A DNA stretch of 64,000 bases, from assembly GCA_965541585.1 (NCBI GenBank), contig CBEUCH010000002.1, positions 192,001 to 256,000 on the forward strand. The letters are read 5' to 3'. The DNA comes from an uncultured bacterium. Its GTDB lineage: Bacteria; Zixibacteria; MSB-5A5; UBA10806. Of the stretch, positions 1 to 64,000 are shown one piece after another. The notes beneath the pieces are model-generated. The model was not told where the DNA came from. It saw only the letters and a program-made list of their open reading frames with translations, and searched no databases. Position 1 is the first letter of the stretch. Each line of letters opens with the position of its first letter. The position numbers and the translations under genes are program-made.

Positions 1-1
1 G

Positions 2-313
2 AGTCTCATCAGTCCCGTCGATTTTGACCTGGCGGTGGTATACTCGAGATTGCTCCCGGTGCCTTTCAGAAAATGGCTTATCGATCGGGGGATGAAGCTT
101 ATCGAAGTGCCGGATACCGAATTTGAAACCATGGCCTGCAACGTTCTGGCCGTCGCCCCCCGGAAATGTATCGTACTTTCCGGAAATCCTATAACAAAAC
201 GAATGCTTGAAGATGAGGGTGTCGAGGTCCGGGAATTTCGAGGTGATGAGATTTGCAGAAAAGGCGCCGGCGGCCCGACATGCCTTACCAGGCCGTTGCT
301 GAGGGTAGAGTGA
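2..313 (+). CDS. Amidinotransferase / arginine deiminase / DDAH superfamily protein, C-terminal part (truncated by window edge)
   Basis: Frame open from position 2; CNVLAVAP motif and C-terminal GAGGPTCLTRPLLR carrying the catalytic Cys typical of the family. Confidence 0.8.
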   Translation, partial: SLISPVDFDLAVVYSRLLPVPFRKWLIDRGMKLIEVPDTEFETMACNVLAVAPRKCIVLSGNPITKRMLEDEGVEVREFRGDEICRKGAGGPTCLTRPLLRVE

Positions 314-421
314 AACGGCGGGTTGATCACAGATGAACACCTGCGGAAAACAGTAAAAAATGGTCGCCAGGCGATCCCGCCCGCCACAACAGAATCTATA
401 TAGGAATCAGATCTGATGTTC

Positions 422-1072
422 TTATACAATGACAGTTCTGCGTCTGCGAACGGCGACCGTGCCAATCGCCAGTATCAGCAGGGCCATTATTAACATTCCC
501 CATTGGGAGAGGGTGGGGACGTTATTTTCCTCTTGCACGAATACGAAAAGAGTATCGGATGTGGTAAAAAAGCCACTACCATCTCCGTAAAAGCAGACGG
601 TATGAAAAGGCAGGATATAGTCGCCGGGTGCTTCGAATAATATTTCGTATTGCAATGATAGCACCTGGCCTGTTCCGACAGTATTGTCGAATGGACCGGG
701 TTCACCGGGGAAACCAAGTACCCACCTGTACGTATCGAAACAGCGTATCATCTGGTCAGGCAATGCTCCCGAATAATAGAATGAGATCGGAAAGCCGTCG
801 ATGGCAATATGTGAAGAAACTATAACGAATTCAGGAGGTAAATTTTCAGCCAGATACATGCCCGACAGATGGAACGGTTCACTATTGGCAACAGTCCGGG
901 TAATCACCAGCGTATCGGAGATCCCCGGGTACGTTGCAGATAATTCATATTCACAGGTAATATCGTAGCCGGATGGATGCAGTGTATCCTGACCGGATGA
1001 GGTGGACGGAAAAAGGATCAGACAACTCGATATATATAATATAGATCTAGTGATCCTGGCCAGCATGGCCAT
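422..1072 (-). CDS. Secreted protein with IPTL-CTERM sorting signal
   Basis: Signal peptide; C-terminus VPTLSQWGMLIMALLILAIGTVAVRRRR (motif, TM helix, basic tail); GGAGG RBS upstream; paralog of 14213..15049. Confidence 0.85.
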   Translation of the reverse strand: MAMLARITRSILYISSCLILFPSTSSGQDTLHPSGYDITCEYELSATYPGISDTLVITRTVANSEPFHLSGMYLAENLPPEFVIVSSHIAIDGFPISFYYSGALPDQMIRCFDTYRWVLGFPGEPGPFDNTVGTGQVLSLQYEILFEAPGDYILPFHTVCFYGDGSGFFTTSDTLFVFVQEENNVPTLSQWGMLIMALLILAIGTVAVRRRRTVIV

Positions 1073-1217
1073 TCCTCCGATTTTGCGCCTTTTTCGATTG
1101 ACCGGGAATGATCCTGGACGTTTGCCGAAGTTCTCAACAACTAAGATTCAAACCCCTCCCTTTTAAAATAACCTGCAGACGCCGGACCCTGCAACTGATT
1201 TTTCCGGATTAAATTAC

Positions 1218-1305
1218 CCCTAACGATACGCATCACCTACCGCTTTGGCGCGGAGCGAGGAACCAGCGCAGCGGAAAAGCGGCCGGGTGAATGGCCATGT
1301 CAGGC
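1218..1305 (-). mobile_element. attC-like integron cassette recombination site
   Basis: Minus strand begins GCCTGAC (R''-like) and ends GTTAGGG (R'-like); internal inverted arms TCACC/GGTGA and CCGCTTT/AAAGCGG; 88 bp; 27 bp downstream of the FkbM stop. Confidence 0.65.
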
Positions 1306-1332
1306 TACTTGTTCTTCCTGATTACAAGAACT

Positions 1333-2094
1333 TCAGATCTCTGTTTTCACAAAAATATCGCCATAAATAAATCCTTTCCATGATGAAATCTTATTAGGGA
1401 ATAAGTCTAGAAATTCTTCTTTAGCCATCCAGTCGTGACATGCAAACACGAGATTCTCTGCCGGTGTAATATTAATCAGCAGCCTCCCGAAATTTGACAG
1501 ATAATCGATACAAGCAATCGTTTTCGCAACATCACCTTTTTTGCTAAGATGATACTCAAGCGAAATATGTGTAATTGGCTGGCTTAGCCCTCTGAGAACT
1601 TCAAATTCAAATCCTTCCACATCAATCTTAATGTACAAAGGCTTACCATATTTTACTATCATCTCATCTAAAGTAACAATAGAAGCTTCAATGGTTGACT
1701 CAATTCCAACGTTCCAGTCTTCAAGGAAACCAGATTCCCCTCTATCTGCGCGTACATGAAACACACGTTTTTCAGTTTTAGAGCCCAAAGCTAGTTCCGA
1801 TATATTTAGATTTCTATTGTTCCCACATCGCGCTTTTAGTTCCTTTCTACAATCTGGTTGTGGCTCAAATGCAATAACCTTTGCGTCCAACTCTAGAAAT
1901 ATTCTTGTTTTCTCCCCGTAGTTTGCTCCAACGTCGAAAACAAGATCGCCCTTCATTATGAGGTTAGAGTAAAAGGCCAGATCTTTCTTCTCTCGGCGCA
2001 ATTCTTCTCTATGCAAAAAATTCCGATTAAACCATCTTGCCTGCCGATACAAACCGAATCTACGCGAAATGTTCTTTATAATTGTGTAGCTCAT
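1333..2094 (-). CDS. FkbM family methyltransferase (probable gene cassette)
   Basis: VFDVGANYG, IAFEPQP and IKIDVEGFEFEVL motifs; visibly AT-richer than its neighbours. Confidence 0.9.
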   Translation of the reverse strand: MSYTIIKNISRRFGLYRQARWFNRNFLHREELRREKKDLAFYSNLIMKGDLVFDVGANYGEKTRIFLELDAKVIAFEPQPDCRKELKARCGNNRNLNISELALGSKTEKRVFHVRADRGESGFLEDWNVGIESTIEASIVTLDEMIVKYGKPLYIKIDVEGFEFEVLRGLSQPITHISLEYHLSKKGDVAKTIACIDYLSNFGRLLINITPAENLVFACHDWMAKEEFLDLFPNKISSWKGFIYGDIFVKTEI

Positions 2095-2314
2095 CCGAAA
2101 CTTTTCCTTTTACACTGCGGATGGTCAGCAAGATTGATTTGTTCAGCCTAACATAATATCATACAAATCGCCCTCATATCAAGGTAGTCTACCCGATAGC
2201 AATGTCAACAAGAATCAAGGAAAAAGATAAAATCCTCACCGCGTATCAGCATCTTCTCTTTAAGTAGAAAAAAGACCTATGTGCTTGTATGGTAAAATAT
2301 ACAGATTGTATGGA

Positions 2315-3277
2315 TTATAACCCCAGCGGCGGTTTTCTCAGATATTCCGTAGTTCGCCTTTTCTGATCGATATCGTGCCAGACACGCTCCACCTGTTCCA
2401 CAGTCAAACCCATGACCCCGGCAACTTCTGAAGCCGGGAATCCACCCTCTTTGGCAAGCCATAGATGATCCATGATCGCAAACTCCAGGCCGAAAAAGAA
2501 TTCCTCCTGGCTCACCTCGGATGGATAGGTCTCGGCGGATGGGATTCGTGATCGTATCTTCTCGGAGATATCGAGGTATTCCGCCAGCTGGAAAATCTGA
2601 GTCTTATAGAAACCGACTATCGGTTTGAGATCGACGCCGCCATCGCCGTATTTGACGAAGAATCCCTGGTCGTATTCGTTTTTGTTGGCAGTACCGATCA
2701 CGGCGTAGTTGCGGGATTCAGCGTGGTAATAAAGCGTCAACATCCTGATCCGCTGTTTCATGTTGGAGGCCGCCACAATCTTGAGGAAGGGTTTCAATGG
2801 CAATCGCTTCTCCATTTTCTCACCATCCGGCGATTCCACTGCCAGCCGAAAAACATTGATTCTATCTGACTGGAGTATATTGGATGGCAAAACTATTTTG
2901 GCTTTCCAGCCTTCCACCCATTCGGGGAATACCTGTCTGAAGCCGTCGTCGCGATTCTTATAACATCCTGCGGCCTTAAGCGGCTCGGTGACGTTATTGA
3001 TTTCATATTCGAATCCCATTGTCCTGGCGAGATCGATAGCCAGTTCCGTCGATTCGGGTGAGTTATCCTGGTCGGGCAAGATGAGGCCTCTCACCTTTTC
3101 CGGGCCGAAAGCCTTTACACATAGCGCTGCTACCACGGAAGAGTCGACTCCCCCGGATATTCCCACAATTGCCCCGTGACGTTTAAGCTGCTTAAAAACC
3201 TGGTGTTTTAGTTTCTCGATAATATCGCCGACTACTTTTTGGCAGTCGATCTTTATTAAATCCCTGGAAAACTTCAC
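2315..3277 (-). CDS. nadE: NH3-dependent NAD+ synthetase-like amide ligase (cluster-associated NadE paralog)
   Basis: GISGGVDS PP-loop, NMKQRIRM, GTANKNE, GFFVKYGDGG; large insertion before the NxKxR motif. Confidence 0.85.
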   Translation of the reverse strand: MKFSRDLIKIDCQKVVGDIIEKLKHQVFKQLKRHGAIVGISGGVDSSVVAALCVKAFGPEKVRGLILPDQDNSPESTELAIDLARTMGFEYEINNVTEPLKAAGCYKNRDDGFRQVFPEWVEGWKAKIVLPSNILQSDRINVFRLAVESPDGEKMEKRLPLKPFLKIVAASNMKQRIRMLTLYYHAESRNYAVIGTANKNEYDQGFFVKYGDGGVDLKPIVGFYKTQIFQLAEYLDISEKIRSRIPSAETYPSEVSQEEFFFGLEFAIMDHLWLAKEGGFPASEVAGVMGLTVEQVERVWHDIDQKRRTTEYLRKPPLGL

Positions 3278-3290
3278 GCCGACAATCCCA

Positions 3291-3539
3291 CTATTTAGAT
3301 TGTTTCTTCTGAATGAATTTTACAAGATTGTTTATCGAATCGAGGTTCTCCGGGACGAGTTCCTCGTCCTCGATCTGGATATGATAATTCTCCTCGAGAA
3401 AGCCTACGAGTTCCAAAACTCCCGTGGAATCGATTATCCCTTTATCCAAAAGGGAATCTGAATCGGTAAGCTCTTCCGGATTCATGCCCAGCATGAAATT
3501 TTCGACAATGAAGTTTCTGATTTCCGCAGGTAGCGCCAA
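3291..3539 (-). CDS. Acyl/aminoacyl carrier protein
   Basis: 82 aa acidic protein with GIIDS phosphopantetheine site and ELVPENLDSI; AGGAGG RBS, TTG start. Confidence 0.9.
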   Translation of the reverse strand: MALPAEIRNFIVENFMLGMNPEELTDSDSLLDKGIIDSTGVLELVGFLEENYHIQIEDEELVPENLDSINNLVKFIQKKQSK

Positions 3540-3751
3540 GATTCCTCCTTAAAAGCCTCTTCGCCCCGATCTGATTTATCGTTCTATTCGAATCCTGTTT
3601 CTACGCCGACGGCCTTAAGCGCTTCAACCGATCAGGTCGGATGGTCGGCAACACCCACATAGAATCGTCGACCCTAATTCGTCGTTCTTTATTAAGTATA
3701 AATAACGCTTTTGTAAATTTAAAAGATCCAATTCCCGAACGATTGGCCATA

Positions 3752-5755
3752 CTATATTCTATCATCCGGTGCCTCCACTGAGGAGTCGTGCCAGACTTTG
3801 AATGAGGCTCTGTCTAAATCTTCGGCGACCGGGAAATTGTCGATAAAACGGTCAATCAGAAGCTGTGTAGACATGATGCCGATAAACGACATGTTATCCT
3901 TGAAAGAGAGATGAGCATGATAAAGCCTGGCGCACTTAGCTTTCAGCCTGGCCACAAAGGCAGGGTTGAAGATCCCCGCTTTTTCCAGAGACGTCTCCGA
4001 TAGCATCTCATCGATGTACGATGGAGAATCCGGTTGAAAGAAGCTGTTGGAGTCCGGGGCCATATAGGGTTGCTTGACCCGTTCGGTAATCTCAGGAGGC
4101 AGCTCTTCTCTCATGGCTTTCTTGAGAACCAGCTTTTCTTTCAGGCCGAGGATTTTGTGCCAGGGAGGGATGCTGGCTCCGAACTCGACGATCCGGTGAT
4201 CCAGAAACGGAAATCGCCCCTCGACGGAGTTGGCGGCTGAGACTCTATCTCCTTGGGAGGAAAGCAGATACCCGGAAAGCAGGGAGCTGGCCTCCAGAAA
4301 TTGAGCCCTTGAGAGATGATGCCATTTGAAAAAGTCCTCGGGGATATATCTCGCGTATGACTCAACGGAGTCGTAATCCCCTATTTGCGTTTTCACATCC
4401 TCAGTAAAATAATCCTTAACCTTGGTGGTCGTGTTTATCCTGGGAATATGAGAGAAATAAAACTTATCGGTTTCCGAAAGGCCGGCCTTGTAAAACGTCT
4501 CCAGGTAGAATCTGGCTCTCGCCGCTGAAAGAGGCAACGTTGGATACAGCCGTCGGAGAAGCGCCGGGCGCCAGGAAGATTCGGGATTCTTTGCCCAGAA
4601 TCTACGAATCAGCGTTTCCTTGAAAATGTCATATCCTGCGAGGATCTCATCGGAACCCTCGCCGGTCAGGACCACCTTGAAATTGTTTCGCCTGACCAGA
4701 CCGGAGAGCATATAAAGCGGCGTGGGGGCGGTTCGCAGGATAGGGCGTTCCGTGTGCCAGATGACTTTCGGGAAATTTTCAGCTATGTCGTGATAGGTGC
4801 ACTCTATTTGATGGTGGTTGGTACCCAGGAATTCCGACATCTGCTTTTGGTAGCCCGATTCATCGTAGGCCTTGTCATGAAAAGCGATGGAGAAGCTCTC
4901 GACTTTGGTGTCGGTGAAGTTTTTTATCAGGGCAGTGGTCGCCGACGAATCCAGCCCGCCGGAGAGGTAGGCCCCAACCGGAACATCCGCCCTCAACCGC
5001 AGCCTGACGGAATCCACCAACAAGGCATGAAGCTCCTCGGCCCAGGAATCGAGGCTTCTTTTATGGTCGAAGCTCTCGGGAAACTCCATCCGCCAATAGC
5101 GGTCGATGTTAACCTTGCCGTCTCTGATATCAATATATGAGCCCGCTTCCAATTCGTTGATGTTCTCAAAAGCAGTCCGCGGCGCCGCCGTTGTCCACCA
5201 GGTGAAAATCTCGTCCAACCCCGATAGATCCAGTCTCCTGGGAATCGAGCTATCACAGAAGATCGATTTTATCTCCGAGGCGAAATAGAAACGACCGTTA
5301 TGAGTGGTGTAGAAAACCGGTCTGATTCCCAGTCTATCCCGGGCGATGAATAGAGACCTCGCCCGCTTATTATAGATGGCAAATGCGAATTGGCCGTTGA
5401 AATGGTTCATGCAGTCTCTGCCCCACTCCTCGTAGGCGTGGACGATCACCTCGGTATCCGATCGGGTCTTAAATTTATGCCCCGATTTTATCAGTTGAGC
5501 GCGCAGTTCTATATAGTTGAATATTTCACCGTTAAATGTAATCCAGACAGTGCCATCTTCGTTGCACAGAGGCTGCGAGCCTGTTTGTAGATCGATGATA
5601 GACAGGCGCGCCTGGCCTAAAACAGATTTATTATCGAGATAGACGCCGAATTCGTCGGGCCCCCGATGGCGGATAATATTGACCATACGCCCGATAAGCT
5701 CTCTATCCGGAGGCGCTTCGCCCCGGAGCTGAAAATATCCCGCTATGCCGCACAT
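3752..5755 (-). CDS. asnB: Asparagine synthase (glutamine-hydrolysing) family amidotransferase
   Basis: MCGIAG with N-terminal Cys, HRGPD, FNGEIFN, LSGGLDSS, GEGSDE, EGRFPFLD. Confidence 0.92.
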   Translation of the reverse strand: MCGIAGYFQLRGEAPPDRELIGRMVNIIRHRGPDEFGVYLDNKSVLGQARLSIIDLQTGSQPLCNEDGTVWITFNGEIFNYIELRAQLIKSGHKFKTRSDTEVIVHAYEEWGRDCMNHFNGQFAFAIYNKRARSLFIARDRLGIRPVFYTTHNGRFYFASEIKSIFCDSSIPRRLDLSGLDEIFTWWTTAAPRTAFENINELEAGSYIDIRDGKVNIDRYWRMEFPESFDHKRSLDSWAEELHALLVDSVRLRLRADVPVGAYLSGGLDSSATTALIKNFTDTKVESFSIAFHDKAYDESGYQKQMSEFLGTNHHQIECTYHDIAENFPKVIWHTERPILRTAPTPLYMLSGLVRRNNFKVVLTGEGSDEILAGYDIFKETLIRRFWAKNPESSWRPALLRRLYPTLPLSAARARFYLETFYKAGLSETDKFYFSHIPRINTTTKVKDYFTEDVKTQIGDYDSVESYARYIPEDFFKWHHLSRAQFLEASSLLSGYLLSSQGDRVSAANSVEGRFPFLDHRIVEFGASIPPWHKILGLKEKLVLKKAMREELPPEITERVKQPYMAPDSNSFFQPDSPSYIDEMLSETSLEKAGIFNPAFVARLKAKCARLYHAHLSFKDNMSFIGIMSTQLLIDRFIDNFPVAEDLDRASFKVWHDSSVEAPDDRI

Positions 5756-5840
5756 AATATGGTTCTAAACCGCAACAGAAATGATCTCTGCTTCCTCCTT
5801 GATTATCGGGACCGAAAAGAACGATCGATGCGAATCCCGG

Positions 5841-7361
5841 CTATTTCTTCAATATCTTCCCGGATTCTGATTTTGGAAGGTTTGCAACCATTTCGATATA
5901 TTTGGGCACCATCAAATCCTCGAGATTATCCCGGCAGTGATGAAAAATATCATCGATCGATATTTTTGATCCATCGCGGACTACAACTTCGGCTTTGATG
6001 GCATTGCCCAGGATTTCATCCGGAACTGCAGTCACCCTGGCATCGACCACGTCCTCGATCTGATAAAGAACGTTCTCGATTTCCTTCGGGGATACTCTTT
6101 CTCCACGGCTTTTTATAATATCGTCCATGCGCCCCATGAAATACAGAAATCCATCTTTATCGATTCTAAATAGATCGCCCGTATGAAGCGCTTTCTCCCA
6201 GGGGAATTTTCCCGGCTTGAGTACTTTCGCAGTGCCCTCCGGGTCGTTCCAGTAACCCCGCATGACATTCGATCCTCTGACGACCAGCTCTCCCGTAGCA
6301 TCGCGCTCCCGGATATTGCCTTTGTCGTCTATCACATAAACCTCGGTATTGGGCATGGCTATGCCGACCGAGTCCGGCTTCCTGTCGACCAGATCCGGAG
6401 GCAGGTACGAGACCCGCTTACATTCGGTCAGGCCGTACATGGAATATACTTTTGCACTGGGGAAAATTTTCTTGAGCCTGGGGAAATAGCTTGGCGGCAA
6501 CGCCGCTCCTGTATTGCTTATATACCGGACACTTGTCAGATCCTTCTTTCCCAGACCCTCCATCTGCAGGAATATGGCCATCATGGTCGGAACGCAGGGG
6601 AGTCCCGTGATCCGTCTGGCCTGGATTAATTTTATCAGCTTGAACGGATAGCCGAATTTCTTTTCCAGCACCACGGTGCCGGAGAAAAGAAATGACATCA
6701 GCACCTGATACAGGCCGTAATCGAAAGATAAGGGCAAGACGCAAAGGACTATATCGGAGGTCACATTCTCCAGATATTGCGTAATGGACTTAGCGGCGGT
6801 CACCATATTACGATGGGAGAGGGTTACGCCCTTGGGATCGCCGGTTGATCCCGAGGTGTAGATTATTGCCGCCAGATCGAGATCGATGATGCGGAGATCG
6901 GGGAGCTGCGAATCCTGTTCGATAACTTCATGGAAAGCAATGCCCGCCTGCGAGTCTTTATCTATGGTCAAGATGGGCGGAAGATCGATCTGTTTTTTAA
7001 GTTCATTGAGCATCTCGATTTTGGAATTATCGGTTACGATGAAGGCTGGAGAACAGTCTTTCAAGATATACGAGAATTTATTGGACTTGATGGTCTGATT
7101 TACGACCGAGAAAGCTCCTCCGGCCAACAAGGTTCCGAAAATCGAGATGACTGTCTCCGGACTGTTTTCAAGGTAAGTTATTACGCGATCGCCTTTTTTT
7201 ATCCCGTTTTTAAGGAGAAAGGCAGCCAGGTTATGAGAATACCTGTCCAATTGGCTATAGGTGTAAGTATCGTCCCCGAAATACAGAGCGGTCTTATCCG
7301 GATACTCCCTCGCAGATTCCAACAGGAAATCACTTAGTAGATTAGCATTCATCTTTACCAT
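5841..7361 (-). CDS. AMP-forming adenylation enzyme (acyl-CoA/ACP ligase)
   Basis: YTSGSTGDPKG, LPLSFDYGL, MYGLTE, HTGD, GRMDD, SGKI motifs. Confidence 0.9.
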   Translation of the reverse strand: MVKMNANLLSDFLLESAREYPDKTALYFGDDTYTYSQLDRYSHNLAAFLLKNGIKKGDRVITYLENSPETVISIFGTLLAGGAFSVVNQTIKSNKFSYILKDCSPAFIVTDNSKIEMLNELKKQIDLPPILTIDKDSQAGIAFHEVIEQDSQLPDLRIIDLDLAAIIYTSGSTGDPKGVTLSHRNMVTAAKSITQYLENVTSDIVLCVLPLSFDYGLYQVLMSFLFSGTVVLEKKFGYPFKLIKLIQARRITGLPCVPTMMAIFLQMEGLGKKDLTSVRYISNTGAALPPSYFPRLKKIFPSAKVYSMYGLTECKRVSYLPPDLVDRKPDSVGIAMPNTEVYVIDDKGNIRERDATGELVVRGSNVMRGYWNDPEGTAKVLKPGKFPWEKALHTGDLFRIDKDGFLYFMGRMDDIIKSRGERVSPKEIENVLYQIEDVVDARVTAVPDEILGNAIKAEVVVRDGSKISIDDIFHHCRDNLEDLMVPKYIEMVANLPKSESGKILKK

Positions 7362-7731
7362 CTTAAAAAGACAATAGCCTCCGCTCGAAAAAACATTCGG
7401 CAGCCAAAATAAACCAATCCGCAGTCAGTGTCAATTTCAAATTTCCCCCGACTATGCTGCCAATATATTCTTAATCGGGAAAAAATGACCGCCGCTTTAT
7501 TCAGAATCGATGTAGATGAAGTCTTGCCTGCTGCTAAGTGGACTGGGAATCGAGGAGGACGACCAACCCTCGCCGATTAAAGGCACGGCAAATCTGCGGA
7601 TTAAGGTTATCGATTCGTTAACCTCCCCCCAATATTCCGCTTTGTTTATTGCATCCCTGGCTATATAATAGGCATGTTTTTGCCGATTACTCTGGTGGAA
7701 TATTTGCAGGGCGAGTTTTAAGGAGGTTTCG

Positions 7732-8655
7732 TTGAGATATCTGGTTACGGGCGGGGCCGGGTTTATCGGCTCCAATATAGTCAAAGGGCTGGTTGAAAGA
7801 GGATACCGGGTCAGGGTTCTGGATAACTTTGCCACGGGCCAGCGATCCAATATCGAACCCTACCTCAAGGATATCGAGCTTATAGAGGGAGACATACGCG
7901 ACTTCTGGACGGTTGTTAAAGCCACCAAGGGTATCGACTATATCCTCCACCAGGCAGCCCTGCCATCGGTGCCGCGTTCGATCGACAACCCCCTGACCAC
8001 CACCGAGGTGAATATCAACGGCACGTTGAATGTCCTCGAGGCGGCGCGGTTTAACGAGGTCCAGCGGATAGTCTACGCTTCCTCCTCGTCGGTATACGGC
8101 GATTCCCCCGAAATGCCGAAAAAGGAGGAGATGAAGCCGATGCCCAAATCTCCTTATGCCATAACCAAACTGGCCGGTGAGGAATATTGCATGAGTTTCC
8201 ATAATCTTTACGGTCTGGAGACGGTAGCTCTGAGGTATTTCAACGTCTTCGGCCCCCGGCAAAATCCTTTTTCCCAGTATTCCGCGGTGATTCCCAAATT
8301 CATCAACATGCTGAAAAGCGGGCAAAACCCGACCATCTGGGGAGACGGCAGCACGTCGAGAGATTTCACCTATATTGACAACGTGGTTCAGGCAAACATA
8401 CTGGCGTGCGAGAAAAAGGCCGCCGCGGGCTTCGTGATAAATATTGCCTGCAATAAAGCGTTCACGCTAAACGAACTGGTGGAGAAACTCAACGACATCA
8501 TGGGCCTCGACATTAAACCAACTCATGGTCCTGATAAAATCGGCGATGTAAAACACTCGCTGGCTGATATCAAGAAAGCCAATAGTATACTCGGCTACGC
8601 TCCCGAAATTGATTTTGGCGAGGGCCTGAAAAAGACGGTTGAATGGTTCGGCTAA
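7732..8655 (+). CDS. NDP-sugar 4-epimerase (extended SDR, WbpP/TviC-like)
   Basis: GGAGFIGS, HQAALPSVPRS, YAITK, LRYFNVFGPRQ; AAGGAGG RBS with TTG start. Confidence 0.9.
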   Translation: MRYLVTGGAGFIGSNIVKGLVERGYRVRVLDNFATGQRSNIEPYLKDIELIEGDIRDFWTVVKATKGIDYILHQAALPSVPRSIDNPLTTTEVNINGTLNVLEAARFNEVQRIVYASSSSVYGDSPEMPKKEEMKPMPKSPYAITKLAGEEYCMSFHNLYGLETVALRYFNVFGPRQNPFSQYSAVIPKFINMLKSGQNPTIWGDGSTSRDFTYIDNVVQANILACEKKAAAGFVINIACNKAFTLNELVEKLNDIMGLDIKPTHGPDKIGDVKHSLADIKKANSILGYAPEIDFGEGLKKTVEWFG

Positions 8656-8711
8656 TTCGGCATCCGGTCTGAAATCATTAATGAGGTCGCTGAATTTCCC
8701 GGTGGGTTCTC

Positions 8712-9725
8712 ATGACTAATCGTGCAGAATATAAATGGCCGCAGATCAGCGTAATTATCCCGGTCCGCAACGAGGAAGAATTCATCGGCCGGACTCTGCA
8801 ATATCTAATCGGGCAAGACTATCCACGGGAAAAATTAGAGATAATTGTCGTAGATGGCCGTTCCGATGACGCCACCCGCCGGATCGTCGAAGATATGGCT
8901 GCGAGTGACGCTTGCGTCAAACTCCTGGACAACCCGAAGATAATATCGTCTGCTGCAAGGAATGCAGGCGTGAAAGCCGCTAAGGGAGATATTGTGACTT
9001 TCGTAGACGGTCACGTTTATATCGATAATGATCAGCTTTTGAGGAACACGGCCATCCTGATGAATGAAAAAGAAGTGGATGTATTGAGTCGGCCACAGTT
9101 TCTCGATACGCCTGATAACCGATTTTTCCAGAGAGCTGTTGCCCTGGCAAGAAAATCGGTATTCGGGCATGGCCTCGATTCCACCATATACCTTGAAGAG
9201 GATAAATTCGTCGACCCGACATCATCTGGTGCAAGCTATAATAAAGATATCTTTGATCAAGTTGGTTATTTCGACGAGAGTTTTGACGCCGCCGAGGACC
9301 TCGATTTTAATCACCGGGCAGGCCGAGCGGGTTTCAAATCGTTCAGCTCGAGTAAGCTAGCGGTTTATTATTTTCCGAGGAGAACCCTTAGAGATCTCTT
9401 CAAACAGATGGTGAGATATGGGATAGGCCGTTTTCGGTTTCTAAAAAAGCATCGTAAGGGAGTCTCGTCCGGGGCATTGCTCCTGGCGCTGTTTTATGTC
9501 GGGTTGATTTTGCTGGTGCTCCTATCGATCCTCTCAAACCGCTTGCTCCAGGTCGCAGGATTACTCCTCGCTCTTTATATTGCGGCCAACCTCATCAGCA
9601 GCCTGGTTACGGCCTTGAAGAAAGGTCTCAAATACATGCTGGTTTTACCGGTAATATACATGACAATCCATTCTGGTCTGGTCTGGGGAATTATCAGCGA
9701 GGCTCTTAGATCGCTTAGAAGATAG
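8712..9725 (+). CDS. GT2 glycosyltransferase (ExoA-like) with C-terminal TM helices
   Basis: VIIPVRNEE, VVDGRSDD, FVDGH, AEDLDF; hydrophobic C-terminus. Confidence 0.88.
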   Translation: MTNRAEYKWPQISVIIPVRNEEEFIGRTLQYLIGQDYPREKLEIIVVDGRSDDATRRIVEDMAASDACVKLLDNPKIISSAARNAGVKAAKGDIVTFVDGHVYIDNDQLLRNTAILMNEKEVDVLSRPQFLDTPDNRFFQRAVALARKSVFGHGLDSTIYLEEDKFVDPTSSGASYNKDIFDQVGYFDESFDAAEDLDFNHRAGRAGFKSFSSSKLAVYYFPRRTLRDLFKQMVRYGIGRFRFLKKHRKGVSSGALLLALFYVGLILLVLLSILSNRLLQVAGLLLALYIAANLISSLVTALKKGLKYMLVLPVIYMTIHSGLVWGIISEALRSLRR

Positions 9726-9759
9726 AACTCGATGAAGTACAAAAAAACTTAAGTTGGCT

Positions 9760-10386
9760 CTAATCGAACTGCAGGTGGTTATAGATTTCTTCAACGAAAG
9801 ATTTTTCGAAATCATCCAACGCTGAAAGGCCGGCCCGGTCGCCGGCGCCCATAATGCGAATAAAGGCTATATCATTGGGTTTGAATGTCAGCGAACTTAT
9901 CAATGTGTAAATCTTAAATGTGTAATCGTTGGCGGTTTCACCATAGCGGGTGATATACCAGAAATCCATAACCCTTTTCGATTCCCCCATTCTCAAGTCG
10001 AACCTGCCGATAGTTATTGGCCGACCCTTAAGGATAATTTCCCGTTTTTCCACTCCCCGTATTGTCCAGCCCGATCCCGGCAGACAATTCCTCGGTGAAT
10101 GAGGCCCGCCGCGAGAGTCTCGCTGCGCGAAATAGTCGAAAAAGAGATGCACCTTGTTTCCCAGCGCATCAGTATAAGTTGCCGAGAAGATCTCTGTAGG
10201 ATTCAGCATGGCAACAATGGCCGGTATGAGGTTGTCTTTTTGTCCAGACCAGCCGTCCTTTTGAAGAGGGAAATCCTCGATGCTTGCACCGGTTGAACTC
10301 TCAGGTTGATAATGTCTTATTGCGAAACCGGATAAGAACGTGAGAATCACAACGGATAAGAATGCTATGAACGATTTTCCAACCAT
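9760..10386 (-). CDS. epsI: EpsI family protein (exosortase partner)
   Basis: N-terminal anchor, FP..GW, HSPRNCLPGSGW motif; overlaps the exosortase gene. Confidence 0.85.
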   Translation of the reverse strand: MVGKSFIAFLSVVILTFLSGFAIRHYQPESSTGASIEDFPLQKDGWSGQKDNLIPAIVAMLNPTEIFSATYTDALGNKVHLFFDYFAQRDSRGGPHSPRNCLPGSGWTIRGVEKREIILKGRPITIGRFDLRMGESKRVMDFWYITRYGETANDYTFKIYTLISSLTFKPNDIAFIRIMGAGDRAGLSALDDFEKSFVEEIYNHLQFD

Positions 10387-11216
10387 TTCAGAAACGCTCC
10401 TGTAATTATCACAAGGATTATGGCAACTGTAAACACCAGAAGCCCGGATATTTCGTGAAGGAAACTTTCTGCCAAATCAGCGCTTATGGCATACGCCCCG
10501 ACGGCGGTGAATGTCAGCCTGAAAATGTTTGATATGATGGCAATTGGTATTGCTGCAAGGAACAGGATTACCGGCCGGATCTTCCCCGGAAGGACCAGAT
10601 ATCCATATAGTGCGCTTAATGCTGACAGCGTCGCCAGGCTCCTGAGACCGCTGCAGGCCTCGACCACCTCCAGAGTATATTGAGGAAGATATATTATATT
10701 ACCCTGCCTGACCGACGGTACCCCTATTACCTGAAGTATGAAACCGGTGACCTTGCTTGAAAACAGCTGCATGGGAACAGTGGCGGAATAGTAGATCACG
10801 GCGGGGATCGGAACCATAAATATCAAAAAGAAAAAGGCAAACCAGACCTTCCTGAAATTCTCAAGCCCCAGGTGGTAAAGTGAAATTCCGGAGATAATCA
10901 CCCAAAAAGACATTCTGGTTGTAAAAAATTCGCCGGCCGCGATGGCCAGTATCAATCCCAGACAACCGAGCCCGAATACGAATATCCCCCATCCGCTTGC
11001 CCTGGCGGGAAAAACCAGCTCTTTTCTTTTTCTCCAGAATAGAAATATGGCCACCGGAATAATTAGAAAGCCATGGGAATAATTCGGGTCATAATACCAG
11101 TCAGCGATCATTGCTTTAAGTATCGATAGATTAATAAGGACTGTGATCGCAATCAATATATAAGGATACTTATGTGATTTTAGATGAGCCGCTAAGGCAC
11201 TACCATTTAAATTCAA
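10365..11216 (-). CDS. Exosortase (EpsH family)
   Basis: Multi-pass membrane protein, YSHGFLI, catalytic triad Cys (EACSGLRS), Arg (SNIFR), His (FLHE). Confidence 0.93.
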   Translation of the reverse strand: MNLNGSALAAHLKSHKYPYILIAITVLINLSILKAMIADWYYDPNYSHGFLIIPVAIFLFWRKRKELVFPARASGWGIFVFGLGCLGLILAIAAGEFFTTRMSFWVIISGISLYHLGLENFRKVWFAFFFLIFMVPIPAVIYYSATVPMQLFSSKVTGFILQVIGVPSVRQGNIIYLPQYTLEVVEACSGLRSLATLSALSALYGYLVLPGKIRPVILFLAAIPIAIISNIFRLTFTAVGAYAISADLAESFLHEISGLLVFTVAIILVIITGAFLKWLENRS

Positions 11217-11531
11217 CCAGTTCCCCTTTCTTAATATTAATCGTAAGATAATACCCGCGGTTTAATTTATCAATCGAACATTCATAAATCGGGGGCGTCA
11301 CGATCTCAGCTATCGGGACGATAAATATGCGTAGCGGGAAACATCCGAGCGCCGGGGGCATTTTATTGTAAGATGATAAGTTATGACTGATGCGGACAGG
11401 TGGAAAGAGACGATCCCCGACCGCCGCGGGGATTTCTAGAGTTGGTTTTTTGATCTGATATGATGCTCTTAGTCTTGTGCAGGAGAATGCGCTAATTCGT
11501 GACGAGGCCTATAGTTCGATGAATGTTTGAC

Positions 11532-11560
11532 TTGACTATGAGAAGATATTGATATATAAT
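11532..11560 (+). promoter_or_regulatory. sigma70-type promoter for GNAT-GT2
   Basis: TTGACT-N17-TATAAT. Confidence 0.6.
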
Positions 11561-11757
11561 GAATCTGCGATGCAATCATGCTCTCAGGGGGCGATGATGC
11601 TTCTTGTCTTCGAGAAATCGAATAAATCGGTGGAGGATACTGGCTAGTTTACCCGTAAGGCTGATAAATATTTGGAACATTGCCCCGGTTATGGTGGTTG
11701 GTATTGTTCCATAATTAATCGATGGTTAAATAATACAAAAAGGATGACTGGCTTCAT

Positions 11758-12945
11758 ATGCGAGATAATACCGCAATATCGCAAGAGACAATGGAGAGAG
11801 GCCAATTAAGAATAGAATTGGTTCAATCGCTTGAAGGACTCGCTGCTCACGTGGATGCCTGGGATCGATTGGCTTTGGAGGCTCCTCAAAATCTGCCGGC
11901 GATTTCATCGGCCTGGGTAACAGCTTTTTATGAGCACCAGCTTCAGAAATCGGAATCCTGGTGTTGCTTTTTTGTATACGACAGGAAGGATCTGGTTGGT
12001 GTTCTCCCCATTGTGATAACGCCGAATCGTTTGCTGGGATTGAAACGTCCGCGCTTGCGAACTCCTCAGAATAACCATGTTTATTCGGTCGATTTCGTCG
12101 TAGCCGGGGGGAGGGAAAGCGAAATCATCCCATATCTTTTATCGGCAGTTGATCGGGTCGAACCCTCGAGGTTTTGCCTGGGCTTGATCCGCCTGCCAGA
12201 TACATCACCCACATTGTCGGTTCTTGAAAGTGGCGTTGCGGGGATGTCTGTCGTTAGAGAATATGACGGCAAGGGTTCATACGTCAGCGTCATAGGAAAC
12301 TATGGCGAGTATCGTTCGCGGCTCAGCATCAACTTCAGAAATAATCTGCGAAAAATGAAAAACAAGATATCGCGCCTTCCCAACGTAAAGACGGTTTTCC
12401 TTTCGGGGACAGAGGCTACAGAGAAAGACCTCCAGCACTTTCTGGAGGTTGAAGCCTCCGGCTGGAAAGGGAGAGGCGGGTCAGCGATATTGATGTCCCC
12501 CTCGTTGAGTGCATTTTACCGTAGCATTGTCAGGCGGCTGGCAAGGCTCGGTTGGCTCGAATGGCACTTCCTTCAGACTGAGGAGAAGATTATTGCCGCG
12601 CAACTCGCGGTAAAAATGGGTCGCACCCTGACAGTGGTGAAGATCGGATATGATGAAGAATACGCCTGGTGTTCTCCCGGAAATTATCTTTTTGAACGCA
12701 CCGTGGAGCGTGCCTTCGAATCCGGCGATACCGATGACATAAATTGCCTTACCGACATGCCGTGGCATAGGAAATGGAAGATGAAACAAAGGGACTACTA
12801 CAACCTCTGGATCTACCCGCGTCGACCGATTCCTTTATTATTTGGTGCCGGTGGCAGAAAAATCAAAAATGCCCTGCGCAGGACCCCGGGATTGTTACCG
12901 CTTTACCATGGCCTGCGGGGGTTGGCAAAAGGAGAACGGTCATAA
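11758..12945 (+). CDS. CelD/BcsL-type GNAT acyltransferase
   Basis: AWDRL, LVGVLP, EASGWKG, KIGYDEEYAWCSPG..L motifs of Acetyltransf_6-like proteins. Confidence 0.8.
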   Translation: MRDNTAISQETMERGQLRIELVQSLEGLAAHVDAWDRLALEAPQNLPAISSAWVTAFYEHQLQKSESWCCFFVYDRKDLVGVLPIVITPNRLLGLKRPRLRTPQNNHVYSVDFVVAGGRESEIIPYLLSAVDRVEPSRFCLGLIRLPDTSPTLSVLESGVAGMSVVREYDGKGSYVSVIGNYGEYRSRLSINFRNNLRKMKNKISRLPNVKTVFLSGTEATEKDLQHFLEVEASGWKGRGGSAILMSPSLSAFYRSIVRRLARLGWLEWHFLQTEEKIIAAQLAVKMGRTLTVVKIGYDEEYAWCSPGNYLFERTVERAFESGDTDDINCLTDMPWHRKWKMKQRDYYNLWIYPRRPIPLLFGAGGRKIKNALRRTPGLLPLYHGLRGLAKGERS

Positions 12946-13952
12946 ACCAACTATCAATCTCGACCATTATCCCGACCTACAACCGCGCGCAACTTATTGA
13001 AAGAGCGGTGTCGTCGGCTCTGGCGCAGTGCGTCCCGGGTGATGAGGTTATTGTAGTCGATGATGGTTCCACTGACAATACCGAGGGAATCCTTGCTGCC
13101 TACCTGGATCGTCTGCGTTTCATAAAAATACCTAATTCGGGGGCCGGCGTAGCGCGGAATCGAGGGGTCCGGGAATCAAAAAACGACCTTGTAGCGTTTC
13201 TCGATTCGGACGATGAATGGATGCCGGGTAAGCTTGAACTTCAGCGCAACCTGATGCAGGCGAGACCTGATATCCTGTTTTGCTTCAGCGACTTTGCCGG
13301 ACGCGCCCGAGATGGCCGGGAACACCGTCATTACCTGGCAAGATGGCATGATGATTTGCGTAGCTGGGATGAGATCCTCGGCCCCGGTGCGCTCTATTCT
13401 TCCATTGCCAGCCTGCCGGCTGGCATTGATGACTTCAACTTTCATGTGGGCGATCTTTATTTATTGGAACTGACCGCCAACTATATATTCACTGGCACAC
13501 TGGTTGTCCGTCGCCAGGAAGCCCAGAAGAGCCTTCATTTTGGAGAAGGGCTTCCGACATATGAGGACTGGGAATGCTTTGGACGGCTGGCTAAGCATGG
13601 TTTGGGAGCATACTTAGACTGCGAAACTGCCTGGCAGATTTCGCATGATGGGTGGAGGCTTACGGATGCCGATGTTGCAACCAACGCCGGTACCCGCATG
13701 ATCTTAATAAAACGAGTCTGGGGTGCAGATCCCGAATTTATGGATAAGCACGGCGATCTCTACCGCAAAACAACAACCGAGCAACGATTGCTCAAAATCA
13801 AAGGTCTCATCTCCCAGGGGCGCACGAAAGAAGCCGGGTCTGAACTGAAAGAGGTGGAATCGGCGCCCGGCTTATATCGATTGCTCGCCGCATTGCCCGG
13901 CCCATTTGTCCGCGGTCTTGTCGGATTGCGCCGCAAAATAAAAGATACATAA
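12942..13952 (+). CDS. GT2 glycosyltransferase (start probably the non-canonical ATA at 12942)
   Basis: IIPTYNR, VVDDGSTD, FLDSDDEW, YEDW; AGGAG lies 7 nt upstream of an in-frame ATA overlapping the upstream TAA. Confidence 0.85.
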   Translation: MNQLSISTIIPTYNRAQLIERAVSSALAQCVPGDEVIVVDDGSTDNTEGILAAYLDRLRFIKIPNSGAGVARNRGVRESKNDLVAFLDSDDEWMPGKLELQRNLMQARPDILFCFSDFAGRARDGREHRHYLARWHDDLRSWDEILGPGALYSSIASLPAGIDDFNFHVGDLYLLELTANYIFTGTLVVRRQEAQKSLHFGEGLPTYEDWECFGRLAKHGLGAYLDCETAWQISHDGWRLTDADVATNAGTRMILIKRVWGADPEFMDKHGDLYRKTTTEQRLLKIKGLISQGRTKEAGSELKEVESAPGLYRLLAALPGPFVRGLVGLRRKIKDT

Positions 13953-14212
13953 TGACATGTTCTGCCCGGGATCTGAGTACTGGCTGAAATTCTTCGTGGG
14001 AATTCGAGGTAGTCTGTTGAGCCATTGGAACCTGCTCCGGAAATCAAATGTAAATCATTGATTAATGGAGGAATAACACGATAATTGAAAACTATTTAAA
14101 TAGCCATTTCATAAATGCCGATTATAATATAATAGCGATGCGATCCGAATTGTCAGGGTAAGTGAACGAGAGCGGCCGCCAGCCGCATCTGTTCATGGTC
14201 AGGATTTGAATT

Positions 14213-15049
14213 ATGAAAAATAAAAGAAAGGCGCTGATCTCTCTGGTTTTTTGCCTCAGTATTTCCGGGTATTCAGCGGCACAGGAGACTCTCTATCCTG
14301 CAGGGCATAATATAGCCGTCACCTATGAGTTGTCATCCGTTGATCTGGAAATAGGGGATACCCTGATGGTGAGCAGGACCATCACGAATAACGAGAGTTT
14401 TGGCCTTACTAACCTGTATCTGGCCGAGAATCTGCCTTTCGAGTTCAGCATCTCCGTGTACTCCCTGAGAATCGATGGAGCAGCGGTCCCGCATGCCTAT
14501 TCAGGGCCTTCCGGGGGCGAGATCTTCCCATCCTACAATTCGTACAGGTGGGTTATAGACGATCCGGCGCCGGGCGATACAGCGAATCGGGTTCTAACGC
14601 CCGGAGAATCGCTTGTGCTGGAATACTCAGTCACCTGCGCCACGGTCGGCAATTATGCTTTGCCCTTCCATACCATGTGCGTTTACGGAGATACATCGGG
14701 TATCTTTACGGTTGCGGATAGCCTGACGGTCACTTTTTCACCCAGTTCCCGGATAAGCGAAGAGCCTGTTTTATTTCCTGAAAGCTCGAACATTCCCCGG
14801 GCCTATCCAAATCCCTTTAACAGCGAAGTGGTCATCGATCTCGGCAACCTTGAACTCCCTGATGATCCGGTGAGATTTACCGTTTACAGTCTGATGGGTG
14901 ATGAGGTTTTTAAAGGTGAATACGTTTTGGCTGCCAACATGCACCGGATACACTGGCGCCCGGAAAATAATATTGCAGCCGGAGTTTATTTTTATAGATT
15001 ACAGGCAGAGGTTATGGTAATTACCGGCAAGGTGACATTTTTGAAATGA
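14213..15049 (+). CDS. Secreted protein with T9SS/Por-like C-terminal sorting domain
   Basis: Signal peptide; AYPNPFN...VYSLMG...AAGVYFYRL...GKVTFLK CTD; N-domain paralogous to 422..1072. Confidence 0.85.
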   Translation: MKNKRKALISLVFCLSISGYSAAQETLYPAGHNIAVTYELSSVDLEIGDTLMVSRTITNNESFGLTNLYLAENLPFEFSISVYSLRIDGAAVPHAYSGPSGGEIFPSYNSYRWVIDDPAPGDTANRVLTPGESLVLEYSVTCATVGNYALPFHTMCVYGDTSGIFTVADSLTVTFSPSSRISEEPVLFPESSNIPRAYPNPFNSEVVIDLGNLELPDDPVRFTVYSLMGDEVFKGEYVLAANMHRIHWRPENNIAAGVYFYRLQAEVMVITGKVTFLK

Positions 15050-15068
15050 GGGCCGATTTCGAAATCTG

Positions 15069-16139
15069 GTGAGTATGCTTATTATGAAAAGGATGATGTT
15101 GATAATATCGGCGTTCTTGCTGGGCAGCTTTTCCGCCGGGGCCGAAGAGGTTCGGGTTTCGGTCATATTCGTGCACTATTCTGTCGGGACCACTATAGTT
15201 TCTCAATCATTGAATCCCGGCAGCCAGCATATTCGGGATACTCTCAATATTCCGCCGGTTGTGGTGGATAACGATACGGCAAGAATAGTCTTTAGAAGTT
15301 ACAGGATGAATAATGAAATGGGAGGAACACCCCTGAGCGATACCGTCTCGGACCAGTCGGGATGGGATTACAGATTCCAGAATTACCGTTACGAATATTT
15401 CGATCCCTGGCATAACAGGATGAGAATATGGAATAGTGATAATGGTATGAATGGTAATGCCTTTGCAGGATTGTTGAATGATCTGTTTGATATTCCAGAT
15501 AAGGAAGATTCGGCATTTTGGAGGGCCTTTACCACACATAACGTACCGGGTTCGTCGGGGGACTCCGTCGTAGAAAAATATGATCTGTTCATGGTCAAGA
15601 ATCCTTACGGGTGCTGGGTTTGCATGACACAGCCGCAAGCCGACAGCCAGAGGACACTATTTCAGATCGTGGCCGATTCCATGGCCAATCACCCGGAGCA
15701 GAATTTTGCGCTTATATTCGGCACGCCGCTCCGGCTCTCGGAGCAGGGTTGCGGGGGTGATTCGTCGAACGCCAGGATAACCTACGAGCTGGCCACCTGG
15801 TTTGCGGACACCTTCGATGTTTCCGGCTATGACAACGTCTGGAAGTATGAATTTTTCAGGACCCTCTGTGAAACGAGCCCGGACAGCGCAAATAGATACT
15901 GTTTAAAGGAAATATACTTCGATGGATGGGGCGGCTCTCACTTAGGCCATGACGGTTCGGATTTAGCTCAGGACAGCCTGGTTGCTTTTACTCGCAGGGC
16001 GACGGCAGATATTCTGGCCATGCGAAGCGGCCTCGTGACGATGCGGGACATCGACCTGAAAATTATAGAATTCAGAGAGGGCTCCGCCACTGTTCAAGAA
16101 GTACTTGAGCTTATCGAGCGGTATAATAGCGGTAATTAG
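15069..16139 (+). CDS. Secreted hypothetical protein, possibly SGNH-like esterase
   Basis: Signal peptide; IFVHYSVG near N-terminus and GGSHL near C-terminus; Cys residues. Confidence 0.6.
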   Translation: MSMLIMKRMMLIISAFLLGSFSAGAEEVRVSVIFVHYSVGTTIVSQSLNPGSQHIRDTLNIPPVVVDNDTARIVFRSYRMNNEMGGTPLSDTVSDQSGWDYRFQNYRYEYFDPWHNRMRIWNSDNGMNGNAFAGLLNDLFDIPDKEDSAFWRAFTTHNVPGSSGDSVVEKYDLFMVKNPYGCWVCMTQPQADSQRTLFQIVADSMANHPEQNFALIFGTPLRLSEQGCGGDSSNARITYELATWFADTFDVSGYDNVWKYEFFRTLCETSPDSANRYCLKEIYFDGWGGSHLGHDGSDLAQDSLVAFTRRATADILAMRSGLVTMRDIDLKIIEFREGSATVQEVLELIERYNSGN

Positions 16140-16512
16140 CACGCTTACTTGATACGACAGACCGCATGCAATCCCGATGTACTAATGACTGCAAGACATT
16201 GTTAAAAATGAAAATGCGAAAAGAACTACTTGAAAAGAGAGCCTTTTCGTGTGGCAATAGGCCTTGCCCTTTGCCGTCATAAGCGCGACATTAGTACCGA
16301 GTTGGAGATACTGTATTATTCTGTGGATGAGTTCACAACACGCTAACCCAGGCCGTAAAAAAATCGATGAAGCATACAACTCCAGCCATGAGATCTAATA
16401 CAACGCCATTTGACAAGTGGATTCCATGAGAGCATTCCTGGCCCGCGAATTGTGTGTATTCCTCACCCGTTCAGGAGGCGTTTGCTCGAGGTTCCAGGCT
16501 GGGAGCTGAAGG

Positions 16513-17274
16513 ATGGTTATAGGCAAGGCCGACTCGAAGAACGTTTACCCTAAAGGGATAGGGCAAATTCATATACAGGTCAAAGAGATTATCACCCTGA
16601 TTATGTCTAGGATTAGTCAAAAATCGGATATGAAGGTTCTTGACGCTGCCGCAGGTAATGGCTACCTTACTAACTGGATGATAAATCAGGGGTTATCTGT
16701 CACTCCGGTCGACATCGCCCGGGAGCAGTGGGCGGTAGAGGGAGTAGCTTGTGAAGAAATCGACCTCAACCAGAAGCTACCTTATCCTGACCGCTCTTTT
16801 GATCTTGTCGTCTCGGTAGAAACGATTGAACATCTTGAAAATCCCTATCATATCCTGAGAGAATTCTCCCGGCTCTTAAAACCGTCAGGCTTTCTTATAG
16901 TTTCAACTCCCAACGTGCACTCATTCAAGTCAAGGATTAAATACCCTATCCTCGGTCTGCCGTCTCTTTTCGAGTTTGTAAAAGACGATTCTATGGGACA
17001 GCATATCTCGCCGGTCTCAATCGGACATTTTCTTTATTCCTTTGACCGTAACAATATGAAGCTTGAGAGTATCAGTTCGACTGGTCTCAAGCAATCCGTA
17101 TGGCAAAAGTCGGTTAAGTGGATTTTTAATTTCACGTGTCTTATGTTGTTAAAGACGATCAAATTCAGGCACAGCCACAGTGATGATTACTACCTATATC
17201 GTTTGAGTAATAGCGAAATACGAACACTATTCGATGATTTGATTCTGATTGTTGTTGCCCGGAAACGGCAATGA
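16513..17274 (+). CDS. Class I SAM-dependent methyltransferase
   Basis: VLDAAAGNG, FDLVVSVETIEHLENP, LKPSG..IVSTPN. Confidence 0.88.
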   Translation: MVIGKADSKNVYPKGIGQIHIQVKEIITLIMSRISQKSDMKVLDAAAGNGYLTNWMINQGLSVTPVDIAREQWAVEGVACEEIDLNQKLPYPDRSFDLVVSVETIEHLENPYHILREFSRLLKPSGFLIVSTPNVHSFKSRIKYPILGLPSLFEFVKDDSMGQHISPVSIGHFLYSFDRNNMKLESISSTGLKQSVWQKSVKWIFNFTCLMLLKTIKFRHSHSDDYYLYRLSNSEIRTLFDDLILIVVARKRQ

Positions 17275-17337
17275 TATGTTGCACAGCGTCAATGCCAGGT
17301 TATCAAATGTTCTGTTTCGGATCTAAGGCAAAGAGAA

Positions 17338-17997
17338 GTGAATGAAATAAGAATGCGGACTAGACTATTAGACATATTCAAGCTGGTCGTTAAGAGATCA
17401 TTATTCATAATGGGAGTTTTGATGACGTCTCCACTAATATTGCTAACCTATATCGAGGAGCTTTTCACAGGGAGAAGAAGCGGCGTGATATTCGGCTCAT
17501 CCAGGGAGATTATATCTTTGATTCCAACGATCCTGGGGGAATTCATCCGTCTGGGGTATTATCGGGTAGTATGTGCGGAAATTTCGCCGGATGCCACCTT
17601 TCTTTTCGGCAGCATGCTGGCGCGCCAGGATACTATTATCGGAGCAGGAACCGTGATCGGGGCTTATAGTATAATAGGTCATGCCGAAATCGGTGAGCAC
17701 GTTTTAATAGGGCCAAGAGTCTCCATAATTTCGGGCAAATATCTTCACGGGCGTCCGGGGGAAAGGGCAGAGGGTCAAAGTATAATCAGGGAACGAGAGG
17801 TAATCTCAATCGGCAACAATTCCTGGATCGGGCAGGATGCAATATTAATGGCAAGCGTCGGGGAGAATTGCACAGTCGGAGCAGGAAGCGTCGTTTATAA
17901 GATTGTGCCGGACAGCACCACGGTCTTGGGGAATCCGGCCAGAAAAGTAAATATCGAAATGCCCGCGAAGAAGGAGCAAACGAGCGATAAGGATTGA
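17338..17997 (+). CDS. Hexapeptide-repeat (LbH) O-acyltransferase
   Basis: Hexapeptide repeats, IGNNSWIG, VGAGSVV, GNPARKV. Confidence 0.85.
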   Translation: MNEIRMRTRLLDIFKLVVKRSLFIMGVLMTSPLILLTYIEELFTGRRSGVIFGSSREIISLIPTILGEFIRLGYYRVVCAEISPDATFLFGSMLARQDTIIGAGTVIGAYSIIGHAEIGEHVLIGPRVSIISGKYLHGRPGERAEGQSIIREREVISIGNNSWIGQDAILMASVGENCTVGAGSVVYKIVPDSTTVLGNPARKVNIEMPAKKEQTSDKD

Positions 17998-18758
17998 AAA
18001 TGCAGACAGTCTGGAAAATCGTTTTGATCCTATCCATTATTCTGAACCTCGTAGCAATCTGGGGATTTTTTCACTACATAAGGTACGGCGGCTCTCCTCT
18101 GGGAGAGATCAAGCGAATGTTCACCGGTGCCGCCAAACAGAAAGCTCCGAAATTATCGTATGCCGACGAGAACGCAAGATTACTGGAGGATTCGCGCAAA
18201 GGCGAGCTCGATTCTCTGCGCGTGGTTTTTCTGGGAGCATCTATAACCAGAAGGTGGAATCTTGAAAAATATTTCCCCGAAATTCATCCAGTCAACAGAA
18301 GCATCGGGGGACAACTGGTTCCCGATATTCTTCTCAGGTTTAAACGGGACGTGCTTGACTTGAAACCCCGGGCGGTCGTTATCAAGTTTTGCTCAATCAA
18401 CATCAGGCCTCGTCTACCATTGTCCGTACTTAAAGATGGGATGGCAATGATGGTCCAGTTGTCGCAGGCCAATGACATCGCTCCGGTCGTATCTACCATC
18501 ATACCGGCCGGAAAGCCCGAGGCGCATATTGGCGATTTCAGTGTTACCGATACTCTCGCTGAATTTAATTCCTGGATTCGAGGATATACGCGGGAAAACG
18601 ATATCGCACTAATCGACTATGCGGCGGCGATTCAGGACGAGCACGGGTTTCTGCCGAGGGAGTACTCCGTAGACCCGGTTCATCTGAATGATAAGGGTTA
18701 TGAGATAATTGCCGGGGTAGCCAGGCCTGTTATTTACGAGGTGATGGGGATAAAATAG
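17994..18758 (+). CDS. SGNH/GDSL family hydrolase/acyltransferase, membrane anchored
   Basis: VFLGASIT (block I), NRSIGGQ, DPVHLN (DxxH); N-terminal TM. Confidence 0.82.
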   Translation: MKMQTVWKIVLILSIILNLVAIWGFFHYIRYGGSPLGEIKRMFTGAAKQKAPKLSYADENARLLEDSRKGELDSLRVVFLGASITRRWNLEKYFPEIHPVNRSIGGQLVPDILLRFKRDVLDLKPRAVVIKFCSINIRPRLPLSVLKDGMAMMVQLSQANDIAPVVSTIIPAGKPEAHIGDFSVTDTLAEFNSWIRGYTRENDIALIDYAAAIQDEHGFLPREYSVDPVHLNDKGYEIIAGVARPVIYEVMGIK

Positions 18759-18863
18759 TCCGCCACAGGCTGGGCCGCTATTTTATCTCAGCTCGTTGTT
18801 TATAGATGCAGTGGCGGACCTTGGCATCACAGGATCTTTGCGGAACCCGATTGGATATACATC

Positions 18864-20372
18864 ATGAAAGACCCTAAACGCCTGCTGGCAAAAAACGTCT
18901 TCTATAACTGGGCGGGTATAGCGGTTGGATTGGTTATCACTTTTTTCATGAGTCCGTTCCTGGTTCATTCCCTTGGCAAAAGCGAATATGGCATCTGGGC
19001 CTTAATCTTCTCCATTGTGTATTATACGAATTTGGTGGATGTGGGCATGAAGCAAAGCCTGGCGCGATACATTCCCAGATATTATGCGGTCAAAGATTAC
19101 GTCAAGCTAAATGAGGTTATAAACTCCAGTACCTTTCTCTATCTAATTGCCGGATCGCTGGTAATCCTGATAGTCCTGGGAATAGCCTTTTTCTTCCTGG
19201 GGGCTTTCCAGATCGAACCGCAGCAGTTATCGGCCATGCGAATAACCTTGATAATCATCGGCCTGGATCAGGCGATAGTGTTTTTCTTCATGGCCGGCAC
19301 CGCTATCGGACCCTTTCACAGATACGATGTGAATAATATAATCGGCATCCCCATGAGCATAATAAACGCCCTGGTCATCGTCTATTTTATAATGCAGGGC
19401 TACGGACTGGTTGCGCTGGGAATCATCACAATCGTTACGACAATCGTCAGGACTACCATCAGGAGGATTTATCAGCAAGCCCTGGTTCCGCAGATTGAAT
19501 TTCATCCTAAGTATATTAGAAAAGATCGCAGCCGTGAGCTTCTGGGCTACGGGCTGTTCAGCTTCTTTATCGCGATCTCCTGGATGGTGGTATTTAATAC
19601 CGACAACATAATTATAGCCGTTTTCTTGTCCACGACGGCTGTCACTTACTATAGCATCGCGGGCAATCTTGTCGGCCATCTGCGGGGTCTCATCAACGCC
19701 ATAGGTATCCCGCTCGTACCGGCGATAAGCCATTATGACGCCACGAGTGATTTTAGCCAGATTCCAAAACTTTACGCCAAGGTCACGAAATATCTATTTT
19801 ATTTCACCGCCAGTGTTTGTGCTTTACTTCTGATATTCGGCGATAATTTTATTTATCTCTGGATGGGCCGTGATTTTGAGAAAACCGTCCATGTTCTGTA
19901 TATTCTCGTCATACCCGCAGCAATATATCTGCCTCAGATCGCCGCCAACTCCGTGATGCTCGGGATAGGCAAGCATCGAATCCTCTTTTACATCCTGGTT
20001 TCCGAGGCGATTCTCAATCTGGTATTGAGCCTGGTGCTGGTGAGGCCGCTGGGGATTTATGGTGTCGCCCTGGGAACCGCCGTAACACAGCTGCTGATTT
20101 ATACCTATCTTTTCCCCTATGTATTTCACCGGGTTATTAAGGGCAACCTGAGACTATTCTACGGTTACACCCTGAGAACCGTTTCGACGAGCCTCATTAT
20201 TGCAGTACCCGTCGGTCTTGTTGTGGATAGATTTAATCCGCTTTCGGGCTGGACGGGATTGTTCGCAGGCTTGATAATAACAGGTTTGCCTCTTATATGG
20301 GGTTTCTGGTGGGGAGTGCTGTACCCTGAAGACAAGGCAAAGCTGAAGGCGAAATTGTCGCGGAAACGGTGA
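18864..20372 (+). CDS. wzx: Polysaccharide flippase (Wzx/MOP family)
   Basis: About 14 TM; PFLVHSLG..EYGIW, NTDNIII, NLVLSLVLV..LGIYGVALGT. Confidence 0.88.
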   Translation: MKDPKRLLAKNVFYNWAGIAVGLVITFFMSPFLVHSLGKSEYGIWALIFSIVYYTNLVDVGMKQSLARYIPRYYAVKDYVKLNEVINSSTFLYLIAGSLVILIVLGIAFFFLGAFQIEPQQLSAMRITLIIIGLDQAIVFFFMAGTAIGPFHRYDVNNIIGIPMSIINALVIVYFIMQGYGLVALGIITIVTTIVRTTIRRIYQQALVPQIEFHPKYIRKDRSRELLGYGLFSFFIAISWMVVFNTDNIIIAVFLSTTAVTYYSIAGNLVGHLRGLINAIGIPLVPAISHYDATSDFSQIPKLYAKVTKYLFYFTASVCALLLIFGDNFIYLWMGRDFEKTVHVLYILVIPAAIYLPQIAANSVMLGIGKHRILFYILVSEAILNLVLSLVLVRPLGIYGVALGTAVTQLLIYTYLFPYVFHRVIKGNLRLFYGYTLRTVSTSLIIAVPVGLVVDRFNPLSGWTGLFAGLIITGLPLIWGFWWGVLYPEDKAKLKAKLSRKR

Positions 20373-20478
20373 TGATTTTCATTGAAGATGAGTAATAAGG
20401 GGACATCTTTGAAAATAAGACAGACTGTAGGTCCGGGTTGACGGCCGATCTTCCGGAAAATCCAGGGCAGGCCTGAAG

Positions 20479-21879
20479 ATGGATAGATCCAGCCAGATCA
20501 AATATCGGGCTACGCCGGCTGTCACGAAAAAGCACCTGCTTTTTCTAGCGTTTGTTGCATTGATAATTCTCTTTACCATGCTTTTACTATTACCCTCGCC
20601 CTATAACTGGTTTCCCTTCTTCATTCTTGCAGGTCTTCTCTTTGTATTTCTGGCTTTCAAGTACCCGATGCTGGGAGTTTTCATTTATATGCTTATCTTC
20701 CTTGTCAAACCCAACGAATTATTTCCGCTGGTAGGCGGCATGTCCTTTCCGTATGAAAGGTTGGTGGCGATTATCGTTATAGTTCGTTTGGGTATGGGCA
20801 TAGCTTTTGTGGAAAAGAAGTTCAGGGTCCATTACCTGGATTATGGTATTCTGGCGTTTTTTGCAGCGGTTTTTTTCTCAATTCTGGGGGCAAGCGACAT
20901 AGCCTCGGCGCGGGCTCATTTTGATAATTTCTCGAAAATAATTCTATTATATTTTATGATGGTCAATATCGTGAAAAGCGACCGGGATTTCAAATCTCTT
21001 ATCTGGCTGTATATACTTTCAACGGCTTTTTTGGGGGTATATTCCACCTGGAATTATTATTCGGGCGATTACCTGGTTGCTCAGGGAATCAGCAGAGCTT
21101 ATGTCCCTGGTGGCGGGTCGCTAGCGGACCCAAATTCGCTGGCCACAACACTTGTCCTGGGCTTGCCTTTCATGGCACTGATGGCAAAATCTTACAGGAG
21201 TATTATTTTGAAGATATTGCTGGCGGCTATGGTCGCGGCCTGTATCTGGACTATTGTATTAACCGGCTCCCGGGGAGGAATGCTTGGGGTTATAGCCGTT
21301 TTACTCCTGTTGGGATTATTCAGCAAACATAAATTCGCGACCCTGTTGATGGCGATTATTGCGATTATAGTCTTAGGGCTTGTTGCCCCTGAACAGTATG
21401 TCGAACGATTTGAGACCATAGCCCGGTATAACCAGGAAGACGAGACCGGAGCCGGACATTCGGCAAGAGGGCGAATCGAGGGGTTAAAATATGGTTTTGA
21501 TTTTTTTCTCGAAAGGCCGATCACCGGTATAGGAATGGCTAACTTTCCATATTATTTTTTCCATGAGGGAAAGGGGTGGTTTAATCCGCACAATATGTTC
21601 GCCCAACTTATTTCCGAACTGGGAATGGTCGGATTGATAGCATTTTCGCTATTTATTTATCAACTCTCGAGAATCCTCAGGAGAATAAATATTTCATACA
21701 GGGAGAGGAGATTGCCAGCCGATTTCTATTCGCATATGAGCATAGCCATAAAGATTGCGTTCATAATGCTTTTCTTTCAAGGTCTTTTTGGTCATAATCT
21801 CTATCGTTTCAACTGGTATGTTTTTGCGGGCTTGACCACAATCATCGGTAATTTGGTTGAAGAACGGATAGCGAGATAA
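20479..21879 (+). CDS. O-antigen ligase / Wzy-like polymerase
   Basis: Multi-TM; DPNSLA, TGSRGG, PITGIG, PHNMFAQLISELG. Confidence 0.85.
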   Translation: MDRSSQIKYRATPAVTKKHLLFLAFVALIILFTMLLLLPSPYNWFPFFILAGLLFVFLAFKYPMLGVFIYMLIFLVKPNELFPLVGGMSFPYERLVAIIVIVRLGMGIAFVEKKFRVHYLDYGILAFFAAVFFSILGASDIASARAHFDNFSKIILLYFMMVNIVKSDRDFKSLIWLYILSTAFLGVYSTWNYYSGDYLVAQGISRAYVPGGGSLADPNSLATTLVLGLPFMALMAKSYRSIILKILLAAMVAACIWTIVLTGSRGGMLGVIAVLLLLGLFSKHKFATLLMAIIAIIVLGLVAPEQYVERFETIARYNQEDETGAGHSARGRIEGLKYGFDFFLERPITGIGMANFPYYFFHEGKGWFNPHNMFAQLISELGMVGLIAFSLFIYQLSRILRRINISYRERRLPADFYSHMSIAIKIAFIMLFFQGLFGHNLYRFNWYVFAGLTTIIGNLVEERIAR

Positions 21880-21953
21880 TATGAGTATCTTCAAATCCCG
21901 AGGATTTGGCCCGATGAAGGATTTTGGTCTGGATACTGAGGTAAGAGTCCATC

Positions 21954-21981
21954 TTGACATTTATATACAGTTTCATATAAT
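21954..21981 (+). promoter_or_regulatory. Internal sigma70-type promoter upstream of the GT-C gene
   Basis: TTGACA-N16-TATAAT. Confidence 0.6.
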
Positions 21982-22053
21982 GGAAATAGATTATAGAAAT
22001 AGGAATAAGGGTGTTATTCAAAGAGCAGACTGAAAGCTAATAGGGGCCTGAAC

Positions 22054-23640
22054 ATGCACCGGAGTTCATCAACAGAAAGATCTATCTCGATTCTCGTTTT
22101 GACGGTATCTCTGATCGCGTTGCTTCTGTTTATTGCTCACTTTTACGATTTTACCGTTGACGACGCTTTTATCAGTCTGAGATACGCAAGAAATCTATCG
22201 TCCGGGAACGGTCTTGTTTTCAATATTGGTGAAAGAGTCGAAGGCTACACCAACTTCCTGTGGATAATTATAGTAAGTCTGTTCATCCGGCTTGGGGCAG
22301 ACCCCGTTGTCACCGCCAAGATCCTGGGAGTCATTTTCTCATTGGGAACCCTGTATCTGCTATGGTCTTTGTCCCCGATCTTTCTTCCCGGCAAACCATG
22401 GTTGAGAAATGTACCGGCTCTGCTTATGGTGACCACAGCCTCCTTCTCGATCTATGCCGTCTCAGGTCTGGAGACGATCATGTTTTGCTTTCTGCTTACT
22501 CTGGCATTTAAGTTTTTCATTCGCGAAGAAACTGCAATAGGCTCATTTCAGATATCATGGATTATCCTGTTTCTGTTGACCTTAACCCGGCCGGAGGGAT
22601 TTCTATTTTTCATCATATTTGCCGTCGTTAAATTTTCCACGAAAACTAACCGGCGGAGACTCATAGCATGGGCCTCGCCGTACCTATTGCTGCTGGCAGT
22701 CTACCTTATCTGGAAATTGACATATTTTGGCAATATTCTTCCGAATACGTTCTATGCGAAGACCGGACGGGGGCTCGTGCAATATGCAGGCGGGCTATTT
22801 TACACTTACGCATACTTCAAGAGCCACGGCGGAATTATTCTTCTCCTGTTGATCTTCTTGCCTTTATTCTATCTGGTGAAGCGGGATTATGGCGCGAAGA
22901 AACCCGTGGCGCTGTTGATTGTTTCAGTCGTTCTGTGGATTCTCTACAGCATTTACAAGGGTCACGATCCTCTGCCCTCCTTTCGCTTCTTTGTACTCAT
23001 CCTGCCTTTTATATATCTGTTGGTGACGATCGGTCTGGGGATATTTCATGAGGCAGTGGTTTATCTGGCTGCAAGGACCAGATGGCCTGGATTTTCTGCG
23101 AACGCTATAATCTCTATGATCGTCGGCCTGTTGATCTTCAACAATTTCCTGATAGCATATCTATCCACAAATGACCATCCAAAACTGAGGGAATATCAAA
23201 TTCAGATAAATGAGATGAATGTCAATCTGGAGTTTGCGCCTGCCGGGAAATTGCTTAAACAAATAGCCCCGCCCGACGCCAAGATTGCCGTCATCGATGC
23301 CGGCGCGATACCTTATTACTCCGAACTTTACACAATCGACCGATGGGGATTGATCGATCCTCATATCGCCAGAACCAAAAAAAAGGGGCCGCTCGGCGAG
23401 AAATTCGATGCGGATTACATTCTGGAGCGAAAGCCTGAGTTTATCCAGACGAAAATGTATCGAAGCCGCTACAATAAGCTTATAAATAAAGATAAGGTGA
23501 CAGCATCAGATTTTATCTGGCCAGGTGATATGTATCTTTTTCGGAATCCCGTTTTCAGGTCGGACTATGAAATCTGTAAAGAAGCGGCCCTTGATGCGAT
23601 TTTCATTAGAAAGGATTTACTCTCAAGCGTGGATGGCTGA
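22054..23640 (+). CDS. GT-C fold membrane glycosyltransferase (AftB-like family)
   Basis: DDAFISLRYARNL..GNGLVFN.GERVEGYTNFLW, SGLET, TRPEG, YFGNILPNTFYAK, DRWGLIDPHIA. Confidence 0.75.
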   Translation: MHRSSSTERSISILVLTVSLIALLLFIAHFYDFTVDDAFISLRYARNLSSGNGLVFNIGERVEGYTNFLWIIIVSLFIRLGADPVVTAKILGVIFSLGTLYLLWSLSPIFLPGKPWLRNVPALLMVTTASFSIYAVSGLETIMFCFLLTLAFKFFIREETAIGSFQISWIILFLLTLTRPEGFLFFIIFAVVKFSTKTNRRRLIAWASPYLLLLAVYLIWKLTYFGNILPNTFYAKTGRGLVQYAGGLFYTYAYFKSHGGIILLLLIFLPLFYLVKRDYGAKKPVALLIVSVVLWILYSIYKGHDPLPSFRFFVLILPFIYLLVTIGLGIFHEAVVYLAARTRWPGFSANAIISMIVGLLIFNNFLIAYLSTNDHPKLREYQIQINEMNVNLEFAPAGKLLKQIAPPDAKIAVIDAGAIPYYSELYTIDRWGLIDPHIARTKKKGPLGEKFDADYILERKPEFIQTKMYRSRYNKLINKDKVTASDFIWPGDMYLFRNPVFRSDYEICKEAALDAIFIRKDLLSSVDG

Positions 23641-23751
23641 TTATGGAGAGGGAGGGAAACGGCGCCCGAGGGATAGATCCGATGAGAGTCTCCTGGATTC
23701 AATAACGAATAATCTTTTTTGAAGACTATTTAGAGGCGAGCTTAACGAGTA

Positions 23752-25113
23752 ATGGCCACTACATTTTACAATTATCTACACCATGGGATATATCGCCTTA
23801 AGGATCTGATAAAAAGAACAGGTGTTTATAAGTGGTTGGATACCCTGATGTTAGAGCAATACCTGCCCCCCGAGGAGATGGTAACGATTCAAAGCCGTCG
23901 TCTGCGTAATATCATTGTTCATGCCCGCAACCATTCTCCCTATTACAGGAGGCTGTTTAAAGAAGGCGGTATCAGGATAGGCGATGATTTCGATCTTTCG
24001 CAGCTAAAGGATTTGCCGCTTCTAAGACGTGAGGATCTGCAGAGCAACTATAAGAACATTCTCTGTGATGACGCAGGAGAAGTCTATCCCAATTCCTCCG
24101 GCGGCTCCACCGGTAATCCGGTTAATTTCTACCAGGATGAGTCATACAAATCGTTCTCGCAGGCAGCGAATCTGTTGTTTGTGAAGTGGATGGGCATTCG
24201 TTCAGGGGATAAGTCGGCGGCAATCTGGGGCGCCGACAGAGATTTCAGAGATCTGTCTCTGAGGGACAGATTATGGATCAGGTTCGATCGCGGGAAAGCA
24301 CTCAATGCATTCTCAATGTCCGATGAAAAAATAAAGATATTTCTCGGGGAGATGAATAGATTCAGGCCGAAATTGATCTACGGATATGCCTCGGCCTTGT
24401 ATCTGGTGGCGAAGTTCATCAACAGTACGGAACCGTTGACGTTTGTGCCGCTGGCAGTTCGTTCATCGGCCGAGACGCTCTATGATTTTCAGCGACGGGA
24501 AATCGAAAGAGCGTTCGGCACAAAGGTTTTTAACTTTTACGGCTCGCGCGAGATTAATAACTTAACCGGGGAATGTTCCACTCACGAGGGGATGCATATT
24601 CTCTCCTCCGGAAGAATTGTGGAGATTGTCGATGATGCGGGACGGCCGGTAGCGGACGGAATCGAGGGGCAGATTGCGGTTACGGACTTGACAAATTTCG
24701 CGTTTCCTTTCGTGCGTTATCTGAACGGCGATATGGCGGTGAAAAGCATCAAACCTTGCTCTTGTGGCAGAGGATATCCGCTGATCGAGAAGATTCAGGG
24801 CCGCACCAGCGATGTCATAGTGGTTGACGGAGAATTCATTCATGGCGAGTTTTTCACACATCTGTTCTACAACAGGCCGGAGGTCATCCAGTTTCAGCTA
24901 ATACAGGAGGATCCCAAAAGATTGAGGCTTCTCGTGGTTAGCAGGGAGGAAAACCCGAACCTAAATGATATTATCGCCGGCATACGGAAAAAAGTAGGCA
25001 GCGAGGTAACAATCGAAATGGAGTTTACAGACCATATACCTCCTACGGCGTCCGGCAAGCACCGATTTACGATCTCCAGGTTGGAGAATTGGTCAAGGGA
25101 CAACAGCCGTTAG
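23752..25113 (+). CDS. Phenylacetate-CoA ligase-like (CapK-type) adenylating enzyme
   Basis: SSGGSTGNP, GYASAL, FYGSRE, RYLNGD, CSCGRGYP, SGKHRF. Confidence 0.85.
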   Translation: MATTFYNYLHHGIYRLKDLIKRTGVYKWLDTLMLEQYLPPEEMVTIQSRRLRNIIVHARNHSPYYRRLFKEGGIRIGDDFDLSQLKDLPLLRREDLQSNYKNILCDDAGEVYPNSSGGSTGNPVNFYQDESYKSFSQAANLLFVKWMGIRSGDKSAAIWGADRDFRDLSLRDRLWIRFDRGKALNAFSMSDEKIKIFLGEMNRFRPKLIYGYASALYLVAKFINSTEPLTFVPLAVRSSAETLYDFQRREIERAFGTKVFNFYGSREINNLTGECSTHEGMHILSSGRIVEIVDDAGRPVADGIEGQIAVTDLTNFAFPFVRYLNGDMAVKSIKPCSCGRGYPLIEKIQGRTSDVIVVDGEFIHGEFFTHLFYNRPEVIQFQLIQEDPKRLRLLVVSREENPNLNDIIAGIRKKVGSEVTIEMEFTDHIPPTASGKHRFTISRLENWSRDNSR

Positions 25114-25412
25114 ATACCCGAGATTAGATCGGTACCATATACAATTATTGACGCACAGGTCGGCTACCGGTGCGAAGTGAATTTTAGCTTGATAAATATG
25201 CGAATCTGGTCTCAGAATTCCAGAGGAGGAAAAGATACGAAGTGGAGAGTCACCATAAACAAACCGCGGATTTATGCTGAACTTAATAAATGAATGCGGA
25301 CCAGAACCTGCTTCCCTGGATCGTTTGCAGGATTCAATGATGGACCTGGATGACGAGGTATCCTGCATATGTGTTGCAAAACAGGGCAGGTATAGTAATT
25401 TCAGAGTAGCAG

Positions 25413-27197
25413 ATGTTCTACCTTAAAGTCGAAAATAGGTCCGATGAAGGGCCCCGGGGAAAACCGCCCGAGAGAACCGACCTCCATGTGATAGAAAGCG
25501 CCAAGATCCGGATTACGGTGCTAACGGATAAGCTTTATACCTTTTTTCTCAACCAGGATTCTCATGTTTTTATAGGTGAATCTCTTGCTCCATTGAGTGA
25601 CGATGAGATAATCAGGATATACAAGAGGATCGATCATGAACCGCCGATTCTACATAATATACTTCTCACGTTTGCTGTCGTGGATAAAGTGAGCGGGCGA
25701 ACGAGAGTGTATAAGAGTATCTGTTGTAACCGGCCCTTATATTATCATTGCAGCCATCGGACAATAAAATGTACCAGCCACATACAATTGATGAAGGGGG
25801 ATGGCGTAAAACTGGAGCTAAATCAAGAAGTTTTGCCGGAGTTTTTTGTCTACCGGTACGTGATGCCACCCGAAACGTTATTCAAGGATATACGGTGTCT
25901 ACCGGGAGGCTGGAGTCTTGTAACCGAAGGCGACCATAAAGAGATCAGCTTAAGGAAACTCTGGAACCCTGAAAAGGCTGAGTCGAATAGCAAATTAAGT
26001 GAAGCTGTTCTAACGACCTCAAAACTTCTGCATAATTCAATCGATTTTCTGAAGACATATAGTGAGACGACCGTCTTGATGTTATCAGGGGGATTAGACT
26101 CTTCAATTCTGGGCGCTATCTCCAAGAATAAAGGACTCGATATCAAGAGTATATCTTCCGGGTTCCATTGTATCACGGATGAATTCGGAGAAAGCGAATA
26201 TGCCCTTAGCGCGGCAAAGTCAATGGATTTTGATCATAAAATACACGACGTGAGTCATGAGGATTACCTGTCCGGTCTGGTTGACTCTCTGGACGTGTGT
26301 GCCGAACCGATCCATCATTTGCAGTCTGTCATATTGTATTCGTTGTTTTCCAAGACCTCTGAAGTCGGCGCCAGGTATCTAATTAATGGACAGGGCGCGG
26401 ACGGGCTGTTTTGTCATTCGAGTCAATATGTCTGGTGGAAATACAAAAATATTCTCAAGCTTGCGGATTTTCCGTTTATTAAAATACCAATGACGCCTTT
26501 AGTCCGTCTTTTGTCCAGGTTCGACAGCCGTTACAGGCTTTTCAGTTATCACCATTCTGATGATCATTCCAGGGCGGATAATTTCATTTACGCTCACGAG
26601 GCTTATGGCAATATTGGCTGGGTGAAGAAGTATTTTGGCGTTAAACAGGATGCTATCGTAAGGAATCGCCTTGGATTTCTGAATTCTTTCGAGCAAAGTT
26701 CTCTTCTGGACAAGGTCTCACTTCTCACATTTTTTGGCGACGTGGATAAGACTATGCGTATTTGGGGAAAGTTGGCGGAGCACTTTAACAGTATAGTAGT
26801 CTATCCTTTTTCCTACCCCGATCTCATAAATCATTCTTTTAGAGTCCCCTGGGATCTGAAAGCGGCCGAGCCTAAGATGCTGTTAAGAAATGTTGCAAAG
26901 CATATAGAAATTTCAGATTCGATTATAATGCGTTCTAAAAAAAGCTTCGGATTCCCGATAGCATACTGGGCTTTGCCAGGGACCCTGTTTCAACCGCTGG
27001 TCGACATGGCCGGGGAGATGTTCGAGAAAGAGGAATTACGCTCTTTACAGACGATAGAATCATCGAAGGCTATGATACTCTGGGGGATGATCAATTTATA
27101 TATCTGGCACAAGATATTTGTCGATGGTATCGAGCCCGCCGAATTAAAGCGGGAAATTCTTGAACGGCATAGATCTCTGAAGAAGAAAGCTGTATGA
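25413..27197 (+). CDS. Asparagine synthase-related amide ligase lacking the N-terminal Cys
   Basis: RPLYY, LSGGLDSS, NGQGADGLF, KKSFGFP; no MCG N-terminus. Confidence 0.78.
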   Translation: MFYLKVENRSDEGPRGKPPERTDLHVIESAKIRITVLTDKLYTFFLNQDSHVFIGESLAPLSDDEIIRIYKRIDHEPPILHNILLTFAVVDKVSGRTRVYKSICCNRPLYYHCSHRTIKCTSHIQLMKGDGVKLELNQEVLPEFFVYRYVMPPETLFKDIRCLPGGWSLVTEGDHKEISLRKLWNPEKAESNSKLSEAVLTTSKLLHNSIDFLKTYSETTVLMLSGGLDSSILGAISKNKGLDIKSISSGFHCITDEFGESEYALSAAKSMDFDHKIHDVSHEDYLSGLVDSLDVCAEPIHHLQSVILYSLFSKTSEVGARYLINGQGADGLFCHSSQYVWWKYKNILKLADFPFIKIPMTPLVRLLSRFDSRYRLFSYHHSDDHSRADNFIYAHEAYGNIGWVKKYFGVKQDAIVRNRLGFLNSFEQSSLLDKVSLLTFFGDVDKTMRIWGKLAEHFNSIVVYPFSYPDLINHSFRVPWDLKAAEPKMLLRNVAKHIEISDSIIMRSKKSFGFPIAYWALPGTLFQPLVDMAGEMFEKEELRSLQTIESSKAMILWGMINLYIWHKIFVDGIEPAELKREILERHRSLKKKAV

Positions 27198-28393
27198 AAA
27201 TTCTAATCATCGACGAGGAATTCCCTTTTCCCCTCAATACCGGCAAGCGTATTCGGAGTTTTAACCTGGCTAAGGCGCTGACGGATTTTCATGATGTTTC
27301 GTATCTGGCGTATGGTTTATCCGGTTCCGATGCTTTCCTCTTCTTAGAAAAGAAGAAAATTACGCCATATCCCGTAACGCCGCGGGATAGACGAAAGAGC
27401 GGTCCGGGATTCTATCTCAGATTGTTGCTTAATCTGTTTTCCCCGTTGCCCTATATTGTAACGAGTCACTATTCAAAGGCATTCGAAGGGAGATTGAAAG
27501 AACTACTGGAAGAAGGTGTATATGACATAATCATCTGCGAGTGGACGCCATATGCGATCTTCTTAAAAGACCTGCAAAAGGCTAAAAAGATAATCGTGGC
27601 TCACAACATCGAATCGCGAATCTGGGAGCGATACCGGTCAGAAGAAAGAAATCCCTTAAAAAAATTATATACTGCAATCCAGGAAAAGAAAATTAAGAGG
27701 TTTGAGAGGGAATGTTTCCACTGGGCTGATGGCGCCACCGCAGTCTGCGATGGCGAGGCGCGCCAGATCAATGACTATGGCGTAGCTTACCGGGTGGAAG
27801 TCATCGAAAATGGAGTTGACGTTGAGTATTTCAGCCCGCAGGAAGAGGATATCGATCACAACATGCTGGTATTCACAGGATCAATGGACTGGCGTCCCAA
27901 CCAGGATGCCGTCGGTTATTTCGTCGCCGAGATACTCCCTCGGATCCGGGAGAGGGTGCCCTCGATTACCGCGGTTTTCGTGGGACGCAACCCGCCAAAA
28001 GGTATGCTGAAGCTGGGTAAGCTCAATGGCGTTATCGTGACCGGCACGGTTGAAGATGTCAGGCCCTTTATAGCCAGGGCCGGAGTATATATAGTTCCGT
28101 TGCGCATCGGCGGAGGCTCGCGAATAAAAATATTGGAGGCTCTGGCCATGAAAAAACCGGTGGTCTCCACGTCGGTGGGCGCCGAGGGATTGCGTGTGAA
28201 ACCCGGAGAGGATATAATCATCGTGGATAGAGCGGAAGAATTCGCGGAGGCAGTGGTCTCCTGCCTCGGGGATACAGATCTTTCGAGGGGATTGGGGGAA
28301 AAAGGCAGAATGCTCGTCGAGAAATATTATCGCTGGCAGGAGCTGGGGAAGAAGTATAATGATTACATAATTGCGGTTGCGAACGGGCAATGA
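27194..28393 (+). CDS. GT4 glycosyltransferase
   Basis: FPFPLNTG, HNIES, FTGSMDWRPNQD, GGGSRIKILEALA. Confidence 0.9.
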   Translation: MKILIIDEEFPFPLNTGKRIRSFNLAKALTDFHDVSYLAYGLSGSDAFLFLEKKKITPYPVTPRDRRKSGPGFYLRLLLNLFSPLPYIVTSHYSKAFEGRLKELLEEGVYDIIICEWTPYAIFLKDLQKAKKIIVAHNIESRIWERYRSEERNPLKKLYTAIQEKKIKRFERECFHWADGATAVCDGEARQINDYGVAYRVEVIENGVDVEYFSPQEEDIDHNMLVFTGSMDWRPNQDAVGYFVAEILPRIRERVPSITAVFVGRNPPKGMLKLGKLNGVIVTGTVEDVRPFIARAGVYIVPLRIGGGSRIKILEALAMKKPVVSTSVGAEGLRVKPGEDIIIVDRAEEFAEAVVSCLGDTDLSRGLGEKGRMLVEKYYRWQELGKKYNDYIIAVANGQ

Positions 28394-29496
28394 ATATACT
28401 TCATCTCAGAGCCTCCAATTTCTATGGAGGGCCCGAACGTCAGCTACATTCACACGCCCTCCGGACTTTAGAATCTGGATTTAATATGGTCATAGGGTCT
28501 TTTAAAGAGCACCGGAAGAGCCCCGAGTTTATAGATGTTATCAGCAATGATGACGTCGCTACGCATGTTTTTGACGTCAAGAATCCATATGATCCGAGAG
28601 CCGTGAAGCTCCTGAGGGAATATATAATCGCCAATAAGATTCGTATTCTTTGCACTCATGATTACCGCACCCACCTGATCGGCTTTCTGGCAACGATTGC
28701 AGTGGATGCAAAATGGATTGCTTTTTCACGGGGCTGGACGGCAGAGAGCTTTAAAGTGAGAGCGTATCATATACTCGATAAGATCATCGTTAGATTCGCA
28801 GATCATGTGGTGGCGGTATCCGGTTCGCAAAGAATTAAGCTGCTCCGTCTGCTGGTACCAGCACGCAAAATTTCTGTAATCCACAATGCCATAGAGCCGA
28901 CCGGGATCGCGCCAATCCCTAAGGCAGATCTGCACGCGAGATTCGGCTTCCCCGAGGATTCAATTATTTGTCTATGCGGCGGGCGGTTCAGCCGTGAAAA
29001 AGGACATATTTATCTGGTAAGAGCGGCCACCCTGGCAATCGAGGATAATGGCAGGTTGCGCTTCGTCCTTTTTGGAGACGGCCCCGAGCTGGAGAGGGTG
29101 AAAAAGGCCATTGTCCGAAAAGGTTTAGAGAACCATATTCTATGTCCGGGATTTGAAAGGAATCTGGTAGGCTGCCTCAAGGGCGCGGATGTATTGGTTA
29201 ATCCTTCGCTCTCCGAGGGATTGCCCAATATAGTGCTGGAGGCCATGGCCCTGAGGCTGCCTGTCATTGCAACCGCGGTGGGGGGAGTGCCGGAGTTGAT
29301 AACGGATCGAGAAAGCGGATTTTTGGTGCCGCCCGGCGATGAAGCGGCCCTGGCGAGGGCTATTCTGAGGTTTATCAGCGGAGCTGAGGACATAGACAGA
29401 ATTGCAGGCTCAGCATTTAAGATTATCGTCGAGCGCTTTTCGTTCGAAACGCAAATGCGGAAACTGGCCGGCCTGTATGATCTGGTCGGGAGGTGA
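28390..29496 (+). CDS. GT4 glycosyltransferase
   Basis: GGPER, GRFSREKG, EGLPNIVLEAMA (EX7E). Confidence 0.9.
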   Translation: MNILHLRASNFYGGPERQLHSHALRTLESGFNMVIGSFKEHRKSPEFIDVISNDDVATHVFDVKNPYDPRAVKLLREYIIANKIRILCTHDYRTHLIGFLATIAVDAKWIAFSRGWTAESFKVRAYHILDKIIVRFADHVVAVSGSQRIKLLRLLVPARKISVIHNAIEPTGIAPIPKADLHARFGFPEDSIICLCGGRFSREKGHIYLVRAATLAIEDNGRLRFVLFGDGPELERVKKAIVRKGLENHILCPGFERNLVGCLKGADVLVNPSLSEGLPNIVLEAMALRLPVIATAVGGVPELITDRESGFLVPPGDEAALARAILRFISGAEDIDRIAGSAFKIIVERFSFETQMRKLAGLYDLVGR

Positions 29497-30566
29497 AGAG
29501 GGAAGAAATCTCGATGTCCATGGGTATATTAAAACGATTCGGCTTTGCTTTACTTTATTGGTCCGGGATCTGGCTGTTGTTCAGATATCTTAATCGGCGA
29601 AAGTTCGTGATTCTCATGTATCATGGCGTGACGGATAAAGAAATCGTCAACTGGACTCAAGTCCCGGTCCACGAGTTTAGAAAGCAGATGAAATATATCA
29701 GCCGGCGCTGCCATCCTGTCGCTCTGGAGAGGGCTGCTGGATTCCCGGGAAAAGACTCTGCTGAGCATAATTATTCGATAGTTGTCACATTTGACGACGG
29801 CTTCAAGAACAACTATACCTGCGCTTATCCGATAATGAAAACCTATAACATAGCCTCCACAGTTTTCCTGACGACTTCGTTCGTTGATAAGGACCCGCGT
29901 TACGGGGGGATACTCTGGACCGACTATATTTCATCGATATTGCAATCCACGGCCAAGAACAATCTGGACCTGACAGACTTCGGCCTTGGCAGGATCGATC
30001 TAAGCGATAGCCTGAAACGTTATCACGCCAAGGGCCGGATATGCTTCGAGCTGAAAAAACTGGACTATGGGGAGAAAAATAGGATAATTGAAGAGATCGG
30101 CCGCAGGCTCGAAAGCGGAGTTTCCGAATATGATTACGGTATCTTTCAAAGCCTCGATTGGGACGATGTGGATAGGTTGAGCGGAGGCGGGCTCATGGAA
30201 TTCGGCGCTCACACGGTGAATCATGAGATTTTGCCGGGCCTGCCCCGTGATATCATGGAAAGAGAAATTCTTGACTCGAAGAGGATCGTCGAGAATCACA
30301 CAACAAAACCGGTAACAGCTTTTGCCTATCCCAATGGATCCTTCAATAACGAAGTCAAGGACAGAGTGAGTTCGCATTTTGATTGCGCGCTGACATCAAT
30401 AGAAGGTCTCAACCATGCAGGGATCGACAGGTACGAGTTGAAACGCTTCAATATTTTCAACGGCATGAAGATGTGGGAATTCAAACTGGCGATCTCGGGT
30501 ACCATGGAATTGGTTGGGAAATTCGGCAGGTTTTTCAGACGAAGCTCGTATTATGAAGTTGAATGA
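29493..30566 (+). CDS. Polysaccharide deacetylase (NodB/CE4)
   Basis: LMYHGV, TFDDG, GAHTVNH, FAYPNG. Confidence 0.9.
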   Translation: MKREEISMSMGILKRFGFALLYWSGIWLLFRYLNRRKFVILMYHGVTDKEIVNWTQVPVHEFRKQMKYISRRCHPVALERAAGFPGKDSAEHNYSIVVTFDDGFKNNYTCAYPIMKTYNIASTVFLTTSFVDKDPRYGGILWTDYISSILQSTAKNNLDLTDFGLGRIDLSDSLKRYHAKGRICFELKKLDYGEKNRIIEEIGRRLESGVSEYDYGIFQSLDWDDVDRLSGGGLMEFGAHTVNHEILPGLPRDIMEREILDSKRIVENHTTKPVTAFAYPNGSFNNEVKDRVSSHFDCALTSIEGLNHAGIDRYELKRFNIFNGMKMWEFKLAISGTMELVGKFGRFFRRSSYYEVE

Positions 30567-30569
30567 TCG

Positions 30570-32276
30570 ATGGTCTCCGTAGAGAAAATAGAAACACTGC
30601 AGGGCTTTGACGATTTAAGAGGCGTCTGGGATCGGCTTTTAGCAAAAAACGATTTTAGAAATATATTTTTAACTTTCGACTGGCTTCGTACGTGGTGGAA
30701 GGTTTTCGGTGGCGATAAAGAGCTGTATGTGCTGATAGTTAAATCGGATGCCGAAATCATAGGCGTCGCCCCGTTAATGCTTGAGACAAGCAGGAGACTG
30801 GGAAGAACCGTAAAGGTGATACGATTTATCGGCACGCCGAATGTGGATTATGGCGATTTCATCGGCGAAAATAAGAAACTAATCATTGAACATATAGTGA
30901 GGTATCTAATTCTGAATGGCGAAGATTGGTTTAGAGTTGAACTCGACCAGGTTTCGGAACGCTCATCCTCGCTGGCCCACGGCAGGGCAGTTCTCGAATC
31001 GCGCGATTTCTTATCGGCAATAAGGAAAACCGAGACCTGCTACTGCTACGCTTATGAGAACAATGACGGGAATCGTGTCAATTTCGATATTAGAAAGGGC
31101 CAGACTATTAGACGATCCATAAATCATTTCAAGAAAGCGCGGGGGTTAACTCTTGAACGAATTTTCGATATGTCATCAGCAAAGCGAAGTCTCGCAATGT
31201 TGTTTCAGTTTCACATAAATAGATGGGACGGCACGGCTACGCCCAGCAAATTCCTGAATCAGGCAAATCGTCAATTTTACAAAAAACTTGTCGAGCTTCT
31301 TCTACCGCAAAAGAAGATATGCATTCTCTCGTTGAAAAGTGGATCTATCCCGCTGGCTTATTCATTTTATTATGAATTCGAAGGAACTATCTACCATTAT
31401 ACTCTCGCTTACAACGAATACTTCGGTCGCAGGTCGCCTGGTAATTTGCTGCTGATATTGGGATCGGAATCCCTTGTCAGAGAGGGCTTTGATCTGGATT
31501 ATTCGCGGGGAACAGCCGATTACAAGGAGTTGCGTGCCAATAGATCTTACGATAACTACCGGATAACTCTTTATAGTGGGCGAAGCGACTATTTTTCTGC
31601 AAAAATCGCGGAGCATATAAAAAAATCCAGGCCCGTCAGAGCAATCCTGGGCAAACGTAGAGTCCAGTATTATAGACTCAAGTTAGCCGATGTCTATCAC
31701 AGGAATGGATTGAGAGGTTTGATATTTAAGATCATTGGATTTTTGTTCAAGTCCGTACTGGATTATAAAGTCGTCTATCTTTTTCGGCACGACGGGCGGC
31801 AGGAGACTATCCCCACTCCCAAGATAGAGGTGGAAATAAAAATGCTGGGCATCGAGGATGTCGACCAGATAGCCACGTTTTACGGCGTGAGAGAAGGCTC
31901 GGATAAACATAAAACCATAGTCCGGAGGTTTGAGAACAAGGCAGATTGTTTTGCCGCCTTCCACAACGGAAACATCGTCTATGTAAGCTGGACTCTCTTT
32001 GGTGAGGATTTCTGGAGCGATTACAACCTATCGGTCAAACCTGAAAGCGATGAAGTAGTTTTCTGCGATGCTTTAGCTTCGCCAATATACAGGGGAATGG
32101 GATTATATACTTACATGCTGGCTTATAAGCTCAACAAATATTCCCGGGAGGGTTACCGAGCGTTATCCGCAATTGCGAGATCGAACACTCCGGCTTTGAA
32201 GACGACGGCGAAATTTGGTTTTAGCCGTCTCCGGACGTATCGAAGGCTGAAGCTCTTTTCCAGATGGGTAATATGA
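30570..32276 (+). CDS. CelD/BcsL-type GNAT fused to a second C-terminal GNAT domain
   Basis: FLTFDWLRTWW, GVAPL, DYGDF, SPGNLL, RGTADYK; C-terminal YRGMGL and NTPA. Confidence 0.8.
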   Translation: MVSVEKIETLQGFDDLRGVWDRLLAKNDFRNIFLTFDWLRTWWKVFGGDKELYVLIVKSDAEIIGVAPLMLETSRRLGRTVKVIRFIGTPNVDYGDFIGENKKLIIEHIVRYLILNGEDWFRVELDQVSERSSSLAHGRAVLESRDFLSAIRKTETCYCYAYENNDGNRVNFDIRKGQTIRRSINHFKKARGLTLERIFDMSSAKRSLAMLFQFHINRWDGTATPSKFLNQANRQFYKKLVELLLPQKKICILSLKSGSIPLAYSFYYEFEGTIYHYTLAYNEYFGRRSPGNLLLILGSESLVREGFDLDYSRGTADYKELRANRSYDNYRITLYSGRSDYFSAKIAEHIKKSRPVRAILGKRRVQYYRLKLADVYHRNGLRGLIFKIIGFLFKSVLDYKVVYLFRHDGRQETIPTPKIEVEIKMLGIEDVDQIATFYGVREGSDKHKTIVRRFENKADCFAAFHNGNIVYVSWTLFGEDFWSDYNLSVKPESDEVVFCDALASPIYRGMGLYTYMLAYKLNKYSREGYRALSAIARSNTPALKTTAKFGFSRLRTYRRLKLFSRWVI

Positions 32277-33397
32277 TAAATATAGTTTTCATCATAGACT
32301 ATATGTTGGGCGCTAACGGTGGCACCGAGGGTCAGCTGCTAATGCTCCTGAACAGGCTGGATAGGAGCAGGTTTAACGTCCACCTTTTCTGCCTCAAAAA
32401 TACCGACTGGCTGGAAAACAGCGAACTGGATTTTCGGGTAAAGGTACTGGATGTCAAGAGACTCTTCAGTGCAAATACTGTAATGAAAATGTTTGAGTTT
32501 AGAAAATATTGTAAGGCACACGACATCAATATTATTCAAACGCATTTTAATGACAGTTATATTTTTGGAGTTCTTGCGGCGCGTCTTTCGAATATAAAGA
32601 ATATCATCGTTTGTCGGAGGAACCTGGGTCCCGGATTCTGGGGGAATAAAGCCCTCCTCTTCGTTTATAGAATATTAAGGTATATTACGCCGAAATATCT
32701 GGCAAACAGTCAGGCGACCAGAGAATCTATAATAAAATATGAGGGCATAAGCCCGGAAAGGATAAGTGTAATATACAACGGCCTCGACATGAAACGCTTC
32801 GAAATAATCGACGATGATTATCGACTGCAGGCTCGCCGGGATCTGGGAATCGATGGATCGCAAATTCTGGTGGGTATGGTCTCACATATGAGAAAGGATA
32901 AGAATTTTGAGCTTTTTCTGGATGCGGCGGCCAGGGTCCATAAGAGTCATCCCGAAACGCAATTCATGATCCTGGGAGAGGGGCCATATCGACCGAATAT
33001 CGAAAGACGGATCGAAGATCTGGGGCTGCAGGATTCCGTTTCTCTGATCGGCTCTGTGAACGATGTGGTTCCGTATCTTGCGGCGATGGATATTGCCTGC
33101 TTGACCACGGATGGCGAGAGTTTTTCAAATTCGATATTGGAATATCTTGCCGCAGGTCTTCCGGTGGTTGCCACTGAGGTAGGCGGGAATATCGAGGCTT
33201 TAAAAGAAAATGGATTCCTTTTCCCGCGAAACAATTTAGAGAAATTTGTTGATTTATTGACAGCTCTGATACAAGATAAACAGATGAGATGCCGGGTCGG
33301 GATCAGCGGCAGAACAGAGGCGGCCTCTCACTATGGAGTTGGCAAAATGATCTCCGAATATGAAGAGGTTTTCCTAAAAGTGCGTGGCACCTTATGA
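32273..33397 (+). CDS. GT4 glycosyltransferase
   Basis: GGTEGQL, IYNGLD, ESFSNSILEYLAAGLPVV; ATGA overlap with the upstream gene. Confidence 0.9.
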   Translation: MINIVFIIDYMLGANGGTEGQLLMLLNRLDRSRFNVHLFCLKNTDWLENSELDFRVKVLDVKRLFSANTVMKMFEFRKYCKAHDINIIQTHFNDSYIFGVLAARLSNIKNIIVCRRNLGPGFWGNKALLFVYRILRYITPKYLANSQATRESIIKYEGISPERISVIYNGLDMKRFEIIDDDYRLQARRDLGIDGSQILVGMVSHMRKDKNFELFLDAAARVHKSHPETQFMILGEGPYRPNIERRIEDLGLQDSVSLIGSVNDVVPYLAAMDIACLTTDGESFSNSILEYLAAGLPVVATEVGGNIEALKENGFLFPRNNLEKFVDLLTALIQDKQMRCRVGISGRTEAASHYGVGKMISEYEEVFLKVRGTL

Positions 33398-33522
33398 CAG
33401 CGAATCGGGATGAGTGGTGCAGATACCAGTGTCTAATAAAGAAACGGCCTGTTCAGGTAACGGGCAGCAGACAATCTGTTGCAGAAAAGAGAGAGAAACG
33501 TCTACATGACGAACCAATTGGC

Positions 33523-33576
33523 AATCAGCAGGTTAAATGAGCGGGTATTTGGCTGATAGGTGGCACTATTCTTGCA
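33523..33576 (+). promoter_or_regulatory. sigma54 (-24/-12) promoter with upstream IHF-like site
   Basis: TGGCAC-TATTC-TTGCA at 33561-33576; AATCAG-CAGG-TTA (WATCAR-N4-TTR) at 33523-33535. Confidence 0.7.
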
Positions 33577-33767
33577 TTGAGCTCTGGTTGTGGTTAACAA
33601 TAATGGCAACGGGTGGGGATGGTCGGATCTTCTCAGGTTCTAATAATCAGACCCTCTCTGCCGATTATGAGTCATGAAGGCAATAAAATTTGGAGTCTCT
33701 TAATGGGGGGTTCTGAACTCGAGGATATCGATCGATGTCTTTGGGCTGTAGAGACTAAGGAGGAAAA

Positions 33768-36700
33768 GTGATTTATAATAAGGCACCGGGAAGGCGATAC
33801 AGGCAAATCGCTCGAACAATGTCAATATTATTTATGACCCTTGTTGTGTTCTCATCTATATCGTATGGCGCTCAGCACGTGATAACGTCATTGCCGTTTA
33901 CGATTACGACCGGCCACAACAATGATACACTCTATATGAGTGGAAATCTAAGTGCAGCTGGAAACGCTATAACGATCGATGCAGGTGTAACAGGATTCTA
34001 TTTAAGGGGCAAAGGCGATACCATCACGTTCAATACCGATGAGGGCAACGGTGCATACGGGATAGAGTTTAACTCAAATACCTACTTCAAGATCGACTCG
34101 TTGACCATTATACAATATTCGGCACAAGGAACTAACTGTGTGGGCATGAGAATTGTCGGGGGAACCCATGATGCCCAAATTTATGATTGTAATGTTCACG
34201 TAAAAGGAAAAGATTGTAATAATATTTATCATACGTCAAGCACCAGAAGTTACAACTTTGAGATTTTCAGCGGTAACTGGACGAGCTTTTCTGATTCTTT
34301 TACTAATCGATGTCAAAATAGTGGTGCTGCTATTATAGGGGGCTATGCTTCTATTACGGGACAGGGAGATTATGGTTACTGGATTCACAAGGTTACAATT
34401 GATAGTTGTCCTGCAGTGGGTATCTATGCTGACGAGAAAAGTTTAATAGATTCAAATACCGTATATGTCAACGCTCATACCGATGTTTATGATTATCCAT
34501 CAGGACAAACTTGTTGGAGTGCCGATAATTCTTGGGGGATAGTATTGGCAAGCGCAATGCCTGGTGCGCGGGTAATGGGCAATTATGTCCGTGTCAGGAG
34601 TAATCATGAGGGTGGTCGGGGAATTACACTGGGGGATCCTCAAGGTAGTGAGTCGGAGCCAATCGATGTATCTTATAATGATGTATTGGTTACGCAAGGG
34701 CGATCAGACTATGAGGGAGCCACCCCTTTTACCCATGGAATTGAGATAGAACCCGATGACGCAAATGCTGGTATTAACTGGTTGAATATTCATCACAATA
34801 GGATTGAAACATATGTGGATACGCTTGCATCCACGACCCACGTACCCGCCATTGGATATGCTCTTTCGATTGTTTTGGATATTATCAATGGGAATAATCA
34901 CGATATTAATATTTACAACAACACAGTCATCGCCAATGGCGATACCAGGGGCAACAACTTTGCTTCTGGTGTAGGGCGCGCAGCAGCCTTTAATCTTATT
35001 TCAGATGATACTGTCAATTCTATATTATCATATAATAATCGCTACGTGTCTAATAGTGTTTGCTGGTCTTTTGGAAGGGCAGCGGCACAAAGCAATTATA
35101 CGATAAGTATTGGAGATACGCTCGAATGGAACAATCCCCACTATGGTGATTATCTCGGCACCAACGAGAGTGGCCCGATAGTATTCACAGAAGGCCAGAA
35201 CTCTCTCGATCATTATTTCATAGATGCGGTTTATACGGGTGACAATAATCATCCTGATAGCACAGCGGATACTTATGCGGGCGGAACTAAAATAGTCTTT
35301 CACCAGAAAACTCTGAGAGTATACGTCTATGGCAATAACGATTTCCCGGTTCCTGGCGCCTCCGTCTGGGCTGTGAATAATTACGGAGATTCGGTGCTGG
35401 TGGGAACCTCTAATTCGCAGGGATTCGTGGCCGGCATCGTAACCTACGACTATGATAGGTGGGATGGCGCCGCGTACTACGATTCGTTATATAACGATTT
35501 TACATTGAAGGCGAAAAAGGATAATGACAGCACGATTGTCTCTTATACGGTTGCATCTACCTCGGCGCCACCGATTCTGATTCTATCGAACACCTCAGGG
35601 GAAGATCCTCCCGAGGATGTCATGGCACCAGGCAGGGTGGATGATTTAGATGGTGTGCCGGGGGGTACGCATGGCGAAGTCGATTTAGCTTGGACGGCAC
35701 CGGGCGACGATGGAAATATCGGGACGGCCGCCTATTATGTCATAAGATATTCAACCGCACGGATCACCGAGATCAACTGGGCCTCTGCTCCGGTCGTGCC
35801 GAATCCGCCGGTCCCATTGGAATCAGGAACCTTTCAGACTTTCACGGTTAACGGATTAGGTGAAGGCGAGAGATATTATTTTGGAATTAAAGCTTACGAT
35901 GATGCCGGCAACGTTGCTCCCCTGTCTAATATCCCCAGTTCCTTAGCATGCGGTATCGCGGTACCGCCGCCCCTTGAAACCCTGATCGATCCTGATAACG
36001 CCTCGGTCGAGGCTATCTCTTTAGCCGTCGATTCATATCTGCCGGTGTATTATGAGTTCGCCCTGGATACGGTTGAGAATTTCGCGAATCCCAGGATAGA
36101 AGTGGACCTGTTGGCAGATTCGACGGCTTCGGCCGCGTTTGGCGGTTTGTCTGAAGAATTCAGCTATTTCTGGCGTTCCCGTGCCGTGGCCTCAGATCAA
36201 TCGGATTCCAGCAACTGGTCTCAGATGATAGCTTTCAATATCCTTACGGGCGTTACCCAGACGCTTGCCAGCTCGAACTGCATATATCCGCGGGAGGGCC
36301 AGGCCATCCAGACAAACAGGCCGGTTTTTATAGTCGAATACGTAGCCGATATTGCGGGAGTCTATTTTCAGGTGGACGATAATGCCAGCTTTGACTCCCC
36401 CCTGGAATCGGGGCCGATCCAGACAATACCGAATATTGATACCGAATGGCAGATCACTGAGTCCCTCTCAAATGGTATGACCTATTACTGGCGTATAAGT
36501 TCGGATAACACGGTCTGGACTGCGCCCATTATCTTCAGCGCCTCTCTGGATATCCATCCCTATCCCAACCCTTTCAGGGTTTCCGAAGGCCACACGAATA
36601 TCACATTTACCAACCTGCCGCCTGAATCCAGGCTCACGGTTGCAACGGTTTCCGGCAATATAGTAAGGAGGATCGAGGGCATCGGGCCCGATAACTGGGT

Positions 36701-36809
36701 CTGGGATGTAAGGAACGATGATGGAAAAGTGCTGGCCTCCGGTGTATACCTTTATGTTATCGAATTCAAAAACGGGTATTCCAGAGATAAGTTCATGGTG
36801 ATAAGATAG
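33768..36809 (+). CDS. Large secreted protein: beta-helix (pectin lyase-like) region, FN3/Ig domains, T9SS-like CTD
   Basis: AAGGAGG RBS; signal peptide; I.NN/SYN repeats; LAWTAPGDDG...YYFGIKAYDDAGN FN3; PYPNPF...WDVRNDDGKVLASGVYLY CTD. Confidence 0.82.
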   Translation: MIYNKAPGRRYRQIARTMSILFMTLVVFSSISYGAQHVITSLPFTITTGHNNDTLYMSGNLSAAGNAITIDAGVTGFYLRGKGDTITFNTDEGNGAYGIEFNSNTYFKIDSLTIIQYSAQGTNCVGMRIVGGTHDAQIYDCNVHVKGKDCNNIYHTSSTRSYNFEIFSGNWTSFSDSFTNRCQNSGAAIIGGYASITGQGDYGYWIHKVTIDSCPAVGIYADEKSLIDSNTVYVNAHTDVYDYPSGQTCWSADNSWGIVLASAMPGARVMGNYVRVRSNHEGGRGITLGDPQGSESEPIDVSYNDVLVTQGRSDYEGATPFTHGIEIEPDDANAGINWLNIHHNRIETYVDTLASTTHVPAIGYALSIVLDIINGNNHDINIYNNTVIANGDTRGNNFASGVGRAAAFNLISDDTVNSILSYNNRYVSNSVCWSFGRAAAQSNYTISIGDTLEWNNPHYGDYLGTNESGPIVFTEGQNSLDHYFIDAVYTGDNNHPDSTADTYAGGTKIVFHQKTLRVYVYGNNDFPVPGASVWAVNNYGDSVLVGTSNSQGFVAGIVTYDYDRWDGAAYYDSLYNDFTLKAKKDNDSTIVSYTVASTSAPPILILSNTSGEDPPEDVMAPGRVDDLDGVPGGTHGEVDLAWTAPGDDGNIGTAAYYVIRYSTARITEINWASAPVVPNPPVPLESGTFQTFTVNGLGEGERYYFGIKAYDDAGNVAPLSNIPSSLACGIAVPPPLETLIDPDNASVEAISLAVDSYLPVYYEFALDTVENFANPRIEVDLLADSTASAAFGGLSEEFSYFWRSRAVASDQSDSSNWSQMIAFNILTGVTQTLASSNCIYPREGQAIQTNRPVFIVEYVADIAGVYFQVDDNASFDSPLESGPIQTIPNIDTEWQITESLSNGMTYYWRISSDNTVWTAPIIFSASLDIHPYPNPFRVSEGHTNITFTNLPPESRLTVATVSGNIVRRIEGIGPDNWVWDVRNDDGKVLASGVYLYVIEFKNGYSRDKFMVIR

Positions 36810-36840
36810 AAGCGAGTATGAAATTTATCTTATGCTGTGG

Positions 36841-36870
36841 GAAGGCCGTGGAGATTACGGCCTTCTCTTT
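36841..36870 (+). terminator. Intrinsic terminator between convergent genes
   Basis: GAAGGCCGT-7 nt-ACGGCCTTC followed by TCTTT. Confidence 0.7.
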
Positions 36871-36919
36871 ATAGAACGAATCCTCTTATGATCCAGGGAT
36901 CAGAGGTTAGTATCGTTTA

Positions 36920-38041
36920 TCAAGGTTGCAGGCCAGGCGAATAAGAGCGGAAAATTTCATAGATCCTTTTTCCCACCACGGGCCATGTATGATTGGATCT
37001 TAACTTTTCGAATCCCGATTTTCCCAATTCAGTAGCCAGGCCGGGATTCTCCAGTATCCTGATCAGGTATTCCGCCAGAGTCCCCGTATCCCCCGGCTCT
37101 ATGATGAAACCCGTTTTGCCATCATCTATCAGTTCGGGCATGGCGTCGACGGTGGTTCCGATACATGGCAGTTTGCATGACATAGCTTCCAGAAAAACCT
37201 GGCCCACAGGTTCATTTCTTGAAGGCATGGCGAATAGCGAATGTTGATAGTAGAATTCTTTCACTCTGTTTTTGTCGGTAATTCTGCCCAGATAATTCAA
37301 ACCTTCGCCCTGAATGTTCAGGTTTGTCGGCCCGATAATCGTTAACTGTGCATCCGGAACGGCCGTCCTTGCTTCGCTGAAAGCGGAAAGGAGCGTATCC
37401 AGTCCCTTCCCCTTAAACCCTTTACCGATAAAGAGTATTTTCTTCGCTGTGTAATCGGGGAATCTATCGGGTTCCAATTTATCGTAGGGAGCGCCGACGC
37501 CGGCGCCCACGGTCACCACCTTTTCAGGCCGGACGCCGTAATCATTGATGATAGATTGTCTGGCATTCTCGGTAGAGGTCAATACTTTTACGGCCTTATT
37601 GTAAAGATCTATTTCCTTTCTGATCCAGAACTCTTCTTCCTTACCCGGCTTTCTCTTCCATTCGCTGTTTCTTTTCTTGGAGAGCAAAGAAGTATAATCG
37701 ACCTGGAGAAAAAACGGCAGGTTTATGCCCTCCTCTGTCGGATCCCACAGGCTCCCGATCTGGTATATAATATCAACACCGCTCTGATATTGCCTGATTT
37801 TCTTTCGGGCGAATGCCGATTTCCTTTTGAAAGCTGATATCGAAGTATGATATTGAAGATCTCTTTTAAGCGCCCATCTCTTTTTTCCGGGATAGAAGCT
37901 CTTAGCGGTACAGTATATCTTAAAAATCGGAAGTTCGACCTCGATATGTTTTATAGTTTGATCGTAAGCCGCCAGAGCGTCAAAGAATGATGTTTCAAAG
38001 CCGGAAAAAATTCTGCTTGGAGAGAGCCCGAGTATCTTCAT
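36920..38041 (-). CDS. GT4 glycosyltransferase
   Basis: LFIGK..KGKG, EPVGQVFLEAMS (EX7E). Confidence 0.88.
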   Translation of the reverse strand: MKILGLSPSRIFSGFETSFFDALAAYDQTIKHIEVELPIFKIYCTAKSFYPGKKRWALKRDLQYHTSISAFKRKSAFARKKIRQYQSGVDIIYQIGSLWDPTEEGINLPFFLQVDYTSLLSKKRNSEWKRKPGKEEEFWIRKEIDLYNKAVKVLTSTENARQSIINDYGVRPEKVVTVGAGVGAPYDKLEPDRFPDYTAKKILFIGKGFKGKGLDTLLSAFSEARTAVPDAQLTIIGPTNLNIQGEGLNYLGRITDKNRVKEFYYQHSLFAMPSRNEPVGQVFLEAMSCKLPCIGTTVDAMPELIDDGKTGFIIEPGDTGTLAEYLIRILENPGLATELGKSGFEKLRSNHTWPVVGKRIYEIFRSYSPGLQP

Positions 38042-38593
38042 AACTGATGCAGGGATGGGGTAATGTTTTGGAAAGCCATCGTTTTATATCGTTAAAAGCC
38101 TGTTAAATCATCCTGAGATCTACTACGAATTACGGTTCAAGATTCAGATATTTTTATCAGATTCCCTGGCCTCTTGACAACCTATGTTCAAAGAGCGTTT
38201 TGGACGCTCTAATAATATAGTAGCAGACGCCTTTCCGTTTCGCAAGGCATTTTAATCAGGCGCATCTGATATCCATGCAGGCGGTGCCATCCGGTGTTGT
38301 TCGGGAATAAGCTGAAGGTGAATTGAGCGGTGTTAAAATATCTACAATGGAGGCTGTTTTGAGTGCTGGTTTGTGCGGTCGGACCGGCGCCGGTCAGGTT
38401 GTGCAGCCTGGGAATATCCTTTGAGGGGGGTACGCTTTTGAACCAGAAAGGCACTTCCCATACGGGCTTTGCCTCCTTTCAGGGGATTTGCGAATTGGCG
38501 TGATGATAAATGCGGCCGCCCCCGCAAGCGCAAAATTTACCCATAGTTGCGATTATACAGAAACTTCTGGACAATCGTACTCGTATCCGATCT

Positions 38594-39085
38594 ATGACCA
38601 ACGAAGAAACATTGCGCGAACATCTGGCGAAGTTCTTAAACTGGGATTGTGCGCATCAGAGTTTTGATATGATCGCCGATTTCCCGGAGAGGGTCAGAGG
38701 AACCAGGCCGGAAGGTATGCCGTATACTGCGTGGCAGCTATTAGAGCATATGCGCATATGCCAATGGGATATCCTGGAGTTTTGCCGGAACCCTGATCAT
38801 GTCTCGCCGAAGTTTCCCGATGGCTACTGGCCCGAAAGCGGCACCCCTTCTGATCGAGAAGCCTGGGATAATAGCGTGAATAGCTTTCGCTCGGATCTGA
38901 AGGCTATGCAGAACCTCATAGCCGATCCATCCACGGATCTGTTTCGTTCGATATCGCATGGGGACGGACAGACCATTCTGCGAGAGGCGCTACTCCTTGC
39001 GGACCACAATTCTTATCATCTGGGGCAGTTGATGGCCGTGCGGCGGCTCCTCGGCGCCTGGCCTGACAATACGGCCGGGAAGTAG
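38594..39085 (+). CDS. DinB family protein
   Basis: WQLLEHMR and LADHNSYHLGQ His triad; start set at ATG 38594. Confidence 0.85.
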   Translation: MTNEETLREHLAKFLNWDCAHQSFDMIADFPERVRGTRPEGMPYTAWQLLEHMRICQWDILEFCRNPDHVSPKFPDGYWPESGTPSDREAWDNSVNSFRSDLKAMQNLIADPSTDLFRSISHGDGQTILREALLLADHNSYHLGQLMAVRRLLGAWPDNTAGK

Positions 39086-39146
39086 TAAGATTATCGTCCG
39101 GCCAGACAGGTCAGGGAACTATTGAAGATATTCCGTTGGTAGGTCT

Positions 39147-39719
39147 TTAAAGCATCCCCGGCTTCCTGTTCCGGGCTGCCCATTCGATTACCTGCTTGAT
39201 CCTTTTTTCTCGCGTCTCATCTTTTTTTGCGGCTGCTATCCATTCAATATACATTCTTCTATAACCGGCTGCGAAATTCTCGAAATTTCCCAGAGCTTTT
39301 TTATTTTTGGCTAATGCTCTTTTGAAAGCCAGAGGGATAACCAGCTTCTTTGATCGCTTGTCCCTCAACTCTTTTTCATTATTCTTCATTTCATTGAACC
39401 GGGCCGATCCTGCCCCGGTCATCTTTCCCGCCCGGATCATCTTCTTAGCCCTTCTTATATTCAGTTCGGACCATCTGCTTTTCTTCCTGCGGGGAGTAAA
39501 TTTCTGAGCATACCTCTCATCATCTATCCTCTGCACGGTACTATCTATCCACCCGAAACACAGAGCCTCCTCGACCGCATCATCGTATGGAATTCTACGC
39601 TTACCCGTGTGTTTCTTATAATAGATCAACCAGATCTCCTTTTTGGCTTCCTGGTTCTTTTTCAGCCATGCGCGCCAATCATCTCGATTTGTTATGTAGA
39701 GCGTTTCGGTTATTCTCAT
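39147..39719 (-). CDS. YdeI/OmpD-associated family protein
   Basis: WRAWL, EALCFGWIDS, FTPRRKKSRWSELN, AKKDETREKRI. Confidence 0.88.
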   Translation of the reverse strand: MRITETLYITNRDDWRAWLKKNQEAKKEIWLIYYKKHTGKRRIPYDDAVEEALCFGWIDSTVQRIDDERYAQKFTPRRKKSRWSELNIRRAKKMIRAGKMTGAGSARFNEMKNNEKELRDKRSKKLVIPLAFKRALAKNKKALGNFENFAAGYRRMYIEWIAAAKKDETREKRIKQVIEWAARNRKPGML

Positions 39720-40009
39720 GCTACAGTCCCCGGTTGCATCTCGAAGGAAATCGTTGATTAACCTCCATGGAAATTAAGATACCGATCCTGGCTTTTCACG
39801 TCAACCCCCCTTCCATTCAATATTGTCGGCGATTGCCATATAGAAAACGCTTGTGAAATTGAAGAACATATTCTTATATTTGAGCAAGCATGAACAGGAG
39901 ATCAGGTAACCGGCTCGCGGATCGTATGCCAATATCCTCCGAGACATTGATCAGGGAAATAGCAATCGATGGTAAGATTTTACATTATTTAAGAAGGTGG
40001 AGGTGTAAG

Positions 40010-40468
40010 ATGAAATCGATCAGAATTATGGCAATCCTGTCAATGATAATTCCGGTCGTCATTATAACAGGCTGCGGAGAGGACAATGACCCCACCGGCC
40101 CGGATACCAGCATTCCAGCCGGGCTTATCGCCACCTGGACATACCAGTCAGCGACTATTGGCGGACAGGAGATTAATCTCGGGATAGCGCTTCAATGGCA
40201 GGAGGGTACTGTCTCCGCCAGATTTATGGTCAGTGACGATGGGACTTTTGTTAACGAGGAACTCGATATTGCAGATACGGTTCAATGGACTGAAAGAGGC
40301 ACGTTTACAGTAAGCGATAATAACGCTACTATAACAATAACCAGCGACAGCGACGGGCCTGTCGATCCGCCCGATATCATGAGCGGGACCTGGGCGTTGA
40401 ATGGGAACCTACTGACTCTAACGACTTCCATGGAAGGACTTGCAGTAGTGATTGTCGCAGTAAAATAG
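40010..40468 (+). CDS. Lipoprotein with lipocalin-like beta-barrel
   Basis: GGAGG RBS; lipobox IITGC; LIATWTY and GTWAL.GN.LTLT. Confidence 0.7.
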   Translation: MKSIRIMAILSMIIPVVIITGCGEDNDPTGPDTSIPAGLIATWTYQSATIGGQEINLGIALQWQEGTVSARFMVSDDGTFVNEELDIADTVQWTERGTFTVSDNNATITITSDSDGPVDPPDIMSGTWALNGNLLTLTTSMEGLAVVIVAVK

Positions 40469-40524
40469 CTTCCGGGCGCTCGTTTAATAGAGGATACAGA
40501 CAACCGCAATTATCATAAATCGAG

Positions 40525-43434
40525 ATGCGCATCGGAATTCTCTCAGAACAGAAAGAAATAGTCATCTCAAGACATCTGCGCCCGTGGTGCGTTTGTTCAT
40601 GGGCTATAATTATCTTAATCGCTCTGGTGCCGACCGTAGTTTTTGCTCAGGGCGGGACCTTGACCGGCGAAGTCACTAACAGTAGTGACGGAGAACCGCT
40701 TTTCGGCGCAAATATTATGATGAGATATCAAGACACGTCATTGAATGTTATGGGAACGACAACCGATGATAATGGCCGTTACGAGATCACAGGTATTCCT
40801 CCGGGAGAATATGCCGTTACGATTTCTTTTATCGGTTTCATCGCCGGTGAATTTACGGGCGTAATAATTTCGGAATCCGGGACGACGACCCTGAACGCCG
40901 AATTGACTCATGGGGCCGTAATTGTCGAGGACGTCCTCGTAACGGCTTCGCGCCGGCCGGAGAAAATCCTGGAAGCGCCGGCATCGGTGAGTGTAATCGG
41001 GGCAGAAGACATTGAAGCACGCGTTGTTCTCACGCCGAGCGAGCATGTCAAGGGGCTGCCGGGAGTCGATGTCGCCACTACCGGATTGAACCAGTCAAAT
41101 GTCGTGGTTCGCGGATTCAACAACGTATTCTCCGGCGCCCTGCTGGTACTCACCGATAACCGTCTGGCCCGGGTGCCGTCTCTGCGATATAACGCATACA
41201 ACTTCATTCCCACAGTAAACGAGGATATCGAGCGAATCGAAATCGTCTCGGGTCCGGGCTCGGCCTTATACGGTCCTAACTCGGCGTCCGGAATAATGCA
41301 TATAATCACGAAATCGCCATTCACCTCCGAGGGAACTACGGTCAGCATCGGCGGCGGTGCGCGCAGTCTATACACCGGATCATTCCTTCATGCCAGAAGC
41401 ATCAAGAACAGGATCGGTTACAAGATCTCAGGGCAGTATTATAGGGGAGAGGACTGGGAATCTTTCGATGCTTACGAACCGGATTCCATTCGTTTGTTCA
41501 GGCCTACGTCGACAGGTCCGGAGTATATTGGGGAATGGAGGCCGAATCGGCGAGATTTTGATGTCGAAAAGATCGCCGGCGAAGCGAGAGTTGATTTTAT
41601 TGTCAATCGAGACTTATCTCTTATTTTGAACGGGGGTTTCAACAGGGCGAGCGGTATTGAATTGACCAGTCTCGGGGCCGCACAGGCGATCGACTGGACC
41701 TATTTTTTCGCCCAGGCTCGCATTAAATATAAAGACCTGTTCGCTCAGGGCTTTGTTAATGCCAGCGATGCCGGCGATACTTACCTGCTTCGGACAGGCC
41801 AGTTGGTAATCGATAAATCGAGGGTCTGGGCGGGACAAATCCAGCATCAATTTAATCCAGGCGACAGGTTATCTCTCACATACGGCCTCGATGCTCTGCT
41901 GACGCGGCCTAATACCGAGTCCACGATCAATGGGCGTAACGAACAGAACGATAGCATAAATGAGTTTGGACTCTATCTGCAATCCGAGACAAGGCTATCA
42001 GAGCGTCTGAAGTTTATCGGCGCGGCAAGAATTGATGATCATAACAGGATTGACGGCGCGATATTCTCACCGCGAGCGGCGATAACCTACCAGCCCGATT
42101 CGGATAATAACCTTCGCCTCACTTATAATCGAGCTTACTCCACGCCCGACAACGTCAATCTTTATCTCGATATTCTGCAGGCCGAAGACCCGTTTGGAGT
42201 CGGCGCCGCATTTGAACCGCTGCTGGGATTCAGCCCCGATATTGATATCCGCGTCCAGGGGGTTCCCGAGACAGGATTCCACTGGCGCATCAACGGGAAT
42301 GGCCCGCAATTCCGCTCGTCCTTTGCTCCACTCGATCCGCGCGGCCTTGATACTGGAGACTTCATAGATTTTAATGACCCTGTTTTCACCAACGTAATGT
42401 GGACGGCCGGCCGCGAGGCTGTTTTTTCCGGTTTCGCCTCCCTCTTGGCTGCCCTGAATTTTCCTCAACAGACAATCGATTCTTTATCGACCTCCCTGCA
42501 GGCGGTAACTCCCACTACGGTGTCGGGGGTAAACAATGCTCTGAAGACGTTTAATATCGATACCAGGTCGTTCGATCCCACCGAGAGGGGAGATATTTCC
42601 GATATCGATCCTCTGGAGCCCTCCTATACCAGGACAATTGAATTTGGCTACAAAGGCGTCTTTGGCGAACGCATGAAGTTCAGTTTCGATGCGTATCGCA
42701 CCGAGAGAGACAATTTCGTGGGCCCGCTGGCTATTGAAACTCCAAATATTTTTCTCGATCAGGAGACCCTCTCAGCTTATCTCGAGCAGAAATTTGATTC
42801 AATCCTGGCCGATCCGGCCAATGCCGACTACGCCTCGACGCTTGCCATTCTCGATGATACGACTTTCTTCGGCAATGGAAATGGCAGTCCGGTTGACGAA
42901 CTTATAAGTATCTTTGGCTATGGAGCAACTCAGATTCCATTCGGTACTGTCAGCCCTCAGGAGGCACTGGATCCCGAAGCCGTGCTGGTTACTTTTCGAA
43001 ATTTCGGAGACGTCGCCTTATACGGCGCCGATCTGGCTTTCGCCTTTGACTTGAGCCAATACCTGAGTTTAGGATGCAGCTATTCATACATTTCAAAAAA
43101 CTTCTTTAAAAAATCGGACGAACAGGTGCACGATATCTACCTTAACGCCCCGAAGCACAAGTTCGGAGTTTATCTTCAGTATGCCAATCCGAGAATCGGG
43201 CTTTTCGCCCATACCCGCTTGAGATTCGTAGATGCTTTCGATATGTACGGCCCGTTTGTCGGAACCAGGGTTGAATCGTACACGGTAGTCGACATGAATC
43301 TGAGGTGGAATCTGCTCTACAAACTGCAATTGGCCGTGACCGTGCAGAATCTTCTGGACAATGAGCATTCTGAATTTGTGGGAGCGCCGGAGATAGGACG
43401 GCTTGCCATGCTGCGCGCTTCGTATTCGTTTTGA
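40525..43434 (+). CDS. TonB-dependent receptor with N-terminal carboxypeptidase-regulatory-like domain
   Basis: GEVT...GEPL.GANI, VTASR..E..LEAPASVSVI, RGFN, IERIEIVSGPGSALYG, NLLD, terminal YSF. Confidence 0.92.
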   Translation: MRIGILSEQKEIVISRHLRPWCVCSWAIIILIALVPTVVFAQGGTLTGEVTNSSDGEPLFGANIMMRYQDTSLNVMGTTTDDNGRYEITGIPPGEYAVTISFIGFIAGEFTGVIISESGTTTLNAELTHGAVIVEDVLVTASRRPEKILEAPASVSVIGAEDIEARVVLTPSEHVKGLPGVDVATTGLNQSNVVVRGFNNVFSGALLVLTDNRLARVPSLRYNAYNFIPTVNEDIERIEIVSGPGSALYGPNSASGIMHIITKSPFTSEGTTVSIGGGARSLYTGSFLHARSIKNRIGYKISGQYYRGEDWESFDAYEPDSIRLFRPTSTGPEYIGEWRPNRRDFDVEKIAGEARVDFIVNRDLSLILNGGFNRASGIELTSLGAAQAIDWTYFFAQARIKYKDLFAQGFVNASDAGDTYLLRTGQLVIDKSRVWAGQIQHQFNPGDRLSLTYGLDALLTRPNTESTINGRNEQNDSINEFGLYLQSETRLSERLKFIGAARIDDHNRIDGAIFSPRAAITYQPDSDNNLRLTYNRAYSTPDNVNLYLDILQAEDPFGVGAAFEPLLGFSPDIDIRVQGVPETGFHWRINGNGPQFRSSFAPLDPRGLDTGDFIDFNDPVFTNVMWTAGREAVFSGFASLLAALNFPQQTIDSLSTSLQAVTPTTVSGVNNALKTFNIDTRSFDPTERGDISDIDPLEPSYTRTIEFGYKGVFGERMKFSFDAYRTERDNFVGPLAIETPNIFLDQETLSAYLEQKFDSILADPANADYASTLAILDDTTFFGNGNGSPVDELISIFGYGATQIPFGTVSPQEALDPEAVLVTFRNFGDVALYGADLAFAFDLSQYLSLGCSYSYISKNFFKKSDEQVHDIYLNAPKHKFGVYLQYANPRIGLFAHTRLRFVDAFDMYGPFVGTRVESYTVVDMNLRWNLLYKLQLAVTVQNLLDNEHSEFVGAPEIGRLAMLRASYSF

Positions 43435-43615
43435 ATCGAGGGAGCATATTCACAACAAGGTTTTCTATTGATCTGTTGTTGAATTATGATTAATATAGAT
43501 TACAATCTTCTCTTGATGACTGGAGGAGAAATTAATACGGCTACCCGCAATAACGGAAAAATCGAGGCGGTGCCCGAGAGTTCCGGCCACCTCTCATAAG
43601 GATTAGGATGTAGAG

Positions 43616-44200
43616 ATGGAAAAGAAAGCGAAATTGAAAGACGGCAGTGAGGTTCTCATCAGAGAGCTGAGAAAGGACGACATAGGCAGATCCCATGCCT
43701 TTTTTCGGGCACTTCCCAAAGAGGATAGGGCCTACCTTCGTGTCGATGTCACAAGGCGGGAAGTTGTTGAACGGAGAATCAAGGCCATGGAATCGGGAGA
43801 GGTCAGTCGGCTGGCAGCTCTTGTCGGGGATGAAATCGTGGCCGACGGATCTCTGGAACGAGAAATTCTGGACTGGAAAAAACATATAGCGGAATTGCGA
43901 CTGATTGTAGCACATTCATTTCAGCGCAAGGGACTTGGCCTCTTGATGGCTCGTGAGCTTTTTGGGCTGGCTGCCAGCCAGAAGGTTGAGGAGATCCTTG
44001 TGAGGATTATGGCGCCACAGGTCGGAGCCCTGAGCATTTTTAAAAGGCTTGGATTCCATCAGGATGCCATCCTGCACGATTACGTGAAGGATATTGACGG
44101 CAAAAAACAGGACCTTATTTTGATGCGGTGTGATCTGGAGTCACTCTGGCAAAAGTTGGGGGATTTTATGGATGATTTCGACTGGCAACGTTCCCGTTGA
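43616..44200 (+). CDS. GNAT family N-acetyltransferase
   Basis: LKDGSEVLIREL, FQRKGLG, FKRLGF. Confidence 0.85.
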   Translation: MEKKAKLKDGSEVLIRELRKDDIGRSHAFFRALPKEDRAYLRVDVTRREVVERRIKAMESGEVSRLAALVGDEIVADGSLEREILDWKKHIAELRLIVAHSFQRKGLGLLMARELFGLAASQKVEEILVRIMAPQVGALSIFKRLGFHQDAILHDYVKDIDGKKQDLILMRCDLESLWQKLGDFMDDFDWQRSR

Positions 44201-44284
44201 TACCTATCATATTGCAACCCAACAAGTTAACGGCGAGAGTATGTTTGTTAGAATAAGATCCTTGCCTGATGATAAAAAAAACTA

Positions 44285-44312
44285 TTGACAAAAAACCATA
44301 TATGGTTATCTT
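44285..44312 (+). promoter_or_regulatory. sigma70-type promoter of the trp-aro operon
   Basis: TTGACA-N16-TATCTT; predicted +1 falls at or near the leader GTG/ATG (44319/44322). Confidence 0.65.
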
Positions 44313-44321
44313 GCATTTGTG

Positions 44322-44411
44322 ATGGCAGAGTTGAGAAATAGCATTCGTTTGTCCCGCTATTATTGGTGGTATGGATATAAATACGATCGGATAGCGGCTT
44401 CTGCCTATTAG
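44322..44411 (+). CDS. trpL: Attenuator leader peptide MAELRNSIRLSRYYWWYGYKYDRIAASAY (Tyr/Trp-rich)
   Basis: 29 codons, TAT TAT TGG TGG TAT GGA TAT AAA TAC at 44358-44384; directly upstream of a terminator and trpE; below the ORF track length cutoff. Confidence 0.88.
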   Translation: MAELRNSIRLSRYYWWYGYKYDRIAASAY

Positions 44412-44437
44412 CTGAGAATCGAAAAATCAATTAAGAG

Positions 44438-44469
44438 CCTGCTGTCCGACGAGGACAGCAGGTTTTTTT
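44438..44469 (+). terminator. Attenuator terminator (3:4 stem)
   Basis: CCTGCTGTCC-GACGA-GGACAGCAGG followed by T7. Confidence 0.9.
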
Positions 44470-44480
44470 GTGGAGAATTT

Positions 44481-45947
44481 ATGGATTTAACAGACATTTT
44501 GAAGAGTAACAGCAGAAAGGCCGTACTGGAGCCGTTGATTGCCGATCTTCCGGCTGATCTTGAAACGCCTGTTTCAGCGTTCTTGAAGCTGAGGCCTGTG
44601 GGGGCGAAGTTTCTGCTGGAGAGTGCGGACGGCATAGAACTAACCGGACGATATACGTTTATCGGCATCAGGCCGAGATTCAAAGTCAACATTTTCCGGG
44701 AAAAATCTGTAATTGTCTCTCCGGGGAGGACGGATGATTTCCTGCATTCGGGTATGGGAGATCCGTTTTCGGCCCTGCGACATATAACAAAGTCCATAAG
44801 CCTGGAATCGAATCCTTCAAGCCTGACTCTCTTAGGAGGGCTCGTCGGTCATATCAATTACGAGATGGTTGGCTTTTTCGAACCGCATCTCGGCCTGCTT
44901 GACGATTGTAACGAAACGCACCTGGCCAGCTTTTATATGGTGGATACTCTTCTTGTATTCGATCATTTCACGAGGCGGATGCAGGTCATCGCGCTGATTC
45001 CGAAGGGAAGTGATTCGGCAAAGGTAGAAGGAGAAAGGACAATCGATGAGATTTTGTCCGCGCTCAGATCGGATATAGAAATTCCACCAACCAAAGCGAC
45101 AGAATCAAACGAGAATTTCAGATCGAATTTCACGCAGGAGCGTTTTGAGAAGATTGTCGAGGATGCCAGAGGACATATACTAAAAGGAAATATATTTCAG
45201 GGCGTCCTTTCCCAGGCTCTGAAGGCCAGAATCGATATAGACAGTTTTCAGATTTACCGCGCCCTTAGAATGTTAAATCCCTCTCCTTATATGTATTACC
45301 TGGATATGGACGGCCTGGCGTTGATAGGGTCCTCGCCCGAAACCATGGTGAAATTAAGCGGAGACGTTGCCACGCTCCGTCCCATAGCGGGTACTCGTCC
45401 CAGAGGAAAGGATGAAACAGAGGATAGGCGGCTCGAGAAAGAGCTTCTATCCGATGACAAGGAGAGGGCCGAACATATCATGCTTGTCGATCTGGGGCGC
45501 AATGATCTTGGCAGAGCGTGCGAGTACGGGTCCGTGGCTGTCGACAAGCTGATGGAGGTCGAGCGTTTTTCGCACGTCATGCATTTAACCTCGACCGTCA
45601 CCGGCCGGCTGAAAAAGGGAAAGGACCAGTTCGATCTGTTCAGGTCGGCTTTTCCTGCAGGCACAGTCACAGGGGCACCGAAGATCAGGGCCATGGAGTT
45701 GATACGCCAGCTTGAAGGACAGCCCCGCGGACCATACGCCGGAAGCGTTGGATATTTTTCATTATCGGGGGATATGGATACGTGTATTACTATCAGGACC
45801 ATCATAATGAGGGGAAACGAGATTATTCTGCAAGCGGGCGCCGGAATCGTTGCGGATTCCAAACCTCAATTCGAATATCAGGAAACATTGAATAAACTCC
45901 AGGCTCTCAAAGCCGCCGTGTCAAACGCAGAAGGGGGATTGACATGA
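44481..45947 (+). CDS. trpE: Anthranilate synthase component I
   Basis: DLETPVSAFLKL, FLLES, NPSPYMY, PIAGTRPRG, EHIMLVDLGRND, PAGTVTGAPK. Confidence 0.95.
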   Translation: MDLTDILKSNSRKAVLEPLIADLPADLETPVSAFLKLRPVGAKFLLESADGIELTGRYTFIGIRPRFKVNIFREKSVIVSPGRTDDFLHSGMGDPFSALRHITKSISLESNPSSLTLLGGLVGHINYEMVGFFEPHLGLLDDCNETHLASFYMVDTLLVFDHFTRRMQVIALIPKGSDSAKVEGERTIDEILSALRSDIEIPPTKATESNENFRSNFTQERFEKIVEDARGHILKGNIFQGVLSQALKARIDIDSFQIYRALRMLNPSPYMYYLDMDGLALIGSSPETMVKLSGDVATLRPIAGTRPRGKDETEDRRLEKELLSDDKERAEHIMLVDLGRNDLGRACEYGSVAVDKLMEVERFSHVMHLTSTVTGRLKKGKDQFDLFRSAFPAGTVTGAPKIRAMELIRQLEGQPRGPYAGSVGYFSLSGDMDTCITIRTIIMRGNEIILQAGAGIVADSKPQFEYQETLNKLQALKAAVSNAEGGLT

Positions 45948-46513
45948 TAGTCTTTGTGGATAACTACGACTCGTTCATTTACAATATCGTTCAATACGTC
46001 GGACCGATCGACCCGGATCTAAAGGTTTTCCGCAATGATGAAATCGATCTCGAGGGTGTAAGAAAGCTCAGACCCCGCAAAATTATAATCTCGCCCGGCC
46101 CGGGTCATCCGGATGACGCAGGCATCTCGTGTGAGATTGTTAGAGCCTTTTTCGATAAGATTCCCATACTGGGCATTTGTCTGGGGCATCAGGCAATAGC
46201 CAGGGCGTTTGGCGGCGAAGTAGGAGAGGCTCCTGAACTTCTTCATGGGAAATCGTCGCAGGTCTTCCATAAAGCTATTGGAATCTTGAATGGCATGCCA
46301 AATCCGTTTACAGCCGGGCGATATCATTCGCTGGCTGTGTTCGAAGAGAAGCTGCCCGACTCGCTCGAGGTAATAGCCTATACATCGAAAGGCGACATCA
46401 TGGGGATAAAGCACCGCCAGTATCCCGTTTATGGATTGCAATTTCACCCTGAGTCGGTCCTTACCGAAGGCGGGGAGAAGATAATAGCAAACTTTCTGAA
46501 TGGTAACATATGA
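45944..46513 (+). CDS. trpG: Anthranilate synthase component II
   Basis: DNYDSF, SPGPG, GICLGHQ, RYHSL, QFHPES. Confidence 0.95.
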   Translation: MIVFVDNYDSFIYNIVQYVGPIDPDLKVFRNDEIDLEGVRKLRPRKIIISPGPGHPDDAGISCEIVRAFFDKIPILGICLGHQAIARAFGGEVGEAPELLHGKSSQVFHKAIGILNGMPNPFTAGRYHSLAVFEEKLPDSLEVIAYTSKGDIMGIKHRQYPVYGLQFHPESVLTEGGEKIIANFLNGNI

Positions 46514-47523
46514 GTAATAAGGAAATTGTATCAAAATTGATCGGCGGATCGGATCTGACCGCTGAGGAGACCGAACAATTTATGGGAGATATTGCCGACG
46601 GCAATCTTGCCCCCGCCCGGAGCGCCGCGTTTCTCACGGCGCTGGCAATCAAGGGAGAAACTCCCGAGGAGATAGCCGGATGCGCAAAGGCATTTCGTGA
46701 CAGGTCGCTTAAGGTACCGCATAATCAGAAGATGGTATTTGATTGTTGCGGCACCGGCGGCGACGGTTCGGGGAGCTTCAATATATCGACTGCCGTGGCA
46801 TTTGTTATGGCGGCCTGCGGTGTTCCGACTGCCAAGCATGGTAATCGCTCCATTTCGTCCCTTTGCGGCTCGGCTGATGTTCTGGAGGAATTGGGAATTA
46901 AGATCGGTCTCAAGCCGAAATCTGCGGCCACCTGTCTCGATGAGATAGGTATCTGTTTTATCTTTGCCCCATTTTACCATCCGGCGATGAAACACGCCGC
47001 GCCTGTCAGAAAGGAGCTTGGTTTTAGAACCGTTTTCAATCTTCTAGGCCCTCTGATGAATCCGGCGGATGCAACGCATCAAATAATAGGTGCGCCGTCT
47101 ATGGATATAGGACGGAAACTGGCTATGACTGCATTTCGCCTGAAGAGCGGTGAGATTCGGCTTTTGTATAACTCGGAGGGAATGGATGAACTGGTGCCGT
47201 TCGGGGAAAACTGGATAATATCGGCCGGTGAGAATGGTGTGGAAGAATGCAGATTAGATATTGCCTTTATCGGCCGCGCAGATAAATCGAGTATAAAAGG
47301 CGGTTCGGCAGGTGAGAACGCCCCCATCATAAAGAAAATATTCGAAGGGGAAAAATCACCCCGGAGAGATGCGGTCGTCCTTAACGCCGCTGTGGGATTG
47401 GTATTAACCGATACAGCATCGGATTACAAAGAGGGCATGAAGGTGGCGGAGGAAACCATTGACTCCGGAATGGCGGCCCTGAAGCTGGAAAAATTGATAG
47501 AACTCTCAAATAGACTCGTGTGA
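46510..47523 (+). CDS. trpD: Anthranilate phosphoribosyltransferase
   Basis: DCCGTGGDG, NIST, KHGNRS, GSADVLE. Confidence 0.95.
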   Translation: MSNKEIVSKLIGGSDLTAEETEQFMGDIADGNLAPARSAAFLTALAIKGETPEEIAGCAKAFRDRSLKVPHNQKMVFDCCGTGGDGSGSFNISTAVAFVMAACGVPTAKHGNRSISSLCGSADVLEELGIKIGLKPKSAATCLDEIGICFIFAPFYHPAMKHAAPVRKELGFRTVFNLLGPLMNPADATHQIIGAPSMDIGRKLAMTAFRLKSGEIRLLYNSEGMDELVPFGENWIISAGENGVEECRLDIAFIGRADKSSIKGGSAGENAPIIKKIFEGEKSPRRDAVVLNAAVGLVLTDTASDYKEGMKVAEETIDSGMAALKLEKLIELSNRLV

Positions 47524-48305
47524 TGTTGGAAAAGATAGTCTCAACAAAAAAGAGGTCGCTTGGCGCCATTGACAGGGGAAGATGGGAGGACCAACTTCGG
47601 TCGATGCTTTCCAATATTCCACCTGTTAATTCTTTTATCGATGCAATTACGGGGAAGGACAAACCGGCCCTGATTGCCGAGTTTAAAAGAAGATCGCCGT
47701 CCGCGGGGACTATCAATGATTCAGTCGACCCGGTCGAACAGGCCATTCTTTATGAGAAGGGTGGAGCATCGGCGGTTTCGGTTCTAACCGAGGAGGATTA
47801 TTTCGGCGGACGCCTCGATGATATCGGGAAGATAAAATCAGCAGTCGGGTTACCAATTCTGCGGAAGGATTTCATATTCGATCCTCTTCAGATATTGGAA
47901 GCCCGAGCGGCCGGAGCAGACGCAGTTTTGCTGATTGTCGGGATTCTGGATTTTGGAATATTAAAGACTCTTCTGGATGAGGCTGCACGCCATAATCTTG
48001 ACTGTCTTTGCGAGGTTCATTCGGAAGCCGAAATAGAGACGGCTCTCTCCTGCGGAGCGCGAATGATAGGCATAAACAACCGAGATTTAAACACTTTTGA
48101 AATCAACCTTGATGTAACAAAACGTCTGCGTCCGGAGATACCGGAAAATATCACGGTAGTTTCTGAGAGCGGTATTCATACGCCGGAGGACGTTGCGTTT
48201 GTCCGGCGCTGTGGTGTGGACGCCATACTTGTAGGCACCGAACTGATGAAGGCGCGCGATGTCTCAGGGAAGATTGCGGAGATAATGGGATGTCGGCCAA
48301 GGTAA
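47520..48305 (+). CDS. trpC: Indole-3-glycerol phosphate synthase
   Basis: IAEFKRRSPSAG, LRKDFI, GINNRDL, SESGI. Confidence 0.95.
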   Translation: MMLEKIVSTKKRSLGAIDRGRWEDQLRSMLSNIPPVNSFIDAITGKDKPALIAEFKRRSPSAGTINDSVDPVEQAILYEKGGASAVSVLTEEDYFGGRLDDIGKIKSAVGLPILRKDFIFDPLQILEARAAGADAVLLIVGILDFGILKTLLDEAARHNLDCLCEVHSEAEIETALSCGARMIGINNRDLNTFEINLDVTKRLRPEIPENITVVSESGIHTPEDVAFVRRCGVDAILVGTELMKARDVSGKIAEIMGCRPR

Positions 48306-48868
48306 AAATTTGCGGCATCACAAATCTCGAGGACGCGCTGCTCTCTCATACGCTCGGCGCGGACATGCTGGGCATGATATTTGCCAGAAGTCCAAGGAGA
48401 ATATCTATTTCTACGGCAGCTGATATCGCTTTACGGCTTTCGGGAAAGGTCGCTCTGGTCGGCGTATTCTCAGATCCTGACGATCCTCAGATTGGTGAAG
48501 TTTGTGAAAGGATCAAGCTGGATATGTTACAGATCTATTTCGGTGAAAACGTCAACGGATTTCCCAGCTATCCGCTTCCCATTTTACCCTCATACTGGGT
48601 CAAAGAGAAAACGGATATTTCAAAGATCGAATTAGCCGGATCACTGCTCGATTTCAAGAGGGCTCCTCGCTTGCTCGGGAAATGCCGATCTGAGAATATC
48701 GATATGAGCGAAGCGATCCTTGCCGGAGGGCTGCACAGTGGAAATGTGGACAGTATTTTAAAAACCCTTAAGCCCTTCGGAGTGGACGTGGCACGGGGGG
48801 TTGAGAGCGAACCGGGGAAAAAAGATAAGGCCAAGCTCGAGCAATTCATCCGGAAGGTGAAATCATGA
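48290..48868 (+). CDS. trpF: Phosphoribosylanthranilate isomerase
   Basis: [26 protein letters not shown]. Confidence 0.9.
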
Positions 48869-50052
48869 AAGTCCCCGATCGATTCGGTTTCTTCGGTCCC
48901 TACGGCGGCCGTTACGTTCCCGAGACCTTGATATCTGCTCTGGACGACCTTGAACAAGCCTTTGATAAATATAGAAAAGACGGGGATTTCATTTCCGAGC
49001 TTAACGGTCTTCTTAAGGACTTTTCCGGCAGGCCGACTCCGCTTTACGAGGCGGCCAATATCTCGCGACGCTGGGGAGCGAAAATCTATCTTAAACGTGA
49101 AGATCTGAACCACACCGGCGCGCACAAGATAAACAACACGCTGGGCCAGGCGCTGCTTGCCAGAAGGCTGGGGAAAACGAGAATAATCGCGGAAACCGGC
49201 GCGGGTCAGCATGGAGTCGCAACGGCATCGGCCTGTTCTCTATTAGGACTAAAATGTATCGTTTATATGGGAATAATCGATGCCGCCCGGCAGAAGCCCA
49301 ACCTTTTGAGAATGCAGATGATGGGAGCCGAGGTGGTGGAGGTAAAATCGGGATCGGGCACGCTCAAAGACGCCTGCAACGAGGCTATACGTGATTGGGT
49401 GGCTAACGTCGACGACACGCATTATATCATCGGCTCAACCGTGGGGCCCCATCCCTATCCTCTGCTGGTAAGGCATTTTCAAAAGATTATCGGGGAAGAG
49501 ACCCGACGTCAGATTATAGCCAAAGAAAACAGGCTTCCCGATTATGTATTCGCTTGTGTGGGAGGCGGCTCAAACGCTCTGGGTATATTTCATGGTTTTT
49601 TGAAAAATAATGGTGTCGGTCTGGTAGGAGTCGAATCCGCCGGGCATGGCCTGAGAAGCGGGCGTCACGCGGCCACATTGGCCCGCGGAAAGCCGGGTGT
49701 ACTTCATGGTTCGTTGTCGTATCTGTTGCAGGATGACGATGGTCAAATTGTTCCCACGGAAACACAGGCGGCCGGTCTCGATTACCCTGGGGTTGGGCCC
49801 GAACACAGTTACTTAAAAGATATCGGAAGAGTCCGGTACCTGTCGGTTACGGATAAACAGGCGGTCGATGCCTGCTTTGAGCTTTCCCGTTACGAAGGGA
49901 TAATCCCGGCGTTGGAATCATCGTACGCTCTGGCGGCCGTTAAGCGACTCGCAAAGGGCGAGGGAAAAGGGAAGCTGATCGTGGTGAATCTCTCCGGAAG
50001 GGGAGATAAAGACCTCGATAGCATAAAGGATTATGAAAACGGCAATAAGTAG
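48865..50052 (+). CDS. trpB: Tryptophan synthase beta chain
   Basis: [45 protein letters not shown]. Confidence 0.97.
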
Positions 50053-50827
50053 AAAACTCGGCAAACGAGGTGGGCGAAAGGCGCTGGTGCCTTACCTGAC
50101 CTGTGGCTTTCCCGATATGAACAGCTTTGAAAGTCTGGCTCTTTCTGTATGCGACGCGGGAGTGGATATGATTGAAATCGGGCTCCCGTTCTCAGATCCG
50201 CTCGCCGATGGGCCGACAATACAATATTCGTCGAAGACGTCGCTGGATAACGGGTTTAACCTCGAAAGAGGTTTCGCTTCCATCAAGCGGATCGCCGGAA
50301 GCACCGAAATACCGATTATCGTTATGACCTACCTGAATATCATCAGCGCCATGGGGGAGACAAAATTCTTTCGGCAATGCAGAAAAGCGGGTATCTCGGG
50401 ATTGGTGATACCTGATCTTCCCGCCGATCTATCCCATGATATCGGGAGGGCGTGTAGAGAGTTTTGTATAGATCTGGCATTATTGGTTGCCCCAACGACC
50501 CCGGTCGAGAGGATTAAAAAGATCGCCGGGCAATCGAGGGGTTTTCTATATCTGGTTTCAGTAAAAGGGACAACAGGAAAGCGAGATCGTTTTCCGCCCG
50601 GGACACTGTCGTTTATACGGAGAGTAAAAAAGCTTTCGCCTGTTCCCGTACTTGTCGGCTTCGGGATTTCCAGTCCCGCCATGGCCGCCATGGCGGCACG
50701 CTACTCAGATGGTGTCATAATTGGCAGCGCCCTGATTGATATCATTCGAAACAACGGTGATCCGCGCAAAGCATCGATACAATTGAAATCGTTTCTTCAA
50801 TCCATAGAAAAGGAGATGAATTCTTGA
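50033..50827 (+). CDS. trpA: Tryptophan synthase alpha chain
   Basis: [31 protein letters not shown]. Confidence 0.95.
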
Positions 50828-51192
50828 GAACAAGAGGTGTAAGAGGGGCAATAGTCGTGAAGGAGAATACACGCGAGGCGATTTTCGAAGCCACCGTGGA
50901 GCTTCTGGAGGAAATACTAAAGAAAAACTCGATTCCCACCGAGGAAATCGCGTCGATATTTTTGACGGCGACCACCGACGTTGATGCGGAATTCCCGGCC
51001 TATGCCGCTCGTCGCATGGGTTTGACCTCGGTTCCTCTCCTATGCGCTCGGGAGATGGAAGTCCCCGGCGCTATGAAAGGCGTTATCAGAGCTTTGATAC
51101 ATTTTAATACCGAGAAAAAACAATCGGAAATTATAAATCGATACCTGGGAGAGGCGCAGAAGCTTCGTCCCGACCAAGGAGTAGAAAATTGA
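50824..51192 (+). CDS. aroH: Chorismate mutase, AroH (Bacillus-type) class
   Basis: RGVRGAI, FPAYAAR, EMEVPG, YLGEAQKLRPD. Confidence 0.92.
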   Translation: MRTRGVRGAIVVKENTREAIFEATVELLEEILKKNSIPTEEIASIFLTATTDVDAEFPAYAARRMGLTSVPLLCAREMEVPGAMKGVIRALIHFNTEKKQSEIINRYLGEAQKLRPDQGVEN

Positions 51193-52205
51193 TGATCGTA
51201 GTAATGGAGAAAAAGGCCACCGCCAGGCAGATTGGGGCGGTGATAACGAAGATCCAATCGCAAGGTTGCCAGGCGCATATCTCGGAGGGGACGGAGAAAA
51301 CCATTATAGGCGTAATGGGCAACGGTTCTGGGCTTGACAAATCAAAATTGCGGATACTGGACGGCGTGGAAGATATTATACCGATTCTCAAGCCGTACAA
51401 GCTGACATCGCGAGAATTCAAGTCGGAGCAGACAGTGGTCACGGTCAATGGCGCGCGAATAGGCGGAACAAAGATAGCAGTAATTGCCGGTCCCTGCGCG
51501 GTTGAATCGTACGAGCAAACGCTGGCGGCTGCGAAGGCGGCAAAGGCCCATGGTGCAGGGTTGATGCGCGGGGGAGCCTTTAAACCTCGCACGTCGCCTT
51601 ATTCATTTCAAGGGAAGGGAAAGGAGGGGCTGGAGATCCTGGCTCAGGTGAAAAGAGAAGTGGGGTTACCCATAGTGACGGAGGTTATTTCCCCGGAAGA
51701 CGTGGAACTTGTGGCGCAATATGTCGATGTCCTTCAGATCGGAGCCAGGAACATGCAGAATTTCGCTCTTCTGGAAGTGGTGGGGAAAAGCGATAAACCC
51801 GCGCTGCTCAAGAGGGGGATGATGTCCACTGTAGAGGAGTTGTTGATGTCGGCGGAATATCTTCTTTCCAACGGCAATCGAAATGTTATTTTGTGCGAGA
51901 GGGGCATCCGGACGTTCGCAAAAATCACCCGGAACACTCCCGATCTCGCGGCCATACCCGTTATAAAGAAACTATCGCACCTCCCGGTAATTTTCGATCC
52001 GTCTCATTCTACAGGTAGAAGAGATCTTATTCTTCCCATGTCGGCGGCAGCGATAGCCTGTGGAGCGGACGGTATAATTGTCGAGATACATCCTGCACCC
52101 GAGGAAGCGCTATGCGACGGCGAACAGAGCCTTACGTTCGATGCATTCGCTGAAATGATGAAATCTCTATCGCGCCTTGCGGGCGCTGTGGAGAGGAGCC
52201 TGTGA
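51189..52205 (+). CDS. aroF: DAHP synthase type I-beta with N-terminal ferredoxin-like regulatory domain
   Basis: IAGPCAVES, GGAFKPRTSPYSFQG, GARNMQNF, CERGIRTF, DPSH. Confidence 0.95.
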   Translation: MMIVVMEKKATARQIGAVITKIQSQGCQAHISEGTEKTIIGVMGNGSGLDKSKLRILDGVEDIIPILKPYKLTSREFKSEQTVVTVNGARIGGTKIAVIAGPCAVESYEQTLAAAKAAKAHGAGLMRGGAFKPRTSPYSFQGKGKEGLEILAQVKREVGLPIVTEVISPEDVELVAQYVDVLQIGARNMQNFALLEVVGKSDKPALLKRGMMSTVEELLMSAEYLLSNGNRNVILCERGIRTFAKITRNTPDLAAIPVIKKLSHLPVIFDPSHSTGRRDLILPMSAAAIACGADGIIVEIHPAPEEALCDGEQSLTFDAFAEMMKSLSRLAGAVERSL

Positions 52206-53068
52206 GCAGACAGCCGGCCCATACCGTCGGAATGCTTGGCCTGGGTCAGATGGGGGGTTCGCTGGCCATGGCTCTGAAATCCAGCAGGCAATCCTGGACC
52301 GTTTCAGGTTACGATATCAAAAGATCGCTTACAAAGCGGGCAAAACAGGATGGGATTATAGATAAGGCAAATGTTTCCGAGGTAGATCTGATCGAGGGAT
52401 CGCAGACGGTCGTCCTGGCATTACCTGTCAATATTATTCTGGAGGTTATGGCACGCCATAAACGTATGCTTTCGACAAAAACGCTGGTTGTGGATCTGGG
52501 AAGCGTGCGCGGTTCCATCCAGAGGGTCTCATCCAGATTGAGAATGAAAAACCATGTCGGTATTCATCCCATTTGCGGCACCGCCCTTAGGGGAGGATCG
52601 GCGTGGAATGGGAGATTATACGAAGGGGCCTCCTGTTTCGTCTTTTCGAATGAGTCGACTAATGCCAGAGCTATAACCTTTGCGAGAAAACTTATAAGGG
52701 CTACAGGCGGCCAGCCTGAGACTATCGATTTTCATAATCATGATCGCGCCTTTGCCGTAACAAGTGGTCTTCCACATATTCTTGCATATTCCTTAATGAA
52801 AGTGAGGACCGGTTCACGATATATCCCGGTTGAATTGGAGGGCCCGAGTTTTGCGGGGGCTACCAGAGTTTCAGCCAGCGACCCTGTAATGGCGGGGCAG
52901 ATGCTGTATCATAATCGTGATAATCTGCTGAAGGCGGTCTCGAGGATTGAAAAGAATATCGTAAGAATCAAAGAACTTCTTTCAAAGGGCGATCTTGAGA
53001 AGCTTATTCTGACGCTGGAGAGTTATGGGAAAACGAGTCGAAGGTCGGTTAAAGCTCCCCGGGGATAA
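52202..53068 (+). CDS. tyrA: Prephenate/arogenate dehydrogenase
   Basis: GLGQMGGSLA, DLGSV, HPICG, HDRAFAVTSGLPH, TRVSAS. Confidence 0.88.
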   Translation: MSRQPAHTVGMLGLGQMGGSLAMALKSSRQSWTVSGYDIKRSLTKRAKQDGIIDKANVSEVDLIEGSQTVVLALPVNIILEVMARHKRMLSTKTLVVDLGSVRGSIQRVSSRLRMKNHVGIHPICGTALRGGSAWNGRLYEGASCFVFSNESTNARAITFARKLIRATGGQPETIDFHNHDRAFAVTSGLPHILAYSLMKVRTGSRYIPVELEGPSFAGATRVSASDPVMAGQMLYHNRDNLLKAVSRIEKNIVRIKELLSKGDLEKLILTLESYGKTSRRSVKAPRG

Positions 53069-54290
53069 ATCGATATCGCATCGCGCCCTTATACTGGCGG
53101 CGATATCGGACGGGGAATGCACAATTGAGAACCTGTCGCCGGGTCTGGATACTGAGTCAACGGCAAAATGCCTGAGCGACCTGGGAGTGAAAATGTGCAC
53201 GAAGAATGGAAAGCGCCGGATTTCCGGATTGGGTTTCCGCAATTTCAAAATCCCCGCTGCAATCCTCAACTGTGGTAATTCGGGGACGACTCTCAGGCTT
53301 CTTACAGGTTTACTGGCGGGCTCCAACATTGAGGCCGTTCTCGACGGGGATGAATCTTTAAGGCGCCGTCCGATCAATAGGGTCATAGATCCCTTGAAAA
53401 ATATGGGAGCCGATATCGAAACCACCGATGGCAATGACGGATGCCCCGTAAGAGTTCATGGCATGCAGCTTAAGGGCGTCTCTCAAATATTGAATGTACC
53501 GAGCGCGCAGGTGAAAACGGCCGTCTTGCTCGCGGGGCTTTTAGCCGAAGGAACGACTGAATTGATACAATCCGCAGACACGAGAGACCATACCGAGAGA
53601 ATTCTATCACATCTCGATGTCGATATAAAAACGGATTACGGGATAATAACTCTTAAACCGCCTGAGAACCTCAAACCGTTCGATGTCAGCGTTCCTGCAG
53701 ATCCATCCTCAGCCGCGTTCCCTGTTGTGGCCGCTCTATTGTTGCCTGGTTCCGAATTGACTCTGTATGATCTTTTACTGAATCCAGGTCGCATTGGATA
53801 TATGCGAATATTAGAGTCAATGGGGGCCGATATTGAAGTCGTGAACAAGAATAAACAATATGGTGAGACGGTTGGTGAGATTGTCGTTAAATCTTCATTA
53901 TTAAAAACCATAGACGTGGAGGCAGGCGAGGCACCATCATATATAGATGAAGCCCCGATCCTGGCTCTGGCAGCAAGCCAGGCGGCGGGACAAAGTGTAT
54001 TTCGGGGACTTTCCGAGTTGAGAGTTAAGGAATCGGACAGGTTAACGAATATTATGAGAATCATCAACATTATGGGAGGAAAAGCGTCAATCAACGAAGA
54101 CGACCTGGTTATAGAAGGTCCGTCGAGGTTGAAATATTACGATGGAGATTGTTATGGAGATCACAGGCTGGCAATGATGATTGAGACAGGTAACATTATT
54201 TCGTCCGGAGCAATGAGCGAGAAATATGGCGACGTGGCGGAGGTTTCATTCAAAGGTTTCTATGATACTATGAAGGGAGCGCTGATTTAA
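53025..54290 (+). CDS. aroA: EPSP synthase
   Basis: PGDKSISHRAL, GNSGTT, SAQVK, RDHTER, ELRVKESDR, DHRLAM. Confidence 0.95.
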   Translation: MGKRVEGRLKLPGDKSISHRALILAAISDGECTIENLSPGLDTESTAKCLSDLGVKMCTKNGKRRISGLGFRNFKIPAAILNCGNSGTTLRLLTGLLAGSNIEAVLDGDESLRRRPINRVIDPLKNMGADIETTDGNDGCPVRVHGMQLKGVSQILNVPSAQVKTAVLLAGLLAEGTTELIQSADTRDHTERILSHLDVDIKTDYGIITLKPPENLKPFDVSVPADPSSAAFPVVAALLLPGSELTLYDLLLNPGRIGYMRILESMGADIEVVNKNKQYGETVGEIVVKSSLLKTIDVEAGEAPSYIDEAPILALAASQAAGQSVFRGLSELRVKESDRLTNIMRIINIMGGKASINEDDLVIEGPSRLKYYDGDCYGDHRLAMMIETGNIISSGAMSEKYGDVAEVSFKGFYDTMKGALI

Positions 54291-55088
54291 ATGAAACCGC
54301 CCCGATTATATGGCCTTCTGGGGCATAATATATCGTATTCGCTGTCGCCGTATATGTTCAATACCATATTTAGGAAGCGGGGGATGAACAGTCTGTATAT
54401 GCCTTTTGATATAAAGCGAAACCATCTCCGGAAATTTACCGAGTCCGTGAGATTACTGGGAATCTCGGGTTTCAATGTAACGATTCCGCATAAGCTACAA
54501 GTAGCCAGATATCTCGATGACCTCGATAATTCCGCAAAGTCGGTTGGTGCGGTTAATCTCGTTATCTTTAGGAAAGGCAAACTTGTAGGATATAACGTTG
54601 ATCTGCATGGAATAAAAGGGACAGTAGAGAACCATCTGAAATTTCCGCTTAATAATCGTCGGGTGGTCTTGATCGGGGCCGGAGGTGCGGCGAGAGCTGT
54701 CATCGAATACCTTCGTAAGTCAAAACCGGGATCGGTCATTCTGACGAATAGAACGATAAAACGAGCAAGAGAGCTGCAGGATATATCGCGGGTACCAATT
54801 GCAAAGATCGTGCGTCTTGAAAAACTGAGCCGATGCATTGAAGATCTCGGTGTCGATATAGTCATAAATGCCACACCTGTGTCGACGCCCTCTATTTTGA
54901 AAAGTATCCCTTCCGGATTGAGGATATTCGACATGTCTTACAAACCGTCTGAATTTCCATACGGAAAGAGCCGTATCCGTTGCGACGGTAAATATATGCT
55001 GGCGGCTCAGGCGGCTCGCAGTTTTTCAATACTCTGTGGGGTAAAGATACCGGCTGATGAAATGTTCAAATTAATCAGGGGGAAATGA
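54291..55088 (+). CDS. aroE: Shikimate dehydrogenase
   Basis: SLSP, NVTIPHK, GAVN, GAGGAARA, INATP. Confidence 0.92.
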   Translation: MKPPRLYGLLGHNISYSLSPYMFNTIFRKRGMNSLYMPFDIKRNHLRKFTESVRLLGISGFNVTIPHKLQVARYLDDLDNSAKSVGAVNLVIFRKGKLVGYNVDLHGIKGTVENHLKFPLNNRRVVLIGAGGAARAVIEYLRKSKPGSVILTNRTIKRARELQDISRVPIAKIVRLEKLSRCIEDLGVDIVINATPVSTPSILKSIPSGLRIFDMSYKPSEFPYGKSRIRCDGKYMLAAQAARSFSILCGVKIPADEMFKLIRGK

Positions 55089-55089
55089 A

Positions 55090-56220
55090 TTGCGTTATCT
55101 TAGTTCCGGTGAATCTCACGGGCCTGCGTTGACCGTAATTATCGAAGGTCTACCGGCGGGCATCAAGATAGATCGGCGTCTGATTACAAAGGCGCTCAGT
55201 AACAGGCAAAAGGGATTTGGGCGGGGAGACAGGATGAAAATCGAATCCGACAGGCCCGAGTTCCTCTCCGGATTGATGCGCGGGAAAACAACAGGCAGTC
55301 CGCTTACTATTATGATACGCAATCGCGATTGGGATAACTGGAAAGATAGAAAACACCCTAAAAAGACGGTTCCCAGGCCCGGTCATGCAGACCTCACGGG
55401 TATGTTAAAATACGATACCGATGATATTCAGATGATAATCGAGAGAGCGTCGGCGAGGGAGACGGCTGCAAAAGTGGCGGCAGGAAGCATCGCGAAAATT
55501 TATCTTCAAAGTTTTGGCATTAAAATAATTGGCCATACTGTTGGGTTGGGAGGAGTTTTCGTCGATGATGTCCCGGACGACTACGATCGAATAAAGGCAT
55601 TGGTTGAGAAATCGGATCTCCGATGTGCAGATAGAAACTCGGCTGCCGAGATGAAGAAAAGAATTAAGAAGGCTATGGATAAAGGAGACACGGTAGGGGG
55701 GGCGGTAGAGGTCAGGGTATTCGCAGTCCCGCCGGGGATAGGAAGCTACGTGCAGTGGGATCGTCGTCTTGACGGGCGTCTGGCACAGGCCTTGATGTCA
55801 ATACCCTCTGTTAAGGCTGTCGAGCTGGGGGAGGGGTTTGCCAATGCAGCGCGCCCGGGAAGCGACGTTCATGACCCTGTATATTACTCGTCGAAGACCG
55901 GATATTTCCGCAAGAGTAACCGCGCCGGCGGGATCGAGGGGGGAATGTCTAACGGGGAGACGATTCTCGTCAGGGCCTACTTAAAGCCGATATCGACCTT
56001 GCGCAATCCGCTTGATTCCGTTGATACAAAGAATCACAGGGCGGTAAAAGCACCTTATGTCAGATCGGATACGGCCGTTATACCGGCGGCGAGCGTAGTG
56101 GCCGAGGCGGCGACAGCCTGGACTATCGCGACCTGCTTTGCTGAAAAGTTTGGCGGCGATTCTATCGAAGAATCGCTGAGAAACTACAAAGGTTACCTCA
56201 AACAGATTAAAAAACGATGA
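55090..56220 (+). CDS. aroC: Chorismate synthase
   Basis: GESHG, PRPGHAD, ERASARETA, NRAGGIEGGMSNG, RSD. Confidence 0.95.
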   Translation: MRYLSSGESHGPALTVIIEGLPAGIKIDRRLITKALSNRQKGFGRGDRMKIESDRPEFLSGLMRGKTTGSPLTIMIRNRDWDNWKDRKHPKKTVPRPGHADLTGMLKYDTDDIQMIIERASARETAAKVAAGSIAKIYLQSFGIKIIGHTVGLGGVFVDDVPDDYDRIKALVEKSDLRCADRNSAAEMKKRIKKAMDKGDTVGGAVEVRVFAVPPGIGSYVQWDRRLDGRLAQALMSIPSVKAVELGEGFANAARPGSDVHDPVYYSSKTGYFRKSNRAGGIEGGMSNGETILVRAYLKPISTLRNPLDSVDTKNHRAVKAPYVRSDTAVIPAASVVAEAATAWTIATCFAEKFGGDSIEESLRNYKGYLKQIKKR

Positions 56221-56732
56221 ACGATAAAAGGAACATAATCATATGCGGCTTTATGGGCACCGGTAAGAGCGTGGTCGGAAAGGCCGTTTCATTAGCTCTC
56301 GGTTTTGATTTTGTGGATACCGATAGTCTCGTTGAGAACAGGTGCGGAAAGACCATTGCAGAAATATTCCATGACGATGGAGAGGAATACTTTCGAGATC
56401 GGGAGAAGGAGATTCTATCTCATTTGCCGGTGCACAATACTGTCATAGCTGCAGGGGGAGGGATGATTATCGATCGGGGAAATTACAGACGGCTTTCAGG
56501 ATTGGGCCTGATGATACTTCTAACGGCGTCGGTGGATACCATATGCAAAAGGATTGGGAATAATGGTTCCCGACCGCTGCTATCCGGCGAAAACTTGAAT
56601 GAAAAGGTGCAGGGTTTACTTTCTCTCAGGCAGCCTGTTTATGACAGAATTGAATATAGGGTTAATACCGATCGAATGAATGTTGCCGATGTTTGCGACG
56701 CCGTGACAAAAATATATCGGGAAAACGCATGA
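56217..56732 (+). CDS. aroK: Shikimate kinase
   Basis: GFMGTGKS, DTD, GEEYFRDRE, GGG, RPLL. Confidence 0.93.
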   Translation: MNDKRNIIICGFMGTGKSVVGKAVSLALGFDFVDTDSLVENRCGKTIAEIFHDDGEEYFRDREKEILSHLPVHNTVIAAGGGMIIDRGNYRRLSGLGLMILLTASVDTICKRIGNNGSRPLLSGENLNEKVQGLLSLRQPVYDRIEYRVNTDRMNVADVCDAVTKIYRENA

Positions 56733-57805
56733 AAACAGAAATAACTGATTCTGATATAATGGTTGGCAGGGACCTGTTCAGCAGCTTGAAGGATATTATT
56801 GACTTCACTTCTTATTCATCATCTTTCTTGCTCACGGACAACAATATATTTACGGTGTATTCTGATAAGATAGGGAGGATCTTCGGCGAGGAAATGGAAA
56901 GCGGAAGATATTTATCCCTTCCCGCTGGTGAAAAAAGTAAAACGCTACAATTTGTGGGCCGGATAGGTGAGAAGATGCTGTTGTCGGGATTGGATAGGCG
57001 TTCGGTTCTTATAGCTCTGGGCGGCGGTGTGATCACTGATATCGGAGGGCTGGCTGCATCGATGTACATGCGGGGTATTGATTTCGTAAACATACCGACC
57101 ACGCTTGTAGGTCAAATCGACGCTTCCCTGGGTGGGAAATGCGGAGTTAATCTAAAATCCGCCAAGAACATCATGGGGCTGTTCTCTCTGCCCCGGAAAA
57201 TTATTATCGATCCCGGCTTTCTGGATACCTTAACGAGTCAGCAGATATGTGATGGCATGGTGGAGCTTCTGAAGATCGCCGCTGTGGCTGATTCCGATCT
57301 GTTCAGCAGGCTGGAATCTATTCAGTGCGATCTTGAGGGCGTGAATGATTCTATAAAGCTGGAGTTGATAGAAAGAGCCGCCCGATTGAAACTAACTGTT
57401 GTCGACAAGGATTTTCGGGAGAACGGTTACCGGATGGTCCTCAATTTCGGGCATACTACGGGACACGCGATGGAGGCGTGCGCCGGATACGGAAAATTCA
57501 GCCATGGCCAGGCCGTAGGCGTCGGAATTTTAGTGGCGGCCGAGCTATCCGATATCATCTGCCGGTTCAACGCCGGGGATAAAGGGAGATTGAAGAATGC
57601 GGTGAAATCGCTTCTGGAAAAGACGAACATCCCGGGTATTGGTGGCGGCGAGTTGTGGGATAGGATCCAATATGATAAGAAGAAGGACTTGGGAGACGTC
57701 AAATTCACGCTTCTGGAAGACCTGGGAAAGCCGCAAATTAAGACTGTGTCAAGGGATCAATTCTTGGCTGCCTATGATACAGTTTGTAAGGAGCTTTCAA
57801 GATGA
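56729..57805 (+). CDS. aroB: 3-dehydroquinate synthase
   Basis: GEKSK, GGGVITD, PTTL, DASLGGK, LNFGHT.GHA.E; ATGA overlap with aroK sets the start at 56729. Confidence 0.93.
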   Translation: MKTEITDSDIMVGRDLFSSLKDIIDFTSYSSSFLLTDNNIFTVYSDKIGRIFGEEMESGRYLSLPAGEKSKTLQFVGRIGEKMLLSGLDRRSVLIALGGGVITDIGGLAASMYMRGIDFVNIPTTLVGQIDASLGGKCGVNLKSAKNIMGLFSLPRKIIIDPGFLDTLTSQQICDGMVELLKIAAVADSDLFSRLESIQCDLEGVNDSIKLELIERAARLKLTVVDKDFRENGYRMVLNFGHTTGHAMEACAGYGKFSHGQAVGVGILVAAELSDIICRFNAGDKGRLKNAVKSLLEKTNIPGIGGGELWDRIQYDKKKDLGDVKFTLLEDLGKPQIKTVSRDQFLAAYDTVCKELSR

Positions 57806-58242
57806 AAAAAGTCTTCGTTATTCACGGACCGAACCTCAATTTACTGGGAAAAAGGGAACCCGATATCTATGGCGGCTCAACGCTTGATGAAATAAACGAG
57901 CGCATATCCCGAGAGGCGAAAAGAATCGGGATCGAATGCGAGTTTTTCCAGAGCAATATAGAGGGGGAACTGGTTGATATCGTCCAGAAGGCAGGGGAGA
58001 AGGCTGACGGCATCATAATAAATCCTGCCGGCTATAGTCATACGTCGGTGGCGCTGCTCGACGCTCTTAAGGCTGTCGATATTCCCAGAGTCGAGGTTCA
58101 TCTTTCGAACATCTTCGCGCGCGAAGAGTTTCGACGCACCTCGTTGACGGCATCCGGGTGCACCGGATCGATATCCGGCTTGGGAGTTGAAGGCTATCTG
58201 CTGGCCCTGCGTTATATTTCAGTCCTTTTGGATCGCGACTGA
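57802..58242 (+). CDS. aroQ: Type II 3-dehydroquinate dehydratase
   Basis: HGPNLNLLGKREP.IYG, QSNIEG, INPAGYSHTS, EVHLSN. Confidence 0.95.
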   Translation: MKKVFVIHGPNLNLLGKREPDIYGGSTLDEINERISREAKRIGIECEFFQSNIEGELVDIVQKAGEKADGIIINPAGYSHTSVALLDALKAVDIPRVEVHLSNIFAREEFRRTSLTASGCTGSISGLGVEGYLLALRYISVLLDRD

Positions 58243-58631
58243 AAGCTGGATGCTGAAATAGCCGGATAATTCAATTCTGTAATCAATATTAATTCTCATT
58301 TTTCTCCAGCATCTAAAGCCTAGAAACGGTTTTGGCCGGCATGCAAGCGTCGGAAAATAAGATCCCGATAAAATGTCCTTGACATGCCCCGACGAGCACG
58401 TCTTTTTATATGCGAAGTTTCCCATCCCCCCGGGAATGTTTTTGAAATACCGGCCTTTAGCGGGCTGGATATTAAGACCGGTCCCATGAGGTGCCTTTGA
58501 TGATGGTGAGGACACTACAAAGGCAAGGACAGAAAAGTGTTTATTGATTCTCGGTTTGGACCGTCCCAGAGTTTGGTCGACGGACAGCGAATCAAATTTC
58601 AATTCTTTTATTCGTTGAGGAGGAGAATAAA

Positions 58632-61172
58632 ATGTTCAGATTATTTGTGATTCTATTGTTCCTATCGAATTCGGTTCTGGCAAATGTTGTATTTGCCGAT
58701 CCTGTCAGGGAGCGAGATGAATTAGATTCTCTCACCGTTTTGAAGGTTTTGAAGTCAGAACAACTGGTAGGACTGCAAGCAGATAAAATTGTTGATCTTC
58801 TTTGTGACTTAAGCACTTCCTTTTCCCATCAAGCGCCATCGATTGACACGCCGGACAGGTTTTCACTTGTGATTCTGCACACAAACGATCGATTGGGCTA
58901 CCTCACGAACCTTTTCGATACCAGTGACTCACTTGTTCACAGGCCTATCATTATTGCCCACTTAGCGCAGAAAATCAGAGAATGCTTTCAAAAAGACTCA
59001 ACGGTAAAAGTTTTGCTATTGGATGCCGGAAACGCCATTGGTCCAAACCCACTTTCCGCTGATACTGCAGCACCAGGTGCCGGCACGAGAGCTATAAAAT
59101 CTCTTGAATGGGCAGGTTACGATGCAATGGCAATGGCGGTCCATGAGTTCGACTATGAAAATTTTCCATGGCTGACAAAGATAGAATCAAAACTTTCCGT
59201 GCTCTCGGCAAACGTTCATATCACGGAAGCCCCGCTAAAAGATCGTGCTGTTTCCCTGAAACCCAGCAAGACAATCACTCTGGATGGTATTTCTGATGGA
59301 AAAATTGTCATCGTTGGAGTCACAAGCTCGGATACAACAAATATCCTTGAGAGTCGTAGAAAGGGTTTGAAATTCACCAACCCGCTTAAAGCTTTGGAAG
59401 GATTGTTAAGTTCTCTAAAGAATAAGAACCCAAAACCAGTAGTCATAGTCCTGGGGAAATTAGATCATACGACAGAATCAAGATTGGCAAACGAATTTCC
59501 CGGTGTCCATGTAATCGTAGGTGGAGTAGGTCATAACGAGGGAAAATCTCCCGATCGTATGGAAGGACAGAGCTTCCTTATGGATGGCACGCCAATACTG
59601 TCTGCAAAGCCGTATTGCCTTTCTCTGGGCTTTTGCCATCTGACTTTCGAGAAATCTGCGACCAGTAATTCGGACTCGGTTTTTAAGATAACCAGAGGAT
59701 TTTTTGCATCCATACCGATAGTAGAAGACATGGTAGACACAGCTTCTCTTGATCCACAACTAAAAGAGGCGAATCATTACCTTAATGAGCGGACCCAAGA
59801 TCTTCTAGGAGAAAAAAGAAACCCGAAGGCCCCCGTAGCAACAGATACAATAAGGGAAGCTGGAGTCGTGGCTGAAATTATCAGACGGAGAATAAGGGCA
59901 CAGGTGTCATTGTTGAACAAAGACGCGCTGGACTTGACTGTTCCCTGGAAGAGTCGAGGAAAAACAAAAACCTATTTAATACGGGAAGGAGATAAGATTA
60001 CACCGGCTCATCTGGAAGTAATGTTTCCTTATCCGGACAAACTTATTACCCTTATGCTCTCCGGGGAAAATTTAAAAGCGGTTCTGGACAGATCTCAACA
60101 AAATGAGAAATCGCCGGCGGAACTGGTTTATGCCGGCGTAGAATGGGACAAAAGCAAAGCAACGTGGCTGGTGAATGACAGGCCGTTGAAAGATGATGAG
60201 ACCTACAAGGTGGTGACAAACAATTTCTTAGCCAGCGAAGGAGCGGGATACTCCCAGTTGAGGTCGGAGGATTTGGAGGGACCGGACGTGCGAAAAGAAG
60301 TAGAACTGTTTCTAAGCGATGAGGCTGATTACCCGCGATATGATTCAAAACGTTCTTTCGAGGAAGGATTCCTCAAAATCAATTATACTTTTGCGGGCAG
60401 CTTTTTGAGGAACCAGAGCTGGAATCATAATAGTTATACAGGCACAGTTCTTCCCTGGAAACCAGAGTATCAACTAACCTTTAAAGAATATATGCTCAGG
60501 GGGGATTTTAAAGCCACCTATGTCAAGGGCAAGAGCGATATTTCTCTGTCAATTACCGATTTTGACTACGATACCAGAATCCTGGCTGACAGTACCGATG
60601 TCAGAAGAGATGAGGCCACTCTAATATTAAAGTACGAACGCACGCGGGAATTAGGACTCGGTTCTGTGTTAATATCCCCATACACCGCTTACCAATATAT
60701 TCCTGATCTATCCGAGCTTTTTCGCAAACGAGCCTTTTTTGGCGATAATAGGATAGAGATTGGCGCATTCTTTTTCGATGATAAGGAGTGCTTAAAGGTC
60801 AAAGCAGCACCCCTGACGTTTCGATTGAACAAGGATACGACACCTTCGCCCTGGCAATATGGTTTTCTTATAGGACTTAATGTAAAGGAGAAACTACCGG
60901 AACCTCTGACGAAACTGATTCCTATCTTAACGTTAGAAGATACTAAGATTAACGTAGGCATAGAATTTTTCTGGTATTCTATTAAGGGGGGATTTATCAT
61001 ACAATCTGCGGACAAAGGAATAAGTATTCGTACTCCCCTTATATCGTCGATCCATCTTGACATGGGTTTTGATCTGCGTTTCTATTATAGCCGGGCGGTT
61101 GGTAAATGGAGCTACAATATCAGACCAACCCTTGAGATTAAATATGAGGGAATATCAAGAATCTTTAAGTAA
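58632..61172 (+). CDS. Secreted 5'-nucleotidase-like protein with degenerate metal site and probable C-terminal beta-barrel
   Basis: Signal peptide; HTNDRLG, LDAGN, AVHEFD, LSANV; 5'-nucleotidase C-domain (FPYPDKL..L.LSG..L, VVTNNFLA.EG.GY); aromatic-rich amphipathic C-terminal ~280 aa. Confidence 0.7.
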   Translation: MFRLFVILLFLSNSVLANVVFADPVRERDELDSLTVLKVLKSEQLVGLQADKIVDLLCDLSTSFSHQAPSIDTPDRFSLVILHTNDRLGYLTNLFDTSDSLVHRPIIIAHLAQKIRECFQKDSTVKVLLLDAGNAIGPNPLSADTAAPGAGTRAIKSLEWAGYDAMAMAVHEFDYENFPWLTKIESKLSVLSANVHITEAPLKDRAVSLKPSKTITLDGISDGKIVIVGVTSSDTTNILESRRKGLKFTNPLKALEGLLSSLKNKNPKPVVIVLGKLDHTTESRLANEFPGVHVIVGGVGHNEGKSPDRMEGQSFLMDGTPILSAKPYCLSLGFCHLTFEKSATSNSDSVFKITRGFFASIPIVEDMVDTASLDPQLKEANHYLNERTQDLLGEKRNPKAPVATDTIREAGVVAEIIRRRIRAQVSLLNKDALDLTVPWKSRGKTKTYLIREGDKITPAHLEVMFPYPDKLITLMLSGENLKAVLDRSQQNEKSPAELVYAGVEWDKSKATWLVNDRPLKDDETYKVVTNNFLASEGAGYSQLRSEDLEGPDVRKEVELFLSDEADYPRYDSKRSFEEGFLKINYTFAGSFLRNQSWNHNSYTGTVLPWKPEYQLTFKEYMLRGDFKATYVKGKSDISLSITDFDYDTRILADSTDVRRDEATLILKYERTRELGLGSVLISPYTAYQYIPDLSELFRKRAFFGDNRIEIGAFFFDDKECLKVKAAPLTFRLNKDTTPSPWQYGFLIGLNVKEKLPEPLTKLIPILTLEDTKINVGIEFFWYSIKGGFIIQSADKGISIRTPLISSIHLDMGFDLRFYYSRAVGKWSYNIRPTLEIKYEGISRIFK

Positions 61173-61357
61173 GGTTGTGAGCCGCCTGTTCGACTCTTGA
61201 TGAGATTGGACAGATAAGAAGGATAAATTGGGATACGGATTTTAGTTAGGTTTCTAACGATGCTATCAATCCCAGATTACCTTTGAAAAATAGGACCAAC
61301 CTAATGGCTCAGGCAAGACTTTGTATGTATAAAGCCAGGCGGTTATGTTGTTTTTAC

Positions 61358-63787
61358 TTACAGGCTCCACCAGTAACTGGCTTTTACAAGGAAGACATTC
61401 TCCGAATTGCCAGAGAACAGCCGATCGAGATCGCGGGAGAAATCGAGATCATTGAGATTGTCATCACCCTCTGACATTGCCCTGGTCCATACAAGGTAGA
61501 GCGTGCTGCCCGGCATATATTCCCAGCGGATTATAAAGGTCGAATTCAGTGCGGCGTAGTTGAAATCGTGCTCATCGACATCATATGGCTCGTAATTTTC
61601 GCCGCTGATGTATCGCCGGTAATTTTGATAATTGATTCCGGATATATACCCCTGGCCCGATATCTGGCAGGACAGATCGCGGGTCAACATGACACTTGCA
61701 GTTAATCTCAACTCCAACTCATCCTGGTCCATATCGGCAAAGATTGAATTATCATCGACGTTTTCCACCCATATAGCCGTTCCAAAGGTTCTTATGTAAT
61801 TCGTACCTATGGAGAATTCCATGTTGCTTGCGGGACGATACTCCACGCCAATCCAGTTAGCCCACCAGGAGCCATAGCGACTTTGCCCGCTGCCAGGATT
61901 AAGATTGAAGGATATCTTTTTGCGTTCGTCCGTATTTAAAGACGCCCACCAGCCCCATGAGGACGGTCTCTTCCAGACACCGTTATCACGAGTCTCCCGA
62001 TCGTCGTACTCCGCCAGTTGCATGTTGAAGCCGCCGCCAAGCGTCCAGTTATTAAGGAACTCGAAGAAGCTATTTACATTCCAGCCCTTATTTATATTAT
62101 AGCCATCGAAATTCCAGTCGGCATAGGTATTGAAATTATTCCAGGTGTTGCGGAAAATCCACCAATCATCGTTGGTGCGGTACTGCACCCAGAACCAGCC
62201 GCCCCGTTCATCATTTCGGCTCAGAAAGCCGAGGCGGTTCAGATCGAGATGTTTGTCTTTTATATTCATTCCGATCGAGCCACGGATATGATCTCCGGCC
62301 TCCTTTTCAAATTCGCCGTCGAAACCATACCCGACATTTTCATCGTCCACGCGGCTGAAAACGGCCTGTCCGCTCATACCCCATTTACCGTTCTTGGTTA
62401 GCAAATTCCAGTCAACGCCGCCCGTTGTGACAGGATTTCTTTCATTCTGGGCGGCCAGTGTAACCATCCCGCCGAAATTCGAGTTTGAGAGAACATCCTG
62501 CTGCAAGCGGAATACAGAATAGTTGGCAGCTGGTTCGACCATTCCATCAAGGTCACCGCCGGAGAGATTAGCGTACTTTGCTTTCTCCTCCTGTGTGACT
62601 GTATTAAGAAAAGCAATTGAGGTACCGCTGCTCAGCTTGCCGGTCAACTTGGCGGCGCCCAGTATTGTTGTGGATTTGGGATAATGAGTGTAATAGTCAA
62701 AGTCCGGATCATAGTGGTCGTTGTCCTCGTTATCGATATCGCCACGAGGTGGTCGCCCGATTCGGCGCGAATAGAATAATCCGAAACGGGTATCGAAAAG
62801 ATTGGCGCCCTCGACGAAGAACGGTCTTTTTTCCTCGTAATAGGTCTCGTAAGTTGAAAGGTTCAACACCGGGCGGTCAAGCTCCACCTGGCCGAAATCG
62901 GGATTGATGGCGGCGTCCAGGATAAGATTCGATGACAAGCCATACTTAACATCGAACCCGGTATTTTTCATATAATCCCGACCGTCGGGATTGCCCTGGT
63001 CCTTTGGCTGGGTTTCCAACCCGGAGACGGCATAAGGTAGGATTTCCAGTTGCCGTGCCGGCTTGATGCCGGTAAGGCCGGTGAGATGTCCGAAACGGGA
63101 AACAAAGCCGCCCTCGGACGACGGAGAAAACGCCCACCAGGGCGATTCGACTCTCCGGCTGATATAACGAGTGACATTCATTCCCCACGTATGTTCATCT
63201 TTCTCCGTGAATCGCAGGCAGTGGTAAGGAATGCGAAGCTCGGCCGACCACCCCCACGGTTGAGACTTGACTGCAGATTCCCAGACACCGTCCCAGGAAT
63301 AATCCTGCCAGTCGTCATTATATAAACGGCAATCACGCTGGACACCGGCAGCGCTTACGTCAAACTTGTAACCGGTCTGATGGTCATGATAAGGATCTAA
63401 ACGGACCGTTACGACATCCGATTCGCCCCAGCGGTCGCGTCGGACAAGCTGCCGGTCGATTTTATCCGGTTCAGCGTCAAAACACCAGAATGCAAAATAT
63501 AAGGCTTCATCGTCATAGGCTATCGCCACCAGGGTCGATTCGGTGGCGGGCATTCCCTCGTCCGGTTCACGCTGTATAAAATCCCGGGCGAATTCAATCT
63601 GATCGCTTTTCCAGATCTTATCATCGAGACTTCCATCAATCGACGGTACCGCAGGGTTAATGCGAAGCGCCTTTATCTCCGGAACGATTCTTTCATCCGA
63701 TGGATTATCATCCGCAAACGCCAGGTTGCTGCAGAAAAATATCAATGACAAAATCGATAGCCATAATAATCGATATCTACATGTCAT
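61358..63787 (-). CDS. CBM9-like sugar-binding domain plus DUF5916-type outer membrane protein
   Basis: Signal peptide; IDGSLDD, WSAELRIP, INPDFGQVE, EKRPFFVEG, FYSRRIG; terminal KASYWWSL. Confidence 0.8.
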   Translation of the reverse strand: MTCRYRLLWLSILSLIFFCSNLAFADDNPSDERIVPEIKALRINPAVPSIDGSLDDKIWKSDQIEFARDFIQREPDEGMPATESTLVAIAYDDEALYFAFWCFDAEPDKIDRQLVRRDRWGESDVVTVRLDPYHDHQTGYKFDVSAAGVQRDCRLYNDDWQDYSWDGVWESAVKSQPWGWSAELRIPYHCLRFTEKDEHTWGMNVTRYISRRVESPWWAFSPSSEGGFVSRFGHLTGLTGIKPARQLEILPYAVSGLETQPKDQGNPDGRDYMKNTGFDVKYGLSSNLILDAAINPDFGQVELDRPVLNLSTYETYYEEKRPFFVEGANLFDTRFGLFYSRRIGRPPRGDIDNEDNDHYDPDFDYYTHYPKSTTILGAAKLTGKLSSGTSIAFLNTVTQEEKAKYANLSGGDLDGMVEPAANYSVFRLQQDVLSNSNFGGMVTLAAQNERNPVTTGGVDWNLLTKNGKWGMSGQAVFSRVDDENVGYGFDGEFEKEAGDHIRGSIGMNIKDKHLDLNRLGFLSRNDERGGWFWVQYRTNDDWWIFRNTWNNFNTYADWNFDGYNINKGWNVNSFFEFLNNWTLGGGFNMQLAEYDDRETRDNGVWKRPSSWGWWASLNTDERKKISFNLNPGSGQSRYGSWWANWIGVEYRPASNMEFSIGTNYIRTFGTAIWVENVDDNSIFADMDQDELELRLTASVMLTRDLSCQISGQGYISGINYQNYRRYISGENYEPYDVDEHDFNYAALNSTFIIRWEYMPGSTLYLVWTRAMSEGDDNLNDLDFSRDLDRLFSGNSENVFLVKASYWWSL

Positions 63788-64000
63788 TTTGATCTCTCCC
63801 TCGCTGAAAGTTGACCGCCAACCATTTACTACACGTTATTTACGCAAATCGAAGCTGAAAGTTGCGTTTTTGGCAGCGAGCTTATGCATTGCCGGGGCGT
63901 TGCAAATGAATTGCGGGAAGGCCGATTGCGGCTGGCAGATCGGCAATATACGAGGTGGCAATGCTTGCTCGTCCGGCTTATATCGGCGCCCCCTCCGGTT

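Follow-up and report, generated by a model that had tools for sequence, protein, structure and literature searches.

A predicted tyrosine- and tryptophan-responsive transcription attenuator upstream of a fused trp, tyrA and shikimate operon in Zixibacteria

Introduction

Attenuation as a principle is textbook knowledge, and the established attenuators respond to Trp, Phe, His, Leu, Thr/Ile or Ile/Leu/Val. A single leader can combine codons for several end products of a branched pathway, as is the case for thrL with Thr and Ile. Likewise, the accessible text of PMC8079986 presents ilvL (Ile, Leu and Val) as a multivalent leader of a branched pathway.

In E. coli, trpL (Rfam RF00513) is described in the available sections of PMC4007540 and PMC11802643 as a leader ORF with tandem Trp codons, followed by RNA regions 1-4 and a terminator before trpE. 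Mixed aromatic codons including Tyr precede a DAHP synthase gene in C. glutamicum, where the aroR leader of aroF reads Phe-Tyr-Phe. This leader has no Trp codons, is separate from trpL and, according to the accessible parts of PMC11802643 and PMC4046766 citing Neshat 2014, responds to Phe and not to Tyr. Because aroR carries a Tyr codon and is reported to be unresponsive to Tyr, the presence of such a codon does not guarantee control by Tyr. Song et al. (2005, Table 7, PMC1173090) list predicted attenuators upstream of tyrA clusters, among them the aro and trp supraoperon of Desulfovibrio vulgaris, and Shewanella aroF is labelled 'Attenuator sensing tyr-tRNA' in a table of PMC2659441. In the accessible parts of both sources, attenuation upstream of tyrA or aroF is predicted without a stated leader peptide or control codons. 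The available portions of PMC3082878, PMC12125101, PMC2965389 and PMC13602947 contain nothing on Tyr leaders. In open-access full text, a body of literature with few subscription papers and with supplements outside it, we found no Tyr+Trp leader, no attenuator from Zixibacteria and no tested Tyr-responsive attenuator.

Leaderless leader peptides, trpE leaders included, are reported for Deinococcus deserti, Streptomyces lividans and mycobacteria (PMC4007540, PMC8079986, bioRxiv 10.1101/834739, each in its accessible part), with a start codon at or adjoining +1. The supplement of PMC4007540 holds a table of 14 leaders, and the available text of PMC11857589 describes a first hairpin that blocks initiation on a leaderless leader. 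Here we analyzed a window of 64,000 nucleotides, the whole stretch studied, from an uncultured member of the phylum Zixibacteria. Features of the window are on its plus strand unless stated otherwise.

Results

The window contains 16 abutting or overlapping genes in the order trpEGDCFBA-aroH-aroF-tyrA-aroAECKBQ. The overlapping ORFs of trpE, trpG, trpD, trpC, trpF, trpB and trpA (44481..50827) are followed by genes for an aroH-type chorismate mutase, a DAHP synthase with a ferredoxin-like domain (aroF) and prephenate dehydrogenase (tyrA; 50824..53068), and by aroA, aroE, aroC, aroK, aroB and aroQ (53025..58242). The operon is thus as the first-pass annotation had described it, namely shikimate, Trp and Tyr genes with no pheA among the 16 annotated genes. 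Prephenate dehydratase (PF00800) had no match anywhere in the studied genome, which is 98% complete; a genome with full shikimate, Trp and Tyr genes and without PF00800 points to Phe auxotrophy or to another dehydratase. TrpR, TRAP and T-box elements were equally without a match in this 98% complete genome, with positive controls. An Rfam scan returned no leader family, Trp_leader RF00513 included, up to an E value of 10; its three matches, at E 5.7-7.8, were to other families and were taken as chance. The studied genome's own family is mostly without a trpE match (1/13).

A leader ORF (44319..44411) lies upstream of trpE and comprises 30 codons when counted from a GTG at 44319, or 29 from the ATG at 44322 that follows immediately in the same frame; it ends with TAG at 44409-44411. 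The peptide is the one given previously (29 aa, 44322-44411), with 6 Tyr, 2 Trp and 0 Phe residues and a cluster in the order Tyr-Tyr-Trp-Trp-Tyr-Gly-Tyr-Lys-Tyr. With 7 Tyr/Trp codons in 9, this cluster is the densest among 40,637 small ORFs (15-50 aa, ATG/GTG starts, six frames) of the whole 3.5 Mb genome, in which two others reach 6. The peptide matched 0 NCBIfam families.

A promoter scan placed the predicted operon promoter where it had been proposed, with a -35 box TTGACA at 44285..44290 and a -10 box TATCTT at 44307..44312. Separated by 16 nt, the two boxes score 10/12 and rank top of 4 sites (shuffle mean 2.0). From the spacing, +1 is predicted at about 44319. TTGACA with a TAnnnT-type box was present in 67/67 first leaders compared, and the spacer was 16 nt in 65/67. 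Unlike these leaders, the TTGACA..TAnnnT sites of the studied genome as a whole favour a spacer of 17 nt (152 sites) over 16 nt (108 sites).

The GTG lies 6 nt and the ATG 9 nt past the -10 box. The first ATG/GTG of the 67 leaders was located 6-10 nt past the box in 35, which leaves no room for a Shine-Dalgarno site, 11-14 nt in 4, 15-31 nt in 25 (18 of them with a Shine-Dalgarno-like motif) and further away in 3; the family contains both leaderless-type and Shine-Dalgarno-led starts. Since the two closest leaders, those of G007 and G109, have ATG at the position of GTG 44319, the GTG is a likelier start than ATG 44322, and sequence comparison suggests that translation probably begins there and yields 30 aa. 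Of the earlier proposal of a GTG/ATG start, its position near the predicted +1 is retained and the ATG becomes the less likely codon. With +1 predicted from spacing, there is a good chance that the start is leaderless. In the studied genome, 21 ATGs of long ORFs sit 6-9 nt past a TTGACA-16/17-TAnnnT site and 0 sit at 0-5 nt, so that leaderless genes appear to exist in it. As a side observation, the start codon region pairs with 44398-44410 in the ribosome-free fold, a pairing that would keep ribosomes from starting again on a completed leader RNA.

The sequence itself, its fold and duplex energies confirmed three mutually exclusive helices and a run of seven T at the coordinates proposed in the first pass. 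Region 1 (44354..44361), with CCGCTAT at 44354-44360, pairs with region 2 and would act as an anti-antiterminator. Region 2 (44387..44400), the 5' arm of the antiterminator, lies within the leader ORF and reads CGGATAGCGGCT at 44388-44399; its core GRYRGYGG is kept across the family. Region 3 (44435..44448), with AGCCTGCTGTCCG at 44436-44448, is common to antiterminator and terminator. The intrinsic terminator hairpin 3:4 (44433..44469; -25.1 kcal/mol) ends in T7 at 44463-44469 and is located between the leader ORF and trpE, the first gene. Duplex energies were -22.9, -22.8 and -10.7 kcal/mol for 2:3, 3:4 and 1:2, respectively. The fold of 44310-44480, which includes 1:2 and 3:4, reached -56.9 kcal/mol (z -4.34), and 0/200 shuffles were equally stable. 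A simple terminator scan gave the terminator hairpin on the minus strand only; the plus-strand hairpin and its U run come from the fold and the duplex energies. Translational attenuation was considered and rejected because the ribosome-binding site of trpE (GGAG, 44472..44475) falls outside the terminator hairpin.

Ribosome stalling was modelled by equilibrium folding of transcripts ending at 44452-44458, with 9, 12 or 15 nt, counted from the A site, masked by the ribosome. With a ribosome on any codon of the Tyr-Tyr-Trp-Trp-Tyr series (44358..44372; Tyr14, Tyr15, Trp16, Trp17 and Tyr18, numbered from the GTG), the probability of 2:3 in the nascent RNA was 1.00. Tyr20 (44376..44378) is probably an extra control codon, its outcome varying with the footprint (1.00 for a footprint of 9-12 nt, 0.08-0.60 for one of 15 nt). 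For Tyr22 the probability was at most 0.60, and it was 0 for Tyr30 and for the stop codon. The first pass had taken Y-Y-W-W-Y-x-Y-x-Y as the control codons; in the model, Tyr14, Tyr15, Tyr18 and probably Tyr20 can serve as such, Tyr22 hardly and Tyr30 not, so that of 6 Tyr codons only three or four are placed to act. In these partial transcripts at equilibrium, a stall on a control codon frees region 2 and a ribosome at the stop codon covers it. When no ribosome is present, 1:2 has become the dominant helix by 44458, and the start codon lies in paired sequence. In full-length RNA at equilibrium, the terminator wins for every ribosome position (-25.1 vs -21.6 kcal/mol). Because it does so in every case, read-through must be kinetic, and we infer from the modelling that antitermination depends on folding kinetics.

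A TrpE search over 285 genomes of the phylum gave 101 matches at E ≤1e-100, of which 55 were above 430 bits. The conservation sample consisted of 53 trpE regions and the studied window; G216 and G075, with partial trpE matches, were left out, and five members (G241, G227, G061, G240 and G105) had too little upstream DNA. A Trp-containing leader ORF, the region 2 core and a terminator were present in 49/49 readable trpE loci. For covariation, 42 distinct region 2/3/4 triplets were taken from 65/71 leaders, the other 6 having no located region 3/4. The antiterminator 2:3 was 95.5% paired with 29 two-sided changes (shuffle mean 6.2) and the terminator 3:4 was 97.6% paired with 39 (shuffle mean 14.6); in both cases 0/2000 shuffles reached the observed value, which supports the helices and at the same time overstates the support, because the shuffled sets take no account of how closely the leaders are related and a consensus was used to find the cores. 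The core windows and the anchors of the regions had been placed by hand, with two anchors adjusted by eye. The alignment of trpE upstream regions that had been proposed as a check thus came out with conserved Tyr/Trp codons and covarying 2:3 and 3:4 stems.

In five genomes, two full leader-plus-terminator units stand in tandem within 500 nt 5' of trpE (G195, L076; G196, L082; G208, L081; G209, L063; G192, L100). The tandem units are of the Tyr/Trp type in four genomes and Trp-only twice in G192, the second unit of which was left out of the counts. Such an arrangement may make the response sharper or broader. The phylum also has a second, more distantly related TrpE group (~40-45% identity), which directly follows an upstream coding gene and has no leader in 10 loci (L011-L020).

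Operons were sorted into classes according to the genes they contain, and the codon counts refer to the stretch 12-42 nt 5' of region 2. G065, G066, G108 and G128 were left out as their operons end at a contig end. G007, with a truncated aroH and an unproven trp link, was left out of the codon counts and kept in the tree, start-codon, covariation, pairing and alignment sets; at its locus (L136, 797-889, in operon orientation) only the last 31 codons of aroH are left and an unrelated ORF lies upstream, as would follow from a rearrangement or an assembly error. Leaders of trp+tyr operons had a mean of 3.05 Tyr and 2.82 Trp codons (39 leaders, 35 genomes, 8 families), with at least 2 Tyr codons in 38/39. 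In trp operons ending at aroF, which lack aroH and tyrA, the means were 0.67 Tyr and 3.33 Trp (9 leaders). PF02153 matched in 126 genomes, from which 36 tyrA loci were selected by eye; 20 of these began with aroH and had readable DNA upstream. The same element, with almost only Tyr codons, was found 5' of aroH-(aroF)-tyrA operons in 18 of these 20 loci (L103-L105, L108-L110, L112, L114, L115, L117-L119, L122, L123, L126-L128 and L130); no leader was found at the aroH-first loci of G039 and G040 (2/20). These 18 leaders, on operons without trp genes, had means of 5.06 Tyr and 0.17 Trp.

Both split forms occur together, one of each, in three genomes. In G187 and in G127, the trp operon has a Trp-only leader and aroH-aroF-tyrA a Tyr-only one; the cores of G187 read ARNWWWWSI 5' of trpE and SRYYRYYYYYN 5' of aroH. 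On the TrpE+TrpG tree, linkage to tyrA changes 3 times, and Tyr content agrees in 2.6/3 independent pairs on average, with 0 pairs opposite (sign test p 0.25). On the AroH+TyrA tree, linkage to trp changes 5 times, and Trp content agrees in 5/5 pairs (p 0.0625); here the sister of the studied genome, G050, has no trpE match and a Tyr-only leader. Exceptions were G028 (tyrA in the operon, 0 Tyr in the core), G182 and G183 (2 Tyr kept, tyrA absent), G128 (2 Tyr kept in the trp leader though its tyrA has its own Tyr leader) and G095 (only 2 Tyr 5' of aroH-tyrA). The G095 core (L115, 5' of aroH) reads RYCVGCCGY, with 2 Tyr and 3 Cys, as if Tyr had changed to Cys with the pairing kept. Leader codons track operon content; therefore, sensing of both Tyr and Trp is likely.

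The absence of Phe codons had earlier been matched to the absence of pheA from the operon. That part of the match which concerns the genome holds, as there is no PF00800 match in it, and the part concerning operon membership does not. In 21/21 pheA-positive trp+tyr genomes the PF00800 match is on another contig or more than 100 kb away, yet 18/21 of their leaders have a Phe codon in the core, vs 4/18 where no match was found; the explanation 'no Phe because pheA is outside the operon' was accordingly rejected. In tyr-only cores a Phe codon was present in 3/4 leaders with pheA in the genome vs 1/14 without a match. Within one genus, G217 and G218, with pheA, have SFYFWW, and G219, in which none was found, has SYNYWW. 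Phe codons thus appear to follow pheA anywhere in the genome and not operon membership, a link that is weak on the trees (2.4/5 and 2.8/6 pairs agree, 0.1-0.2 disagree and the rest show no difference).

Discussion

Every feature of leader-peptide attenuators that can be examined in sequence is found at this locus. The leader, antiterminator and terminator almost certainly form a ribosome-mediated transcription attenuator, which is very probably responsive to Trp and likely responsive to Tyr as well. Our best explanation, which we consider likely, is that it would let transcription through when Tyr-tRNA or Trp-tRNA is scarce. The dual Tyr/Trp attenuation claimed in the first-pass annotation finds support in conservation, in covariation and in split operons with Trp-only and Tyr-only leaders.

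Transcription would start at about 44319, and a ribosome would load on the 5' GUG without a Shine-Dalgarno site. With Tyr and Trp plentiful, it would reach the stop codon and cover region 2, so that 3:4 could form and terminate at the U run. A stall on Tyr14, Tyr15, Trp16, Trp17, Tyr18 and probably Tyr20 would leave the ribosome covering region 1 only, allowing 2:3 to form ahead of the synthesis of region 4 and transcription to run on through the 16 genes. In the absence of translation, 1:2 would form and the terminator would win.

The element is best read as working like the trp attenuator of E. coli, with the same predicted logic (PMC4007540 and PMC11802643, in their accessible parts), yet it falls outside the Rfam family RF00513. 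Unlike in trpL, the Trp codons have Tyr codons on either side, region 2 lies within a 30-codon ORF and the leader is predicted to be leaderless; unlike in the E. coli trp system, the genome has no TrpR match and the operon adds shikimate and Tyr genes. From thrL and ilvL it differs in its Tyr+Trp specificity and in having relatives with single-specificity forms on split operons. The leaderless leaders of Deinococcus deserti, Streptomyces lividans and mycobacteria belong to other phyla, with no Tyr leader among those in the accessible texts. As for the novelty suggested earlier, no Tyr+Trp leader was found in the open-access literature, whereas leaderless leaders and a mixed aromatic leader had already been published, as the accessible parts of those sources describe.

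A variant of this explanation, and compatible with it, is a graded integrator, in which limitation for one amino acid would give partial read-through and full induction would need both. The finished RNA favours the terminator over the antiterminator, a stall must outlast the passage of the polymerase, and five genomes have two attenuator units in tandem, all of which would suit graded integration. However, in the model a stall on any one codon from Tyr14 to Tyr18 is enough to free 2:3 fully, and single-specificity leaders exist with identical geometry, so we regard this variant as rather unlikely.

It is less probable still that the element is an ordinary Trp attenuator, with little or no response to Tyr and with Tyr codons kept for 1:2 pairing or by descent. 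The region 2 core needs a CCRCTAT-like partner, which in frame is Arg-Tyr or Tyr-Tyr; the sequence with which region 1 has to pair, GATAGYGG, makes TAT the favoured codon, and the predicted 1:2 fold places Tyr14, Tyr18 and Tyr22 in base pairs. Moreover, 6 Tyr codons persist across the 9 trp-only leaders, and the accessible accounts of aroR in C. glutamicum provide a precedent for a Tyr codon without a Tyr response. However, among mostly unpaired core codons Tyr still accounts for 50/126 (40%) in trp+tyr, 65/94 in tyr-only and 2/20 in trp-only leaders, the Tyr share in long ORFs being 3.9%, and TAT and TAC are both used in the family (98:25); because of this, pairing alone fails to explain the Tyr codons. 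In addition, 5/9 trp-only leaders have no Tyr in the core and keep region 2, and tyrA operons are headed by Tyr-only leaders built on the same RNA frame. On the sequence comparison, codons for both products lie in the effective window and appear to be under selection, in line with a response to both Tyr-tRNA and Trp-tRNA.

Very improbable is a TnaC-like arrest peptide sensing free Trp or Tyr, or a TRAP-like RNA-binding protein, with tRNA charging not the signal. Although the peptides of most relatives end in D-S/G-G, this motif is the translation of region 2, which is read in other frames in 11/71 leaders including the studied one, and a peptide-level role of D-S-G was therefore rejected; the remaining peptide is not conserved, the logic is biosynthetic and the genome has no TRAP match. 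A constitutive terminator of the upstream acetyltransferase-like gene (43616-44200, same strand) combined with a chance ORF can be dismissed for practical purposes, since conservation and covariation refute it, a promoter lies between that gene and the leader ORF, the element is conserved amid unrelated upstream contexts and the ORF is the densest in Tyr/Trp of all 40,637. The upstream ORF itself, outside the element, has only weak acetyltransferase (GNAT-like) matches at E ~1e-4.

Across the phylum, we lean towards the reading that one chassis has been reused, with control codons rewritten to suit the genes: Trp-only on trp, Tyr-only on aroH-tyrA, Tyr+Trp where the two are fused, and Phe added with pheA elsewhere. 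Its proposed parts are a TTGACA-16 promoter, an often leaderless ORF, a GRYRGYGG antiterminator arm and a CCCRCYRYC terminator. If true, genuine attenuation by Tyr-tRNA sensing would have its first family here, one that would also offer a natural series for the gain and loss of a multivalent sensor with operon fusion and fission. Since matched Trp-only, Tyr-only and Tyr+Trp versions occur naturally, Tyr sensing and OR-gate logic are directly testable. The leader codons could serve as a regulatory read-out of amino acid needs in the phylum, with no TrpR, TRAP or T-box match here, and the leaders as small ready-made parts for aromatic amino acid biosensors.

A pattern scan of contigs found at least 119 loci, at least 22 of them with trpE just downstream; the other 97 among the matches listed, without trpE just downstream, were treated as chance. 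Among the matches listed, the same element occurs 5' of trpE in records titled Zixiibacteriota or Ignavibacteria, and the closest TrpE, 77% identical over a short stretch, is from a Candidatus Zixiibacteriota record. A tblastn search with TrpE against plasmids gave only matches below 60% identity. Two Thermodesulfobacteriota records (L204 and L148, about 10000, minus strand) have the same RNA element with an FFSYYWW leader 5' of trpEG and shikimate genes, and the L204 cluster includes a chorismate mutase-prephenate dehydratase gene.
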